Assembly (NCBI GenBank): GCA_963668175.1
Contig: OY764159.1
Coordinates: forward strand, 2,976,001 to 3,040,000
Length of the DNA stretch: 64,000 bases
DNA from: Syntrophales bacterium
GTDB lineage: Bacteria; Desulfobacterota; Syntrophia; Syntrophales; PHBD01
Direction: 5' to 3'
The notes beneath the pieces were generated by a model. It made no database searches. It saw nothing but the letters and a program-made list of their open reading frames with translations, and had not been told where the DNA came from. This document shows, one piece after another, positions 1 through 64,000 of the stretch (positions are counted from its first letter, which is position 1; each line of letters opens with the position of its first letter). A program made the position numbers and the translations under genes.

Positions 1-620
1 GACGAAAAGACCTCGATCATCGGCGCCGCCTTCGTTTCGTTCACTTCCAGCTCCACCATGCGGCTGTCGAGCTTGCCCTCGCGCAGCATCCGGCGCAGCT
101 TCTCGCGGGTCCCGTCGGCCTGGGCCGGGGTCATATCGTCGATTTCCGACGGCGTCCTGTCCCGGAGCATGTCCTCGACGTTCTTTTCGATGGGCTTCGG
201 CGGCAGGAGGACGTCCAGGAGCCTCTCTTCCGCAAGTCCCGCCGCCTTCGCGCGGACCTTGCCCTGCTCTTCCTGCTTTTCCATGTTGATCGCCAGTTCC
301 ACCAGGTCCCGGATCATGGATTCCACGTCGCGGCCGACGTAGCCAACCTCGGTGAATTTGGACGCCTCGATCTTCAGGAACGGCGAATTGTCGATCTTCG
401 CGAGCCTTCGCGCGATCTCCGTCTTGCCGACGCCCGTCGGCCCGATCATGATGATGTTCTTCGGGGCGATCTCCTCGCCGAGTTCCTTCGAAACGTTCTG
501 GCGCCGCCAGCGGTTCCTGAGCGCTATGGCCACGGCGCGCTTGGCGTCGGCCTGGCCGATAATGTACTTGTCGAGCTTCTCGACGATCTGTCTTGGTGTC
601 AACGGGTTGCCGTCATACAT
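1..620 (-). CDS. hslU: ATP-dependent protease ATPase subunit HslU (5' part; runs off the window start)
   Basis: Manual translation from ATG at 620: [40 protein letters not shown]...[23 protein letters not shown]...[15 protein letters not shown]; directly downstream of hslV. Confidence 0.96.
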
Positions 621-629
621 ATCTTTTCG

Positions 630-1220
630 TTACTCCTTGGACCGTCTCTTCGATCTCTTGCCGTTGTCTTCCTCCGGCTCGCCTTCCAGATCGAGTTCTT
701 CGACGGTGATGTTGTCGTTCGTGTAAATGCATATTTCCGAAGCGATCCGGACCGACTCGGCGGCGACTTCGGCGGCCGAAAGGTCCGAATACTTCACGAG
801 GGCCCGGGCCGCGGCGAGGGCATAGGGGCCGCCCGATCCGATGGCCATGACGTTGTCGTCGGACTCGATGACGTCGCCGGTTCCCGAAATCATCAGGAAA
901 TGCTCGCGGCTCGCGGCCACCATGATGGCCTCCAGGTGCCGCAGCATCCGGTCTGTCCTCCAGTCCTTCGTCAGTTCGACGGCGGCGCGCAGGAGATTGC
1001 CGCGATACTGCTCCAGCCGCTGGTCGAAGCGGTCGAAGAGCGTAAAGGCGTCGGCCGTGGCCCCGGCAAAACCGATGATGACTTCGTTGTTATATAGCCT
1101 GCGGACCTTCCTCGCCCCGTGCTTCATGACGGTGATGTCCACCGTGACCTGCCCGTCGCCGGCGATGACGACCTTCCCCTTATGTTTGACGGCCACGATC
1201 GTGGTGCCGCGTATCTTCAT
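630..1220 (-). CDS. hslV: ATP-dependent protease peptidase subunit HslV
   Basis: TTIVAV N-terminal Thr nucleophile, [24 protein letters not shown] motifs. Confidence 0.97.
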
Positions 1221-2179
1221 GTCTTCGTTTCCTCCTTGGTTTGTCCGGCCTGCGCATCCGTCTTGTGTTGTCCGTCCCCTTCCCCGCCGGCCTTGGGGTG
1301 GGCCTTGTCGTAGACCTCCATGAGCCTGCTCACGCTCACCTGTGTGTATTTCTGCGTCGTCGAGAGGCTTTCGTGGCCCAGCATCTCCTGGATGGAGCGG
1401 AGGTCCGCCCCGGCGTCCATCAGGTGCGTCGCGAAGGAATGGCGGAGCTTGTGGGGGCTGATCTTGCGGCCGATGCCGCTTGCCTCCACCCTTTTCTCCA
1501 CGATCCTGGCGATGCTCCGGGGATTGAGCCTCTGTCCTTCCCGCCCCGTGAAGAGCGGTCCCGCCTCGCGGCCTTCCGCATCTCCCCGCACCGCGAGATA
1601 CCGTCCCACGGCCGAAAGCGCCGGAGCGCCCACGGGAACAAGCCTCTCCTTCTTGCCCTTCCCCTTGACCTTCACGAGGGCCTGGGCCTCGTCCAGATCG
1701 GGCACGTCGAGGTTCGCCAGTTCCGAAAGCCTGATGCCCGACGAATAAAACAACTCCACGATCGCCCTGTCCCGCAGGGCCGTTTCGTCGTCGCCCCCGG
1801 CCTCCGCGTTCAGGACGTTCATCATCTCGTCCACGGACAGGAACACCGGCACGTGCTTTTCCGCCTTCGGGGCCAGTACCGCCTCGGCGGGATTGGACGC
1901 CACCCTTCCCTCTCTTACGAGGTAGTCGAAGAAGGACCGGATCGCCGAGAGCTTCCGGGCCATCGTCACCTTCTTCAGCTTCTGCCGGTAGAGCGAGGCC
2001 ATGTAGGCCCGCACCGTCAGGTGGTCGATCCCCTCTGGTTTCGGCTCCGCTCCGGGCCTGTTCTCGGCGAGAAAGTCCGTGAACTGTCTCAGGTCGGCCA
2101 GGTAATTTTTCCGTGTGTGCCCGGAAAGATTCCTTTCGACGGCCATGTATTTTTCGAACGCCGCTATCGACTCTTTCAT
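1217..2179 (-). CDS. xerC: Tyrosine recombinase XerC
   Basis: [43 protein letters not shown]; conserved xerC-hslV-hslU order. Confidence 0.92.
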
Positions 2180-2252
2180 AAAAAAAAGCGCTCAGCCTCA
2201 GCGATCGCTCTCAGCCTTAAGCTGACATATGATAGCTGACAGCCGACCGCTT
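2180..2252 (-). repeat. Imperfect REP-like palindrome built of TCAGC/GCTGA units, followed on the - strand by T8 (terminator-like)
   Basis: agcgctcagcctcagcgatcgctctcagcc-ttaa-gctgacatatgatagctgacagccgaccgct; A8 run at 2180-2187 abuts the xerC ATG. Confidence 0.5.
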
Positions 2253-2449
2253 GAATCAGCAGTGCCTCGACTCCATCGGATGGAATCCGGATATTCCTTT
2301 CCCGGCCATGCATTTCCGAGCGGAAACGCCCCGCCCCTGGGGGAAAAACAGTCTGCCTTTAACGCTTACGATAGTGTGGATCATAAGAGTCGCCCCTGAC
2401 GATGAAGGAAACCGCACCGACCGGCCGTAAAGGCGGCGTCTTCGCGCCG

Positions 2450-2950
2450 CTACATCTTATATTTGCCGAAGTCGTCCGGGGAGAGGTTCTCCAGGAATTC
2501 CTTCAGCTTGTCGTCTTTTAACTGATCCAGATCGGTTACCTTCGTCCCGAAATCGATGTTCCGCGATTTCTCGATGACCTTCTCGTCGACGTAGATGGGG
2601 GCTTGCGCCCGCAGGGCCAGGGCGATGGCGTCGCTCGGTCGCGCGTCGATGATGAAACTCTCGCCGTCCTTGAGGAGATAGAGGTTGGCGAAGAACGTAT
2701 TGTTCCGCAAATCGCAGATCTCGATCTTCAGAAGCTCTATCCCCAGGATCTTCAGGAGATCGTTCATGAGATCGTGGGTCATGGGTCTCGAAAAGGAGAT
2801 TTTCTCCATTTCGGTGGCAATGGCGCTCGCTTCGAAAAGGCCGATCCAGATGGGAATGGCCTTTTTGTCCGTCATGTCCTTCAGGATCACAATCGGCGTG
2901 TTCGTGATCGGATCGATGGTCAGACCGGATATCTTCATTTCTATCAGCAT
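2450..2950 (-). CDS. Bifunctional nuclease family protein (DUF151)
   Basis: IPIWIGLFEA, RPMTHDL, IDARPSDAIALALR motifs; GAGGAG RBS before ATG at 2950. Confidence 0.92.
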   Translation of the reverse strand: MLIEMKISGLTIDPITNTPIVILKDMTDKKAIPIWIGLFEASAIATEMEKISFSRPMTHDLMNDLLKILGIELLKIEICDLRNNTFFANLYLLKDGESFIIDARPSDAIALALRAQAPIYVDEKVIEKSRNIDFGTKVTDLDQLKDDKLKEFLENLSPDDFGKYKM

Positions 2951-2963
2951 TGAGCTCCTCCTG

Positions 2964-4334
2964 TCATTGAGCTTCCGCGCGTCGTGCAATGAATCCCGGC
3001 GATGCCGCGCCTGTAAGTTCCCCACGCAGCGAATGCAGATAAGCTTTTTTGATGAACACAGGAACCGTTTCCCCGATTGCCGTTTCTCGTTGCCTGAAAT
3101 TGACGATCTTGTTCCCGCACGTCCTTCCCGTCAGATCGTCTTTACCCGTCTTGCTCGGCCCTTCGACCAGGACGTCCAGCACCTTGCCCTCCAGTTCCCT
3201 GTTCCTCTCCTGGGTGTGCTCTTCCTGCAGGGCTTGCAGCACCGAGAGCCTCTCGCTCCTGATGCCGCGGGGCACCTTGTCGCCGAACCCGGCCGCAGCC
3301 GTTCCCTCCCTTTCTGAATACTTAAAAGAAAAGAGGTTGTCAAACCTGATTTTATTCATAAGGGCGATTGTCGCCCGGAAATCTTCGTCCGTCTCCCCCG
3401 GGAACCCGACGATGACGTCGGAGGTCACGCTGATGTCGGGGCGGACGGCCCTGAGGCGCCCGACCTTGTCCAGGTAGTCGGCCGCCGTGTAGCCCCGGTT
3501 CATCCGGGCCAGGATGCGGTCGGACCCCGACTGGACCGGCAGGTGGATATGGTTGCAGAGCGTCTCGATCTCGCCGAAGCACCGGATCAGGTCGTCGGAG
3601 AGGTCCTTCGGATGTGACGTCGTGAACCTGATTCGCTTGATCCCGTCTATCTTTCCCATATCCCGAAGCAAATCGGGAAAGCGGTAACCGCTCCCGTTCG
3701 TCCCGAGGCCGTAGGAATTGACGTTCTGGCCGAGGAGGGTCACCTCCCGGACGCCGTTTTCGGCCATCATCCCGACCTCGTCCAGGATGTCCCTGTGGGG
3801 CCGGCTTTCCTCCCTCCCCCGTACATAGGGCACGATGCAGTACGAGCAGAAATTATTGCAGCCCTGCATGATCGTGACGAAGGCCGAGATTTTTCCCGGA
3901 GCCGGAACCGCCTTTAAGGCCAGCGATGGCACGGATTTGCGGAAAGCCGTCTCCGTAACCTGCACCCGTCGGAGGCTTGCCGTGCGCACCATCTCCGGAA
4001 GCTTGTGGATGTTATGGGTCCCGAAGACAATGTCCAGGACCTGGCTGCGCCTGAAGAACTTCGCCCCCCACTGCTGGGCAAGGCAGCCGCCTACCGCGAT
4101 CACGAGCGACGGCTTCTCCTCTTTGAGCGCCGCGAAGCGCCCGAGCTGGCTGTAGACCTTTTCCGCCGCCTTTTCGCGGATGCTGCACGTGTTGATGACG
4201 ATAAGATCGGCCTGGCGCGGGTCTTCCGTGGGGCCGTAGCCCGCGTCCAGCATCATGGCCGCGATCTGGTCCGAATCGTGGACGTTCATCTGGCAGCCGA
4301 ACGTCTGGATATAAATTTTCTTCTTCTCTTCCAT
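2964..4334 (-). CDS. miaB: tRNA-2-methylthio-N6-dimethylallyladenosine synthase MiaB
   Basis: TFGCQMNVHDS, NTCSIREKA, CNNFCSYC radical-SAM motif, C-terminal TRAM domain. Confidence 0.95.
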   Translation of the reverse strand: MEEKKKIYIQTFGCQMNVHDSDQIAAMMLDAGYGPTEDPRQADLIVINTCSIREKAAEKVYSQLGRFAALKEEKPSLVIAVGGCLAQQWGAKFFRRSQVLDIVFGTHNIHKLPEMVRTASLRRVQVTETAFRKSVPSLALKAVPAPGKISAFVTIMQGCNNFCSYCIVPYVRGREESRPHRDILDEVGMMAENGVREVTLLGQNVNSYGLGTNGSGYRFPDLLRDMGKIDGIKRIRFTTSHPKDLSDDLIRCFGEIETLCNHIHLPVQSGSDRILARMNRGYTAADYLDKVGRLRAVRPDISVTSDVIVGFPGETDEDFRATIALMNKIRFDNLFSFKYSEREGTAAAGFGDKVPRGIRSERLSVLQALQEEHTQERNRELEGKVLDVLVEGPSKTGKDDLTGRTCGNKIVNFRQRETAIGETVPVFIKKAYLHSLRGELTGAASPGFIARRAEAQ

Positions 4335-4543
4335 GACCAACCGGAAACGTGGTTCTCCGCCGGACGCCGCAGGCATCAGGCAGCATCAAAACGCCTTATT
4401 ATATGGTCTGTCCATAGTCAACTACTTTTTACGCGTCATCCGACGGCCATACGACCGATTACATAGTCGTTTTTCCGGGGGAAAACGGGATCGGGTTATC
4501 CGGGCGCCGCTCATGCGCCCGCCGGACGGGAGAATGGTCCGGA

Positions 4544-4888
4544 TTACGCGTGTTTGACGGATTCGTCGTCGCCGGCGTAGCCGACGCCCCACTGGTACAG
4601 GGTATCCAGGATGGGCAGGAGCGTGCGGCCCGATCCGGTCAGGGAGTATTCGACCTTCGGCGGCACCTGGGTGTACACGAATCTCCTGACCAGCCCGTCC
4701 CGCTCCAGTTCACGCAGCTGCTGCGTCAGCATCTTCTGGGTGATGCCGGGCATCGTCCGCCTCAGGTCGCTGAACCTCAGGGTGTTTTCCCCCAGGTGCC
4801 ACAGGATGAGCGATTTCCACTTCCCGCCGATCAGATCGAGCGTCAATTCCATATGGCAGTGGTATTCGATATCCCTAAACCTGATCAA
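4544..4888 (-). CDS. HxlR-family winged-helix transcriptional regulator
   Basis: [22 protein letters not shown]...RFSDL...[14 protein letters not shown]...[10 protein letters not shown]; divergent from the flavoprotein gene. Confidence 0.93.
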
Positions 4889-4935
4889 GGCGATCCCCTC
4901 CCCGGCTCCTTATTCCATCCGCGGCAGGCGGACAC

Positions 4936-4976
4936 GGTATACAAACAGGTACTACGATACGAAATAGTGCGTACTT
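4936..4976. promoter_or_regulatory. Putative HxlR operator region in the divergent promoter
   Basis: GTATAC...GTACTAC...AGTGCGTACTT repeats resembling HxlR-family boxes, between the regulator and its probable target. Confidence 0.45.
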
Positions 4977-5091
4977 GCATGTTACGTTATTACCGTTTAT
5001 TCTTATAACACAGGCGGCATTATCCGGAAACGGAAAGTCGCATCCTGCGGCGTATATTTTAAATTAAAGACATGATTGGAGGAGGACGCTC

Positions 5092-5670
5092 ATGAAAGTC
5101 GTGGCATTCAACGGAAGTCCCAGGGCCAAGGGCAATACCGCCCAGAGCCTGAAAATCGTCCTGGCGGAAATCGAGCTCGCCGGCATCAAGACGGAATTCG
5201 TCCAGTTGGGGGGGCGCAAGGTCTTCGGGTGCCTGGCGTGCATGAAGTGCTGGGAGAACCAGGACGGCCGCTGCGCTCGGACGGACGACAAGATGAATTC
5301 GTACATCGAGAAGATGCAGGAGGCCGACGGCATCCTTATCGGCTCCCCCACCTATTTCAGCAACGTGACGTCGGAGGTGAAGGCCCTCATCGACCGCTGC
5401 GGCTACGTGTCGATGGCGAACGGCGGCGTCATGCTCCGGGGCAAGGTCGGCGCGGGCGTCGTCGCCGTGGGGCGCGCCGGGGCCACCTTCACCTATTCGG
5501 CCATCAACTTCTTCTTCGGGATTGCGGAGATGATCATACCCAGCAGCAACTACTGGAACATGACCCTGGCCATGGAGCCGGGCGACGTCCACAAGGACGA
5601 ATTCGGCGTCCAGACCTTCCAGCTTCTGGGCCGGAACTTCGCCAAAGTCCTCAAGCAGGTCAGAAAGTAA
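5092..5670 (+). CDS. Iron-sulfur flavoprotein / NADPH-dependent FMN reductase (flavodoxin-like)
   Basis: NGSPRAKGNT, CLACMKC-x7-C Fe-S motif, GSPTYF, KALIDR; GGAGGA RBS. Confidence 0.92.
   Translation: MKVVAFNGSPRAKGNTAQSLKIVLAEIELAGIKTEFVQLGGRKVFGCLACMKCWENQDGRCARTDDKMNSYIEKMQEADGILIGSPTYFSNVTSEVKALIDRCGYVSMANGGVMLRGKVGAGVVAVGRAGATFTYSAINFFFGIAEMIIPSSNYWNMTLAMEPGDVHKDEFGVQTFQLLGRNFAKVLKQVRK
5518..5670 (+). repeat. Copy 1 of the flavoprotein 3'-end repeat (functional gene end)
   Basis: 153 bp gggattgcggagatgatc...caggtcagaaagtaa, recurring at 6671-6823 and partially at 7665-7754. Confidence 0.95.
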
Positions 5671-5678
5671 CCCAGGGG

Positions 5679-5719
5679 GGCCTCCGTGGATGCGCAACGT
5701 TCGCCGAGGCCGTCTTATT
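5679..5719 (+). terminator. Hairpin after repeat copy 1
   Basis: ggcctc-cgtggatg-cgcaa-cgttcgcc-gaggcc followed by gtcttatt. Confidence 0.4.
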
Positions 5720-5808
5720 GAAAGCATAATGGATCGAAGACTTGCTTCTGAAACGAACGAATAATAGGCGTCGTGTTCCTTATTTATGGGCACTTACAAG
5801 AATGTGTA

Positions 5809-6024
5809 TTATTCTTTCATAACATTGAAGAATTCCCTGACCGCGTCGAGCAATGCGCCGATACAGAAAACACCGGCAATAACGGCGCCGACGATAACAA
5901 AGGGATGGTAAGGAAGATCGTTGTTCAGGCAGAAAACAATGACAACGAATATGGCCAGGAAACAAAAGACGATTCCTGCTGCGGAATCAAGAAGAATGTA
6001 GATTTTCATCCCCATTCTGAGCAT
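5809..6024 (-). CDS. Small hypothetical two-TM membrane protein (cargo 1)
   Basis: Two hydrophobic stretches; AGGTGG RBS-like upstream; AT-rich. Confidence 0.45.
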   Translation of the reverse strand: MLRMGMKIYILLDSAAGIVFCFLAIFVVIVFCLNNDLPYHPFVIVGAVIAGVFCIGALLDAVREFFNVMKE

Positions 6025-6118
6025 AAAAACCCACCTGTTACGATTGTATCGCTTCTACTTCATACATATTTATAACCGTCCTCTCAATTTGTTGCAACAT
6101 GAAAATGATGGTTTAATT

Positions 6119-6466
6119 TTATCGATCCCATTCCGGTGTGCCCATCTTCATAATTTCATCGCGATACCGTTGTATGCTGATTGAGTATCCTTGATAATAT
6201 TCCTGACTATAAATAGTGACGGTGTCGTTCGGCATGACATGAATAATACCGGACGAATATTTATCACGAAATACATCATTACCCATTGCCTCAAATCTCC
6301 TGCTTTGATTCATATAATTGAGAAGAAGTTCCCTGTCTTCGCCAGAATTGAGCGGCTTACCGCCGATATCTTCTTGGTCTAAGGTTAAGACATAAGGACT
6401 GATGCCAAGCACGCTCATGCCTACGCGTCTACCATATTTAAACATCGGATACATTATGTAGGACAT
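6119..6466 (-). CDS. Hypothetical protein (cargo 1)
   Basis: AAGGAG RBS before ATG at 6466 (MSYIMYPMFK...); AT-rich; family not recognised. Confidence 0.6.
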   Translation of the reverse strand: MSYIMYPMFKYGRRVGMSVLGISPYVLTLDQEDIGGKPLNSGEDRELLLNYMNQSRRFEAMGNDVFRDKYSSGIIHVMPNDTVTIYSQEYYQGYSISIQRYRDEIMKMGTPEWDR

Positions 6467-6609
6467 TCGAATGTTCTCCTTTTCTGTTAATTCTAAGCGA
6501 CATTCCGAAGGATATGCCCTCATAAGCTTCCATCTAATCCAAAACATTCATGCATTTGAAGTTGCACGAGCTCATGAGTGCCATGCGAATCCTTTATTAT
6601 CTTGCGCGC

Positions 6610-6638
6610 ATTATTCCATATATGCAATATATAGTCAA
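6610..6638 (-). promoter_or_regulatory. sigma70-like promoter for cargo 1
   Basis: TTGACT-17 nt-AATAAT on the - strand; spacer holds the ATATAT-n3-ATATAT palindrome. Confidence 0.55.
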
Positions 6639-6670
6639 GCTATATTTCTACTATTGAAATCTTCGCTCTT

Positions 6671-6823
6671 GGGATTGCGGAGATGATCGTGCCGGCGAGC
6701 AACTACTGGAACATGACCCTGGCCATGGAGCCGGGCGACGTCCACAAGGACGAATTCGGCGTGCAGACCTTCCAGCTTCTGGGCCAGAACTTCGCGAAAG
6801 TCCTCAAGCAGGTCAGGAAATAA
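6671..6823 (+). pseudogene. Copy 2 of the flavoprotein 3' end (orphan fragment, 50 codons plus stop)
   Basis: Collinear with 5518-5670; GIAEMIVPASNYWNMTLAMEPGDVHKDEFGVQTFQLLGQNFAKVLKQVRK*; changes synonymous or conservative. Confidence 0.93.
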
Positions 6824-6884
6824 TGCGGCGTATATCTGCTTCGGCGCAAGGCCGGCGGGGACGGAATGTTTTCGGGCGGGGATG

Positions 6885-6930
6885 CTCCTCCGATGCGAGT
6901 TTCAAGCCTTGCATCGGAGGAGGTCTTTCT
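6885..6930 (+). terminator. Strong hairpin after repeat copy 2
   Basis: ctcctccgatgcgag-loop-cttgcatcggaggag (15-bp stem, one G-T) followed by gtctttct. Confidence 0.6.
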
Positions 6931-7060
6931 AACGGCGGTACATCACACGATATGTTGCATGATCGCGGCGTATCCGGACCGTTGCGTCGGTTCTTCGGTC
7001 TGGCGAAGCATCCTGAACGGATAACCGGGCCTGTTTTCCAGGGATGGCAGGTTATTTAAA

Positions 7061-7181
7061 CAGCACCGTACAAAACCACGTGAAAGCGAGATGTGCGGGA
7101 AATCAACTGTCGCAGGATGTCGTGTAAGTTTCGGTTCAGATCGAGAGGCAATGGAGGGCAACTTCCGGAAGTACGGTGCTG
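7061..7181. ncRNA. Candidate structured RNA / inverted-repeat element
   Basis: 11-bp inverted repeat cagcaccgtac...gtacggtgctg enclosing hairpins tttcggt-tcag-atcgaga and ggagg-gcaa-cttcc. Confidence 0.3.
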
Positions 7182-7202
7182 CTCCCAGCAAACCTGTCTG
7201 TT

Positions 7203-7334
7203 TCAGCCTGGGCAGCTTGTCTTCAGGTAATAAAGGCAAAGCTGCGTAACGCGCTCATTCGGCCCGTGCATGACGGGCGCCAATGTGAATTCCTCCTCCT
7301 TCTTCTTCGCGGGAACTTCCTTTTTTTCTTTCAT
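7203..7334 (-). CDS. Small 43-aa protein (cargo 2); possible selenoprotein extending to 7056 if TGA is read as Sec
   Basis: AGGAAGGA RBS; MKEKKEVPAKKKEEEFTLAPVMHGPNERVTQLCLYYLKTSCPG-TGA; below the ORF-track length cutoff. Confidence 0.45.
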   Translation of the reverse strand: MKEKKEVPAKKKEEEFTLAPVMHGPNERVTQLCLYYLKTSCPG

Positions 7335-7664
7335 GTCGATTCCTTCCTACAACGTTCCCTTCCTTCGCGGGAGAGCATAAGAAATTTTGTCGCGCAGACA
7401 ATTGGACGATGTCTGAAAGATACATAGGATTATGACCCGGATTTAGGTAGGATTATGGGGAAGGATTACTGTACGCCGCGAGACGGTCAGGAGTTGTTCC
7501 GGATGCTGCCGAAGATACTTGGATTTTCAAAAATCCTTCCGGCCGTTCGTATTGATCATGATTCCCGGACGGAATATTATTTATTGAAGACTGACTCGCT
7601 GGATGGCTGGATAAAGGGATAGCGCGCCTTCTGACCAGAGGACAACGGGCCGTGGAATTAATCC

Positions 7665-7754
7665 GGCGACGTCCACAAGGACGAATTCGGCGTCCAGACC
7701 TTCCAGCTTCTGGGCCGGAACTTCGCGAAAGGCCTCAGGCGGTTCAGGAAGTAA
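7665..7754 (+). pseudogene. Copy 3 of the flavoprotein 3' end (shorter, more decayed)
   Basis: 90 bp collinear with 5581-5670; GDVHKDEFGVQTFQLLGRNFAKGLRRFRK*. Confidence 0.9.
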
Positions 7755-7838
7755 TAAGGCAGGTTCTTTTAGATAGCGCGAGGCTGTGGAGGACGATCTT
7801 TTTTAGGCCGATTCTGACCACCAAACATAAACGAATGA

Positions 7839-9182
7839 TTATAGTGTTAGATAGCCCTGCTCCAAGGCATTGATTTTTGTAGCTTTAGAAGCATATACAA
7901 AAGACAGTGAGTGTTCTAATTGATGATCCTTTTCTTTCCCTCTTGCATCTTCTGCATACGACTGGACAGCATTTTCAGCTCTACTGAGCAATTCGTCGAA
8001 TGTTATTACTTCTGGATTATGGAGGTTTCTTCTGAAAGATTCAAATATCTTCATCTTATCTCTATTTGATTTTAAATCATTCGTATTTCCGATAACGAGA
8101 ATTCCTTTGGGATGATGAGTGTAAATATCTTGATCTTCAAGCAAATCTCTGTTTTCGTCTGTCCTGGAACCTTCAATTGCCCATCTCCAGCATTGTTGTT
8201 GAAGCTGTGCAACACCACCGACTAAGTCTTCCCCGAATTCATATGTTCTATTCCTATATTTTTTATCTGATACAAGATTAGAATTTGGCCGCTTGATTTC
8301 GACCAGTACAGTGAATTTTATTTGAGCAGAAGTTGCTAGTAAGAAATCGCCCTCTAGGGAACCGGTGCCCGTTAAGTCTTTGCCTCCGAATGAGGGCCTA
8401 CATTCTAATATGTGTAAAAACTGATAACTCAAGCCGTATCCGAAAATCCATTTATTTTTCTCAAAAAACTTCTGCCAGTCAGTTTCCAGCCAATCGCTTT
8501 TCTGTAAATGTGTTCGGAAGTCTTCAACTTGGGCATTTCTAATGGACCATAGGCGTTTGTGAGCCAGCACATCGGGTAATTCTGCTCCGACTTGCCCTAA
8601 AACATCCCAGAAATGTTTACCGAATACTTCTGGTAATATAGCAGCAAATTCATTTTCTCGCCCGGCAACCAGCACTTTCGGATCGATTTTAGATTCATTT
8701 AAAAGACTTATTAAAATATCAATTCTTTGCGGATCAGCGTTTTTCCATGCCCGCAGAAGTTCCAGATTGATATGCTTGCTAAACAAAGTTTTAATATCCG
8801 ATTCGGACAGCATTGACCAATCAATATTAGCAGCTGAAATTACGTCCGATCCCTTTATTAACATGGCAAAGTAAGTTGTTGCCGCATCACCGGATGCGTT
8901 TTCCAGATAATTGTCAATATTAACAACTGTAACACAATATCCTTGACCCTGCACTTTGCCTTGTTTGGCATATTTATTTCTCGTTAATAGCAATGCAGGT
9001 TTCTTGTCTGACGGACAAGAACTTGTGACCAGATTTGCTAAACATTTGCCATTGCGAAACTGAGCCTTTCCATGATGAAAAACCTCTTCCCAATCGAAAT
9101 CGTAAAATATATGAATCCCACACATATTCTCTGAGGCGCCATACTTAAATGATAACGGTGATTCCCAAGGGATTGGCGACAT
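7839..9182 (-). CDS. sduA: Shedu anti-phage nuclease SduA-like (DUF4263 C-terminal domain)
   Basis: WQKFFEKNKWIFG, DFLL, LVEIKRP, GVAQLQQQ, GILVIG, VITFDELL motifs of the DUF4263 PD-(D/E)XK domain; strongly AT-rich relative to flanks. Confidence 0.85.
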   Translation of the reverse strand: MSPIPWESPLSFKYGASENMCGIHIFYDFDWEEVFHHGKAQFRNGKCLANLVTSSCPSDKKPALLLTRNKYAKQGKVQGQGYCVTVVNIDNYLENASGDAATTYFAMLIKGSDVISAANIDWSMLSESDIKTLFSKHINLELLRAWKNADPQRIDILISLLNESKIDPKVLVAGRENEFAAILPEVFGKHFWDVLGQVGAELPDVLAHKRLWSIRNAQVEDFRTHLQKSDWLETDWQKFFEKNKWIFGYGLSYQFLHILECRPSFGGKDLTGTGSLEGDFLLATSAQIKFTVLVEIKRPNSNLVSDKKYRNRTYEFGEDLVGGVAQLQQQCWRWAIEGSRTDENRDLLEDQDIYTHHPKGILVIGNTNDLKSNRDKMKIFESFRRNLHNPEVITFDELLSRAENAVQSYAEDARGKEKDHQLEHSLSFVYASKATKINALEQGYLTL

Positions 9183-9351
9183 ATCATCTCCTTAATCATT
9201 GTTCTGTCGTTAACCAGCACGTTATTTTTGATTAATTTAAATACGTTCTTGGAAAAACTTTTGTAAGAGTACGTCTCTTTTCACACCCCGCCGGGAAGAC
9301 TCCGCCGTCTCTAGAAAATCTCAGCCTCGAACATTTTTAAGCATTTTTTAT

Positions 9352-9396
9352 AAAAAAAGCGGAGAATATGACTTTATACAAATCACCAACTCCGCT
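9352..9396 (-). terminator. Intrinsic terminator-like hairpin upstream of Shedu
   Basis: - strand agcggag-ttggtgatttgtataaagtcatatt-ctccgct followed by a T run. Confidence 0.45.
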
Positions 9397-9599
9397 CAGA
9401 TATTCACGTATTTTATAGGCGTAAATCAACTAGAAAAAAGAATATATTCTAAAAAGAAAATGTCAAGCAAGATTTTATATATACTGACATAATTCCACGG
9501 GCATCATCCCATGACAGGGGAACGCGGTCCTCAATAATGGATATACCGATAAGCTAATTTATAATCCGCAGTTTCCCTCCCCCCGCCCCCTGCCAGCTC

Positions 9600-10742
9600 T
9601 CAAACCTTCTCCACCTTGATCCCCGCCGGGATGCCGCTTTCGCAGGGGACGTTGACCTGGCAGCGGCCGCAGTAGATCGTGTAGTTCGTATTGTCCGGGT
9701 AATTGGCCTTGACGTAGGGCGTGACGACGGTGGTCACATATTTGAAGCAGGCGTTCTTGTTGCGGCCCGGCACACCCTCCTTGTAGCTCTGGATCGCCTG
9801 GGACGGGCAGTGGTTCGCGCAGATGCCGCACTGCTGCCCGCCCGACGCGAAATAGAGGCAGTAGTCGCGGTGGGAGACATAGGGCCGCGGCGTCACGGGG
9901 AGCCTCGCCTTGACGATGGCGGAGGCGCAGCGGTGGGCCTTGCCCACCGGCGTGATCAGGCCGTCGGAGAGGCCGAAGGTCCCCAGGCCCGCGCAGTAGG
10001 CGTAATGCCGCTCCGACCACGTGGACGCGAAGCCGTAGGCGCTCTGCGGGACGATCCGGAAGTGCGTCGTGATGGAGGCGGAAGCGGCATAGTAGCCCTT
10101 CGCGGAAAGCATCTCGAGGACGCCCCGTCGGGAGCGGTCGGCGGACATCTCCCCGAAGACGCGGCCCTTGCCCCAGCGGCGGCTGGGATACTTGTCTGGG
10201 AGCGCGCGCTGCTCCGCCTTCACCTTCTCCTGGAACGGCAGGATCCAACTGATCACCGTCAGGTCCGCGTCGGTGCAGGGGATGCCGGGATGGACCTTTT
10301 TGAAGAGTTCCAGCGGCGTCATGTGGAAGGGCGCGACGTTGATCTTGAGGGCGAGCACGGCGGGATCGTCGCCCCGGACGAAACCGACGATGGGCATGTC
10401 GTAGGCATGCTCGAACGGCTCCGGCGGGACATTGTTGGGGATGAGCTTGTAGTAATCGTCGCCCGCCTGCGGCGTATCCATGCCGAGGGAGTTCTGTTTG
10501 CTTTTGACGAAGTCCCTGAGGTTCCCGGCAACCTCCTTCGCCAGGGCGGCGTCGCCTTCGCCCGCCGCCGCGGCCTGGGCCTCCGCAACGGGGAACCGGG
10601 GAATGGCGGCCATCAGCCCCGCGCCCGCCGCCAGGGTGAAGAGTTTCCGGCGGGTTATTTCGACCGGTCGAAAGGGTTTGTCTTCATACGTATCCGCGGG
10701 CATCTCCGGATGCTCCGTATATTTCTCTCTTGCATCTTTCAT
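9600..10742 (-). CDS. Tat-signal 4Fe-4S protein of the epoxyqueuosine reductase / reductive dehalogenase-like superfamily
   Basis: ITRRKLF Tat motif plus AxA; WSERHYAYCAGLGTFGLSDGLITPVG; CGICANHCP and C...CGRCQVNVPC Fe-S motifs. Confidence 0.75.
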   Translation of the reverse strand: MKDAREKYTEHPEMPADTYEDKPFRPVEITRRKLFTLAAGAGLMAAIPRFPVAEAQAAAAGEGDAALAKEVAGNLRDFVKSKQNSLGMDTPQAGDDYYKLIPNNVPPEPFEHAYDMPIVGFVRGDDPAVLALKINVAPFHMTPLELFKKVHPGIPCTDADLTVISWILPFQEKVKAEQRALPDKYPSRRWGKGRVFGEMSADRSRRGVLEMLSAKGYYAASASITTHFRIVPQSAYGFASTWSERHYAYCAGLGTFGLSDGLITPVGKAHRCASAIVKARLPVTPRPYVSHRDYCLYFASGGQQCGICANHCPSQAIQSYKEGVPGRNKNACFKYVTTVVTPYVKANYPDNTNYTIYCGRCQVNVPCESGIPAGIKVEKV

Positions 10743-10929
10743 CGTCATTCTCCCCGGCGGCCTGCCGCCTGTTTCCATTGTATTCAACGCATGCGCGGAT
10801 TCACACGACCCTTCCGCGCCCGGTATCGATATATGCTATTTTAAACGCAAAGCGGCAAAATGTCATTGGGTAAAAACAGGTAGGTATTGTAGATGGAAGC
10901 GGACGGAAAAAACCGCCGGCCGATACCCG

Positions 10930-10958
10930 TTGACATACCGGACGGACGCCCGTATATA
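10930..10958 (+). promoter_or_regulatory. sigma70-like promoter
   Basis: TTGACA-17 nt-TATATA upstream of 11021. Confidence 0.5.
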
Positions 10959-11020
10959 GAGTGACAAACCGGCGGGAAAGACCGATCATCTGAAGAGTTT
11001 CTTCGTCAAGGAGGGATGGT

Positions 11021-11584
11021 ATGCGGCTGCGGATTCTCTTTCTTCTCGTCCTTCTTCTCGTCCTTCTTCTCGTCCTTCTTCTTATCCTTGCATCCGCGGC
11101 CTCGCCAGTTTACAGCATGGACAACTGCTTTCCCGGCAAGAATCGCGTCCTGTCGTCGCCGGCAGGACATGAATGGACGTGGTCGGAAAGAAAGAGCGAC
11201 CGCGACTCGCACCGCCTTCTCTATCGTGCCGCCGCCTCGGAGCCTTTCCGGGAACTGCTGGCCTTCGACCGGGAGGTCTGCATCCTCCCGTCGCCCGACA
11301 ACAAATCCTTTGCAGTCACGGACCACATCGGAAGCAATATCTCCGAAACGCTGATCTATCGTCACGACGACATTGCCCATCCGGTCCATGTCATGGATAT
11401 TTTACCTGAGAGGCTCCGCCGCATACTCTTCAAAGGTGTATCGCATTGCTATGTCAAGGCCGTTTCCTGGGATAACGGGGGGCTGACAGTCCGCGTGCAC
11501 GGCGACCGCGATCCCGATCCCCCGCGCTTCGATGTTACACTGAGATGCATGGAAAAGGACGGGACGTGGCGCTGCGAGCCGTGA
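11021..11584 (+). CDS. Hypothetical secreted protein
   Basis: AGGAGG RBS; hydrophobic N-terminus; beta-rich body; family not recognised. Confidence 0.65.
   Translation: MRLRILFLLVLLLVLLLVLLLILASAASPVYSMDNCFPGKNRVLSSPAGHEWTWSERKSDRDSHRLLYRAAASEPFRELLAFDREVCILPSPDNKSFAVTDHIGSNISETLIYRHDDIAHPVHVMDILPERLRRILFKGVSHCYVKAVSWDNGGLTVRVHGDRDPDPPRFDVTLRCMEKDGTWRCEP
11042..11089 (+). repeat. 12-bp in-frame tandem repeat (cttctcgtcctt x3 plus one degenerate copy)
   Basis: Seen directly; encodes LLVL repeats in the signal peptide. Confidence 0.9.
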
Positions 11585-11701
11585 TGCGGCAGGCATGGCG
11601 ATGAATCCCGCCGCAGCTTCTTTCCGGCGGCAGGCGCGGCGCGTCCCTCTGATTATAATGGCTATTGCTCGCGGGAGATTTATGGCGGGCGCCGACACGG
11701 G

Positions 11702-12292
11702 CTACGTCTTGTCCGCATCCTTCCGTTCGCAGGCGAACTCGTTCTCTTCGTCCCGGTAGAAGTCGCAGGCGTTCGACAGCGCCTCCCGCAGTTTCGCCCG
11801 GGCGCGGTGGAGCCTGATCTTCGTGGCCTGGAGGCTCAAGCCGACGATGTCGGCAATCTCGCTGTCCTTGAACCCTTCCAGTTCGCTGAGGACAATGACG
11901 GACCGGTAGGAATCGGGCAGCTGATCGACGATCCCGCGGATGCAGCCGTTCATCTCCTCGCGCAGCATCTTCCTTTCGGCGGAATGCCGCCGCTCGTCCG
12001 TCCCGATCTTACCGTCTTCTTCGATTTCCGTCATCTCATCTATGGGGAGCCGCTGCGATTCGCCGCGCGACGAACGGAGCCTGTCCAGGGCCGCGTTCGT
12101 CGCTATCCGGTAAATCCAAGTCGACAAGGCCGATTCGCCCCGGAAGGCGTCCAGGCCCCGGCCGACCCTGACGAAGACCTCCTGCGTGAGGTCTTCCGCT
12201 TCGCATTCCCTGGCTATGCGGGCCACGTAGCGCAAGACCTTCGCACGGTATTCCTCGTAGATCTCCTGAAATCTCCGTTCGGATTCGTCCAT
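11702..12292 (-). CDS. ECF sigma-70 factor with Cys-containing C-terminal extension (SigZ-like)
   Basis: AEDLTQEVF, STWIYRIATN, region 4 EIADIVGLSLQATKIRLHRAR; tail ACDFYRDEENEFAC. Confidence 0.92.
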   Translation of the reverse strand: MDESERRFQEIYEEYRAKVLRYVARIARECEAEDLTQEVFVRVGRGLDAFRGESALSTWIYRIATNAALDRLRSSRGESQRLPIDEMTEIEEDGKIGTDERRHSAERKMLREEMNGCIRGIVDQLPDSYRSVIVLSELEGFKDSEIADIVGLSLQATKIRLHRARAKLREALSNACDFYRDEENEFACERKDADKT

Positions 12293-12332
12293 CCCGTCCG
12301 TCCTTTCGGTCCGTCCTTCCGGTCAGACGCGG

Positions 12333-12590
12333 TTACGAACAGCAGCAGGGCGCTTCGCGGCCGCCGCACGGCTGATCGGCCGGCTTGCCGCCGAGAAGCT
12401 TCCCCGTCAGCTTGTCCATGCTGGCGGCGGCGCCTCCCCGGACCGCCTTCCCTACCTCGACGGCCTCCATAAGCTCGCTTTTGCTTATACCATATTCCAG
12501 CGCCTTGCCGACATGATATTCTAAACAGGGATGGCAATTGGCGCCTATCGACGCACCCACTGCAATCAGCTTTTTCACCTTATCTTCCAT
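12333..12590 (-). CDS. Carboxymuconolactone decarboxylase/AhpD-like protein
   Basis: KLIAVGASIGANCHPCLEYH motif; C-terminal PCGG...PCCCS. Confidence 0.85.
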   Translation of the reverse strand: MEDKVKKLIAVGASIGANCHPCLEYHVGKALEYGISKSELMEAVEVGKAVRGGAAASMDKLTGKLLGGKPADQPCGGREAPCCCS

Positions 12591-12846
12591 TTCTTTTCTC
12601 CTCGCTTTTCTTGATGGTTCCGATTTCTTCCCGCAGTTCCCCGATCTCCTTTTTCATCTCGTCAAGATCGGCGTGACCCGGCCCGCCCCAGCAGCAGAAC
12701 CGCCTGCCCGGCATCCTCGACCTCATCCGGATGCACATGAAGATGCATACCGCCATGCAGAGGAGCGGCACCAGCCACCACCATCCCCACGTTCCCCACG
12801 TTCCCCACGTTCCCCACGTTCCCCATGCCCCATCCCAACACCACAT
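12580..12846 (-). CDS. Small Trp/Cys-rich membrane protein
   Basis: AAGGAGG RBS; MWCWDGA(WGT)4WGWWWLVPLLCMAVCIFMC...FCCW, coiled-coil tail; overlaps next gene. Confidence 0.7.
   Translation of the reverse strand: MWCWDGAWGTWGTWGTWGTWGWWWLVPLLCMAVCIFMCIRMRSRMPGRRFCCWGGPGHADLDEMKKEIGELREEIGTIKKSEEKRNGR
12784..12828. repeat. 9-bp in-frame tandem repeat (tccccacgt x4 plus one degenerate copy)
   Basis: Seen directly; encodes WGT x4. Confidence 0.9.
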
Positions 12847-12875
12847 AAAGCCTCCTTTCATGTTTATGAAACCGT

Positions 12876-13103
12876 TTACGACCCGTGTCGGCAGCACCCT
12901 TTTTCCTTTTTTGTGGAAATTCCAAGAAGCGTATAGGAAGGACAGAAACCGAGAACGGCCGAAAGGAGAAGCGGTACGCTCAGGACATACAGGACCGTTC
13001 CCGTCCCTCCGCCCGCAAACGTCGCCCCGGCGATAATCAGGGCGATGCCGAGGACAATCCGCACGATTCGATCCAACATACCGACATTTCCGCTTACCTT
13101 CAT
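12876..13103 (-). CDS. DUF2892 (YgaP-like) membrane protein
   Basis: NVGMLDRIVRIVLG...GFCPSYTLLGIST signature; C-terminal GCC. Confidence 0.88.
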   Translation of the reverse strand: MKVSGNVGMLDRIVRIVLGIALIIAGATFAGGGTGTVLYVLSVPLLLSAVLGFCPSYTLLGISTKKEKGCCRHGS

Positions 13104-13138
13104 TTCCGCGATCCTCCTTTCTCTCCTTTTTGACTTAT

Positions 13139-13167
13139 TAGACGTATGGCGAACCGGAAAGGATACA
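13139..13167 (-). promoter_or_regulatory. ECF-type promoter, probably read by the operon's own sigma factor
   Basis: TGTATCC-16 nt-CGTCTA on the - strand upstream of DUF2892. Confidence 0.6.
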
Positions 13168-13291
13168 TGCCTTGCGAAAACGATTGCAGGCCGGTCGGCA
13201 AACGGAAAGGAAACCCGGCGGAAGTCCAAAAGAAAAGGCCGGGAGCATTGCGCTTCCGGCCCTTGTTTCATGTATCGGTTGAACTATTTTT

Positions 13292-14812
13292 CTAGCGTTT
13301 CTTGCCCTTGGCCTTCGCCGCGGCAGGCGCTTTCGCCATCGCCGCCGCTTCCGCACCGGCTATGCGACCCATGACGAGGCAGTTCGCAAGCGACGCCCCG
13401 CCGATATAGTCGTCGTAATAGAGGCCGCCCGCGCATTCCCCGGCCGCAAAGAGTCCGGGAATGACGGTGCCGTCCGCTTCCTGGGCCTGCGCCTTCTCGT
13501 TGATCCTGATCCCGCCGAAGGTCAGCGTGATGCCGGGTGAGAGCGGATAGAAGGCGTAGAACTTGGGCGTCCCGATCTTGAAAGCGAAGGCCGTTTTCGG
13601 CGGCTTCGCATCGAGGGCCTTCCCGTCCTTGACCACCGCGTTGAAATCGGCCACGGTTTTCTCCAGGGCGGCCGCCGGTACGCCGATCTTCCCTGCCAGT
13701 TCGGCCAGGGTGTTCGCTTCGACGATGTCGATTCCGAGGCCGGCAAACTGCGAGACCGCCGCGGAAACGCCGGACTGCTTCTTCAGTTCTTCGTCGAAGA
13801 TCATGGCCACGGTCTGCCCCGGCTGGCTCATCGAGGCCTTGCCGTTCGCCACGTAGCCCAACGATTCGTCGACGTAGCGGTTTCCGGCCTTGTTGATGCC
13901 CAGGGTATAGGCGATCGCCATGAAGGGGTTGCCGGCGGACGTGTTCTTCGGCGAAACGGCGGCGACGTGCACGGACGCCATACCGCCCATGTTGACCCAC
14001 ATGGCCCCTGCTTCTCGGGCCATCGTCAGGCCGTCGCCCGTGGCGTACTTCACGCCCCGGACCATCATCTCGTCGGCGTCGGGATCGACGAAGGTTTCCA
14101 GGAACTCCTTGTTGCCCCCGTAGCCGCCCGCCGCGATGATCACGGCATCGGCCATGTAGTCCTTGAGCGCCTTGCCGTCCATCGCCCGGACGCCGACGAC
14201 GGCGCCGCTGTCGTTCATGATGAGCTGCTTGGCCTTCGTGTTGTAGCAAATCTTGCCGCCCTTCTTCGCCAGCGTGTTCCGGAGGGCTTCCAGTCCCTTG
14301 GGCATGCCTTTATAGGCCGACGGCTTGAAGATGACGCACTTCACGCGGTAACCCGCCACCGTGACCGGCGGGGTCAGATCCGCACCCTGGGCCGCCAGCC
14401 ACTCGACCGCATCCAGCGTCTGGTCGGCGAGCACACGGGAAAGGACCTTGTTGCCCTTGCCGCTGCTCTTCTTCATGAAGTCTTCGTAGTATTCGTCTTT
14501 CGCCGCCTGGCTGTTCTCTCTCGGAATGGCGATGAGGCCGCCCGCCAGCTTCGAGTTGCCGCCGACGACATCCTCGCCCATCTTCTCCAGGACGGCGACC
14601 TTCGCTCCCGAATTGGCGGCCGACACCGCGGCGGCCATACCGGCCATGCCCGTCCCGATGACGACGACGTTATAGGATTCGCTCTTGGCCGCTTTCGGGA
14701 GAAGGGCCGCATCCGCCATGTCGATCTTGCCTAACGCCAGAAAACCGGCGCCAAGGCCTACGCCCTTGAGAAACTGTCTCCTGTCGACAGAACCTTTCTT
14801 CTTTTCTTCCAT
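13292..14812 (-). CDS. Tat-exported FAD-dependent oxidoreductase (flavocytochrome c flavin subunit / TcuA-like)
   Basis: VDRRQFLK Tat; GTGMAG Rossmann; GGNSKLAGG; TGDG; PGITLTFGG; GLFAAGE. Confidence 0.88.
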   Translation of the reverse strand: MEEKKKGSVDRRQFLKGVGLGAGFLALGKIDMADAALLPKAAKSESYNVVVIGTGMAGMAAAVSAANSGAKVAVLEKMGEDVVGGNSKLAGGLIAIPRENSQAAKDEYYEDFMKKSSGKGNKVLSRVLADQTLDAVEWLAAQGADLTPPVTVAGYRVKCVIFKPSAYKGMPKGLEALRNTLAKKGGKICYNTKAKQLIMNDSGAVVGVRAMDGKALKDYMADAVIIAAGGYGGNKEFLETFVDPDADEMMVRGVKYATGDGLTMAREAGAMWVNMGGMASVHVAAVSPKNTSAGNPFMAIAYTLGINKAGNRYVDESLGYVANGKASMSQPGQTVAMIFDEELKKQSGVSAAVSQFAGLGIDIVEANTLAELAGKIGVPAAALEKTVADFNAVVKDGKALDAKPPKTAFAFKIGTPKFYAFYPLSPGITLTFGGIRINEKAQAQEADGTVIPGLFAAGECAGGLYYDDYIGGASLANCLVMGRIAGAEAAAMAKAPAAAKAKGKKR

Positions 14813-15268
14813 GGAAACCTCCTTTTTCGTGTTACGGGTTGATTTTCACTCTACGTCATATACTTGCTGCAGCGGCCGTACCGGACCGCTTTCCCCGCAC
14901 CGCCGGCAACAGGATAAATTCCGGGCAGAAGGGGGAGAGGATACATACAGAAATAACCGTATAAAACCGGGTGAGGCAAGCCATCATTGTCAAGCGGCAA
15001 CATAGATTCCCGAGCGGCAAAATTCGCAGGATATTTGGGCATAAACGTTCGTGCATGTACTCGACGGCAGCGCCGTTGGGCATGCGACAACGCGCCGGTT
15101 GAGGCGATGCCGCTGCTCCCGGTGCCTGGTCGTTTCAGCGCTTTATCGTGTTATGCCTTTTTCGAACCGCCTCCTGCCTACCGGCCCTCGCCTATTCTCC
15201 TTAAAACACATACCGTCGGAATGCTTCGATCTCCGTTCTGTCGATTTTCGCGTTTTATGGAGAAACTT

Positions 15269-15301
15269 AAAGAGGCTGCGGTTTTCCTCCGCAGCCTCTT
15301 T
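15269..15301. terminator. Intrinsic terminator
   Basis: aaagaggctgcgg-ttttcct-ccgcagcctcttt perfect stem after the 15314 stop. Confidence 0.75.
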
Positions 15302-15313
15302 CGATCGTTTGAA

Positions 15314-16807
15314 TTACTTGGAAACCAGGATGCTCTTTACGGCCAGGCGCCCGAAGATCAGGGCCTTGCCGAAGGCCGTACCCGTCATGTAGGCGGCGCC
15401 GTGGACGCCTCCCACGATCTCTCCCGCCGCGTATACGCCGGGAACGACATCCCCGTAGATGTTGAGGATCTGGGCTTTTTCGTTGGTTCGGATGCCGCCG
15501 TAGGTCCCGAGGATGAAGGCCGTCGAGATCATCGCGTAGTAGGGCGGCTTGTCGATCTTGACCGGCTTGCCGAAGGCGGCCACCAGGGTGTTCCTGCTGA
15601 ACAGGGGGTCCGACCCCTTGTCAACGTTGGCGTTGTATTCATTCACCGTGGCTTCGAGAACCGCCGGGGCGATGCCGATGGCGGAGGCGAGTTCGCCGAT
15701 GGTGTTCGCCTGCTTGATCCGCCCCTTTTTCTCCAGGGATTCCGTTTTTGCCAGCTGGTCCTTGTTGGCCTCGGCGCGGATGGCCGAGTCGTAGATCTGG
15801 TAGCCGACGGCCTCGGGCTGTACCAGGGCCGCATCGCCGACCAGCTTATAGGAGATCGATTCGTTGACGAAGCGCTTGCCCGCCTTGTTCACGACGATCG
15901 CGCCCTTGTAATAGACGAGGGCGAAATCGGCCATCGTCGAGGCCTCCGTATCGAAGCCGAAGGTCGCCTTGATGTAGGGCATGTCGAGGAGGTCCGCGCC
16001 GGACGCCCAGGCCATCTTCAGGCCGTCGCCGTTGCAGCCCAGGCCGACCATGGCCTTGGCCTTCGCCATGGGGGGCACGAACTTCGCCAGGAGCTCCGCG
16101 TTGCGGGAGAAACCGCCGCTCGCCAGGATGACGCCCTTCTTGGCCCCGTAGTAGCTGACCTTTCCGCCCTTCTCCACCGTTACGCCCCGGACCTTACCGG
16201 TCTTCTCGTCGAGTACGAGCTTGGAAGCCGCCCTGTCGAGGAATATTTTGGCGCCTTTCGCCTTCGCCGCATCGCCCAGGACCTTGATGACTTCGCTGGG
16301 AGTCACGTAATGGGAGCGGGGCACGCTCATGCCGCTCGCGATTCCCAGGCCCTTGAATACGACGCCCAGTTCCTTGAGCCATTTGTAGGTATCGAGCTGA
16401 TTATCGATATAGGCCTTGACCAGCGCCGGGTCGTTGACGTTTTCACCGACTTTGAAAAGGTCCTTGCTGAAGAGCTCATTTGAATCCTGAATGTTCTTGG
16501 CGGCCTGCATATCCGTTCCCGCAAACGCCAGCGCCCCGCCGCAGATGAGGCTGCTTCCCCCCATCGCCGGCGTCTTCTCCAGGACGACGACCTTGGCGCC
16601 GCTCGATGCGGCCGCAGTCGCCGCCGAGAGTCCCGCGCCGCCCGCACCGACGATAACGATATCCACGTCCATGTCCCATTTCTTCGGCACCTTGGCGAAG
16701 GCGTCCTTCATGTCGAACGTCGTCAACATGGCCGCCGCACCGGCACCGGCCGTTGCCATCTTAATGAAACTCCTTCTGTTCAACCCTTTCTTTCCTTCAT
16801 TCTCCAT
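15314..16807 (-). CDS. Tat-exported FAD-dependent oxidoreductase (flavocytochrome c flavin subunit family)
   Basis: LNRRSFIK Tat; GAGGAG; GGSSLICGG; GKRFVNE; GVYAAGE; GAGGAGG RBS before ATG 16807. Confidence 0.9.
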   Translation of the reverse strand: MENEGKKGLNRRSFIKMATAGAGAAAMLTTFDMKDAFAKVPKKWDMDVDIVIVGAGGAGLSAATAAASSGAKVVVLEKTPAMGGSSLICGGALAFAGTDMQAAKNIQDSNELFSKDLFKVGENVNDPALVKAYIDNQLDTYKWLKELGVVFKGLGIASGMSVPRSHYVTPSEVIKVLGDAAKAKGAKIFLDRAASKLVLDEKTGKVRGVTVEKGGKVSYYGAKKGVILASGGFSRNAELLAKFVPPMAKAKAMVGLGCNGDGLKMAWASGADLLDMPYIKATFGFDTEASTMADFALVYYKGAIVVNKAGKRFVNESISYKLVGDAALVQPEAVGYQIYDSAIRAEANKDQLAKTESLEKKGRIKQANTIGELASAIGIAPAVLEATVNEYNANVDKGSDPLFSRNTLVAAFGKPVKIDKPPYYAMISTAFILGTYGGIRTNEKAQILNIYGDVVPGVYAAGEIVGGVHGAAYMTGTAFGKALIFGRLAVKSILVSK

Positions 16808-16943
16808 CTGGTATTCCTCCTCGAAATTGCGTGTGATAGTGCTCATACAGTCTAACATTCACTGCTATATAAGATATACTCCTGACTCGCGGGTTCCTTT
16901 TCCTGCTTCGGCAGCATCGCTGCCTCCATGAAGGCTCCATTGA

Positions 16944-16957
16944 ATACAAGATTGTAT
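16944..16957. promoter_or_regulatory. Palindromic operator candidate (GntR-like)
   Basis: ATACAA-GA-TTGTAT upstream of the flavoprotein. Confidence 0.35.
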
Positions 16958-17070
16958 ATACTTTAAGCTGAAGGTTGCACGGCGTCAAGGGAAATTTCCG
17001 AATGACATGAAGTATTTTCTCCCGTTTTGCCTTATCCCGTGGCCTGACCGACTTTCACAAAACACGCCTT

Positions 17071-17112
17071 TAAAAAAAACGAAGGGGCAGGATGCCTGTC
17101 GCCTGCCCCGTT
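17071..17112 (-). terminator. Intrinsic terminator
   Basis: ggggcagg-loop-cctgcccc with a T run on the - strand downstream of the hydrolase. Confidence 0.6.
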
Positions 17113-17180
17113 TCTTCCCGATTCGTCGTACCATTCCGCTCTTCTCCGGCCGGTTTTCCAGCGTTTTACAGGCGGCTCCG

Positions 17181-17990
17181 TCACTTCCGGCAGTTTCCGG
17201 CGAGCCACCGGACGGTCTCCATGTAATCCTTCATGCCCTGGAAAAAGATGTCGTTGTGGTTCGCTCCGGGTATCTTCAGAAGTTTCTTGATCGCCGCGGG
17301 CGATCTTTCGTACAGCGCCTGCCCGTCGGAGTACGGAATGATCTGGTCGTATTCGGCATGGATAACGAGCGTCGGTCCGCCGTAGGCGGCGATCTTGTCG
17401 ATGTTCCGGAACCCCTGCTCCTCGGTCAGGCCGAGCATCTGGAGGTTGACCCCCATGAGTTGCAGGAGCGGCCCTGTGTAGGCGAAACCGCTTTCGATAA
17501 TCAGGCCGCCGATCCTGTCGCGGTAATGGGCGGCCAGTTCCAGCGCCGAGGCGCTTCCCAGGGACCGTCCCATGACGATCAGGGGGCCGGTGAAGCCGTT
17601 CTTCTCCAGCCAGTCGAGGGTATGGGCGAAGATGACATGGCTGTCCCGCATCATGGAGGTGATGGTGGGCATGCCGGTGGAACGGCCGTATCCCCGGTAT
17701 TCGACGGGATAGAAATGAAGGCCCGCTTCGGTAAAGAGCCCGGCGATGTCGTCGTAGTCGGCCACGATCTCGCCGTTGCCGTGGAAAAAGAGGATCGCGG
17801 GTGCGGTTTTATCGGCAGCCCTGTGGAACCGGGAGCCGACGACGATGCCGTTTTCGACGGGGATCAGCATGACGCCGTCGCTGTCCTCGGGGTTGGCGAG
17901 GGCCGTCCATTCGGGACGGGGATAGAAGACGAACCGGGCGATCTCCCAGCGGTCATAATCCGAGTAGTCGATCTTGGAGAGGTCTATCAT
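17181..17990 (-). CDS. Alpha/beta hydrolase (ABHD13/BEM46-like)
   Basis: FFHGNGE, EYRGYGRS, GRSLGS nucleophile elbow, HAEYD, GANHND. Confidence 0.9.
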   Translation of the reverse strand: MIDLSKIDYSDYDRWEIARFVFYPRPEWTALANPEDSDGVMLIPVENGIVVGSRFHRAADKTAPAILFFHGNGEIVADYDDIAGLFTEAGLHFYPVEYRGYGRSTGMPTITSMMRDSHVIFAHTLDWLEKNGFTGPLIVMGRSLGSASALELAAHYRDRIGGLIIESGFAYTGPLLQLMGVNLQMLGLTEEQGFRNIDKIAAYGGPTLVIHAEYDQIIPYSDGQALYERSPAAIKKLLKIPGANHNDIFFQGMKDYMETVRWLAGNCRK

Positions 17991-18045
17991 GACGGGTTAC
18001 CTGTGCTTTCTATGAGATTAGCGGTGTGGGATGCGGGGGAAGGAT

Positions 18046-18462
18046 TCACGCCCAGACGTCGATCATGCTCCCTTTGGGATAAGAAACGTCCCCGAGATTG
18101 GCTACGGAAGTTCCCGCCTGGACGCCGGCCTGGCTGCTGTACTGCTTAAGCGCATATACGGCCGGGACCGAGGCCGCCGCCGCGGACTTGCCGCTCTTCG
18201 CGTTCTCGCCGGCCGTTTGTTTCGCGGGAGGCGGCGGCTTTCCCTGGCCGCTCTCTTCCTGCCGCCCCCGGTCGTCCGCCTTGGCCGAGGACCAGCCGTT
18301 GATGTCGACGACGTCGTCCGGAAGCTGCGGGGGTACCGGCACCAGGACGTTTCCTGTGTCCCGGCCTTTTCCTATGTCAACAGAGCGTTTTTCGTATCCT
18401 TCTCCGATTGCCGGCGTGGAGCCCTGTTCGTATCGGGCCGGCAAGGAGGCTTCGATCTTCAT
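18046..18462 (-). CDS. Hypothetical low-complexity protein
   Basis: Fills the intergenic gap; GGGGA RBS; ends KGSMIDVWA. Confidence 0.5.
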   Translation of the reverse strand: MKIEASLPARYEQGSTPAIGEGYEKRSVDIGKGRDTGNVLVPVPPQLPDDVVDINGWSSAKADDRGRQEESGQGKPPPPAKQTAGENAKSGKSAAAASVPAVYALKQYSSQAGVQAGTSVANLGDVSYPKGSMIDVWA

Positions 18463-18669
18463 ATATCCCCGGCATGGTGAGGCAAACTATATGTCCGATC
18501 ATCGCGATAAACTCCGCACCTTTATCGTAAATTACATGCTAAAATCTCAACTTGTCAACAGATATTTCAGGCTTTTTTCTTCGGAAATCTCTTGACTTTG
18601 AAAGGGCGATTACGATAAACAGCGCAGACGTCTTGAAAGGACGGAAAGCACTATTCGAAAGGAGTTTCC

Positions 18670-20757
<2,088 letters not shown>

Positions 20758-20758
20758 C

Positions 20759-21247
20759 ATGATCCGCGCCGGCGTCATCACGATGAGCGACAAGGGTTCC
20801 CGCGGCGAGCGCGAAGATTTAAGCGGCGCGGAAATCGTGAGGATGCTTGCCGGAGTAGGCATTCAGGCGGAAGCGACGGTCATCGTTCCCGACGAAACGG
20901 AGCGGATCAAAGAGGCGCTCATCGACTTCGCCGATGTCAAGCGCCTCGATCTGATCGTCACGACGGGGGGCACCGGCGTAAGCCCCCGGGACGTGACGCC
21001 CGACGCGACGCTCGCCGTCATCGACCGCGAAGTCCCCGGCATGGCGGAGGCCATGCGCGCCAGGAGCATCGCCGTCACACCCCACGCCATGATCTCCCGG
21101 GCCGTCGTCGGCATCCGGGGCCGCACTCTCATCGTGAACCTGCCGGGCAGCCCCAAGAGCGTCCGGGAAAACCTGGCCGTCATCCTGCCCGCCCTCCCCC
21201 ACGCCATCGAAAAGATCAAGGGCGACGAGACCGAATGCGCCCAATGA
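20759..21247 (+). CDS. mog: Molybdopterin adenylyltransferase MogA/MoaB family
   Basis: ITMSD, TTGGTGVSPRDVTPDAT, EVPGMAE, NLPGSPK. Confidence 0.9.
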   Translation: MIRAGVITMSDKGSRGEREDLSGAEIVRMLAGVGIQAEATVIVPDETERIKEALIDFADVKRLDLIVTTGGTGVSPRDVTPDATLAVIDREVPGMAEAMRARSIAVTPHAMISRAVVGIRGRTLIVNLPGSPKSVRENLAVILPALPHAIEKIKGDETECAQ

Positions 21248-21743
21248 GGCCGCTCCTGGCGTGTTCGCCGTGCGTTCCCGGCCAGTATACGGAGCGGCAG
21301 GCGGGGCATCTGCGGAAGTTCCGCTGGTTCTCGAAGACATAGACGGGAACCAGGCCTTCGGCATCTTCATGCCGCATGGCTTCGAGAGGTTCGTTGCACC
21401 TGAGGCACAGACGGAAGAATCGGTCCGGATCGGCCTTAAGACCGAAGGCGTCGAACACTTCCATCAGCTGATCCTCAAGCTTGTCCGCCCGGACGACGAG
21501 CAGCCGCCCCTGGTATTGCCTCGCCGCCAACGCCCTCACCCGGGTCAGGGCCACCCGTCCTTCCCGCCCGGCCGAGAGCAAAAAGACGCCGTCCGCCCTT
21601 TCCCCATAAAGCGCCGTGTCGTAACCCAGGATGCGCAGCCACTTGGCCAGCCTGCCCACCGTGGCGTCGGCGGCGAATCTTACCTCCGCCTCCGTTTCGT
21701 CACCTTCCGTCCGACCTTTGCGCCCGATGCTGTCTTTCGACAT
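21216..21743 (-). CDS. Mut7-C RNase (PIN-like) domain protein with Zn ribbon
   Basis: FAADATVGRLAKWLRILGYD, CLRCN...CPAC, YWPGTH. Confidence 0.85.
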   Translation of the reverse strand: MSKDSIGRKGRTEGDETEAEVRFAADATVGRLAKWLRILGYDTALYGERADGVFLLSAGREGRVALTRVRALAARQYQGRLLVVRADKLEDQLMEVFDAFGLKADPDRFFRLCLRCNEPLEAMRHEDAEGLVPVYVFENQRNFRRCPACRSVYWPGTHGEHARSGLIGRIRSRRP

Positions 21744-21874
21744 CCTTCGTCCTCCTCTTCTTGATAAAAGATAACGCGTCCGGGGAGCCCCCGCAACGGA
21801 AATCTGTTTTATTAACGGGAACATTATGGTATAACAAAGACCATATAAATGGCAGACGGGAAGGCTACGACCTT

Positions 21875-22753
21875 ATGAAATCGCAACTCCTCTATTTCGC
21901 CTACGGTTCGAACCTCAACGAATCGGACCTGCGGGCATGGTGCCGGGACAACGGCCATCCCTATCCGCTGCTCGAAGTTTTCGCCAACGCATATCTTCCG
22001 GATATGCAGCTCGTCTTCAACTACAACTCCGAAACCAGGGGCGGCGGCGCCCTGAACATAAGACACCAGCTCGGTCACGTCACCCAGGGAACCCTTTTCC
22101 GGGTTTCCGTCGAAGGTCTGGCCGCTCTCGACGAAAAGGAAAACTCGCCCCGGATCTACAAACATCTCGACGTCAGCGCCCTCACGGAGGACGGCGCCGT
22201 TCACGACGCCATCACCTACCAGGTCCATACGGCCATGATCGAAGGAAATTTTGTGCGGCCCACGCCTGAGTACCTGGCTATCCTGAAGGAGGGATTCGCC
22301 GCCCGCGGCCTCAACCCCTGCATGCTCGAAGCCGTCGCCGAAAACGCCGAACCGCCGATGTGCATCGACAAGCTTTTCGTTTACGGGACCCTCATGGAAG
22401 GCGGACCGAGGCACCATATCCTCGAATCCTGGGGAGGATACAATGCAAAGATCCTCGGCAAGGCCCGGGGGACTCTTTACGATTCCGGCCGCGGCTTCCC
22501 GTGTATGGTTCCGGCCGAGGCGGAAGGCCATGTCGTCTACGGAGAGCTCTATCCCCTGGGAAACGTCAGGAAGGCCTTCGAAATGCTCGATATCGTAGAA
22601 GCCGTCAAGCGCTTCGGCGAAAGCGGCTCCTTCTTCCGGCGGGCCATCCTCCGCGTCGAGATGGACGACGGCTCCTCCGATCTGGCCTGGAGCTATCTTT
22701 CGGACATGGACGTCCGGGGCATGGCGAGGATCGAATCGGGCCGATGGCCCTGA
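21875..22753 (+). CDS. Tandem-domain gamma-glutamylcyclotransferase family protein
   Basis: YFAYGSNL...LDEKE and LFVYGTLM...VYGELY...LDIVE...AWSY. Confidence 0.85.
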   Translation: MKSQLLYFAYGSNLNESDLRAWCRDNGHPYPLLEVFANAYLPDMQLVFNYNSETRGGGALNIRHQLGHVTQGTLFRVSVEGLAALDEKENSPRIYKHLDVSALTEDGAVHDAITYQVHTAMIEGNFVRPTPEYLAILKEGFAARGLNPCMLEAVAENAEPPMCIDKLFVYGTLMEGGPRHHILESWGGYNAKILGKARGTLYDSGRGFPCMVPAEAEGHVVYGELYPLGNVRKAFEMLDIVEAVKRFGESGSFFRRAILRVEMDDGSSDLAWSYLSDMDVRGMARIESGRWP

Positions 22754-23034
22754 GACGCTTTGACACCCAGCAGGCTGGCGGCATTTTTGCCTGCGAAAAC
22801 GCTTGAAACACGGGAAATAACGGAACTTGACCCGCACCTGTTCCGTCCCGGCCGGCTTATTCCCCGCCGTCGCGCCACGCCGGTCACTCGCAGAATCAAC
22901 GGAAAGACATACCCGCAGGCATCAGCCTGCGTTGCGGCCCGGCGGAACATCCTTCCGTCGCCGACAGACTATACGGACCGAGCTGAGAACCGGCCCCGGT
23001 CGTTCTATTACTATAAAGGAGGTACAGGCGGTTC

Positions 23035-24720
<1,686 letters not shown>

Positions 24721-24758
24721 AGAGACGTCACGACTTGAAAGGAAGGTAGCGTACGGCC

Positions 24759-25313
24759 ATGACGAGAGACGACGCCCTGGCGTTATTGAAATCCTATGTG
24801 ACGAACGAACGGATGCTGGCCCACAGCCTGGCCTCGGAAGCCGTCCTGCGGGCCCTGGCCCGCAGGCTGGGGCAGGATGAGGAGAAGTGGGGCCTGGCGG
24901 GGCTCCTGCACGACATCGACATCGAGGCGACCGGCGGCGACCTGTCGCGTCACGCCCTCGCGGCGGAACCCATCCTTGCCGCAAAAGGCGTCGATCCGGA
25001 TATCATCGACGCCGTCAAAATGCACAACGAGGAGGCTGCGGGATCGCCGCGGACAACAGTCTTCCAGCATGCCCTGGCGGCGGGAGAGACGGTCACGGGG
25101 CTCATCACGGCCACCGCCATGGTCTATCCCGACAGGAAGGTCGCAAGCGTCAAGGCCAAGTCCGTCACCAAGCGGATGAAAGAGAAGGCCTTCGCCGCTT
25201 CCGTCAAACGGGAGAACATCATGGAGTGCGAGGCCATCGGCCTGCCCCTGGCCGAGTTCGTGGAAATCGCTTTGGCGGCGATGACGGAGATCGGCGATCA
25301 GCTCGGCCTCTAG
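24759..25313 (+). CDS. HDIG-domain metal-dependent hydrolase
   Basis: HSLASEA, WGLAGLLHDID, KRMKEKAFAA. Confidence 0.88.
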   Translation: MTRDDALALLKSYVTNERMLAHSLASEAVLRALARRLGQDEEKWGLAGLLHDIDIEATGGDLSRHALAAEPILAAKGVDPDIIDAVKMHNEEAAGSPRTTVFQHALAAGETVTGLITATAMVYPDRKVASVKAKSVTKRMKEKAFAASVKRENIMECEAIGLPLAEFVEIALAAMTEIGDQLGL

Positions 25314-25331
25314 TCGCGGCCGTTACATTGA

Positions 25332-27961
<2,630 letters not shown>

Positions 27962-27989
27962 TTTGTTCGGATTTCATATATAGAAACAC

Positions 27990-28019
27990 TTGCATTTTCA
28001 AACAATAGTATGCTATAGT
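27990..28019 (+). promoter_or_regulatory. sigma70-like promoter with extended -10
   Basis: TTGCAT-18 nt-TATAGT with TG just upstream of the -10. Confidence 0.45.
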
Positions 28020-28141
28020 AATCTCTCTGTATTGCCTAAGGCCCTTTATATGAATGATATCGGGTCTTACGATCGGACGGCGTTGAAAGATATATGAAGA
28101 CAAGATAGCCTTCAACAGAAAAGAATATGAGGTAAAAGCCT

Positions 28142-29122
28142 ATGGAAAACGATTCTAAGAAAGCAGAGAAGCTCATGAGTGAACTCTCGGCCATTCATGA
28201 GAGGATCGCCGAATTGGAAAAGACAAACTTTGAACGAACTGAAATAGAAAGGGTCCTCCGGGACGACATCACGAAGCGTATGGATCTGGAAAAGCAATGG
28301 AAGAAGAGCGAGTTCATCATCAACAGCGCCAAGGAGCTGATGACGCTGATCAACAGGGATTATGTCTATGAAGCAGTCAACGACTCCTACTGCCGGGCCC
28401 ACGAACGGACCAGGGAAGAGATTATCGGCCGGACCATGGCGGATGTCTGGGGCGAGGAAAAATTCAAGAATATCATTAAGGTCTATTTCGATCAGTGCCT
28501 GGAAGGCAAGGAAGTCCATTACGAAGACTGGTTTGTCTTCCCCCATTCGGGACGCGGCTATTACGACGTGGCTTACTATCCCTTCCGACTGGAGGGCGAT
28601 GCGGTCACCCACGTGGTTGTAACCACTCACGATATTACGGCCCGGAAACTCGCGGAAGACGCCCTGAAGAAGAGCGAAGAGGAGCTGAAGGCCAACGCCC
28701 ACCGCCTCGAGGAGATGAACGACGCCCTGAAGCTTCTCGCGAAACGCCGCGAGGACGACAAGAAGGAATCGGAGACCAAGGTCCTGGCAAACGTCAGGGA
28801 GCTGGTCGTCCCCTATATCACCCGCTTGAAGAACACCGAGATGGATAAGACCCAGACGACCTACGTCGACATCATCGAATCGAACTTGAACGAGATCGTA
28901 TCCCCCCTGCTTCGCACCCTCTCCTCGCAGATGCTGAACTTCACGCCCAAGGAGATCCAGGTGGCCGCCCTCATTCGGGATGGAAAACCCACCAAGGAGA
29001 TCGCCAAGCTGATGCGCGTCTCGAAGGGCGCCATCGACATCCACCGGAACCACATCCGGACGAAGCTTGGGCTCAACAAGAAGAAGGCGAACCTGCGCTC
29101 CTACCTGCTGTCTCTGAAGTAG
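28142..29122 (+). CDS. PAS-domain LuxR-family transcriptional regulator
   Basis: PAS (DIT motifs), coiled coil, FTPKEIQVA...KEIA...HRNHIRTKLG HTH. Confidence 0.9.
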   Translation: MENDSKKAEKLMSELSAIHERIAELEKTNFERTEIERVLRDDITKRMDLEKQWKKSEFIINSAKELMTLINRDYVYEAVNDSYCRAHERTREEIIGRTMADVWGEEKFKNIIKVYFDQCLEGKEVHYEDWFVFPHSGRGYYDVAYYPFRLEGDAVTHVVVTTHDITARKLAEDALKKSEEELKANAHRLEEMNDALKLLAKRREDDKKESETKVLANVRELVVPYITRLKNTEMDKTQTTYVDIIESNLNEIVSPLLRTLSSQMLNFTPKEIQVAALIRDGKPTKEIAKLMRVSKGAIDIHRNHIRTKLGLNKKKANLRSYLLSLK

Positions 29123-29145
29123 CGATTCTTTATGAAAATATGAAT

Positions 29146-29185
29146 AAAAAAGGGGACTTTCGCAAGAAGTCCCCTTTTCCTTTTT
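29146..29185. terminator. Bidirectional intrinsic terminator
   Basis: aaaaaaggggactt-tcgcaag-aagtcccctttt between convergent genes. Confidence 0.85.
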
Positions 29186-29231
29186 ATGATCGTCGCGATG
29201 CGGCGGACCGGCGGTCCATCGCTTATAATCG

Positions 29232-30413
29232 CTATCGGTATTCCTTTATTGTTTCCCGGAAGCCGTCCATGGCGTTGACGATCGTCTTGTCGTCGACGCA
29301 GTAGGCGATGCGGAAATGGCCCGGCCCGCCGAATCCGCTTCCCGGCACGGTGAGGATTCTTCTCTGCTGGAGGGCCCTGACGAAGGCCACGTCGTCGGCA
29401 ATGGGGGTTTTCGGGAAGAGGTAGAAGGCCCCCTTCGGCCTGTCGAACTCGTATCCCATGGAGGCCAGGCCGTCGCACAGGAGGTCGCGCTTTCTCTTGT
29501 ATTCCCCGACGTCCACCGTCACGCCCTGGAGCTTCGCGACGACCCGCTGCATGAGCGCCGGCGCGTTCACGAAGCCCAGGATGCGGTTACACAGGACGAG
29601 GCCGCCCATGACCGTTTCGACATCGTCGATGCCGGGACTGACGGCGGCGTAGCCGATACGCTCGCCCGGCAGGGCCAGGTTTTTCGAATAGGAGGTGCAA
29701 ACCAGGCTGTTCTTGTAAGCGGCCGGAATGCTGGGGACCTTGACGCCGTCGTAGACGATGTCGCTGTAAGGCTCGTCCGAGACGAGATAGATCGTCCGGC
29801 CGAACTCGGCGCTCTTCTTCTCAAGGAGCGCCGCCAGCGCTTTTATCGACGCCTCGTCGTAGACCTTGCCCGTGGGGTTGTTCGGCGTATTGATGAGGAC
29901 GACCTTGGTCTTGTCCGTTATCGCCTGCGCCATGCCGGAAAGATCGAGGGAGAAATCCGCCCGGGAGGGAACGAGGCGCACGGCGCCGCCCGCGTTGTCC
30001 ACGTAGAACCGGTATTCGACGAAGAAAGGCGTCGGGACGACGACCTCGTCGCCGGGATCGAGGAGGGTCTTCAGGATGATGTTCAGGGCCCCGCCGGCGC
30101 CGCAGGTCATGACGACATGCTCCGCCTTCATCGGCACGCCGTGGACGGAGGCCAGATAGGCGGCGACGGCGGCCCGGGTGTCGGGATAGCCCGCATTGGG
30201 CATATACCCGTGCATGCCTTGCGTATCCATTGCGGCGATCTCGCGGATTTTCTCCTTGACCGCAACGGGAGGGGGGACGTTCGGGTTCCCGAGGCTGAAG
30301 TCGTAGACGTTATCCGCCCCGTACTGCTTCGTGAGATTGATGCCTTCCTCGAACATCTTCCTGATCCAGGACGACTGGGAGATGAAACCGTTGATCTTGC
30401 TTGCGATGGCCAT
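29232..30413 (-). CDS. Class I PLP-dependent (aspartate-type) aminotransferase
   Basis: SWIRKMFE, NTPNNPTG, SDEPY, SYSKNLALPGERIG. Confidence 0.93.
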   Translation of the reverse strand: MAIASKINGFISQSSWIRKMFEEGINLTKQYGADNVYDFSLGNPNVPPPVAVKEKIREIAAMDTQGMHGYMPNAGYPDTRAAVAAYLASVHGVPMKAEHVVMTCGAGGALNIILKTLLDPGDEVVVPTPFFVEYRFYVDNAGGAVRLVPSRADFSLDLSGMAQAITDKTKVVLINTPNNPTGKVYDEASIKALAALLEKKSAEFGRTIYLVSDEPYSDIVYDGVKVPSIPAAYKNSLVCTSYSKNLALPGERIGYAAVSPGIDDVETVMGGLVLCNRILGFVNAPALMQRVVAKLQGVTVDVGEYKRKRDLLCDGLASMGYEFDRPKGAFYLFPKTPIADDVAFVRALQQRRILTVPGSGFGGPGHFRIAYCVDDKTIVNAMDGFRETIKEYR

Positions 30414-30600
30414 GGGTGGGCTCCTTCGGGATTTTTTGTCGTGCGGACCCCAGAGTCTTTATTCGACCGGGGACGTCCCTGCCGCAAAATAACGAAAATT
30501 ATCGCGGCCCGCCGCTGTCCGTATCCTCTACTGAAACTTCGTGCCGTTGTCAATCCTTTTGCTTTCAGCCGGCCCGCCGTTTCCCGGCCCCGCCGCGCCC

Positions 30601-30629
30601 TTGACAAAAGATGTGCGGAGGCATAATAT
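30601..30629 (+). promoter_or_regulatory. sigma70-like promoter
   Basis: TTGACA-17 nt-TAATAT upstream of 30656. Confidence 0.45.
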
Positions 30630-30655
30630 AGTCCTAAAAAAGAGGCCCGAACACG

Positions 30656-30913
30656 ATGCCCATCTACGAATATCAATGCAAGAAGTGCTCTCAAGAGTTT
30701 GAAGTCCTCCTTCGCTCCGGCGACAAGGAATCGTCCCTGACCTGTCCCAAGTGCCAATCGAAGAAGATCAAGCGGCTGATGTCGTCCTTTGTCAGTAACG
30801 CCGTCAAGTCCCCCGGGGATTACCTCTCGGATTACGGCGGCGGTGCCGCCTCCTCCGGCGGTTCCGGCTGCGCGTCGTGCACGTCGTCGAACTGCGCCTC
30901 CTGCGGACACTGA
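30656..30913 (+). CDS. FmdB-family zinc ribbon protein
   Basis: MPIYEYQCKKC...CPKC, C-terminal CASC...CASC. Confidence 0.9.
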   Translation: MPIYEYQCKKCSQEFEVLLRSGDKESSLTCPKCQSKKIKRLMSSFVSNAVKSPGDYLSDYGGGAASSGGSGCASCTSSNCASCGH

Positions 30914-31109
30914 ACGGTCCTCGAAACGGATTCGGCGGGGATCGCCACACCCGTTTTCAGCGCCGATATTTTGCCGTAAACAAGCCATAATTAAGATTGA
31001 TAAAAACCTTGCAATCCACTATATAGGTGCACAATTTGGAAGGCCGCCGGAAATGCGACCTCTTTCCCGCGCACTTTCCGAATGCACTATTGTGAAAGGA
31101 GTCTTGCAT

Positions 31110-31784
31110 ATGAACATCTTGATTTTTGGTCCCAACGGCAGCGGCAAGGGCACCCAGGGCGCGATCGTACAGAAGAAATTCGGCGTTCCCCATATCGAAA
31201 CCGGTGTCATCTTCAGGGAAAACATTAAGGGCGGCACGGATCTCGGCAAAAAAGCCAAGGCTTTTATCGACAAGGGCGAACTCGTCCCCGACGACATCAC
31301 GATCCCGATGATCCTGAACCGGCTCAAGCAGGACGACGCCAAGAAGGGCTGGCTCCTCGACGGATTCCCCCGCAACATGGTTCAGGCGCAGGCCCTCTGG
31401 GAGGCCCTCGAAAAAGAGAAGATGAAGCTCGACTACGTCATCGAGATCGTCCTCGACCGCGAAACCTCCAAGAAGAGGATCATGGGCCGCAGGCTTTGCG
31501 CCCAGGACAACAACCATCCCAACAACATCTTTATCGACGCCATCAAACCGGCCACGAAGGACGGCAAGCCGGTATGCCGCGTGTGCGGATGCGAAACGCT
31601 GACGACCCGCGCCGACGACCAGGACGAAGCCGCCATCGACAAGCGCCACGGCATCTACTACGACACGACCACGGGCACCCTGGCCGGCGTCAATTTCTAC
31701 AAGAACAAGGTAAAAGTCCTGGAAGTCGACGGCCTTCCCGGCGTAAAGGAAGTATCCGAGTCCCTGCTCAAAATGTTAAGCTAA
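31110..31784 (+). CDS. adk: Adenylate kinase (Desulfovibrio-type metal-binding LID)
   Basis: GPNGSGKGTQ, GELVPD, LDGFPR, LID C-x5-H...CxxC. Confidence 0.95.
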   Translation: MNILIFGPNGSGKGTQGAIVQKKFGVPHIETGVIFRENIKGGTDLGKKAKAFIDKGELVPDDITIPMILNRLKQDDAKKGWLLDGFPRNMVQAQALWEALEKEKMKLDYVIEIVLDRETSKKRIMGRRLCAQDNNHPNNIFIDAIKPATKDGKPVCRVCGCETLTTRADDQDEAAIDKRHGIYYDTTTGTLAGVNFYKNKVKVLEVDGLPGVKEVSESLLKMLS

Positions 31785-31814
31785 TGCAACGTAAGGTGCA
31801 CCATGTATAGACGG

Positions 31815-31848
31815 AAAAGCCCTCTTAGCGACGAAGAGGGCTTTTTTT
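31815..31848 (+). terminator. Intrinsic terminator
   Basis: aaaagccctctt-agcgacg-aagagggcttttttt. Confidence 0.85.
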
Positions 31849-31931
31849 AACAAGGGTTGACGGCCGCGGGCGGCTTCCGCGCAAGGGAGCCGCCGGGCGG
31901 CAGCAGCAAAAAAGGAAAATAACGGCAGCAC

Positions 31932-33728
31932 ATGGACCATATTCGCAATTTCAGCATCATCGCCCATATCGACCACGGCAAGTCGACCCTCGCCGACCGT
32001 CTCATCCAGTACACGGGCATCTGCGACGACCGCAATTTCAAGGACCAGATCCTCGACAACATGGACATCGAAAGGGAGCGGGGCATCACGATCAAGAGCC
32101 AGGCGATCTCCCTGCCCTACCGTGCCCGGAACGGCCGCGACTACACGCTGAACCTCATCGACACCCCCGGCCACGTCGATTTTTCCTACGAGGTCTCCCG
32201 GTCGCTGGCCTCCTGCGAGGGCGTGCTGCTTCTGATCGACGCCGCCCAGGGCGTCCAGGCCCAGACCCTCGCCAACCTGTACATGGCCATGGAGAACAAC
32301 CTCGAAGTCATCCCCGTCATCAACAAGATCGACCTGCCGTCGGCGGACGTCGAGCGCGTCATCGAGCAGATCGACTCGGAACTCGGCCTCGATCCGGACA
32401 CGCACCTCAAGTGCTCCGCCAAGGAAGGTATCGGCATCGAGGATATCCTGGAGGCCATCGTGGAACGCATCCCGCCGCCCGAGGGCGACCCGGAGGCGCC
32501 GCTCGCCGCCCTCATCTTCGACGCCAAGTACGACGCCTTCCGGGGCACGGTCATCCACTGCCGCGTTATCGACGGCGCGGTGAAGGCCGGGGACACGATC
32601 CGCTTCATGTTCAACGGCGCGACCTACCGCGTCGAGGAGGTCGGCTACTTCCTCCTCAACCGCGAGAAGCGCGGCAGCCTGTCCGCCGGAGAGGTGGGCT
32701 ACATCATCGCCGGCGTGAAGACCGTCTCCGACGTCCACACGGGCGACACGATCACCCTCAACAACCGGCCCTGCGAGAAAGCGCTGCCCGGATTCAAGGA
32801 GGTCAAGCCCGTCGTCTTCGCCTCGATCTACCCCATCGCCTCCGACGACTACGAAGACCTCGCCGACTCCCTGGACAAGTTCAAGCTCAATGACGCCTCC
32901 TTCGTCTACGAGAAGGACTCGTCCGTCGCGCTGGGTCAGGGCTTCCGTTGCGGATTCCTGGGACTCCTCCACCTCGACATCGTCCAGGAGAGGCTGGAGC
33001 GCGAGTACGACATCTCGATCATCCTCTCGGTGCCCTCCGTCCGCTACCGCTTTACCCTGAAGGACGGCACCGTCCTCGAGGTGGACAACCCCTCCAAGTA
33101 TCCCGACCCGGTGTCCGTTGCCAAATCGGAAGAGCCTTACATCCGCGCCGCCATGATGCTCCCCGAGCGGTATCTCGGCGCCGTGATGAAGCTCTGCACG
33201 GAGAAGCGGGGGGCCAACTCCCACCTGAGCTATCCCGGTCCCGGACGGGCCGAGCTGACCTACGAGATGCCCCTGGCGGAGGTCATCTACGACTTCTACG
33301 ACCGCTTCAAGTCCGTTACCCAGGGCTACGGCTCATTCGACTACGACATCATCGACTACCGCGAGAGCGACCTCGTGCTGCTCGACATCCTCGTGAACGG
33401 CGAGAAGGTGGACGCCCTCTCCCAGATCGTCCACCGCGACCGCGCCCGGGCCAGGGGCGTCCAGGCCTGCGACCGCCTGAAGGACGAGATTCCCCGCCAG
33501 ATGTTCAAGATCGCGATCCAGGGGGCCATCGGCGGCGAGATCGTCTCCCGGTCGACCATATCGCCCTTCCGCAAGGACGTGATTGCAAAGTGCTATGGCG
33601 GCGACATTACCCGGAAGCGCAAGCTCCTGGAAAAGCAGAAGAAGGGCAAGAAGCGGATGAAGATGATCGGCTCGGTGAGCATCCCCCAGAGCGCCTTCCT
33701 CGCGGTGCTCAAGTCCGATTCCGACTAG
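31932..33728 (+). CDS. lepA: Translation elongation factor 4 LepA
   Basis: IRNFSIIAHIDHGKSTLAD, GFRCGFLGLLH, KCYGGDITRKRKLLEKQKKGKKRMK. Confidence 0.98.
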   Translation: MDHIRNFSIIAHIDHGKSTLADRLIQYTGICDDRNFKDQILDNMDIERERGITIKSQAISLPYRARNGRDYTLNLIDTPGHVDFSYEVSRSLASCEGVLLLIDAAQGVQAQTLANLYMAMENNLEVIPVINKIDLPSADVERVIEQIDSELGLDPDTHLKCSAKEGIGIEDILEAIVERIPPPEGDPEAPLAALIFDAKYDAFRGTVIHCRVIDGAVKAGDTIRFMFNGATYRVEEVGYFLLNREKRGSLSAGEVGYIIAGVKTVSDVHTGDTITLNNRPCEKALPGFKEVKPVVFASIYPIASDDYEDLADSLDKFKLNDASFVYEKDSSVALGQGFRCGFLGLLHLDIVQERLEREYDISIILSVPSVRYRFTLKDGTVLEVDNPSKYPDPVSVAKSEEPYIRAAMMLPERYLGAVMKLCTEKRGANSHLSYPGPGRAELTYEMPLAEVIYDFYDRFKSVTQGYGSFDYDIIDYRESDLVLLDILVNGEKVDALSQIVHRDRARARGVQACDRLKDEIPRQMFKIAIQGAIGGEIVSRSTISPFRKDVIAKCYGGDITRKRKLLEKQKKGKKRMKMIGSVSIPQSAFLAVLKSDSD

Positions 33729-33790
33729 CGGCCCCGGAACGACACGCGCCCACGGCAATTCCGCTGCGGGCAGGCCTTGCGGAGACGGTT

Positions 33791-34924
33791 ATGAAAGAGA
33801 TATCCGAACAACGTTCCCCCGGCCTCTACATCCATGTTCCCTTCTGCGTGAGCAAGTGTCCGTACTGTAATTTCCACTCGACGACCGACCTCAACGCCGC
33901 GCCCCGCTACCTGGAAGCGCTCATGCGCGAAATGGCCCTCTTCCGCGGTACGTTCGCGGCCTTCGACACGATCTACCTGGGAGGAGGCACGCCTTCCGTT
34001 CTTACTGCCGGACAGATCGGGTCCATTCTGAACGGCGTCCGGAGAAGCTTCGACATCGCACAAAACGCGGAGATCACGGTCGAATGCAACCCGGCGGACA
34101 TCACCCTCCCCTATCTCGACGCCCTTTTGAACCTCGGCATCAACCGCCTCAACATCGGCGTCCAGTCCTTCCACAATCCGGTCCTCAGGTTCCTGGGACG
34201 CAGGCATAACGCCGCCGATGCCCTGGCCGCCGTCGATGCCGCCCTGAAAGCGGGCTTCCGCAACACGGGCATCGACCTTATCTACGGCGTTCCCGGCCAG
34301 GACATGGACGCCTGGCTCCAGACGCTCGCCGCCGCCGTCTCGTTCCGTCTTCCCCACTTATCGTGCTATCAGTTGACGGTCGAGGAGCATACGCCCCTGG
34401 GGGCAATGATCCGGCAGGGGAAATGCGCAGCTCCGTCGGAAGAAGCCCAGGTCGATTTCTTCATGACGACGTCGTCCATGCTCGCGGAGGCGGGCTACAT
34501 CCATTACGAGGTTTCCAACTTCGCCCTGACGGAGGCCAAAGCGTCCCGGCACAACCAGAAATACTGGGACCATACACCCTACCTCGGCCTGGGTCCGGCG
34601 GCCCATTCCTTCGCGAACGGGAAGCGCCGGTGGAATAAAAGCAGTGTAGCCGAATACTGCGGCGCACTGGAGGCAAACCGTTCGCCTGCGGCCGGCGAGG
34701 AAACGCTCTCGGCCGAAGAACTGGCCTTCGAAACGGTCTTTCTCGGTCTCCGGACGCGAAAAGGGATTCCCGAATCGCTTTTATACGGCGGGTCAGGTGT
34801 TCCGGCCCCGCAGGGAGCCCTCCTGGAGAGGCTGCTCGACGAAGGCTACCTGGAGAGGCGGGACGGCTTTTTAAAACCCACCCGGAAGGGGATGGCCGTC
34901 GCCGACAGCCTTGCCCTCCTCTGA
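33791..34924 (+). CDS. hemW: Radical SAM heme chaperone HemW
   Basis: LYIHVPFCVSKCPYC, GGGTPS, HYEVSNF, HNQKYW, YLGLGPAAH; follows lepA. Confidence 0.9.
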   Translation: MKEISEQRSPGLYIHVPFCVSKCPYCNFHSTTDLNAAPRYLEALMREMALFRGTFAAFDTIYLGGGTPSVLTAGQIGSILNGVRRSFDIAQNAEITVECNPADITLPYLDALLNLGINRLNIGVQSFHNPVLRFLGRRHNAADALAAVDAALKAGFRNTGIDLIYGVPGQDMDAWLQTLAAAVSFRLPHLSCYQLTVEEHTPLGAMIRQGKCAAPSEEAQVDFFMTTSSMLAEAGYIHYEVSNFALTEAKASRHNQKYWDHTPYLGLGPAAHSFANGKRRWNKSSVAEYCGALEANRSPAAGEETLSAEELAFETVFLGLRTRKGIPESLLYGGSGVPAPQGALLERLLDEGYLERRDGFLKPTRKGMAVADSLALL

Positions 34925-35097
34925 TGCCTGACGAAACGCCCGGTTCCCACGTCTCCGGTCACGCACAGCTCCGCTTTCCCATCCCGTGTCCCGCCTCTTT
35001 TCTTTCCCGGCCGAAATTTCTAGTCAATCTCTTCCTAACGTGGTATAAGCTACGCGTCCCGCAGCACAGCATGCCGTTACACCAGCGAGGTCGGGTT

Positions 35098-37842
35098 ATG
35101 AACGACGGGCAAGAAACCGGCTTGAAGATTTTGGAAAACGACCACCCCCCGGACCGGCAGACGTCCGGCCCGAAAGAAACAACCAAGGGCCGCCGGACCC
35201 CGCCGGCGTACCGCGCAGACGAGACGGACATCTTCAAACAGGCGATCGAACAGGCCTATGAGGGCATTGCCATCATCAGGGGCGGCCGCCACGTCTATTT
35301 CAATAAATCCTACCTGGAACTGACCGGTTATACCGATGCGGAGGAACTCTCCGCCCTTCCCGTCACCGCGCTCATTCACCCCGACGATACCGATCTTCTT
35401 CAGGCGGCGACGCGCGATCTCCCTCAGAACGAACCGGCCCGCAAGCCGCGGGAAAGCCGCCTCGTCCGGAAAGACGGCAGCCTCATTCCCATGGAAATAT
35501 CCTTTGCGGCGATTACCTACAGGGGGCAGCGTTCCATGCTCTGCTACCTCCGGGACATGACGGCCCAGAGGCGCGCCGAGGAGGCCCTGGAGGGCAGCGA
35601 AAAGAAATTCCGGATCATCATCGAGAACATCGCCGACCTCGTGGCAGAGGTCGACCATGATGGCTATTATACGTACGTCTCCCCGTCCTATAAGAAAATC
35701 CTCGGTTACGACCCCAAGGACCTCGTGAAAAAGCCCTGCGTCAAGTTCGTCCATCCGGACGACGCGCCGGGACTCCTTTCCCGGTTCAGGGATACGGTCC
35801 ACAAGAAGCGCGGCAACCTGCGGATCGAGTACCGGCTTCTCCATAAAAAAGGCGGATACCGCTGGATCGAGGCTCTCTTCACCTTCTTCTACACTCCCGA
35901 AGGCCACCTCGATTACCTCCATGTCGATTCCCGGGACAACACCGAGCTCAAGAAGGCCGAAGAGGCCCTTTCGGCCTCCGAAGTCGTCTACAGCAGCGTC
36001 TTCGAAAACACAGGCACGGTAATGCTTATCGTCGAAGACGACATGACGATCTCCCATGCCAATGCCGAGTTCGAGAACCTCACGGGCTATAAGCGCGACG
36101 AACTGACCGGGGGCAAAAAATGGAGCGACTTCGTGGAGAAGAGCGATCTGGACAACATGATCCGTCAGCACCATCTGCGAAGAACCCAGCCGGACACGGC
36201 CACCCGGAGCTACGAGTTCCGGCTCGTGAGAAGGGACGGCAGCCTGCGCAGCATTCTGCTTACCGTAGGCATTATCCCGGGGACGAAAAAGAGCGTTGCG
36301 TCGCTCCTCGATATCACCGAGCGTAAGAAGGCCGAGGAAGAAGCCAGGAGATACTCGGAAGAAATAAGCGATCTATACAACAACGCCCCCTGCGGGTACC
36401 ATTCCCTGGGACCCGACGGGACCTTTCTGCAGATGAACGATACGGAACTGCGCTGGCTGGGGTACGAAAGGGACGAGATCGTCGGCAGGAAGAAATGGGG
36501 AGAAATTCTTACCGCCAGAAGCCAGGCCCTCTACCGCAAGTCGTTCGCGCAGCTCAAAAGCCAGGGCTTCACAAGCAATCTCGAATTCGAACTCATCCGG
36601 AAGGACGGCACCATATTGCCCGTACTTCTCAACGCCACGGCGATCAGGGACGAAGACGGCCGCTTTCTCACGACCCGGACCACCCTCTTCGATATCACCG
36701 AACGCCGAAGACAGGAAACGCAGTGGTCCCATATCGAGAAGATGGAGGCCCTGGGGACTCTTTCCGGCGGCATCGCCCACGATTTCAACAACATTCTCAT
36801 GAGCATCCAGGGACTGGCTTCGTTGATGCGCTTCGACCTGAAGCCGAAGCACCCCCATTACGAAAACCTACAGAAGATCGAGGCCCAGGTCCGCACCGGC
36901 GCGAATCTCACCCGGCAGCTCCTGGGCTTTGCCCGGGGCGGCAAGTACGAGGTCAGGCCGACGGACGTTAACGGACTCGTCGAAAAGGTCGCCGTAATGT
37001 TCGGCCGGACCAACAAGGGCATCGCCATCAGCAGACGCTACCAGAAAGACATCTGGATCGTGGACGCCGACGAAGGGCAGATCGAACAGGTCCTGCTCAA
37101 TCTCTTCATCAACGCCGGCCATGCCATGACGGACGAAGGGGAACTCTACCTCACGACTGAAAATATCGTCCTGACGGATGCCGAAGCCAAACCTCACGGC
37201 GTCAAGAAGGGCCGGTACGTCATGTTCGCCCTGACCGATACCGGCATCGGCATGGACGATGAAACCCTGGAACACATCTTCGAGCCGTTCTTCACGACCA
37301 AGGATCCAGGCCAGGGAACGGGGCTGGGACTCGCGTCGGCCTACGGGATCGTCCGTAACCACGAAGGATATATTACCGTCGTAAGCGAACGCGGCAAAGG
37401 CTCCACCTTCTGCGTCTATCTGCCCGCCTCGGCCCAGGCAAAAGACGAAGAGGAACAGTGGCCGGAACAGATCCTGACCGGCCGGGAGACGATCCTCCTC
37501 GTGGACGATGAGGAACTGAACATCGCCATCATGAAGGACATCCTGGAGAAGCTCGGCTATAACATCATCACCGCCGGCGGAGGCCAGGAGGCTACGGCTA
37601 TCTTCATGGAGAAGTCGAAAGAGATCGATCTCGTCATCATGGACATGATCATGCCGGGGATGGGGGGGGTGAAGACCTTCGACTGCCTCCAGGAAATCGA
37701 CCCGAACGTCAAGGTCATCATCTGCAGCGGCTACAGCATGGACGGAGACGCCCAGAAGCTCCTGGACAAGGGCTGCCTCAGTTTCCTCCAGAAGCCGTTC
37801 CAGGTGCCCGAGCTCTCCCGGAAGATCCGGGAAGCCTTCTGA
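35098..37842 (+). CDS. Multi-PAS hybrid histidine kinase (HisKA-HATPase-REC)
   Basis: Four [18 protein letters not shown]...GTGLGL, receiver VDDE...DMIMP. Confidence 0.93.
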
Positions 37843-37926
37843 TGCGGCCTGCCGGCGAAGGTCTTGCAGCCGTCGCCCGAAGCCGCCGTGCGTGAAAGGC
37901 GGCTTCTGTTGCGCCTGCCCCGTCCG

Positions 37927-38289
37927 TCAGCGGACGGCGGCCATGTCGGACGACAGGTCGAGTATCTCGTCCTTGGTGTAGAAGTAGAGTTCGTGGCCGA
38001 CGAGAGCCTGACGCTTCTCCGCCGTCTCCTTGAGCACCGGAACGATATCGAGCCCCTTGACGTCAAGCCACTGGCCGTTCATGCTGATGCGGACGACGGT
38101 CCCCTCGGCGTTCAGTTCATGGGGGATTTTATAGGAATTGAGGACCCGGACGACAAAGTCGTTCTTCTGTTTCGTGATGACGGCCGCCCTTTGCTGCATG
38201 GCGCGGAGCTTGCCGTCGTCCTGGGCATGGACCGCGGGCAGGACAGATAAAACGAACAGGACCGCAAGCGCCAGAATTCGTTTCTGCAT
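37927..38289 (-). CDS. Hypothetical exported protein
   Basis: GGAGG RBS; signal peptide ending VHA. Confidence 0.7.
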   Translation of the reverse strand: MQKRILALAVLFVLSVLPAVHAQDDGKLRAMQQRAAVITKQKNDFVVRVLNSYKIPHELNAEGTVVRISMNGQWLDVKGLDIVPVLKETAEKRQALVGHELYFYTKDEILDLSSDMAAVR

Positions 38290-38560
38290 GGTGAACTCCC
38301 TCCTCCTGTTGATGGACGGGACGGGGGCGGATGCAGGGCAGGCGCCCTCCCGTCGAAGCGTACGACCCTAGTCTATAACACGGTCTTACAAAAACGCAAG
38401 ACGGAAAGAGGCCGCTCGCGGCCGGGCCGCGGTCTTGCGGCTATGGGATAAAAGGAAGGCAGCGCTTTCGATATCGGGACGCTGCCGATGTTCTCAGCCG
38501 TCGTATGAGGCTGAGCCGTTTCATTTTCGACATCTCGATCACAAGGGAGGAGGAGATACG

Positions 38561-39010
38561 ATGAAAAGGAAGCGTATGTTTACGGGTGCGTGGTTGGCGG
38601 CTCTGGCCGTGCTGTTCCTCGCATCATCCCTCACGGCGGCCGATACGACGGGACAGCTCATCACCAACATGGATGCCGTCCTGAAGGCGAATCCGATGCC
38701 CGCGGCCGACAAAATCCAGATGATCACCGTCGCCCAGGACGACAACCTTACGTTCTACGTGGCGCGTCTCGCGGAAGGCGCGGAGATCAAGCCCCATTAT
38801 CACAAGACCCACGACGAAACGGTCTATGTCTATCAAGGTACGGGTAAGATGCTCATCGACGGCAAATGGATCGACGTCGGCCCCGGGGCCGTTCATTTCA
38901 ACCCGATGACCAAGATCCATGCCACAAGGAACGCCGGCAAGGACCATCTGGTCATCATATCGATCTTCACGCCGGCAATGAAGAGTCCGGACCGCATTAT
39001 GGTCCAGTAA
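38561..39010 (+). CDS. Exported cupin-domain protein
   Basis: Signal peptide; PHYHKTHDETVYV...G...H cupin motifs; GGAGGAG RBS. Confidence 0.85.
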   Translation: MKRKRMFTGAWLAALAVLFLASSLTAADTTGQLITNMDAVLKANPMPAADKIQMITVAQDDNLTFYVARLAEGAEIKPHYHKTHDETVYVYQGTGKMLIDGKWIDVGPGAVHFNPMTKIHATRNAGKDHLVIISIFTPAMKSPDRIMVQ

Positions 39011-39298
39011 AACTGGCCGACTTTACGGGATTTATGGCCGGTTCTCAAGTCCGGGGCGAATGAACGATCCGGACGGGGCGGGGTATTGTACCCCAAATCG
39101 CCCCTCTTTTCGCCTCGAACCCGGAGACGCGGTTCAGCGGACGTCACCCCGCATTTGAAGCCCCATCGCAGGCAAAGTCCTCGGAACAAAGAAAAAAACC
39201 ATTTTTATCTTGACAAGTGGCGGGGCGTTTAAGATAGTCTCCCTGTCCTGTTGGGCATTCGTTCTTGAAAAATCGAAGATTGTGGAAGGAGAAAGCTT

Positions 39299-40327
39299 AT
39301 GGAATTAACCAGGCGCAGTTTCCTTATCAGCAGTCTGCTGGCAGTACCTTCAATCGCTATGATGGGGCCGGACGCATTCTCCGCAGCCTCGCAGAATTTG
39401 AAGATCTCTCACCAGTTCCCCGGTGGCACCATCACCGAAGGCGATTTTCGCGACCGTCTCTGCCGCATGTTTGCGGCGGACATTGCAAAACAAACCAAGA
39501 ACGCCCTTACCGGCACCGTCTATCCGGGCTCGTCCCTGATGAAGACGAACGCCCAGTTGAACGCTGCGCGCAAGGGCGCCCTCGACATGACGCTCTTCCC
39601 CATCGCCTACGCAGGCGGTGAAATCCCCGAATTGAACATCGGCCTCATGCCCGGCGTCGTCACTTCCTACGAACAGGGACTGTCGTGGAAGAACGCGGAA
39701 GTGGGCAAGCTTCTAACCGACATCCTCTATGAAAAAGGCATTATCATCGTCAGCTGGATATGGCAGGCCGGCGGCGTCGCCAGCCGCGTCAAGGGCGTCG
39801 TCGAGCCGACGGACGCCCAGAAGCTGAAAATCCGCGGCGGCAGCCGGGAAATGGATATGGTCCTCAAGGCCTGCGGCGCATCGGTCATTTCGCTGCCCTC
39901 GAACGAAATCTACCAGTCCATGCAGACAGGCGCCCTCGACGCCGCCATGACGTCCTCGACCAGCCTGATCTCCTTCCGCCTGGAGGAGGTTGCCGGGCAC
40001 CTGACCACCGGCCGCGGCAAGGCTTACTGGTTCATGTTCGAACCGCTCCTCATGTCGCGCATCGTCTTCGAAAAACTGCCCAGGAACCAGCAGCAGATCA
40101 TCATGTCGGCGGGGGCCGAAATGGAGAAATTCGCCCTCAAGGCCGCCAAGGCCGACGACCAGGCCGTCGCCGCCGTCTACCAGAAACACGGCGCCAGGGT
40201 CTACGACCTCTCCGCCGCAACGGTGAAGAAGTGGCAGGACATCGCCCGGCAGACGGCATGGAAGGATTTTGCCGGTAAGAACGAACGGTGTGCCCGACTG
40301 CTTAAGCTGGTAGAGAAGACCCTATGA
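39299..40327 (+). CDS. dctP: TRAP transporter substrate-binding protein (Tat signal)
   Basis: TRRSFL; YPGSSL; LKIRGG; EIYQSMQTGALDA. Confidence 0.92.
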   Translation: MELTRRSFLISSLLAVPSIAMMGPDAFSAASQNLKISHQFPGGTITEGDFRDRLCRMFAADIAKQTKNALTGTVYPGSSLMKTNAQLNAARKGALDMTLFPIAYAGGEIPELNIGLMPGVVTSYEQGLSWKNAEVGKLLTDILYEKGIIIVSWIWQAGGVASRVKGVVEPTDAQKLKIRGGSREMDMVLKACGASVISLPSNEIYQSMQTGALDAAMTSSTSLISFRLEEVAGHLTTGRGKAYWFMFEPLLMSRIVFEKLPRNQQQIIMSAGAEMEKFALKAAKADDQAVAAVYQKHGARVYDLSAATVKKWQDIARQTAWKDFAGKNERCARLLKLVEKTL

Positions 40328-40878
40328 GCGGCGGCCCTGATACCGAATCCACCGTATATCCGGAAAGTCCTTTCGGGAAAGTGCTGGATGTCCTCCTGAG
40401 GATCACGCTCCGCATCAACGAAGCGATTGTGATCGTCTCGTCGGCGGCCCTGTTCGGCGCTTCGCTGGTCCTCACCTTAAGCGTCGTCCTGCGCTATTTT
40501 CTCAAAGTGCCGACGGACTGGCAGGACGAAGTGGCCGTCTTCCTCATCGTCGGCTCCCTCTTCATGTGCAGCGCCTATGTCCAGTCCCTGCGCGGGCACG
40601 TAGGCATCGAGGCGCTGGCCGCTATCCTGCCCCGCACGGCAAACCGCGTCCGGTTCATTCTGATCGATATCGCCACGTTCGCCTTCTGTGCCTTCTTCTC
40701 ATGGAAGTCATGGTCCATGCTGATTGACGCCTTCGTCGAAGGCCATACGACCTCGTCCGCCTTCGCCCCGCCTCTCTGGATCCCTTACGGACTTCTGGCC
40801 GTCGGCATGACCAACCTGACCATCCAGCTCCTGCTGCAGATCCCCTCCCATTTCGCCGGCCGGAAGGTAGCCCCATGA
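40324..40878 (+). CDS. dctQ: TRAP transporter small permease
   Basis: VVLRYF...WQDE, GHVGIE; four TMs; coupled to dctP. Confidence 0.92.
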   Translation: MSGGPDTESTVYPESPFGKVLDVLLRITLRINEAIVIVSSAALFGASLVLTLSVVLRYFLKVPTDWQDEVAVFLIVGSLFMCSAYVQSLRGHVGIEALAAILPRTANRVRFILIDIATFAFCAFFSWKSWSMLIDAFVEGHTTSSAFAPPLWIPYGLLAVGMTNLTIQLLLQIPSHFAGRKVAP

Positions 40879-42230
40879 GCGTAAGCGAAATCGGCATTCT
40901 TTACGGCGTCGTAACGCTCCTCGTCATGTTCACCGGCATGCCCATCGCCTTTTCCCTGGGCGCCGTCGCGGTCGCCTTCATGTACTTCTTCATGCCCGCA
41001 TCGGCCCTCGACACCGTCACGCAGAACGTTTACGAGGAGATGGCGAGCATCACACTGCTTTCTATCCCGCTCTTCATCCTCAAGGGCGTCGCCATCGGGA
41101 AATCCCCCGCCGGTTCCGATCTTTACTCGGCCCTGCATGCCTGGCTTCACAAGATACCGGGCGGTCTGGGCATCGCCAACGTCTTCGCCTGCGCCCTTTT
41201 CGCCGCCATGGCCGGATCGAGCCCGGCCACCTGCGCCGCCATCGGCAGCGCCGGCATCCCCGAAATGCGCAAGCGCGGCTATTCCGGCGCCTTTGCCTCC
41301 GGCATCATCGCCGCGGGCGGCACGTTGGGCATCCTGCTCCCGCCTTCCATCACCATGATCCTCTACGCCGTGGCCTCCGAACAGTCTCTGGGACGGCTCT
41401 TCCTGGCCGGCATCGGCCCCGGCTTCCTTCTCGTAACCCTCTTTTCGATCTATGCCGTATGGCGCTACCGGAGGGAATACCGGAAAGCCCTTGCCGTCTT
41501 CGAGTCCGGCGGCGGCAAGTCGGCCTACCTTGAAGAAGAATACCTGACGCTCGCCGACAAGGTGCGGATGCTGCCCAGGACGCTGCCCTTCGTCATCCTG
41601 CTCACGGGCGTCATGATCGCCCTTTACGGCGGATACGCCACGCCGTCGGAAACGGCGGGACTGGGCGCGGTGCTCGCGTTGATCCTCATCGCCGTCGTTT
41701 ACGGCGTCTGGCGGCCCCGCGACCTCCGGGTCATCTACACGACCACCTTGAAGGACTCGACCATGCTCATGTTCATCGTCGGCATGTCTCTCCTCTATTC
41801 CTATGTCATGAGCTACCTTCACATCAGCCAGTCCGCCGCGGAATGGATCGTTTCCATGGAGCTTTCCCGCTGGGTGCTGCTTTTCGCGATCCTGACGTTC
41901 GTCGTGGTGCTGGGCTTCTTCCTGCCGCCGGTCTCGATCATCCTCATGACGGCGCCGATCATCCTGCCGCCGCTGCGCGCCGCCGGCTTCGACCTCGTCT
42001 GGTTCGGCGTGGTCATGACGATCGTCATGGAGATGGGCCTCATCCATCCCCCCGTCGGCCTGAACATCTTCGTGATCAAGAACATCGCCCCGGACATCTC
42101 GCTGGCGGACGTCATCTGGGGGACGATTCCGTTTGTCCTTCTGATGATGGTCGCCGTGGTGATCATCTGCTGGCTGCCGGAAATCGCCGTGTGGCTGCCC
42201 AACCTCGTCATGGGCGAGAGCATGAGATAG
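40875..42230 (+). CDS. dctM: TRAP transporter large permease
   Basis: GMPIAFSLG, GTLGILLPPS, TPSETA, HPPVGLN. Confidence 0.95.
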   Translation: MSVSEIGILYGVVTLLVMFTGMPIAFSLGAVAVAFMYFFMPASALDTVTQNVYEEMASITLLSIPLFILKGVAIGKSPAGSDLYSALHAWLHKIPGGLGIANVFACALFAAMAGSSPATCAAIGSAGIPEMRKRGYSGAFASGIIAAGGTLGILLPPSITMILYAVASEQSLGRLFLAGIGPGFLLVTLFSIYAVWRYRREYRKALAVFESGGGKSAYLEEEYLTLADKVRMLPRTLPFVILLTGVMIALYGGYATPSETAGLGAVLALILIAVVYGVWRPRDLRVIYTTTLKDSTMLMFIVGMSLLYSYVMSYLHISQSAAEWIVSMELSRWVLLFAILTFVVVLGFFLPPVSIILMTAPIILPPLRAAGFDLVWFGVVMTIVMEMGLIHPPVGLNIFVIKNIAPDISLADVIWGTIPFVLLMMVAVVIICWLPEIAVWLPNLVMGESMR

Positions 42231-42322
42231 AAGCGGCGCAGCCGAGACTCCGGGGTTCCGGTTTGAATATTGAACGGAGGGCCGTCGCCCCGGTACGACT
42301 TATTGATGGGAGGATGAGCGAT

Positions 42323-43537
42323 ATGGAGAGGGCCTTGCGGGGAATCCGCGTCGTCGACCTGAGTCACGTCCTGGCGGCGCCCACGACGACCATGATCCTG
42401 GCGGACCTGGGGGCCGAGGTCATCCACGTGGAGCCGCCCCACGGGGACGACGCCCGGACATTCGGGCCTTTCGTCGGCGTGCCGGACAAGAACCGCAGCG
42501 GCTACTTCATCAGCCTCAACCGCAACAAGAAGAGCATGGTCCTCGATCTTCGCAAGGAGAAAGGCCGGGAGATCCTCAAGAGCCTGATCGCCGTGTCCGA
42601 CGTCCTGGTCGAAAACTACCGTCCCACGACGATGAGAAAGCTCGGCTTCGGCTGGGATGTCATTCAGGAGATCAATCCGAGGATCGTCTATGCCTCGATC
42701 TCCGGCTTCGGGCAGGATACCCTCCCCGGATACGACGACCGGCCTTCCTATGATATGGTCGCCCAGGCCTACAGCGGCATCATGAGCATCACCGGCCCGG
42801 AGGACGGCCCCCCGTGCCGTGTGGGCTCCTCCGTGGGGGACATCGTCGCCGGCCACCAGGCCGCCATCGGCATCCTCGCCGCTCTTTTGCACCGGGAAAG
42901 AACGGGACGGGGGCAGCATTACGACGGCTCGATGATCGACGGACTCTTTTCCATTCTGGAAAACGCCGTCGTCCGTCATACGGTCAGCGGCGAAGTGCCG
43001 CAGCCGCTGGGCAGCAGACATCCCTCCATCGCCCCTTTCCAGGGATTTGCAACCAAGGATTCGTGGATCATCGTCGCCATCGGCAACGATACCCTCTGGT
43101 CGGGATTCTGCCGCGCCCTCGGCCGGGACGACCTGGCGGCGGACGAACGGTTCCGGACCAATCTCCTCCGGGTCCGGAACATCGACCTGTTGGAGCCCGC
43201 CCTCGCGGAGGAATTCCGGAAGAAGACCACCCGGGAATGGGCGGATATCTTCGACCGGACCGCCCTCCCCTATTCGCCTATCAACAGCATCGCCGATATC
43301 TGCGCCGATCCCCATATCGGCCACCGCCGCATGCTCGTGGATATCGAACAGCCGGGCGTGGGACCGATGCGGATCGTCGGCTCTTCCCTGCATCTTTCCG
43401 AAACGCCGGGGGCGGTTTACGGCCCGGCTCCGCTGCTCGGCCAGCATTCGGAACAAATCCTCCGGGACCTCCTCGGTCGTTCTCCGGCGGACATCGAGGC
43501 CTTGAAACGCGACGGCGTCATCAACACCGTCGTCTGA
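42323..43537 (+). CDS. CaiB/BaiF family III CoA-transferase
   Basis: GIRVVDLSHVLAAP, LADLGAEVI, NRNKKS, ENYRP, GDIVAG, APLLGQH. Confidence 0.93.
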   Translation: MERALRGIRVVDLSHVLAAPTTTMILADLGAEVIHVEPPHGDDARTFGPFVGVPDKNRSGYFISLNRNKKSMVLDLRKEKGREILKSLIAVSDVLVENYRPTTMRKLGFGWDVIQEINPRIVYASISGFGQDTLPGYDDRPSYDMVAQAYSGIMSITGPEDGPPCRVGSSVGDIVAGHQAAIGILAALLHRERTGRGQHYDGSMIDGLFSILENAVVRHTVSGEVPQPLGSRHPSIAPFQGFATKDSWIIVAIGNDTLWSGFCRALGRDDLAADERFRTNLLRVRNIDLLEPALAEEFRKKTTREWADIFDRTALPYSPINSIADICADPHIGHRRMLVDIEQPGVGPMRIVGSSLHLSETPGAVYGPAPLLGQHSEQILRDLLGRSPADIEALKRDGVINTVV

Positions 43538-43677
43538 TCCCGCTGCGGACTCCAATCGCCGCCGTCCGCCTTGAAATTACCGTTGACTCGCCGGACCGAT
43601 CTCTCTATAGTAACACCGGGATCGGTGGAAGATTCACCGGCCGTATTTTCCCTTCCTGCACAACGGAGGGCATATCG

Positions 43678-45093
43678 ATGAAGCGATCTTTTCCTGCCGC
43701 TTCGGCGGTCTTCGTCTTTCTTTGCAGCGTGACGTTTTCACTTGCGGCCATGAAAACATTTGTCCGCGAGTATACGTACGAGGCCGGGGAGGTTGACAGC
43801 AAGGCCACCTGCCGGACTATCGCCTTGGAGCAGGTCAAGCGGCAGATCCTGGAAGAACTGGGCACCTACGTGGAATCGACGACCGTCGTCAAGGACATGC
43901 AGGTGAACCGGGACGATATCAGGACCATGACGGCCGGTGTCGTCCAGACGACGGTGCTGGACGAGACATGGGACGGGCGGGCGTACTGGCTCAAGGCCCA
44001 GGTAAAGGCCGACCCCGACGATGTCGCCGCCTCCATCGACAAAATGCGCAAAGACGATCAGCTGATGAAGGACCTCGAACAGTCGCGCCTGGAGACCGCC
44101 CTCGCCCTGGATGAAATCCAACAGCTCAAGGACAAGCTCGCGAAGACCGAAGGGGACAACAAACAGGTCCAGGAGCAGTATACGGAAGCCGTCAACCAGA
44201 TCGCCGCGGCGAATCTGTTCGAGCAGGGCACGGCCTACTCCCAGGCCGGCAATTACGATGCCGCCGCCCGTTCCTTCAATCAGGCCGTCATCCTCCGGCC
44301 GCAGGACCCCAAGATCTACATGAACCGCAGCATCGCCTATATCCAGACGGGGAATTACGAGTATGCGGCCCGCGATCTGGACAGGGCCGCATCGCTGAAC
44401 GCAGCCGGTGCGGGCGTCTATATCAGCCGTGCCGCGGCCTATAAACAGGCATACGAGGCGCGCAGGCCCGCGTCAGCGGGACGGGCGACGCCGCAAACCA
44501 GACCCGGTTACGATCTTCGCGGCGGGAGCGATCCCCTGCAACGGATCATCGACGCCAGGCGGTCCCGGCTGAACGCCGAAAAGAGATCACCATCGCCTCC
44601 GCCGGAATTGCGGCGCAGCGAACAGGTCCCTTCGCCCGGCACGGCTGCGCGTTTCCGTCAGCCCCATCTCCCGGAATCGCCGGACGCGAAACGTCAGACG
44701 AGTCGCGAACAGCTGCGGAAAGAGAGGGAGGAGGCCAGGAAGTCGCGGCTTCAGGACCTCAACAAGAAGCGAGAAGATGAACGCGCCGACCGGAGAAGAG
44801 AAATGAAAAGACCGGAGCGCATGAAGGCGGAACAGCCGAAAATGGACGCATCCGGAAAGGAACAGCGCGGGAAGGAACCGACGAGGCCGGAGCGGCCAAA
44901 GATCGACAAATCCGGAAAGGAACGCCCGCAAAAGGACGCGGCCAAAACCGAGCGGCCAAAGATCGACAAGTCCGGCAAGGAACATCTGCAAAGAGACACG
45001 ACCAAACCCGAGCGGCCCAAAATCGATCGCGACACAGACCGGAAAGACAAGCCGGACAGGACGGAACGCAAAAGCCGCGATCAGGAGCGGTAG
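43678..45093 (+). CDS. Exported TPR protein with charged repetitive C-terminal tail
   Basis: Signal peptide, coiled coil, TPRs (FEQGTAYSQAGNY, YMNRSIAY), 20-aa repeats; GGAGG RBS. Confidence 0.8.
   Translation: MKRSFPAASAVFVFLCSVTFSLAAMKTFVREYTYEAGEVDSKATCRTIALEQVKRQILEELGTYVESTTVVKDMQVNRDDIRTMTAGVVQTTVLDETWDGRAYWLKAQVKADPDDVAASIDKMRKDDQLMKDLEQSRLETALALDEIQQLKDKLAKTEGDNKQVQEQYTEAVNQIAAANLFEQGTAYSQAGNYDAAARSFNQAVILRPQDPKIYMNRSIAYIQTGNYEYAARDLDRAASLNAAGAGVYISRAAAYKQAYEARRPASAGRATPQTRPGYDLRGGSDPLQRIIDARRSRLNAEKRSPSPPPELRRSEQVPSPGTAARFRQPHLPESPDAKRQTSREQLRKEREEARKSRLQDLNKKREDERADRRREMKRPERMKAEQPKMDASGKEQRGKEPTRPERPKIDKSGKERPQKDAAKTERPKIDKSGKEHLQRDTTKPERPKIDRDTDRKDKPDRTERKSRDQER
44821..45030 (+). 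repeat. 60-bp in-frame tandem repeat (about 3.5 copies)
   Basis: Period-60 alignment of gagcggccaaagatcgacaaatccggaaaggaac; encodes ERPKIDKSGKE units. Confidence 0.88.
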
Positions 45094-45104
45094 AAAGCGA
45101 AAAC

Positions 45105-45605
45105 ATGGCGGGAAGCCCTCGGGAAATCGCGATTCCGATCTACATCCTGGAGGTCCTGGCGGCCTGCCTCATCTGCTATCTCCTCTACCTGGCCTTTCCC
45201 GGTTATAAGCTTATCTGGGCGCTGATCTTTGTTCCGGTGGTCCTGTCCCCCATCCGTGACAAGTCCCGAAAGCTTGCCCTAAGCAGGATCGAGGCCAACT
45301 TCCTCGGCGCATCCGTCGGTTTTCTCCTGCTGCTCGCGGGCAAACCGGCACTTCTGTCCTTCTGTCTCGGCGCGGCGGCGACCATTCTCATCTGTCACGC
45401 CTTGTCGATCGTCGACACGGCCCGGTCGGCCCTCCTCACCCTCGTTACGGTCGCAATCCCCCAATACACGGAGCCGGGATACGTCGTAGCGGCGGAGAGA
45501 ATCCTCTTCGTCACGACCGGCTGCCTGATCGCCCTCCTCGTTGTCCTCGCAACCGACCGTCTGCTGCAATTGCGGCCGAAGCGGCGCAGGGAGGAGACGA
45601 CATGA
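45105..45605 (+). CDS. Short FUSC/aromatic-acid-exporter-like membrane protein
   Basis: WALIFVPVVLSP...RIEANFLGASVG...AAERILFVTTGCL. Confidence 0.75.
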   Translation: MAGSPREIAIPIYILEVLAACLICYLLYLAFPGYKLIWALIFVPVVLSPIRDKSRKLALSRIEANFLGASVGFLLLLAGKPALLSFCLGAAATILICHALSIVDTARSALLTLVTVAIPQYTEPGYVVAAERILFVTTGCLIALLVVLATDRLLQLRPKRRREETT

Positions 45606-46129
45606 AGGGAACGCGGAAACCGGCGGCTTCTCTGGCGGGCCATCCCGTGGCTGTCTATATCCTGGAGTTCTGGACGGCCTCCGCCGCCGCTTACGGCCTG
45701 CTCCTGCTCTACCCCCGTCACAGGCTGGTCTGGGCGATGACCTCGATCGCCCTGGTCCTTTCCGTAAAAAGCTCGGAGTCGAAGAAATCGATTTACGGCC
45801 GGATCAAGGCCAATGTGCTCGGCGCCGCAGTCGGAGGGATACTGATGCTCGTCCCGCTGCCGGATTTCGTCCTGTTCTGCGCGGGCGTATGCTGCACCGT
45901 TTTTTGCTGCAAATACCTCGGCATCTATTCCGTAGTCCGCACGGCGCTGGTGGCCCTGGTCATCGTCATGATCCCCGCTTACGAGGAGGGACGCACGATT
46001 GCCGCCGTCGAGCGCGTGTCCTGCGTTGCGATCGGCTGCCTTATCGCTTTCGCCGTTACATGGCTCTTCGATTGTATCCTGGGGAAAATAGAGGCGCCGG
46101 AAGAAAAACCTTCGGCCGGCGGAGCTTGA
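45602..46129 (+). CDS. Short FUSC/aromatic-acid-exporter-like membrane protein (paralog)
   Basis: WAMTSIALVLS...RIKANVLGAAVG...AVERVSCVAIGCL; ATGA overlap. Confidence 0.75.
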   Translation: MKGTRKPAASLAGHPVAVYILEFWTASAAAYGLLLLYPRHRLVWAMTSIALVLSVKSSESKKSIYGRIKANVLGAAVGGILMLVPLPDFVLFCAGVCCTVFCCKYLGIYSVVRTALVALVIVMIPAYEEGRTIAAVERVSCVAIGCLIAFAVTWLFDCILGKIEAPEEKPSAGGA

Positions 46130-46150
46130 CCGGCGGCAGCGGCGCCGTTT

Positions 46151-48976
46151 TCAGGCCCGGAACGGTTTGTCGAGTTCGTTCCTTACGGCCTGGCCCAGCC
46201 GTTCCATGATGTACGGCTTGCGGACATAGGTGCCGACGCCGAGCAACCGGACCTCGTCCACCCGGTCCATCTCGGCGAAGCCGCTGACGATGATCGCCTT
46301 CTGTCGGGGATGGATTTCCAGGATTCTCCGATAGGCTTCCATCCCGTCGATGCCGGGGTCCATGATCATGTCCAGGACGATCAGGTCCACTTGATTGAGC
46401 ATCATGTAAGCTACCGCCTCTTCGCCGCTCGATACGGACGTCACCCGGTAGTTCAGCTTGGAGAGCATCCGCACGGCCAGGTCCCGCTGCCCTTTCACAT
46501 CGTCCACGACCAGGACGGTCTCCCCGTTGCCCATGTATTCCGATACCGGCACCGCGGCGTCCTGTTCCGTCAGGGGCTCCGAAGTCACCGGGAAGTAGAG
46601 GGTCAGGGTCGTCCCGCAGCCGAGCTTGCTTTCCACGTCGATGTATCCGTTATGGTCCTTGACCGTTCCCCAGACCACGGACAGTCCCAGGCCCGTGCCG
46701 CTCCGGCCCATGACCTTTTTCGTATAGAATGGCTCGAATATCCGCTTCAGGTCCGCCGCAGGAATCCCGACCCCCGTGTCCGATACGGACAGGACGACGT
46801 AATCTCCCTCCCGGACATGGTCGTATCCCTGGATGGGTTTGTCCAGGTAGCGGTTCCCCGTGCGGACGGTGAGGAGACCCCCGTCCGGCATGGCCTCCAT
46901 GGCGTTGGAGAACAGGTTCATAACGGTCTTCGCCAGATGGACGGGAGACCCCACGATGTTCGGCAGGCCGCCTTCCAGGTCGGTCGTGATCTGGACTTTC
47001 GGACACATGGAGCGGAGCTTGTAAAATTCCGGCGCCATCTGGTAGTCCATGACGATCGTATTGAGGTTGACGACCTTCCCGGTCTTGACGCCTCTCCTGG
47101 CCAGGGTCAGTAAGTCCTGGACGATCGCCGACGCCCTTTCGCCGCCTCTCATGATGTTTTCGGCATGCTCCCGGAAAGGATGAGATTCGTTCGTCTCGGA
47201 CATGAGCATCTCCGCATAGCCGACGACGACGCCGAGGACGTTGTTGAGATCGTGGGCGACTCCGCCGGCCAGCGTGCCCAGGGCTTCCATCTTCTCCGCC
47301 CGCTGCAGACGCTCCTCCAGGATCGCGCGGTCCAGTTCGGAGTCCTTGCGTTCCGTGATGTCCCGAAGGACGCCGTCGCTTTTCAGATACTGTCCCCCTT
47401 CATCGAATGCGGCGCGATTGTTCAGTTCGAACCAGTAGGATGTGCCGTCCTTCGCCAGGCCTTTGAATTGCAGGCCGCGGACAAATTCCCGCCGCTCTTC
47501 AATCGCGGCCCGATACGTGACGGCGAGGCGGTCGATATCCTCCGGATGGATGAACTCCCGGAAGTGGCGGCCCACAACGTCCCGGTTTTCGTAACCGTAG
47601 CGGTGCAGAACGTCTTCGCTCACCGTCGTGATGTTTCCTTCGGAGTCCAGCGAATAGATGAGATCGGGAATGTTGTTGGTCAGGGTCCTGTATTTTTCTT
47701 CGCTGGCCTTGAGGGCGTTTTCGGCCTGTTTGCGCTCCGTGATGTCCCTCGTGATTCCCAGGATGCCGACGGGGTTCCCGGCCGTATCCCGGATGAACGT
47801 CATCTTGATGTCGGCGCGGACGATTTTTCCCGCCCGGCTTATGTGCTCGATCTCGACGGTCCGCGTGCGGTCGATATCGCGGTCCGGCCTCTTTTCCGCT
47901 TCCATCTCTTCGGCAAAGACCTGCAGGCAATAATCCAGCGAGGAGGGCATCATGATGACCCGAAGGGGCAGCTTCACGAATTCATCGGGTTCGTATCCGA
48001 GGATTTGCCGCACGTAGGGGCTGATGTATGTGAAGTTCAGGTCCATGTCCATCAACCAGATGGCGTCCCGGAGATTTTCGGTCATCAGCCGGAATCGTTC
48101 CTCGCTCACCCGCAGGGCCTCCGCCGCCCGTTTCTGATCGGTGATATCGCGGGCGATAAAGAGGACGCCGGAAGGCTTCCCTCGATCCATGAGAAGGGAC
48201 GAGCGGATGTCCATCAGGAACACGGACCCGTCGTGCGGCGATACGACCCGCCACTCGTACGAGAGCGTATCGGCAAGGCCGTGGCGGCGCGCTTCCAGCA
48301 TGGTCAGATGGGCGGGAACGGTTTCCGGCGATAACAAGTCCTTCATCGCCATGCCGGTCACGTCCCTACCTCCGCATAGCTCGGCACATGCCCTGTTGAC
48401 GTACGTCACGATGCCGTCCAGGTTGATCGTAATGATAATGTCGTGGGCCGTTTCGGCGAGGTTCCGGTACATGTCCTCCGACCGGCGCACCGCTTCTTCC
48501 GCCAGTTTTCTTTCCGTGATATCCCTGACGTAGCCAAGGGAGGCGGACTGCCCCTGGTAGGAGATCAGCGACGACGATATCTCGACGTTGAGGATTCTTC
48601 CGTCCTTGCGGACGACCCGGCATTCGTATTGCCGGTTGACGGGTTCGCCCCGCTGCCTCTTCCGGGCATAATCCCTCACCATTTCCGCGTCATCGGGGTG
48701 TACCCCGGCAAAAGCCGGCCGGGACGCCAGATCCTCATGGTCGTCGTAACCCAGCAACTCCATGTATTGTTGATTGAAATAGAGACACTGCTCGCCCCGC
48801 AAAATCACGACGCCGTCGTTGGCATGCTCGATGGCGAAACGATAGTAGTCGTCCTTGTCCCCGGGATGAGCCGATACCGTCCGAGCCGCCGAAGATTCCT
48901 TTTCCAGCACATCGATACGCCGATGCAGCGCGGCGATCTCTTCCCGAAGGCGTTCGTTGGTTTTATCTTCTTCCAT
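46151..48976 (-). CDS. Multi-PAS hybrid histidine kinase
   Basis: Four PAS, GVAHDLNN, NLFSNA, EPFYTKK...GTGLGL, receiver. Confidence 0.93.
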   Translation of the reverse strand: MEEDKTNERLREEIAALHRRIDVLEKESSAARTVSAHPGDKDDYYRFAIEHANDGVVILRGEQCLYFNQQYMELLGYDDHEDLASRPAFAGVHPDDAEMVRDYARKRQRGEPVNRQYECRVVRKDGRILNVEISSSLISYQGQSASLGYVRDITERKLAEEAVRRSEDMYRNLAETAHDIIITINLDGIVTYVNRACAELCGGRDVTGMAMKDLLSPETVPAHLTMLEARRHGLADTLSYEWRVVSPHDGSVFLMDIRSSLLMDRGKPSGVLFIARDITDQKRAAEALRVSEERFRLMTENLRDAIWLMDMDLNFTYISPYVRQILGYEPDEFVKLPLRVIMMPSSLDYCLQVFAEEMEAEKRPDRDIDRTRTVEIEHISRAGKIVRADIKMTFIRDTAGNPVGILGITRDITERKQAENALKASEEKYRTLTNNIPDLIYSLDSEGNITTVSEDVLHRYGYENRDVVGRHFREFIHPEDIDRLAVTYRAAIEERREFVRGLQFKGLAKDGTSYWFELNNRAAFDEGGQYLKSDGVLRDITERKDSELDRAILEERLQRAEKMEALGTLAGGVAHDLNNVLGVVVGYAEMLMSETNESHPFREHAENIMRGGERASAIVQDLLTLARRGVKTGKVVNLNTIVMDYQMAPEFYKLRSMCPKVQITTDLEGGLPNIVGSPVHLAKTVMNLFSNAMEAMPDGGLLTVRTGNRYLDKPIQGYDHVREGDYVVLSVSDTGVGIPAADLKRIFEPFYTKKVMGRSGTGLGLSVVWGTVKDHNGYIDVESKLGCGTTLTLYFPVTSEPLTEQDAAVPVSEYMGNGETVLVVDDVKGQRDLAVRMLSKLNYRVTSVSSGEEAVAYMMLNQVDLIVLDMIMDPGIDGMEAYRRILEIHPRQKAIIVSGFAEMDRVDEVRLLGVGTYVRKPYIMERLGQAVRNELDKPFRA

Positions 48977-49163
48977 GAAGGCCAGCAACTCCCGATGATA
49001 TCGTCGGTTGTAGAGCCGATCCCGAGCACATATCAGTCCTTGCAGCAAATGAGGGCGAGGATTTCCGGGAAAGGCTGACAAGCCGGATGTTTCCCGGTCC
49101 AACCGGCAATGTGCGGCAATATTTGATTGATGTTGATTTATTGTACCAGAACTATTTCAGATT

Positions 49164-52100
49164 TCAAGACTTGAAAATGTCTCTCGCCGGGGCGGCATCT
49201 CTCTTTACATCCGGATCGGGTCTTCTGTCCAGGAGCCTGCGGACGGCTTCCGCGAGTTGATGCCTCCGGACCGGCTTCGGCAGAAATTGCGTTATGCCGG
49301 AAATATACTGCTGTTCCATGTCTTCTTTTTCCTGGAATCCCGAACACAGGATGATCGGGATATCCGCACGTATCCCCCTGATCTTCCGCGCTACGTCGAA
49401 TCCCGTCATGCGGGGCATCGTTTTATCCGTAATGACCATGTCGAATGCGTCTTTGTCCCGCTCGAATATCTCTACCGCCTTCAGTGGATCCGTTTCCGCA
49501 ACGACACTGTAGCCAAGCGTTTCCAGCAGCTCCCTGCCCATATCCGCCAGGATCGCCTCGTCGTCGATAAAGAGAATCCGTTCGTTTCCCAGCGGGGGGC
49601 CCGCTTCGTCAGGAAGATCTCCGGAACCGGTACCCTCACCGGCCTGCTTCAGATATACGTGGAAGACGCTGCCCTTGTCGGGTTCGCTGTAGACCTTGAT
49701 CATGCCTCCATGATCCTGGACGATGCCCATGGCCACGGCGAGGCCCAGTCCCGTTCCTTCCCCTGTTTTCCTTGTCGTGAAGTAAGGTTCGAATATCTTC
49801 TCCATATCCTCCTGCCCGATGCCGCAGCCCGTGTCGCGGACGAACATATCGAGATAGCGGCCGGGGACCAGGGAGGGGTAAGCAGCCTTATTCTCTTCGC
49901 CGACGACGGTATCGGCGAGCCCCAACTCCAGGATGCCGCCGCTGTGCGTCATGGCGTAACCGGCATTCGTACAGAGGTTCATCAGCACCTGGTGGATTTT
50001 CGTCGGGTCGGCGATGGTCAGATCCGAAGCCGTGTTTATATTCAGCCTGATATCGATGGTCGTCGGCAGGGACGCCCTCATGAACTTGGCGACCTCCTTC
50101 ACCATGGGGACAAGCATCGTCGGCGTCTTTTCCTGTTCGGTCTGGCGGCTGAACAGAAGGATCTGTTTGACCAGGTCCTTCGCCCGGACGGCTGCCTTGA
50201 CGACCTGCTCCATGCTGTGGAAGACCTTCGGCCGGTCGCGGACCATCTCCTTGTAGAGTTCGGAATAGCCCATGATGGCGCTCAGAATATTGTTGAAGTC
50301 GTGGGCGATCCCGCCCGCAAGACGGCCGATGGATTCCATCTTCTGCGCCCGAAAGAGATGGGCCTGGAGCTTCTCCCGCTCTTCCCCGGCCCTCACCCGC
50401 TCCGTGATGTCCTGCGCGGTCTGGATGGCGCCGATGATCTCTCCCTGCTCGTTGTAGAGACGGGCCGCCCTGATAAACTGGGTCCTTTCTTCTCCGTTGA
50501 GCCATATCGTGTCGATGCTCTCAAAGGCGCTCGCCAGAAGATCGCTCTTCCTGATCCCTTTGTCGCTGCATGTCTCCACGATCTCGTCGTCGCTCATCAC
50601 CAGAATCAGTTCGGCCATGGTCCTGGGCTTCCGCCCCTGATTAAGAAAACTGAGATCAAGTGGCTTGCCCAGAACCTCTTCCTTCGCCTTTCCCGTATAG
50701 ACGGCGTTGCTTTGATTCCAGTGGATGACGTTCAGGTCGCGGTCGATGACGAAAGTGGGCACGGGAATGCCGTCGAGGATGGAAACGAGCAGGGCGTGTT
50801 CGGCCGACAGGGCCACTTCCATGGAATGCCGCTCGCTGATATCCCGAATCGTTTCTATGGCGGCGATGACCTCGCCTGTGGAATCGCGCAGGACGGAGGC
50901 CGTGGCCGAAAGATGGGTCTTGCCCGCGGGAAGGTTCGGCGTAAAGGCTTCGCCGAAGAAAATATCCCCGACTTTGCGGATGGTCGTGTAGAGATTCTCC
51001 ATGTCGGGTTCGGGGTGGAGGGCGAAATCGATCAGAATGGGCCTCCTCTCCCCGTAAAAGGGTATGGCGTATTCCCGGTCGCCCTTACCGAGCATGTCTT
51101 CCGCTTTGATGCCCGTCATGGCCTCGATGGCCTTATTCCAGGCAATCACTTTGCCGTCCCGGTCGATCACCAGGGTGGCGTCGGGCAGGAAGTCGATGAT
51201 ATCGGACAGCCGCCGCTGGGATTCCCGGAGTTCCTCCTGCATCTGCCTGCGGGCCGTCGTATCCTCGCCCGTGCCCTCGTAACAGATGACCTCTCCCTTT
51301 TCGTCCCGGACGACCCTGGCGTTGATGTGGACCCAGATCGTCCCGCCGCTCCGATGTCGGAACGCGGCTTCGAACCCCCTGACGACGCCCGCTGTTTCGA
51401 GCAAATGGATGAACTGCCCGCGGTTGTCCGGATCGGCATAGAGTTGCCGTCCTATATTCGTGACATCGGCCAGCATTGCCTCCGGCGTTTCGTAGCCGAA
51501 CATCCTGGCCAGGGCCGGATTGACCTTCAGAAGTTTTCCCTCCGGCGTCGTCTGGAAGAACCCTTCGACGGCGCTGTCGAAGATGCGGCGGTATTCTTCC
51601 TCGCTCTTCCTGAGGGCCGCCTCCGCCTTGATGCGCGATTCCTGCTCAAGGAGAACGATAGCCAGCAGAAGGGTGCCCAGCGGATAGATGACGATCACCG
51701 GCAGACCGACCCGGGACAGGGTATCGTATGTGAGACCGGCGGGCAGGGTTGCGGTCAGGACCAGCATCCAGGCATGGACGACAAAGCCGAATTCAAGAAG
51801 GTGGATGGGTTTAACAAAATCGGGCCGACGGCGGCGCAGGTGATAGTAGGCGACACCGATCGCGGCCGAGGAGACGATGACGGAAACGCCCATGACGGTG
51901 CCGGGTCCCCCGAGCGATACCCGGTAGACGATGGCGATGACGGCGGCAATGGCGGCAGTGACCCAGCCGCCGATGAAACCGGCGATGCTGATGACGATCG
52001 AACGGCCGTCGAAGATAAGCCCTTTCGAAAGGACAAACGGGTTGAGCATCCCGATGACGGCCACTGCCCCGAAGAGGAGGCCGGAAACGATCATACGGGC

Positions 52101-52196
52101 GGGCGACTGGTGTTCCCAGCGGCGCGCAATGAGGCTGTAGAAGATACTTAAAGCAACGATCAGGGTGATGTTGTTGACGAAGGTCAAAGGGAACAT
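49164..52196 (-). CDS. Membrane (5TM-5TMR_LYT) PAS hybrid histidine kinase
   Basis: N-terminal TMs with GLIFDGRS, three [17 protein letters not shown], receiver. Confidence 0.92.
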   Translation of the reverse strand: MFPLTFVNNITLIVALSIFYSLIARRWEHQSPARMIVSGLLFGAVAVIGMLNPFVLSKGLIFDGRSIVISIAGFIGGWVTAAIAAVIAIVYRVSLGGPGTVMGVSVIVSSAAIGVAYYHLRRRRPDFVKPIHLLEFGFVVHAWMLVLTATLPAGLTYDTLSRVGLPVIVIYPLGTLLLAIVLLEQESRIKAEAALRKSEEEYRRIFDSAVEGFFQTTPEGKLLKVNPALARMFGYETPEAMLADVTNIGRQLYADPDNRGQFIHLLETAGVVRGFEAAFRHRSGGTIWVHINARVVRDEKGEVICYEGTGEDTTARRQMQEELRESQRRLSDIIDFLPDATLVIDRDGKVIAWNKAIEAMTGIKAEDMLGKGDREYAIPFYGERRPILIDFALHPEPDMENLYTTIRKVGDIFFGEAFTPNLPAGKTHLSATASVLRDSTGEVIAAIETIRDISERHSMEVALSAEHALLVSILDGIPVPTFVIDRDLNVIHWNQSNAVYTGKAKEEVLGKPLDLSFLNQGRKPRTMAELILVMSDDEIVETCSDKGIRKSDLLASAFESIDTIWLNGEERTQFIRAARLYNEQGEIIGAIQTAQDITERVRAGEEREKLQAHLFRAQKMESIGRLAGGIAHDFNNILSAIMGYSELYKEMVRDRPKVFHSMEQVVKAAVRAKDLVKQILLFSRQTEQEKTPTMLVPMVKEVAKFMRASLPTTIDIRLNINTASDLTIADPTKIHQVLMNLCTNAGYAMTHSGGILELGLADTVVGEENKAAYPSLVPGRYLDMFVRDTGCGIGQEDMEKIFEPYFTTRKTGEGTGLGLAVAMGIVQDHGGMIKVYSEPDKGSVFHVYLKQAGEGTGSGDLPDEAGPPLGNERILFIDDEAILADMGRELLETLGYSVVAETDPLKAVEIFERDKDAFDMVITDKTMPRMTGFDVARKIRGIRADIPIILCSGFQEKEDMEQQYISGITQFLPKPVRRHQLAEAVRRLLDRRPDPDVKRDAAPARDIFKS

Positions 52197-52340
52197 CGTG
52201 TCTCCATCATGTTCAGCCCTTTGCAGCCTTCGACGTTCAAGCGGCCGCGACATCCCGGAGTACGGACTGGTCGGATCAGGGCTTCCGGCCGGGTTTCTTC
52301 AGGATGCCCGGCGGATTCAGGGGACGGCGCGTCGATGCCG

Positions 52341-52868
52341 TCAGAGATTGAAATACCTGTTCATCAGCTCTCTCACCTGTTCCTTCTCCTTTTCGTCGCC
52401 GCCCAGTCTTTCAACGATCAGGGGCAGCCACTTGTCCCACTCGGCACCCAGGAAGTGGTCCTGGATGTCTTTATACAATTCCTCCGAAAGATCGCGATAG
52501 TTCAGGAGGCTCCACAAGGCCTCGATCTTGATCTCGTATTGCGGAGCGGTTTTCCAGAGGCCGTAGAGAAAGGCCTTGAGGTCTTCGTAATCGTGAAAAT
52601 GGCGCAGCAGCCGGATGGCAAATTGACGGAGCAGGAGGCTCTTGTCGGCGGCCGAGGCTATGTCCTTCAGGATCGCCCTGTCGCCGTCGGCGATCTCCGC
52701 CAAACAGTAATTGAAAAGGGGATAGGCGTTTAAATGGGGCAGCAACCCGTCTTCCAGGTCTTCCCCGCTTCTGAGATCCTGGATCGCTTTCCTGGCCGCG
52801 TACCGGTATAGAATTTCCTGTCTTCCCGTATCCATAACCGTCGTCTTTAACTGCGATTCGCGATGCAT
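52341..52868 (-). CDS. Hypothetical alpha-helical protein
   Basis: Co-oriented ORF between the HDOD gene and a kinase; family not recognised. Confidence 0.65.
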   Translation of the reverse strand: MHRESQLKTTVMDTGRQEILYRYAARKAIQDLRSGEDLEDGLLPHLNAYPLFNYCLAEIADGDRAILKDIASAADKSLLLRQFAIRLLRHFHDYEDLKAFLYGLWKTAPQYEIKIEALWSLLNYRDLSEELYKDIQDHFLGAEWDKWLPLIVERLGGDEKEKEQVRELMNRYFNL

Positions 52869-52902
52869 CCCCGGTGCGTCTCATCGTCCGGGCATGGTCA
52901 GG

Positions 52903-53760
52903 TCAGGATTGACCTTGACCCATGATAAAATCCCTGTATTCCGGGTATTCCTCTTCAATCTTCTGCCGTATGGCGTCCCTTTTCTTACGGCTCGGGAGTT
53001 TCAGAGCGTCCCACTCATTCTTCGCCAGGGTATTCGGATGGGCCAGTCCTATTCCGAGGTCCGAACAGATTACGTCCGCCGCTTTGGTGATCAGGACGAT
53101 CTTTCTCAACAGGGGGTCGGAAATCTCGTCCAGGAGGCCGTCCTTATGATGGCTGACGATGACGAATCTCAGATTTTCCGGGAGATGCCACTGGTCGGCA
53201 ACGAACCCGCCGACATCGCAATGGTCGAATCCCAGGAGTTCTTTTTCCGCTTCCTCGAAAGGAATACCCCTTTCCCTGACCGTCCGGATCACGTCGGCAT
53301 AGCGGTCCCGCATGTTGAGGTTGATAACGACCTTGCCGATATCGTGGAGGAGGCCGTAGATGAGCGGTTCATCCGCGGGCAGAAGGCCCGTTTCCCTCGC
53401 GATGATCGTGGCCCCGACGGAAACGGCCATGTTGTGTTCCCAAAGGGCCCGGTCCGTCTCGTCCGCGGGTCGCAAAACGTCTTTCAGGGATGCCGCGAAG
53501 AGATAGGCTTTCGTGGCCGTGAAACCGATGCGGATGACGGCGCCGGTAACATCCGCCACGCTGCTGTCCCTTCTGTAGAAGGCCGAATTGCCGATTCGCA
53601 GGAGCCGGGACGCAAAGGACTGGTCGAGGGAGATAACCTTGATCAATTCTTTGAGCGACGAGGCCTCGTCGGCAATGACTTGCAGGACTTTGACGGCCAC
53701 CGCGGGAAGCGAAGGGACATCGGTGACGATTTCGCTTATATCTTTCGATTTATCCATCAT
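52903..53760 (-). CDS. HDOD-domain protein
   Basis: PSLPAVA, DQSFASRLLRIGNSAFY, AVIRIG, LWEH, GLLHDIGK, EKELLGFDH, WHLPE. Confidence 0.92.
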   Translation of the reverse strand: MMDKSKDISEIVTDVPSLPAVAVKVLQVIADEASSLKELIKVISLDQSFASRLLRIGNSAFYRRDSSVADVTGAVIRIGFTATKAYLFAASLKDVLRPADETDRALWEHNMAVSVGATIIARETGLLPADEPLIYGLLHDIGKVVINLNMRDRYADVIRTVRERGIPFEEAEKELLGFDHCDVGGFVADQWHLPENLRFVIVSHHKDGLLDEISDPLLRKIVLITKAADVICSDLGIGLAHPNTLAKNEWDALKLPSRKKRDAIRQKIEEEYPEYRDFIMGQGQS

Positions 53761-54164
53761 TGATAACATCACGCCATTTCCGGAATCTCGGACGGAGAGA
53801 GGACAACGCCGAGAAGCGTCTCGATCTTGAAGCCGCAATGGCCGTTCATACCGAACGGATCTTATGTCTCCCCCCATCTCAACGACTGTAATGTACATCA
53901 CATAATGGCGCTTTTCAAATATATTTCTATCGCCGCCGCCGATTTTTTCCGCGTATCCTGAAGGACCGAAGAAACCGGTCCGGATATCCATATCCCGACC
54001 CGTCCGACGGTCTTCGCCGGACCGCTTCCGAATGCATTTCGGGGGACCGGGCGTTTCCCTTTTCCGGATTGATTGTGAAGCCGATGGGATGCACAAGAAA
54101 AACAGCAAACAGAGGGGCTTGGCAGCAATGCGCGACCGTCGTCAGCGCCTGCGGAACGATTCCA

Positions 54165-55685
54165 TCACAGCAGCCTGTCCAGCTCGCAACGGATGGTCCG
54201 CGCCAGCGTTTCCATCACGTAGGGCTTGCGGACGCATGCCCCTGCGCCCAGGGCCTGCGCCTGCCGGATACGGTCCTGATGTGAAAAACCGCTCGCCAGG
54301 ACCGCCCGCTGCCGCGGACGGATCTTCGTAATCTCTCTATACGTATCCAGGCCGTCCATTCCGGGCGGCATGATCATATCGAGAAGTACGATGTCGACAC
54401 GGTTCCTTTGCAGATATCTCAGCGCCTCTTGGCCGCTGGCCGCCGTCGTTACCAGATAGTTCAGCCGCATGAGCATCCCCGCCGCCAGTTCGCGCTGCCC
54501 CTTGACATCGTCCACAACAAGTACGGATTCCGCCCGTCCCCGGTAAGCCGACGCCGTAAGCAGATTCCGCTCCGATGCCGCCTCGTCACGCCGGGCGGGG
54601 AGATAGAGGGCGACCGTCGTTCCCTTTCCGGGTTCGCTCTTGATATCGATATAGCCCGACTGCTCCGCGACGGTTTCCCTCACCAGGGCCGGCGACGGCC
54701 TGCACACATTCCCGGCAGGCGCGTGTTCGAAATATTTTCTTATTTCCCCCGGAGATAATCCCGTTCCCGTATCGGCAACCGTCAAAACGGCATACTCGCC
54801 TTCCGGTATGTCTTCGTATCCCCGGACAGGTTGGTCCAGATAGCGGTTCTCCGTGCGGATGGAGAGGAGTCCGCCCTCCGGCATGGCTTCGACGCCGTGC
54901 ACGACCAGGTTTGCCAGGATTTTGCCCAAAGCGGCGAGCGATCCGTTCACGTTGAGGAGGTCTATATCCAGCGCAGTCTGCACCCGGATACGATTACGCG
55001 TTCCTGTTAAGGCGGCGAATTCCGGAGACTTGATGTATTGACCGACTATTGCATTGAGATTCACGGTCTGTCCGGCCGGGCCGCCTTTCCGGGCCAGGGA
55101 CACAAGGTCCTGAACAATGGCCGCCGCCCGTTCCCCTCCTTCGACGATGTTGCCGGCATGCTCCCGAAGGGGGCTTCCCGCCGGAAGGTCGTGGAGCAGT
55201 AATTCCGCGTATCCCACGAGGATGCCCAGGGCGTTGTTCAGGTCGTGGGCGACTGCTCCGGCAACGATGCCCAAGGCTTCTGCCTTTTCGGCACGGTGAA
55301 GGCGCTCCAGGAACTCCGTCCGCTCAGTTTCCTCTATCTTGCGCCGGGTGACGTCCATCCACACGCCCTGCATCCCGTGATTGCCGCTGCCGTCACGGAC
55401 CGGCCAGCAGGAAGACAGCACCCACAATGTTTCCCCCGTCTTGCTTACGATCCGGTACTCCGCCTCTCCGACGTCCCCGTTCACGCATTGATAGAAGTGG
55501 CCCTTGAACGCTCCGGCGTCCTCGCCGTGGAGGAAATCGAAAAGGGACTGCCCCGTCATCTCTGCGGGAGAATAACCGAGGATGGGTTCCACGGCCGGAT
55601 TGACGTAGGTCACCTTCGCTTCCGCATCAGCGGTGTAAATCATGTCCCGGAAATTTTCTACAAGCCCGCGGTAATCCGTCTCCAT
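54165..55685 (-). CDS. PAS hybrid histidine kinase-like protein with degenerate ATP-binding domain
   Basis: PAS, AHDLNN H-box, intact receiver; N-box Asn and F/G2 boxes lost. Confidence 0.85.
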   Translation of the reverse strand: METDYRGLVENFRDMIYTADAEAKVTYVNPAVEPILGYSPAEMTGQSLFDFLHGEDAGAFKGHFYQCVNGDVGEAEYRIVSKTGETLWVLSSCWPVRDGSGNHGMQGVWMDVTRRKIEETERTEFLERLHRAEKAEALGIVAGAVAHDLNNALGILVGYAELLLHDLPAGSPLREHAGNIVEGGERAAAIVQDLVSLARKGGPAGQTVNLNAIVGQYIKSPEFAALTGTRNRIRVQTALDIDLLNVNGSLAALGKILANLVVHGVEAMPEGGLLSIRTENRYLDQPVRGYEDIPEGEYAVLTVADTGTGLSPGEIRKYFEHAPAGNVCRPSPALVRETVAEQSGYIDIKSEPGKGTTVALYLPARRDEAASERNLLTASAYRGRAESVLVVDDVKGQRELAAGMLMRLNYLVTTAASGQEALRYLQRNRVDIVLLDMIMPPGMDGLDTYREITKIRPRQRAVLASGFSHQDRIRQAQALGAGACVRKPYVMETLARTIRCELDRLL

Positions 55686-56074
55686 TCTTACTCTTTCCAA
55701 CCTTTTTCGCCGCTTCGGCACGGGATGCAGAAACACCATATATAACGCGATGTATTCTTCCCGGTCGACGAGCCCGCAATATAAAAGATCAGGCTCATTG
55801 TGTGCATTACATATATATACTTAATATTATATTGTATTACTGATATCTTTCGCCTGATGCCGCCTTGATGCAATATCTTGTATTACATATTTCTTCATAA
55901 ATAAAGTCTTTTTTCCGAAAATATGCAGTATAAGCACCATCGGTCAGCGACGATTTTTGAATTGCCGATATTTTTTGACATCTATCGGGAACTTACGTCA
56001 GTTCGCGATTGACAGGTCCGCCGGCATCCGTTAAGGTACGGCTGTTTTTATAATTCCATTTCGAGGTGAAGACG

Positions 56075-56875
56075 ATGAAGAAATTCTCCTGTGTCGTTCT
56101 GGCAACGCTTTTAACCCTGGCTCTTTCGGCATCCTGTTTCGCCGCATCCGGAATCGACAGGATTCTCAAAAAGAAAGAGCTCGTCGTCGGGACGTCGGGC
56201 ACCTATCCTCCGCTGACCTTCAAGGCGAAAGACGGTAAGATTTACGGATTCGACGCCGATCTGGCCAAGGCTGTCGCCGACGCCATGGGCGTCAAACTCC
56301 GCATGGCCGTCATTCCCTTCGACGAGTTGATTCCTTCTCTGCTTAAAGGCAAGGTGGACCTGATCCTCTCCTGCATGACCGCGACGCCCGAGAGGAACCT
56401 TCGCGTCGCCTTCGTCGGCCCCTACTTCGTTTCCGGCCAGTCCATCCTCACGACCAAGGATGTGGCCGAGAGCATTAAAACCCCCGCCGACATCAACCGT
56501 CCCGATTTCTCCATCGCCGTTCCCAAGGGAACGACGACGGAAGCGATCGCCCGGGGCATTCTCCCCAAGGCCGACATCAAGGTCGTGAAATCGACCGGTG
56601 ATGCCCTGGAGCTGCTCAAGAACCAGAAAGTGATGGCCGTCATGGCGGATTACCCGTTTGTCGCCGTCGAATCTTTCCGCTACCAGGACCGGGGCTTCGT
56701 GGCCAATCCGCCTTTCACCGTCGAACCCATCGGTATTGCGGTAAGGCCCGACGATACGCACATGATCAATTTCCTGTCGAACCTTCTCGCCCAGATGAGA
56801 ACAGCCGGCCAGCTCGATACGTTGACCAAGCGCTGGTTCACCGACACGGCCTGGATGGAGAAGCTTCCCAAATAG
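56075..56875 (+). CDS. Amino-acid ABC-type substrate-binding protein (family 3)
   Basis: Signal peptide; YPPLTF, GFDADLA, TPER, PYFVSGQ, KRW. Confidence 0.9.
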   Translation: MKKFSCVVLATLLTLALSASCFAASGIDRILKKKELVVGTSGTYPPLTFKAKDGKIYGFDADLAKAVADAMGVKLRMAVIPFDELIPSLLKGKVDLILSCMTATPERNLRVAFVGPYFVSGQSILTTKDVAESIKTPADINRPDFSIAVPKGTTTEAIARGILPKADIKVVKSTGDALELLKNQKVMAVMADYPFVAVESFRYQDRGFVANPPFTVEPIGIAVRPDDTHMINFLSNLLAQMRTAGQLDTLTKRWFTDTAWMEKLPK

Positions 56876-56877
56876 TC

Positions 56878-56929
56878 AAAAACCCCGGCGGCGGGAAGGA
56901 TATTCCGGCGGCCGGGGTATCTCCTTTTT
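56878..56929. terminator. Terminator between convergent genes
   Basis: accccggc...gccggggt stem flanked by A and T runs. Confidence 0.65.
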
Positions 56930-56966
56930 ATCTATCACAACTTTCACTTTTTATGAGTGTTGGGAT

Positions 56967-57908
56967 TCAAGCCTCGGACTTGGCCGTTCTCGACCGCCAT
57001 TTCCCGCGAATATCGAGCCAGACCAGAAAAAGGATCATGAAGATGCTCGATACGGCCGCAGGAAGGGCCGCCTCCTCCGGAAAAAGCGACAACGCCAGGC
57101 CGCCCGCCAAGCCCTGATTCTTCATCGTCCCCAGGAGGACGAGGCTCACGACATCCGCGGGCTCAACCTTGAAGAGCGTGCCGAAGGCCTCAATGAGAAA
57201 CCCGAGCAGGAAAGTCGCCGCAAACAGGATCGCGGAGACAGGAAGGATGCCGAGAGGTTCCTTGAAGATCAGGTTCCGGTTCAGGCCGATCAGGGTGTAC
57301 AGGACGATGAAGAAACCCCAATCCGTCAGGAATCCTCTCCAGGAGCCGAGACGCTTGTCTGCACCGACCTTCAGGAGGATGCGCGACGCGGCCAGGGGCA
57401 GGATGATGAGGAGGCAGACGATCGTCAGCAATTTTACGGGACCCACGGCGGAGGTGCCGAGCAATCCCAGGAACACGGCGGGCAGGATAACGAGGGCCGC
57501 CAGATAGGATGCCACCGTACCCGCGAGTGAAAAAGGCACATTGCCGTTCAAAAGGCCGGAAAAGGGAATGACGGCCACGGCGGGCGGCGCGGCGGCCATG
57601 ATAACGCAGCCCGTCCAGAGATTCTCCCGGTCGATCAGCCAGGCGGCGCTTGCCAGAATGATGCCGCCCTGGAGGAGATAGCTCATGAGGATGCCGCCGA
57701 GGGACGGCATGATGAGCGACCGTGGCCTGTGGAAGAAATCGTTCGGGACGTTCATGGTCGCCAGGGCCATGATGAAGGCCAGGACGGGCAGGACGAGGGG
57801 TTCGCACCAGGACGCCGCTCCGGGGACGGAGAGCCCCAGGACGATGGCCATAAGCAGAATAACATTGCGGTTGCGCAACAGTCTGATCAGCACCATCCCG
57901 ACATGCAT
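56967..57908 (-). CDS. Bile acid:sodium symporter (BASS)-like membrane protein
   Basis: About 10 TMs; AAPPAVA, GNVPFSL, MKNQGLA motifs. Confidence 0.8.
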   Translation of the reverse strand: MHVGMVLIRLLRNRNVILLMAIVLGLSVPGAASWCEPLVLPVLAFIMALATMNVPNDFFHRPRSLIMPSLGGILMSYLLQGGIILASAAWLIDRENLWTGCVIMAAAPPAVAVIPFSGLLNGNVPFSLAGTVASYLAALVILPAVFLGLLGTSAVGPVKLLTIVCLLIILPLAASRILLKVGADKRLGSWRGFLTDWGFFIVLYTLIGLNRNLIFKEPLGILPVSAILFAATFLLGFLIEAFGTLFKVEPADVVSLVLLGTMKNQGLAGGLALSLFPEEAALPAAVSSIFMILFLVWLDIRGKWRSRTAKSEA

Positions 57909-58106
57909 CCTTTCCCTGGATTCTCTCCGGGCGCTCCCGCCGGCCCTCTTCACGCGGGGAGCGGCGCCGCAGGCATCGCATCGAAAATGTTCTTCGCCGC
58001 CATTGACTTCGGCGGTCTCATCCCTTATATATCATCGCACTACGGAGAGTATCAAATCTGCTTGAACATGAACAGTATCGGCAGGACGGCGCACGGGAAA
58101 AAAGAC

Positions 58107-58141
58107 TTGACATATAATCATTATATCATATAACGTTTATA
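58107..58141 (+). promoter_or_regulatory. sigma70 promoter with overlapping palindromes; probably leaderless gntR mRNA
   Basis: TTGACA-16 nt-TATAAC ending 9 nt before the ATG; TATAATCATTATA palindrome; no SD. Confidence 0.5.
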
Positions 58142-58143
58142 TC

Positions 58144-58788
58144 ATGAAACCGACAAAATCGAGCGACGCGGTGATTAAGGTGCTTCTGGACCTGATCATG
58201 AAGGGGGAGATCAAGCCGGGCGACAAGCTCCCCTCCGCCGAAAACATCGCTAAAAGTACGGGCACGAGCGTCATAACGGCCCGGGAGGCCGTTCAAAACC
58301 TGGCGGCCATCGGCCTCGTGGAGATCATGCACGGCCGGGGGATATTCCTGACGGAAGGCGCACCCGTTATCGATGAGCTTCTGGAGGCCCGGAAGGTCAT
58401 CGAGTCGAGTACGGTCGTCATGGCGACGCGAAATCTCGATTCCGCCGGCCTCGATGCGATCGCTCGCCTCCTCGACAGGATGGAAGCAAGCCTTGCCGCC
58501 GGCAACACGGAGCTTTTCAGCGAACTCGATTACGAGTTTCACTTCTTCCTCGCCAAGGCATCGGGCAACCGCATCCTGCTCAAGACCCTGGAAAACATCA
58601 AGGAACTCCTCCGTTACCAGCAGTCCACGATCAACCGGCTGCCTTACATCGTCCACACCTCGGCGTTGCGGCACCGGGAGATATTCACCGCCTTGAAGAA
58701 CGGCAACGCCGAACTGGCGGGGTCCATCATGGACAGCCATATCAGCGAGGTGATCGACGCCTGGAAAAACAGCACCGCCCCCGTTTGA
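58144..58788 (+). CDS. GntR/FadR-family transcriptional regulator
   Basis: KPGDKLPS...AREA...HGRG wHTH; FCD domain EARKVIE, DYEFH, SGNR. Confidence 0.92.
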   Translation: MKPTKSSDAVIKVLLDLIMKGEIKPGDKLPSAENIAKSTGTSVITAREAVQNLAAIGLVEIMHGRGIFLTEGAPVIDELLEARKVIESSTVVMATRNLDSAGLDAIARLLDRMEASLAAGNTELFSELDYEFHFFLAKASGNRILLKTLENIKELLRYQQSTINRLPYIVHTSALRHREIFTALKNGNAELAGSIMDSHISEVIDAWKNSTAPV

Positions 58789-58863
58789 TTTTCTCACGGC
58801 GGCCCCGTCTTTCCCACTACGCCCCGCCCGGTTTTCCGCAAACCGCAACTTCTGAACAGCAAG

Positions 58864-60144
58864 TCAAGGTCCCTGATAGACGGGTATGACGTAAGGCCCT
58901 TCGGGAATGACGGCGACCCTGCGTTCGCCGTGCATCGCAACGCTCTCCCGGACGGCCGCCTCGACGTCAGAGACGATGCGGACGCCCGTCAACCGCCTTT
59001 CGTCCGGAGACAGTCCTTCCGTGTAAAGCCATACCCGGGCTTTCTTCATCGCCCGGACCTGCATTTCCGTCTGCCATTCGTCGACGGCGGCGGACCGCTT
59101 CCCCATAAGCTCCGCAAGGAGTCGTTCGGGACCCAGGCCGAGCAGCCGCTCCTGAGCCGCGGCGTATTCGGCACTCCCCAGCCCCTCCGAGCATTCCGAC
59201 GCGATGATGAGTGTCCCGCCGTCGGCTACGATGTCCATGGCGCCTACCATGCCCTTCACCGTCTGGTAGTAATTCTTGTCCAGGGGATACCCGGCCGCGC
59301 TCGCAAAGACCGTGAGGTACTTTCTTTTCACGGGAATCTCCGCGTAGGGACGGACGAAGGCGACGGCGTCCAGGTGGCTCGCCTCCATAGCGCCGAAATT
59401 GACGCAGGAGAGACGCCGTTCCTCGTCGATGACGCAGTTGACGGCGAAGCATTCGCCCACCATCCCGAGTATCGCCATCTGGGCGTCATGCAGGGGATTG
59501 CCTTCGAGGATGCAATTCGCCGCCCGGCAATCTTCCAGGATGCCGGCGGCATGGAGCATCCGGATGGTCTCTTCGTGGGCGATGCCCGGGGCGACGAGTT
59601 TCCGGCCGCCCGAGTATCCGGCCATGAAGTGCGGCTCGACAAGGCCCACGGCGATGCGCAAGCCCGCGTCGAGAAATCGGCGGTCGATCCGGACAGGTAT
59701 CCCGGAGACGTCGCCCAGGCGGCGGTGGTCTTCGTCTTTTCGGGCGTAGTGATTGACGACGGAAACCGTCTCCATGACCCAGTCGCTGCCGACCACCTCC
59801 CGCAACTCGTCGCCGAGATTCGGCCGGTGGAGGCCCGTAGCGACGAGAACGGTAATGGCTCCGGGCGCGATGCCGGCCGCAATCAGTTCCTTGACGAGTC
59901 CGGGCAGAACGATGCCGTTGGGAACGGGACGGGTGATATCGCAGATGAGGATGCAGGCGCTCTTGCAGCGACGGGCCACTTCGGTAAGGGGACGGCATCC
60001 GACGGGATTCTCCCATGCCGCGGCCACGCTTCTTTCCGGGTCGGCAAGGACAGGCATGGCCTTCTTGCGGATGACGTCGATCTCCAGGTCGGGACCTAGA
60101 TCGACGGCCAACCCCCCTTTGCCGTATTTCATGTCGATGCGCAC
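58864..60144 (-). CDS. larA: Nickel-pincer-dependent lactate racemase (LarA) family protein
   Basis: CDITRP, ATGLHRP, VVNH, EPHFMAGYSGGRK, GYPLD-x-NYYQTVKG, SECSEG, IPEGPY. Confidence 0.88.
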   Translation of the reverse strand: MRIDMKYGKGGLAVDLGPDLEIDVIRKKAMPVLADPERSVAAAWENPVGCRPLTEVARRCKSACILICDITRPVPNGIVLPGLVKELIAAGIAPGAITVLVATGLHRPNLGDELREVVGSDWVMETVSVVNHYARKDEDHRRLGDVSGIPVRIDRRFLDAGLRIAVGLVEPHFMAGYSGGRKLVAPGIAHEETIRMLHAAGILEDCRAANCILEGNPLHDAQMAILGMVGECFAVNCVIDEERRLSCVNFGAMEASHLDAVAFVRPYAEIPVKRKYLTVFASAAGYPLDKNYYQTVKGMVGAMDIVADGGTLIIASECSEGLGSAEYAAAQERLLGLGPERLLAELMGKRSAAVDEWQTEMQVRAMKKARVWLYTEGLSPDERRLTGVRIVSDVEAAVRESVAMHGERRVAVIPEGPYVIPVYQGP

Positions 60145-60211
60145 TGTCGGGCCTGTCTTTCGATAAAACGGCGATTATGAAAACGGCCTTCCGCCGCTTT
60201 TCTGTCCCGGC

Positions 60212-60916
60212 CTACATCCCCAGGTACGCCTTCCGCACCAGGTCGGACTGGAGAAGTTCGTCCCCCTTGCCGGAAAGGACGATCCGTCCCGTTTGTAATA
60301 CATACGCCCGGTGGGATATCTGGAGGGCTTCATGGACGTTCTGCTCCACCAGGAGGACCGTGACGCCGTTGCAGTTGATGTCCTGCACGATCCGGAAGAT
60401 TTCGCCGACGAGCTTGGGAGAAAGGCCGAGCGACGGTTCGTCCAAAAGAAGGAGCGACGGATGGGACATGAGCCCCCGCGCGATGGCCAGCATCTGCTGC
60501 TCGCCGCCGCTGAAGGTGTCGGACCGCTGGTCTTTCCTTTCCTTCAGGATCGGGAAGAGCTTGAACACTCTCTCCAGCATGGATGCGATCTCCTCCTTCG
60601 ATTTCAGGGCGTAGGCCCCGAGGAGCAGGTTGTCCAGGACGGAGAGGCGGCCGAAGAGGCGCCGGCCCTCCGGAATCATGGATATCTTCTTTTTCACGAT
60701 GTCGTAAGGCGGCATCCGGTGGATCGGCGTGTCGCCGAAGACGATCTCGCCCTGCGTCGGCTGAAGGAGCCCCGCGATGGTCTTCACGAGGGTCGTCTTG
60801 CCGGCGCCGTTCGAGCCTACGAGGCTGACGATCTCCCCCTGCTCGATCCGGAGGGATACGTCCGTGATGGCCAACAGGCCCTTGTAACCGACGGAAATGT
60901 TATTGACAGACAGCAC
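60212..60916 (-). CDS. livF: LIV-type ABC transporter ATP-binding protein
   Basis: GSNGAGKTT, PEGRRLF, SGGEQQMLAIAR, LLDEPSLGL. Confidence 0.92.
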   Translation of the reverse strand: MLSVNNISVGYKGLLAITDVSLRIEQGEIVSLVGSNGAGKTTLVKTIAGLLQPTQGEIVFGDTPIHRMPPYDIVKKKISMIPEGRRLFGRLSVLDNLLLGAYALKSKEEIASMLERVFKLFPILKERKDQRSDTFSGGEQQMLAIARGLMSHPSLLLLDEPSLGLSPKLVGEIFRIVQDINCNGVTVLLVEQNVHEALQISHRAYVLQTGRIVLSGKGDELLQSDLVRKAYLGM

Positions 60917-61640
60917 GATACTTGTCCCCCAGATAGGCTTGAATGACTTCCTGGCAGCTCACGACGTCCTTCGGCGGCCCCTCCATGATCTTCTTCCCCT
61001 CGTTCAGGACGATCACCCGGTCCGATATCTCCATCACCGCTTCCATGACGTGCTCGACGACGACGAGCGTCATGCCCTGGTCGCGGATCTTCTTGATGAG
61101 GTCGATGATCTCCCGCAGTTCCACCGGGTTCAGGCCCGCCATGGACTCGTCCAGCATCAGGAGCTTGGGCTGGGTCGCGAGCGCCATGGAGACTTCGAGG
61201 CGCTTCTTGTCGGCGATGGTCAGCTCCGTTCCGAGAAAGGACTTCTTCTCCATGAGGCCGGTAAAGCAGAGGACCTCCATGGCTTTCTCCGTAGCCGGGC
61301 CTGTCCTGCCGTAGCGGAGCAAGGCGCCGGTGACGACGTTTTCCAGGACCGTCATGTCGCTGATGATCTGCACGACCTGGAACGTCCTCGCGATGCCCAG
61401 TTTGCAGACCTTGTCGGCCCGCATGCGGTAGATGTCCCTGCCGTAGAACGAGGCCTTGCCCGTATCGGGCTTGTAGAAACCCGTGATGCAGTTGAAGAGC
61501 GTCGATTTGCCCGCGCCGTTCGGCCCGATGATGCTGACGATCTCCCCTTCCTCGATGAAGAAGTCGATCTCGTAATTGGCGGCCAGACCGCCGAACCACT
61601 TCGTCATCCCTTTGACGTCCAGACAGATGGCTTTGCTCAT
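60900..61640 (-). CDS. livG: LIV-type ABC transporter ATP-binding protein
   Basis: FGGLAA, GPNGAGKST, GIARTFQ, LDESMAGLN, QAYLG. Confidence 0.92.
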   Translation of the reverse strand: MSKAICLDVKGMTKWFGGLAANYEIDFFIEEGEIVSIIGPNGAGKSTLFNCITGFYKPDTGKASFYGRDIYRMRADKVCKLGIARTFQVVQIISDMTVLENVVTGALLRYGRTGPATEKAMEVLCFTGLMEKKSFLGTELTIADKKRLEVSMALATQPKLLMLDESMAGLNPVELREIIDLIKKIRDQGMTLVVVEHVMEAVMEISDRVIVLNEGKKIMEGPPKDVVSCQEVIQAYLGDKYRAVCQ

Positions 61641-62602
61641 TTCACCCTGCTTCCTAATTTCGCGAAGAATCCCCAGACCCCCTGGGGCTGGTAAACCGAA
61701 ATGATCGTGATCATGAAACCGTAGATCAGCATGTCCACGCCCGTGCCCTGGTGCCCCAGCCAGACCCGCGTCACTTCCGCAATCGGGATCAGGACGGCGG
61801 CCCCGATAACCGGACCCATGATCGTTCCTGCGCCGCCCAGCATGGAGAGCAGCACGATCTGGACGGAGATGGCGAGAAGCATCACGCTTTCCGGATCGAT
61901 GTAGAGCACGTACTGGGCATAGAACGTCCCGGCCATGGCGGAGAGGAAGGCGCTGATCATGATGGCCATGAGACGGTAGCGGACCACGTTGACGCCCAGG
62001 ACTTCCGCCACGTCGTGGCTCTCCTTGATCGCCCGGAAGTAGTAGCCCATCTTCGACGTCGCCACGAAATAACAGATGGCGATGCCGATGAGGAGAAAGG
62101 CCAGGATGATGTAATAGTAGGGTACCTTGGACGTGTGGAACATGAAATTGGCGAGCGACTCGTCGAGCATCGGCAGCGATATGCCCTCCGCGGCGTTCAC
62201 GAGCTTCCAGTTGTTGAAATGGGTCCGCACGATCTCGGCGAAGGCGATGCTCGCGATGGCGAAGTAGTGCCCCCGCAGGTTGGAGCAGGGATAACCGATG
62301 GCCGCGGCGACCAGGGCGGCCATGACGCCCCCGGCGATCAGCCCCAGCCAGGGATTGACCTGGTACGTCACGAGGAGATAGGAAGACGTATAGGCCCCGA
62401 TCCCGAAGAAGGCCGCCTGTCCGAAGGAAAACATGCCGGCGTACCCGCCCATGATGTTCCAGCCCGTACCCAGCAGGGCGTACATAAAAACGAGGATCAT
62501 GATCTGGAGGGGAAAGATGTCCGTGACAACGAGCGGAAAGGCCAGGAGTACCGCCAGCACTCCGATCACCACCGCTATTTGTTTGGTCGTAAATTTTTTC
62601 AT
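61637..62602 (-). CDS. livM: LIV-type ABC transporter permease
   Basis: GYAGMFSFGQAAFFGIGAY, LRGHYFAI, LGGAGTIMGP, PQGVWG. Confidence 0.92.
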   Translation of the reverse strand: MKKFTTKQIAVVIGVLAVLLAFPLVVTDIFPLQIMILVFMYALLGTGWNIMGGYAGMFSFGQAAFFGIGAYTSSYLLVTYQVNPWLGLIAGGVMAALVAAAIGYPCSNLRGHYFAIASIAFAEIVRTHFNNWKLVNAAEGISLPMLDESLANFMFHTSKVPYYYIILAFLLIGIAICYFVATSKMGYYFRAIKESHDVAEVLGVNVVRYRLMAIMISAFLSAMAGTFYAQYVLYIDPESVMLLAISVQIVLLSMLGGAGTIMGPVIGAAVLIPIAEVTRVWLGHQGTGVDMLIYGFMITIISVYQPQGVWGFFAKLGSRVK

Positions 62603-62605
62603 AGG

Positions 62606-63466
62606 TCACCACCCCAACAGGCCCTGGGGCCTGATCCAGATCGTAATGAGATAGATCCCGAAGACGATGGCGTACTTGTAAGCGGGATCGAAATAGAAAC
62701 CGCCCAGCGTCTGCGCCAGTCCGACCAGGATACCCGCGATGAAGGCCCCCTCGATGCTTCCGAAACCGCCCAGGGCGACGATGGAAAAGGCGATGGTGCC
62801 GAAGAGCCCCCCGACCTGCGGATAGATATAATAGTAGGTTGAGAGAAACGCCCCGGCGACGCCGACCAAGGCCGCCCCGATGCCGAAGGACAGGGAGTTG
62901 ATGCGCTCCGTGTTGATGCCCATAAGGAGGGCCGACTCCCGGTCCATCTCGGTGGCTAAAATCGCCTTCCCCGTCTTCGTCTTTTTAAGAAAAAGGAAGA
63001 GACAGACCGAGGTGACGATGCTGCCCACCGATGCGACCGTCTTGGGGACACTGAGCTGGATGTCGCCGAATTCCCACGTACCCTGAAGGATCGTCGGGGG
63101 TATGAGGCGGAAATCGGGCGTCCACAGGTAGACCGCCAGGTTGGCAAGAAAGATGCTGATACCGAAGGTGACGACAAGCTGGGCGAGCATCGGCCCTTTC
63201 ATCACCTTGCTCACGATGAAGCGGTAGATCAGGATCCCCATGATGAAAAGGAGCAGGAAGCATATGGGAATGGAAAAAAGGGGGTCCAGGCCGTACAGTG
63301 TGAACAGCCAGAAGGACGTGAACATCCCGATCATCAGGAAATCGCCGTGGGCGAAATTGACGATGTTCATAACGCCCCAGATCATCGTAAGACCGATGGC
63401 GATCAGCGAATACATGAAGCCTATGAGAAGGCCGTTGACAAGCTGCTGGAGTAACTGCTCTGGCAT
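62606..63466 (-). CDS. livH: LIV-type ABC transporter permease
   Basis: GLTMIWGVMNIVNFAHG, LGGFGSIEGA, RPQGLLG. Confidence 0.93.
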   Translation of the reverse strand: MPEQLLQQLVNGLLIGFMYSLIAIGLTMIWGVMNIVNFAHGDFLMIGMFTSFWLFTLYGLDPLFSIPICFLLLFIMGILIYRFIVSKVMKGPMLAQLVVTFGISIFLANLAVYLWTPDFRLIPPTILQGTWEFGDIQLSVPKTVASVGSIVTSVCLFLFLKKTKTGKAILATEMDRESALLMGINTERINSLSFGIGAALVGVAGAFLSTYYYIYPQVGGLFGTIAFSIVALGGFGSIEGAFIAGILVGLAQTLGGFYFDPAYKYAIVFGIYLITIWIRPQGLLGW

Positions 63467-63546
63467 GATTTCGAACCTCGCATGCTCCCGGCCGGGCGGG
63501 AGCTTGGCACAGTTCCCGACCGGCCGGTTCGGACTTGCTTATGCCG

Positions 63547-64000
63547 TTATTTTTTCCACCCCGGAAACGGCCACACAACGTTCTTGGCAGCCGACTCGAA
63601 GGGCCATATCGTTACGTAGTCCATGTTTTGCACCTGGACCAGGCCGCCCTGGGCGAAGATATTCTGGTGCGACTGGGGATCGAACTTGACACCCTTCCAG
63701 GGGTAGATGACCTGGTCGCCGGGGATATTCGTAGCGAGCAGGGCTTTCACGACCGCTTCGCTCTCCGTCGTCTTGGCGCGGTTGATCGCATCGGCGAGGA
63801 CAAACGGCGCGGTGAAGCTCCGGGCCGCGTTCTCGCTCATCTCGATCCCGTATTTCTTCTTGAAGAGAGCGGCCACCTTGCCGACGAGGGGTTTCTTCTT
63901 GGCAAGGTCGAGCGCGAAGGTCGAACGGACGATGATGTTGTTCCCGTCGGCCTTGACCGCCGGCAGGTAACCCGGCTCGATGTAGCCGGCCATGGTCAGG
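63547..64000 (-). CDS. LIV-type ABC substrate-binding protein (3' part; runs off the window end)
   Basis: LADAINRA...VKFDP...QVQ...TIWP typical C-terminus; heads the liv operon. Confidence 0.85.
   Translation of the reverse strand, partial: LTMAGYIEPGYLPAVKADGNNIIVRSTFALDLAKKKPLVGKVAALFKKKYGIEMSENAARSFTAPFVLADAINRAKTTESEAVVKALLATNIPGDQVIYPWKGVKFDPQSHQNIFAQGGLVQVQNMDYVTIWPFESAAKNVVWPFPGWKK

What the first reader, a model, noticed from the sequence alone, without database searches (positions are those of the whole stretch)
5518..9470. Cassette-accretion hotspot: flavoprotein gene 3' end repeated three times, each copy followed by a different cargo
Seen: the last 153 bp of the iron-sulfur flavoprotein gene (5518-5670) recur at 6671-6823, and the last 90 bp recur at 7665-7754. 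Copy 2 differs mostly at synonymous or conservative positions (IIPSS vs IVPAS, GTC vs GTG, AGA AAG TAA vs AGG AAA TAA), so it looks like a functional allele's end rather than a randomly decayed duplicate. Copy 3 is shorter and has non-synonymous changes. After each copy comes a cargo on the opposite strand: two orphan ORFs with their own promoter, a small-peptide/RNA unit, and a Shedu nuclease. Established: integrative elements restore the target gene with a carried 3' end and leave the displaced end downstream, and tandem arrays of this kind form at tRNA sites. Inference: this is serial capture of 1-2 kb cassettes at a metabolic protein-coding gene with no integrase or transposase in the array, i.e. 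an integron-like accessory/defence array using the gene end as its recombination anchor, with the oldest cargo furthest away.
Basis: partly seen in the sequence, partly recalled or inferred. Interest (0 to 1): 0.8.

Follow-up and report, generated by a model that had tools for sequence, protein, structure and literature searches.

The report
Integrase-less cassette array at gene end
Three small foreign DNA segments, one carrying a Shedu anti-phage nuclease, are stacked behind a flavoprotein gene, each preceded by a copy of that gene's tail; this is a real and strain-variable example of a known but poorly understood way of adding genes without a recombinase gene in the insert.

Summary
The last 153 bp of an FMN-reductase gene (5518-5670) recur at 6671-6823 (142/153 identical), and its last 90 bp recur at 7665-7754 (84/90). 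The genome has no other copy. The copies lie in a low-GC island (5671-9599) with two orphan genes, an 841-bp segment without a clear gene, and a Shedu gene.

Copy 2 is the tail of a working allele: all three of its amino-acid differences occur in a full-length variant from a related metagenome. Related contigs carry their own orphan tails, and a relative about 95% identical has cargos 1 and 2 but other DNA in place of copy 3 plus Shedu.

No recombinase gene, attC-like hairpin or shared junction motif was found. At least seven other gene ends in this genome show the same layout with unrelated repeats.

My reading (0.4): cassettes that carry a substitute gene tail and are inserted and reshuffled by homologous recombination, as in "insertion with long target duplication". 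The close rival (0.33) is decayed site-specific islets (e14/icd, CIME type). An integron-like system is not supported.

This scan has noted similar integrase-less insertions on other DNA (13 findings in at least 13 genomes).

The parts
4544..4888 (-). hxlR-family regulator, divergent partner of the flavoprotein gene (left flank)
   Evidence: PF01638 E 3.3e-36. hxlR lies next to the FMN_red homologue in 8 of 80 metagenome loci.
5092..5670 (+). NADPH-dependent FMN reductase / flavodoxin-like gene (192 aa), the target gene
   Evidence: PF03358 E 8.3e-30. GC 0.611.
5518..5670 (+). copy 1: the working 3' end of the gene (last 51 codons including the stop)
5671..6670 (.). cargo 1 (1000 bp, GC 0.415)
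   Evidence: It has no other copy in the genome.
5809..6024 (-). 71-aa ORF with two hydrophobic helices
   Evidence: ORF. The exact protein is on record, with a 99% identical homologue on a 1313-nt metagenome contig. No Pfam family reaches its cut-off.
6119..6466 (-). 115-aa orphan ORF
   Evidence: The 115-aa form is on record and the 142-aa form is not. Only 3 proteins among 5.8 billion match. No Pfam, PADLOC or NCBIfam family. The structure model is poor (pLDDT 55).
6610..6638 (-). promoter-like site for cargo 1 (TTGACT, 17 nt, AATAAT, with TG)
   Evidence: Consensus scan, 10 of 12 matches. This is a pattern match only.
6671..6823 (+). copy 2: orphan 3' end (142/153 identical to copy 1), open 46-aa frame
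   Evidence: Its I>V, S>A and R>Q states all occur in full-length allele P0001.
6824..7664 (.). cargo 2 (841 bp, GC 0.52), no convincing gene. It has a strong hairpin at 6885-6922 and a 43-aa ORF at 7203-7334 (-) with a good ribosome site.
   Evidence: No family hit for 6 ORFs. None of 7 tested ORFs is on record. Hairpin. The plus-strand RNA 6840-7205 folds with z -2.7. The segment is conserved in runs X6 and X7 up to about 7527.
7665..7754 (+). copy 3: orphan last 30 codons (84/90 identical), 4 non-synonymous changes
7755..9599 (.). cargo 3 (1845 bp, GC 0.393)
   Evidence: No depth in run X7 between 7510 and 9513.
7839..9182 (-). Shedu (SduA) nuclease gene, 447 aa
   Evidence: PF14082 E 1.6e-33. 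PADLOC SduA E 1.9e-58. It is alone in its 90% cluster. The nearest relative among species-representative genomes is 36% identical, in the C-terminal domain only.
9439..9466 (-). promoter-like site for the Shedu gene
   Evidence: Consensus scan, 10 of 12 matches. This is a pattern match only.
9600..10742 (-). Fe-S protein with a reductive-dehalogenase-like C-terminus (380 aa), the right flank
   Evidence: PF13484 and TIGR02486 hits, both below their cut-offs. The 380-aa form is on record, with a homologue at 90% or more on the 33,929-nt contig.

Best explanation
This is a tandem array of three small, recombinase-less cassettes behind the FMN-reductase gene.

Each cassette travels with a 'tag': a substitute copy of the gene's last 30-51 codons that ends at the stop codon. 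When a cassette goes in, the gene stays whole and a copy of the tail is left downstream as an orphan.

I think insertion, loss and reshuffling run on the host's general homologous recombination (RecA) acting on the 90-158-bp tags. The incoming DNA would be either a linear tag-cargo-tag fragment or a circle of one tag plus one cargo. This would make it an iterated case of 'insertion with long target duplication' (ILTD), in which the repeat is brought in by the incoming DNA and not made on the spot.

Shown: the copies; their allelic nature; the variation among relatives; the lack of recombinase genes and of repeat structure; the recurrence at other gene ends.

Inferred: the RecA mechanism, the form of the incoming DNA, and how the first tag-cargo junction arose.
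For: 1. The copies come from working alleles. The c1/c2 differences fall at codon positions [2,2,7]. All 3 amino-acid states of copy 2 occur in full-length allele P0001, and the window's own states occur in P0123.

2. Homology stops exactly at the stop codon. This fits a tag kept only as far as it restores the gene. It does not fit a random staggered-cut duplication.

3. The array varies in nature.
- The 90% cluster holds 3 other full-length variants and 5 other orphan tails of 44-45 aa on contigs of 33,929, 1313, 1090 and 2892 nt.
- The 1313-nt contig pairs an orphan tail with the 71-aa ORF.
- Run X7 is about 95.5% identical (62 differences in about 1394 nt). It covers 5172-7509 and 9514-11183 at about 110x and has zero depth at 7510-9513.

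4. No recombinase.
- The six-frame PF00589 scan finds 6 hits in the genome: the xerC called, a second hit of similar score that I take to be xerD (not checked against a family model), and 4 beside tRNA or tmRNA genes.
- PF00239 finds 2 hits, both far away.
- No IntI reaches its cut-off.

5. The repeats do not fold better than shuffles (z -1.0 to +0.4). The three cassettes share no sequence next to the tags. No terminal inverted repeats were found at 10 repeat pairs.

6. The layout is general in this genome.
- Orphan copies of 87-234 nt of the 3' ends of an MBL-fold, an MFS, a CMD, a LysR, an MscS and a 743-aa gene, and of the 5' end of a 205-aa gene, each sit beyond a 0.7-4.5-kb insert without a recombinase.
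- The 743-aa gene has 3 copies with the same boundaries.
- The repeats are unrelated to each other, so one site-specific enzyme cannot serve them all.

7. Precedent. ILTD of restriction-modification genes has 46-423-bp repeats, no mobility genes, repeats that often span a start or stop codon, and occurs mostly in competent species (PMC2853133, passages read).

8. ComEC and DprA genes are present. This is permissive only.
Against: - No empty site and no junction-level read evidence was obtained, so neither insertion nor excision was seen directly.
- The difference from the X6/X7 lineage starts at about 7527. That is 137 nt left of copy 3, not inside a copy. The difference in the 115-aa ORF lies in its first 25 residues. 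Events other than tag-by-tag exchange therefore also shape the locus.
- The two orphan copies start at different points (gene positions 5513 and 5581).
- An exact stop-codon boundary and a tail of about 150 bp with mainly synonymous differences are also the classic mark of integrase-mediated insertion, as with e14 in icd.
- Integrase-less remnants (CIMEs) are reported to be very common.
- Codon-position bias summed over the other loci ([21,8,40]) does not by itself exclude duplication on the spot followed by decay.
- RecA crossovers over 90-158 bp at 92-93% identity would be rare events.
Confidence: 0.4

Rival explanations
1. Decayed or satellite site-specific islets (e14/icd type, CIME or microCIME type). 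Elements with a tyrosine or serine integrase once integrated into a core site inside the gene's 3' part, each carrying a replacement tail. Later elements accreted in tandem. The recombination modules were then deleted, or always acted in trans, leaving only cargo between att-like repeats.
For: - Homology ends at the stop codon.
- There is an 18-nt identical block at the left edge of c1/c2, followed by a polymorphic patch.
- The most diverged copy is the farthest from the gene. This matches the rule reported for CIMEs (PMC7563491 passages).
- The e14/icd/icdC precedent (PMC13626634 passages).
- The three copies at the 743-aa gene share both boundaries.
Against: - None of the array plus 7 other such loci has a recognisable recombinase or remnant. 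The six-frame scans read through stop codons.
- All 4 non-Xer tyrosine recombinases sit at tRNA or tmRNA sites.
- Eight unrelated repeats would need about eight lost specificities.
- The inserts are compact, with intact genes and no element debris.
- The three cassettes share no arm-like sequence.
- In 6 of 9 repeat pairs the first mismatch lies within 9 nt of the stop-distal edge.
- Among 80 metagenome loci of this gene family, none has a second tail and 1 has a XerC-like gene nearby.
Confidence: 0.33
2. An ordinary replacement hotspot between two core genes. Different alleles of the intergenic region are swapped by double crossover in the flanks. The tail copies are flank remnants carried in by unequal or illegitimate joins, with no cassette mobility of their own.
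For: - Differences from relatives begin inside cargos (about 7527; left of 9619; the N-terminus of the 115-aa ORF) and not at copies.
- Run X7 is also poorly covered over hxlR and the gene's 5' part (4504-5171), which suggests a mosaic of alleles.
- In the closest metagenome homologue, L111, homology stops at window position 5467.
Against: - Random joins would not give at least two junctions exactly at the stop codon.
- They would not give the recurrence of the layout at 7 or more other gene ends.
- They would not give tails of similar length, 44-46 codons, in several contigs.
Confidence: 0.12
3. A dedicated, integron-like capture platform in which a specific enzyme recognises the flavoprotein tail.
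For: - The array has a repeated unit.
- One cargo is a defence gene.
- The array varies among relatives.
Against: - No IntI reaches its cut-off.
- The repeats show no hairpin signal.
- The cassettes are not promoterless and are not co-oriented with the gene.
- The same layout occurs at unrelated repeats elsewhere in the genome.
- Only 1 short C-terminal cluster lies outside this lineage's own cluster in 5.8 billion proteins.
Confidence: 0.05
4. An assembly artefact: strain variants were collapsed into a false tandem array.
For: Repeats of about 150 bp can mislead short-read assemblers.
Against: - The copies differ by about 7% and sit between unique sequence in a closed single-contig genome.
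- Runs X1-X4 hold 96-98% of the sampled words.
- Low-depth pieces in run X5 match cargo 1 and Shedu with 0 differences.
- Independent metagenome contigs carry several tails on what appears to be one contig.
- I did not lay reads across the junctions of the source runs.
Confidence: 0.02

Closest known systems
Insertion with long target duplication (ILTD) of restriction-modification genes (Nobusato et al. 2000, known to me only as cited; Furuta, Abe and Kobayashi 2010, PMC2853133, passages read)
   Same: - Defence genes inserted with long direct repeats (46-423 bp).
- No mobility genes in the insert.
- Repeats often span a stop or start codon, so the target gene stays whole.
- The mechanism is unknown.
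- The repeats allow amplification.
   Different: - The cargo here is Shedu and orphan genes. Elsewhere in the genome it is HigBA-like, Fic and other genes, not restriction-modification.
- Three copies are stacked.
- The copies are 92-93% alike and allele-like, so the repeat seems to come with the incoming DNA and not from a fresh duplication.
- No empty-site genome was available, and an empty site is part of how ILTD is defined.
Cryptic prophage e14 (and phage 21, recalled) in the E. coli icd gene, with the icdC pseudogene (PMC13626634, passages read; it cites Hill et al. 1989)
   Same: - The element sits in the 3' part of a metabolic gene and supplies a replacement tail.
- The displaced C-terminal fragment remains as an orphan.
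- The two tails differ mostly by synonymous or conservative changes.
   Different: - e14 is 15 kb and carries its own site-specific recombination system.
- Here the inserts are 0.8-1.8 kb with no recombinase, and there are three in a row.
CIMEs and microCIMEs with accretion arrays, for example at the 3' end of fda or tRNA-Lys in streptococci (PMC7563491, passages read; Bellanger et al. 2011 only as cited there)
   Same: - Elements flanked by att repeats at a gene's 3' end that lack all recombination genes.
- Tandem arrays.
- The most decayed units lie farthest from the target gene.
   Different: - CIMEs are defined as deletion derivatives of ICEs or IMEs.
- They are mobilised in cis by a related element's integrase.
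- No such parent element, debris or integrase was found here.
Additive flexible genomic islands of Alteromonas (PMC4898812, passages read)
   Same: Hotspots where cassettes vary in number and kind among close strains, marked by a repeat of part of the target gene downstream of each cassette.
   Different: - Most of those (6 of 8) sit at tRNA or tmRNA genes.
- They are described as site-directed recombination hotspots.
- Here the target is a protein-coding gene with tails of 90-158 bp.
Integrons
   Same: An ordered array of small cassettes separated by a repeated element; defence cargo is possible.
   Different: - No IntI, attI or attC-like folded sites.
- The cassettes have their own promoters and the opposite orientation.

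Membership tests
Integron | IntI-type tyrosine recombinase next to the array | tested here: not met
   TIGR02249 best hit in the genome is 82.6 bits against a cut-off of 265. The window's xerC scores 122.6 on that model and 345.5 on XerC.
Integron | attC sites: imperfect palindromes that fold as single strands between cassettes | tested here: not met
   Single-stranded DNA folds of the three repeats with 55 nt of flank, both strands, give z -1.01 to +0.43. No attC covariance model was available to me.
Integron | Promoterless cassettes co-oriented behind a common promoter | tested here: not met
   The cargo genes lie on the opposite strand, with promoter-like sites at 6638-6610 and 9466-9439.
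Site-specific integrative element in a gene's 3' end (e14/icd type) | Direct repeat made of the gene's tail; the gene is restored; the displaced tail is left as an orphan | tested here: met
Site-specific integrative element in a gene's 3' end (e14/icd type) | Integrase or excisionase encoded in the element | tested here: not met
   No PF00589 or PF00239 hit lies in 5671-9599. The genome-wide six-frame scans list 6 and 2 hits, all elsewhere.
CIME / microCIME | att-flanked element lacking all recombination and transfer genes | tested here: met
CIME / microCIME | Derived by deletion from an ICE or IME; a cognate integrase-bearing relative uses the same site | tested here: inconclusive
   No debris was found in the cargos. 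There is no integrase at this gene end in the genome. One of 80 metagenome loci of the family has a XerC-like gene nearby. The close relatives' contigs could not be fetched.
Insertion with long target duplication (ILTD) | Insert under 20 kb flanked by direct repeats over 30 bp, with no mobility genes | tested here: met
   The criteria are as stated in PMC2853133.
Insertion with long target duplication (ILTD) | A related genome with an empty site holding one copy of the repeat | tested here: inconclusive
   No empty site was found. Relatives carry arrays of their own. The sister genus has only a 50% paralogue in another context.
Shedu (SduA) defence system | SduA C-terminal nuclease domain (DUF4263 / PF14082) over its full length | tested here: met
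   PF14082 positions 4-159 of 159, E 1.6e-33. PADLOC SduA E 1.9e-58. Defence activity was not tested.
Rhs/CDI-type orphan C-terminal arrays | Orphan fragments encode alternative, divergent C-terminal domains, each with an immunity gene | tested here: not met
   The orphan tails are nearly identical in protein sequence to the working tail. The defining feature is recalled, not taken from a call.

The most novel reading that the evidence does not exclude
Small accessory and defence cassettes in this lineage are 'address-tagged'. Each carries a 90-230-bp copy of the end of a conserved host gene and spreads with no recombinase of its own. It enters as tag-cargo-tag DNA or as a tag-plus-cargo circle and is integrated by host RecA. 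This keeps the target gene intact and builds integron-like arrays at many different genes: at least two three-copy arrays and six single insertions in this one genome.
Probability: 0.3. Interest if true: 0.7.

Novelty: new variant of a known kind. Interest (0 to 1): 0.45.

Why it matters
Defence and accessory genes are known to cluster at hotspots, but how very small islets without any recombinase get there is poorly understood.

This locus offers a clean, strain-variable array in which the repeated gene tails can be shown to be ends of working alleles. The same genome repeats the pattern at unrelated genes. Both facts point to a general, homology-based route of gene gain that has been reported for restriction-modification genes (ILTD) but was not mechanistically resolved in the 2010 paper I read.

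If that is right, it would explain part of the 'integrase-less island' problem, and it could be tested with simple transformation and recA experiments.

If the rival is right, this is a further example of decayed integrative elements. Its main interest would then be the Shedu variant and the two orphan genes.

Tried and rejected
- Exact-pattern scans for the repeat core found nothing in genome contigs, metagenome contigs or viral contigs.
- Island DNA 5671-9599 has no match among plasmids or phages at blastn sensitivity.
- Rfam found nothing in 4000-11500 at E up to 1. There is no tRNA in the window.
- The 80 metagenome loci of the gene family come mostly from organisms of about 40% GC in the eight I profiled, and are at best 76% identical over the full length. 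None has a second tail, so they say nothing about this lineage's hotspot.
- The sister genus has a 50% paralogue about 5 kb from miaB with no repeats. It is not orthologous.
- A search for Shedu relatives among species-representative genomes gave only 32-36% matches to the C-terminal domain, so no donor was identified.
- A search for short C-terminal fragments gave 1 cluster outside the gene's own cluster.
- No RNA holder was listed.
- Run X10 (same species label) laid only on a low-complexity stretch at 11036-11080. Run X5 is the same strain at low depth and is not independent.
- The X7 joint 6821>5794 ('goes back 1028', depth 195, 1 contig, 35 nt on the shorter side) could be a different cassette order, a duplication or a collapsed repeat. 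I could not resolve it.
- The 115-aa ORF gave nothing useful. The Atlas gave no named relative. The AlphaFold model has pLDDT 55, so I ran no fold search.
- I first thought homology continued about 55 nt past the stop codon, from the alignment. I rejected this.
- A test for a dif-like inner core, using a motif I recalled from memory, found 2 matches in the window, neither near the array. This is a weak test.
- There are no terminal inverted repeats or shared junction motifs at 10 repeat pairs.
- There is no consistent identical block at the stop-distal edge of the repeats.
- A 30-nt similarity between the Shedu 3' end and the Fe-S gene 5' end (family D2) was treated as chance.

Full report
**1. 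The observation**

The window lies in a closed 4.57-Mb genome. A repeat search and a BLAST of 5000-9600 against the whole genome give three direct copies of the 3' end of the gene at 5092-5670 and no other copy.
- 5513-5670 matches 6667-6823: 92.4% over 158 nt, E 3e-59.
- 5581-5670 matches 7665-7754: 93.3% over 90 nt, E 2e-31.
- 6734-6824 matches 7665-7755: 92.3%.
- Ungapped counts are 142/153, 84/90 and 83/90.

The gene is an NADPH-dependent FMN reductase / flavodoxin-like protein (PF03358, E 8e-30). It is paired divergently with an hxlR regulator.

The stretch 5671-9599 is a low-GC island. GC is 0.415, 0.52 and 0.393 for the three inter-copy segments, against 0.60-0.65 for the flanking genes. 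The copies themselves keep host-like GC of 0.58-0.60.

**2. What lies between the copies**

Cargo 1 has two minus-strand ORFs.
- One is a 71-aa protein with two hydrophobic helices.
- The other is an orphan whose recorded form is 115 aa (6119-6466). The 142-aa form is not on record.
- The 115-aa protein has only two relatives among 5.8 billion proteins and no family hit.
- The Atlas gave no named relative, and its structure model is poor (pLDDT 55).

Cargo 2 (6824-7664) has no convincing gene.
- Six ORFs have no family hit, and none of seven ORFs is on record.
- It contains a 15-pair hairpin at 6885-6922.
- Its plus strand folds somewhat better than shuffles (z -2.7).
- It has a 43-aa ORF with a good ribosome site. 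That last point is my reading.

Cargo 3 carries a Shedu gene (PF14082 over the whole domain, E 1.6e-33; PADLOC SduA E 1.9e-58). A promoter-like site lies upstream of it.

Only this one cargo is a recognised defence gene.

**3. The copies are ends of working alleles**

- Copy 2 differs from the gene end at 11 bases, 7 of them at third codon positions. There are 5 synonymous and 3 conservative codon changes.
- The 90% protein cluster of the flavoprotein holds full-length variants from related metagenome contigs.
- One of them, P0001, has all three of copy 2's amino-acid states (I>V, S>A, R>Q). Another, P0123, has the window's own states.
- Copy 2 is therefore the tail of an allele that is in use elsewhere in the population, not a decaying duplicate.
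- Copy 3 is shorter and has 4 non-synonymous against 2 synonymous codon changes, so it looks older or unconstrained.

Homology ends at the stop codon in all three copies. The next 55 nt are 9/55 to 23/55 identical, and local alignments of the flanks score like shuffles. My first impression that homology continued past the stop was wrong.

**4. Relatives**

No close relative could be fetched as DNA.
- Pattern scans of the three collections found nothing.
- The species-representative genomes hold no other member of this genus.

Three indirect sources nevertheless show variation.

(a) Protein cluster members.
- Besides the window's own 46-aa orphan ORF there are five other orphan tails of 44-45 aa.
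- Two of them are listed on a 33,929-nt contig.
- The clusters of Shedu and of the 71-aa ORF hold no member from that contig.

(b) A 1313-nt contig holds an orphan tail together with a 99% identical 71-aa ORF. There, that cargo lies next to a fragment and not next to the whole gene.

(c) Public runs.
- Run X7 is a biofilm metagenome holding a relative about 95.5% identical (62 differences over about 1394 nt), at about 110x.
- It covers 2500-4500, 5172-7509 and 9514-11183. It has no depth at 7510-9513.
- One X7 contig carries 239 nt unlike the window to the left of 9619.
- One X6 contig carries 149 nt unlike the window to the right of 7527.
- X6 and X7 share the listed variants at 7371-7447.
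- This lineage therefore has cargo 1, copy 2 and cargo 2, but other DNA in place of copy 3 plus Shedu.
- The break lies 137 nt left of copy 3, not inside a copy.
- Likewise, the 82% homologue of the 115-aa ORF differs almost only in its first 25 residues.

Not all the changes run through the repeats.

Three results count against my use of these data.
- Run X5 is the same strain at low depth and adds nothing independent.
- Run X10 gave nothing.
- I did not lay the source runs across the junctions.

**5. No recombinase and no special site**

- Six-frame scans that read through stop codons find 6 tyrosine-recombinase matches in the genome.
  - The hit in the window at 1217-2179 is xerC. A second hit of similar score I take to be xerD, without a family check.
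  - The other four lie inside or beside islands at tRNA-Arg, tmRNA and tRNA-Ala/Leu.
- There are 2 serine-recombinase matches, both far away.
- No integron integrase reaches its cut-off.
- The repeats do not fold better than shuffles on either strand (z -1.01 to +0.43).
- The sequences next to the copies are unrelated among the three cassettes.
- There are no terminal inverted repeats.
- The island has no match among plasmids or phages.

**6. The same layout elsewhere in the genome**

A self-BLAST, read with third-codon-position GC to pick real frames, shows orphan copies of gene ends beyond recombinase-less inserts of 0.7-4.5 kb at seven further loci.

| Target gene end | Repeat | Cargo |
|---|---|---|
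| MBL-fold gene, 3' end | 87 nt | 216-aa ORF |
| MFS transporter, 3' end | 123 nt | TPR protein |
| CMD-family gene, 3' end | 89 nt | Gp49/HTH toxin-antitoxin-like pair |
| LysR regulator, 3' end | 184 nt | aldo-keto reductase |
| MscS channel, 3' end | 169 nt | histidine kinase |
| 743-aa gene, 3' end | about 100 nt, three copies with the same boundaries | one slot Fic plus a 75-aa ORF; the other a TRAP transporter operon |
| 205-aa gene, 5' end | 234 nt | WD40-caspase protein |

Sources for the table are.

- The repeats are unrelated to one another.
- Identities are 90-96% for the seven gene/orphan pairs in the table. The farther orphan at the 743-aa gene is 86%.
- From the coordinates, homology ends 26, 3 or 1 nt before, or 7, 10 or 54 nt after, the end of the coding sequence. 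This clusters near the stop codon more than a random duplication that merely spares the gene would.
- Mismatches summed over these loci fall at codon positions [21, 8, 40].

The flavoprotein tail is therefore not a special anchor. Gene ends in general are used.

**7. Mechanism**

Two things are well supported at the level of architecture.
- Each unit is a gene-tail copy plus a cargo.
- The tail is kept only up to the stop codon, and it comes from a working allele.

That fits a tail that travels with the cargo and restores the gene on insertion, leaving a copy of the tail downstream as an orphan. What catalyses the insertion is not shown.

I favour host homologous recombination on the tails (confidence 0.40). 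A linear tail-cargo-tail fragment can pair its outer parts with a single target and loop the rest in. Alternatively, a circle of one tail plus one cargo can integrate by a single crossover. Either route keeps the repeat boundaries and builds arrays. Neither needs an element-encoded enzyme, and either works at any conserved gene end. This matches:
- the lack of recombinases at the array and at all seven other loci, while the four non-Xer integrases all sit at tRNA or tmRNA sites;
- the unrelated repeats;
- the compact, debris-free inserts;
- the published 'insertion with long target duplication' of restriction-modification genes, which is seen mostly in competent species and has no known mechanism (PMC2853133, passages read).

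ComEC and DprA genes are present. That is permissive only.

The close rival (0.33) is site-specific origin with loss of the integrase.
- e14 in icd leaves just such an orphan tail (PMC13626634, passages).
- Integrase-less CIMEs are common, stack in arrays, and place the most decayed unit farthest from the gene (PMC7563491, passages).
- The exact stop-codon boundary fits this rival equally well.

A plain replacement hotspot with flank remnants (0.12), a dedicated integron-like system (0.05) and an assembly artefact (0.02) are less likely.

**8. Comparison and novelty**

The architecture is covered by known kinds:
- ILTD;
- e14-type tail substitution;
- CIME accretion;
- additive flexible islands (PMC4898812, passages).

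What is new here:
- a three-unit array at a protein-coding gene with minimal cassettes, including a Shedu variant whose nearest relative among species-representative genomes is 36% identical;
- direct evidence that an orphan tail is another allele's working end;
- recurrence at seven or more unrelated gene ends in one genome.

Earlier notes of this scan list similar recombinase-less insertions flanked by duplicated gene or tRNA ends: 13 findings in at least 13 genomes. I treat them as leads only.

I rate this a new variant of a known kind, interest 0.45. The boldest reading that remains open is a recombinase-free, address-tagged cassette system. I give it 0.3.

Noticed in passing
own genome G000:C1:2099593-2108043 (locus L118): A second three-copy array. 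The last roughly 100 nt of a 743-aa gene recur twice downstream (96% and 86%) with the same boundaries. One slot holds a Fic-domain gene plus a 75-aa ORF, the other a DctPQM transporter operon plus a PNPOx gene. A low-GC 394-aa ORF lies beyond the last copy.
   Followed up: partly
own genome G000:C1, loci L114, L115, L116, L119, L120, L121: Single insertions without a recombinase, each flanked by an 87-234-nt copy of a neighbouring gene's end (MBL-fold, MFS, CMD, LysR, MscS 3' ends; the 5' end of a 205-aa gene). The cargos include a Gp49/HTH toxin-antitoxin-like pair and a WD40-caspase protein of 1126 aa.
   Followed up: partly
own genome G000:C1:2079575-2091382 (locus L123): A 967-aa gene is followed by about eight units of 1.1-1.5 kb, each with a conserved stretch of about 360 nt and a low-GC small ORF. 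It looks like an array of orphan toxin tips with immunity genes. It was not annotated further.
   Followed up: no
own genome G000:C1:1538211-1541444 (locus L124): Three paralogous genes of about 200 aa in tandem with conserved 3' ends, in a lower-GC stretch.
   Followed up: no
locus L111:3623-4551: The closest metagenome homologue of the hxlR-flavoprotein pair (84% and 83% amino-acid identity) loses homology at window position 5467. Its flavoprotein ORF is only 142 aa, followed by high-GC genes. This is a truncated or replaced 3' part in another lineage.
   Followed up: partly
window 6840-7205 (+): The plus-strand RNA of cargo 2 folds better than shuffles (z -2.7) and includes a 15-pair hairpin at 6885-6922 followed by a T-rich tail. 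It may be a terminator or a small RNA. There is no Rfam match.
   Followed up: partly
window 3-2179 (-): A housekeeping xerC-hslV-hslU cluster lies 3.3 kb upstream of the array. No dif-like core was found near the array.
   Followed up: partly
window 11006-11389: A low-complexity coding repeat (KKDE-type) attracts reads from an unrelated run (X10) at 11036-11080. The X7 relative skips 36 nt here (11047>11084), so this is a length-variable repeat.
   Followed up: no
window 4504-5171: In the relative of about 95% identity (run X7), depth over hxlR and the 5' part of the flavoprotein gene falls to 13-23, against about 110 on either side. This stretch is much more diverged or replaced there, so the locus is a mosaic.
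   Followed up: no
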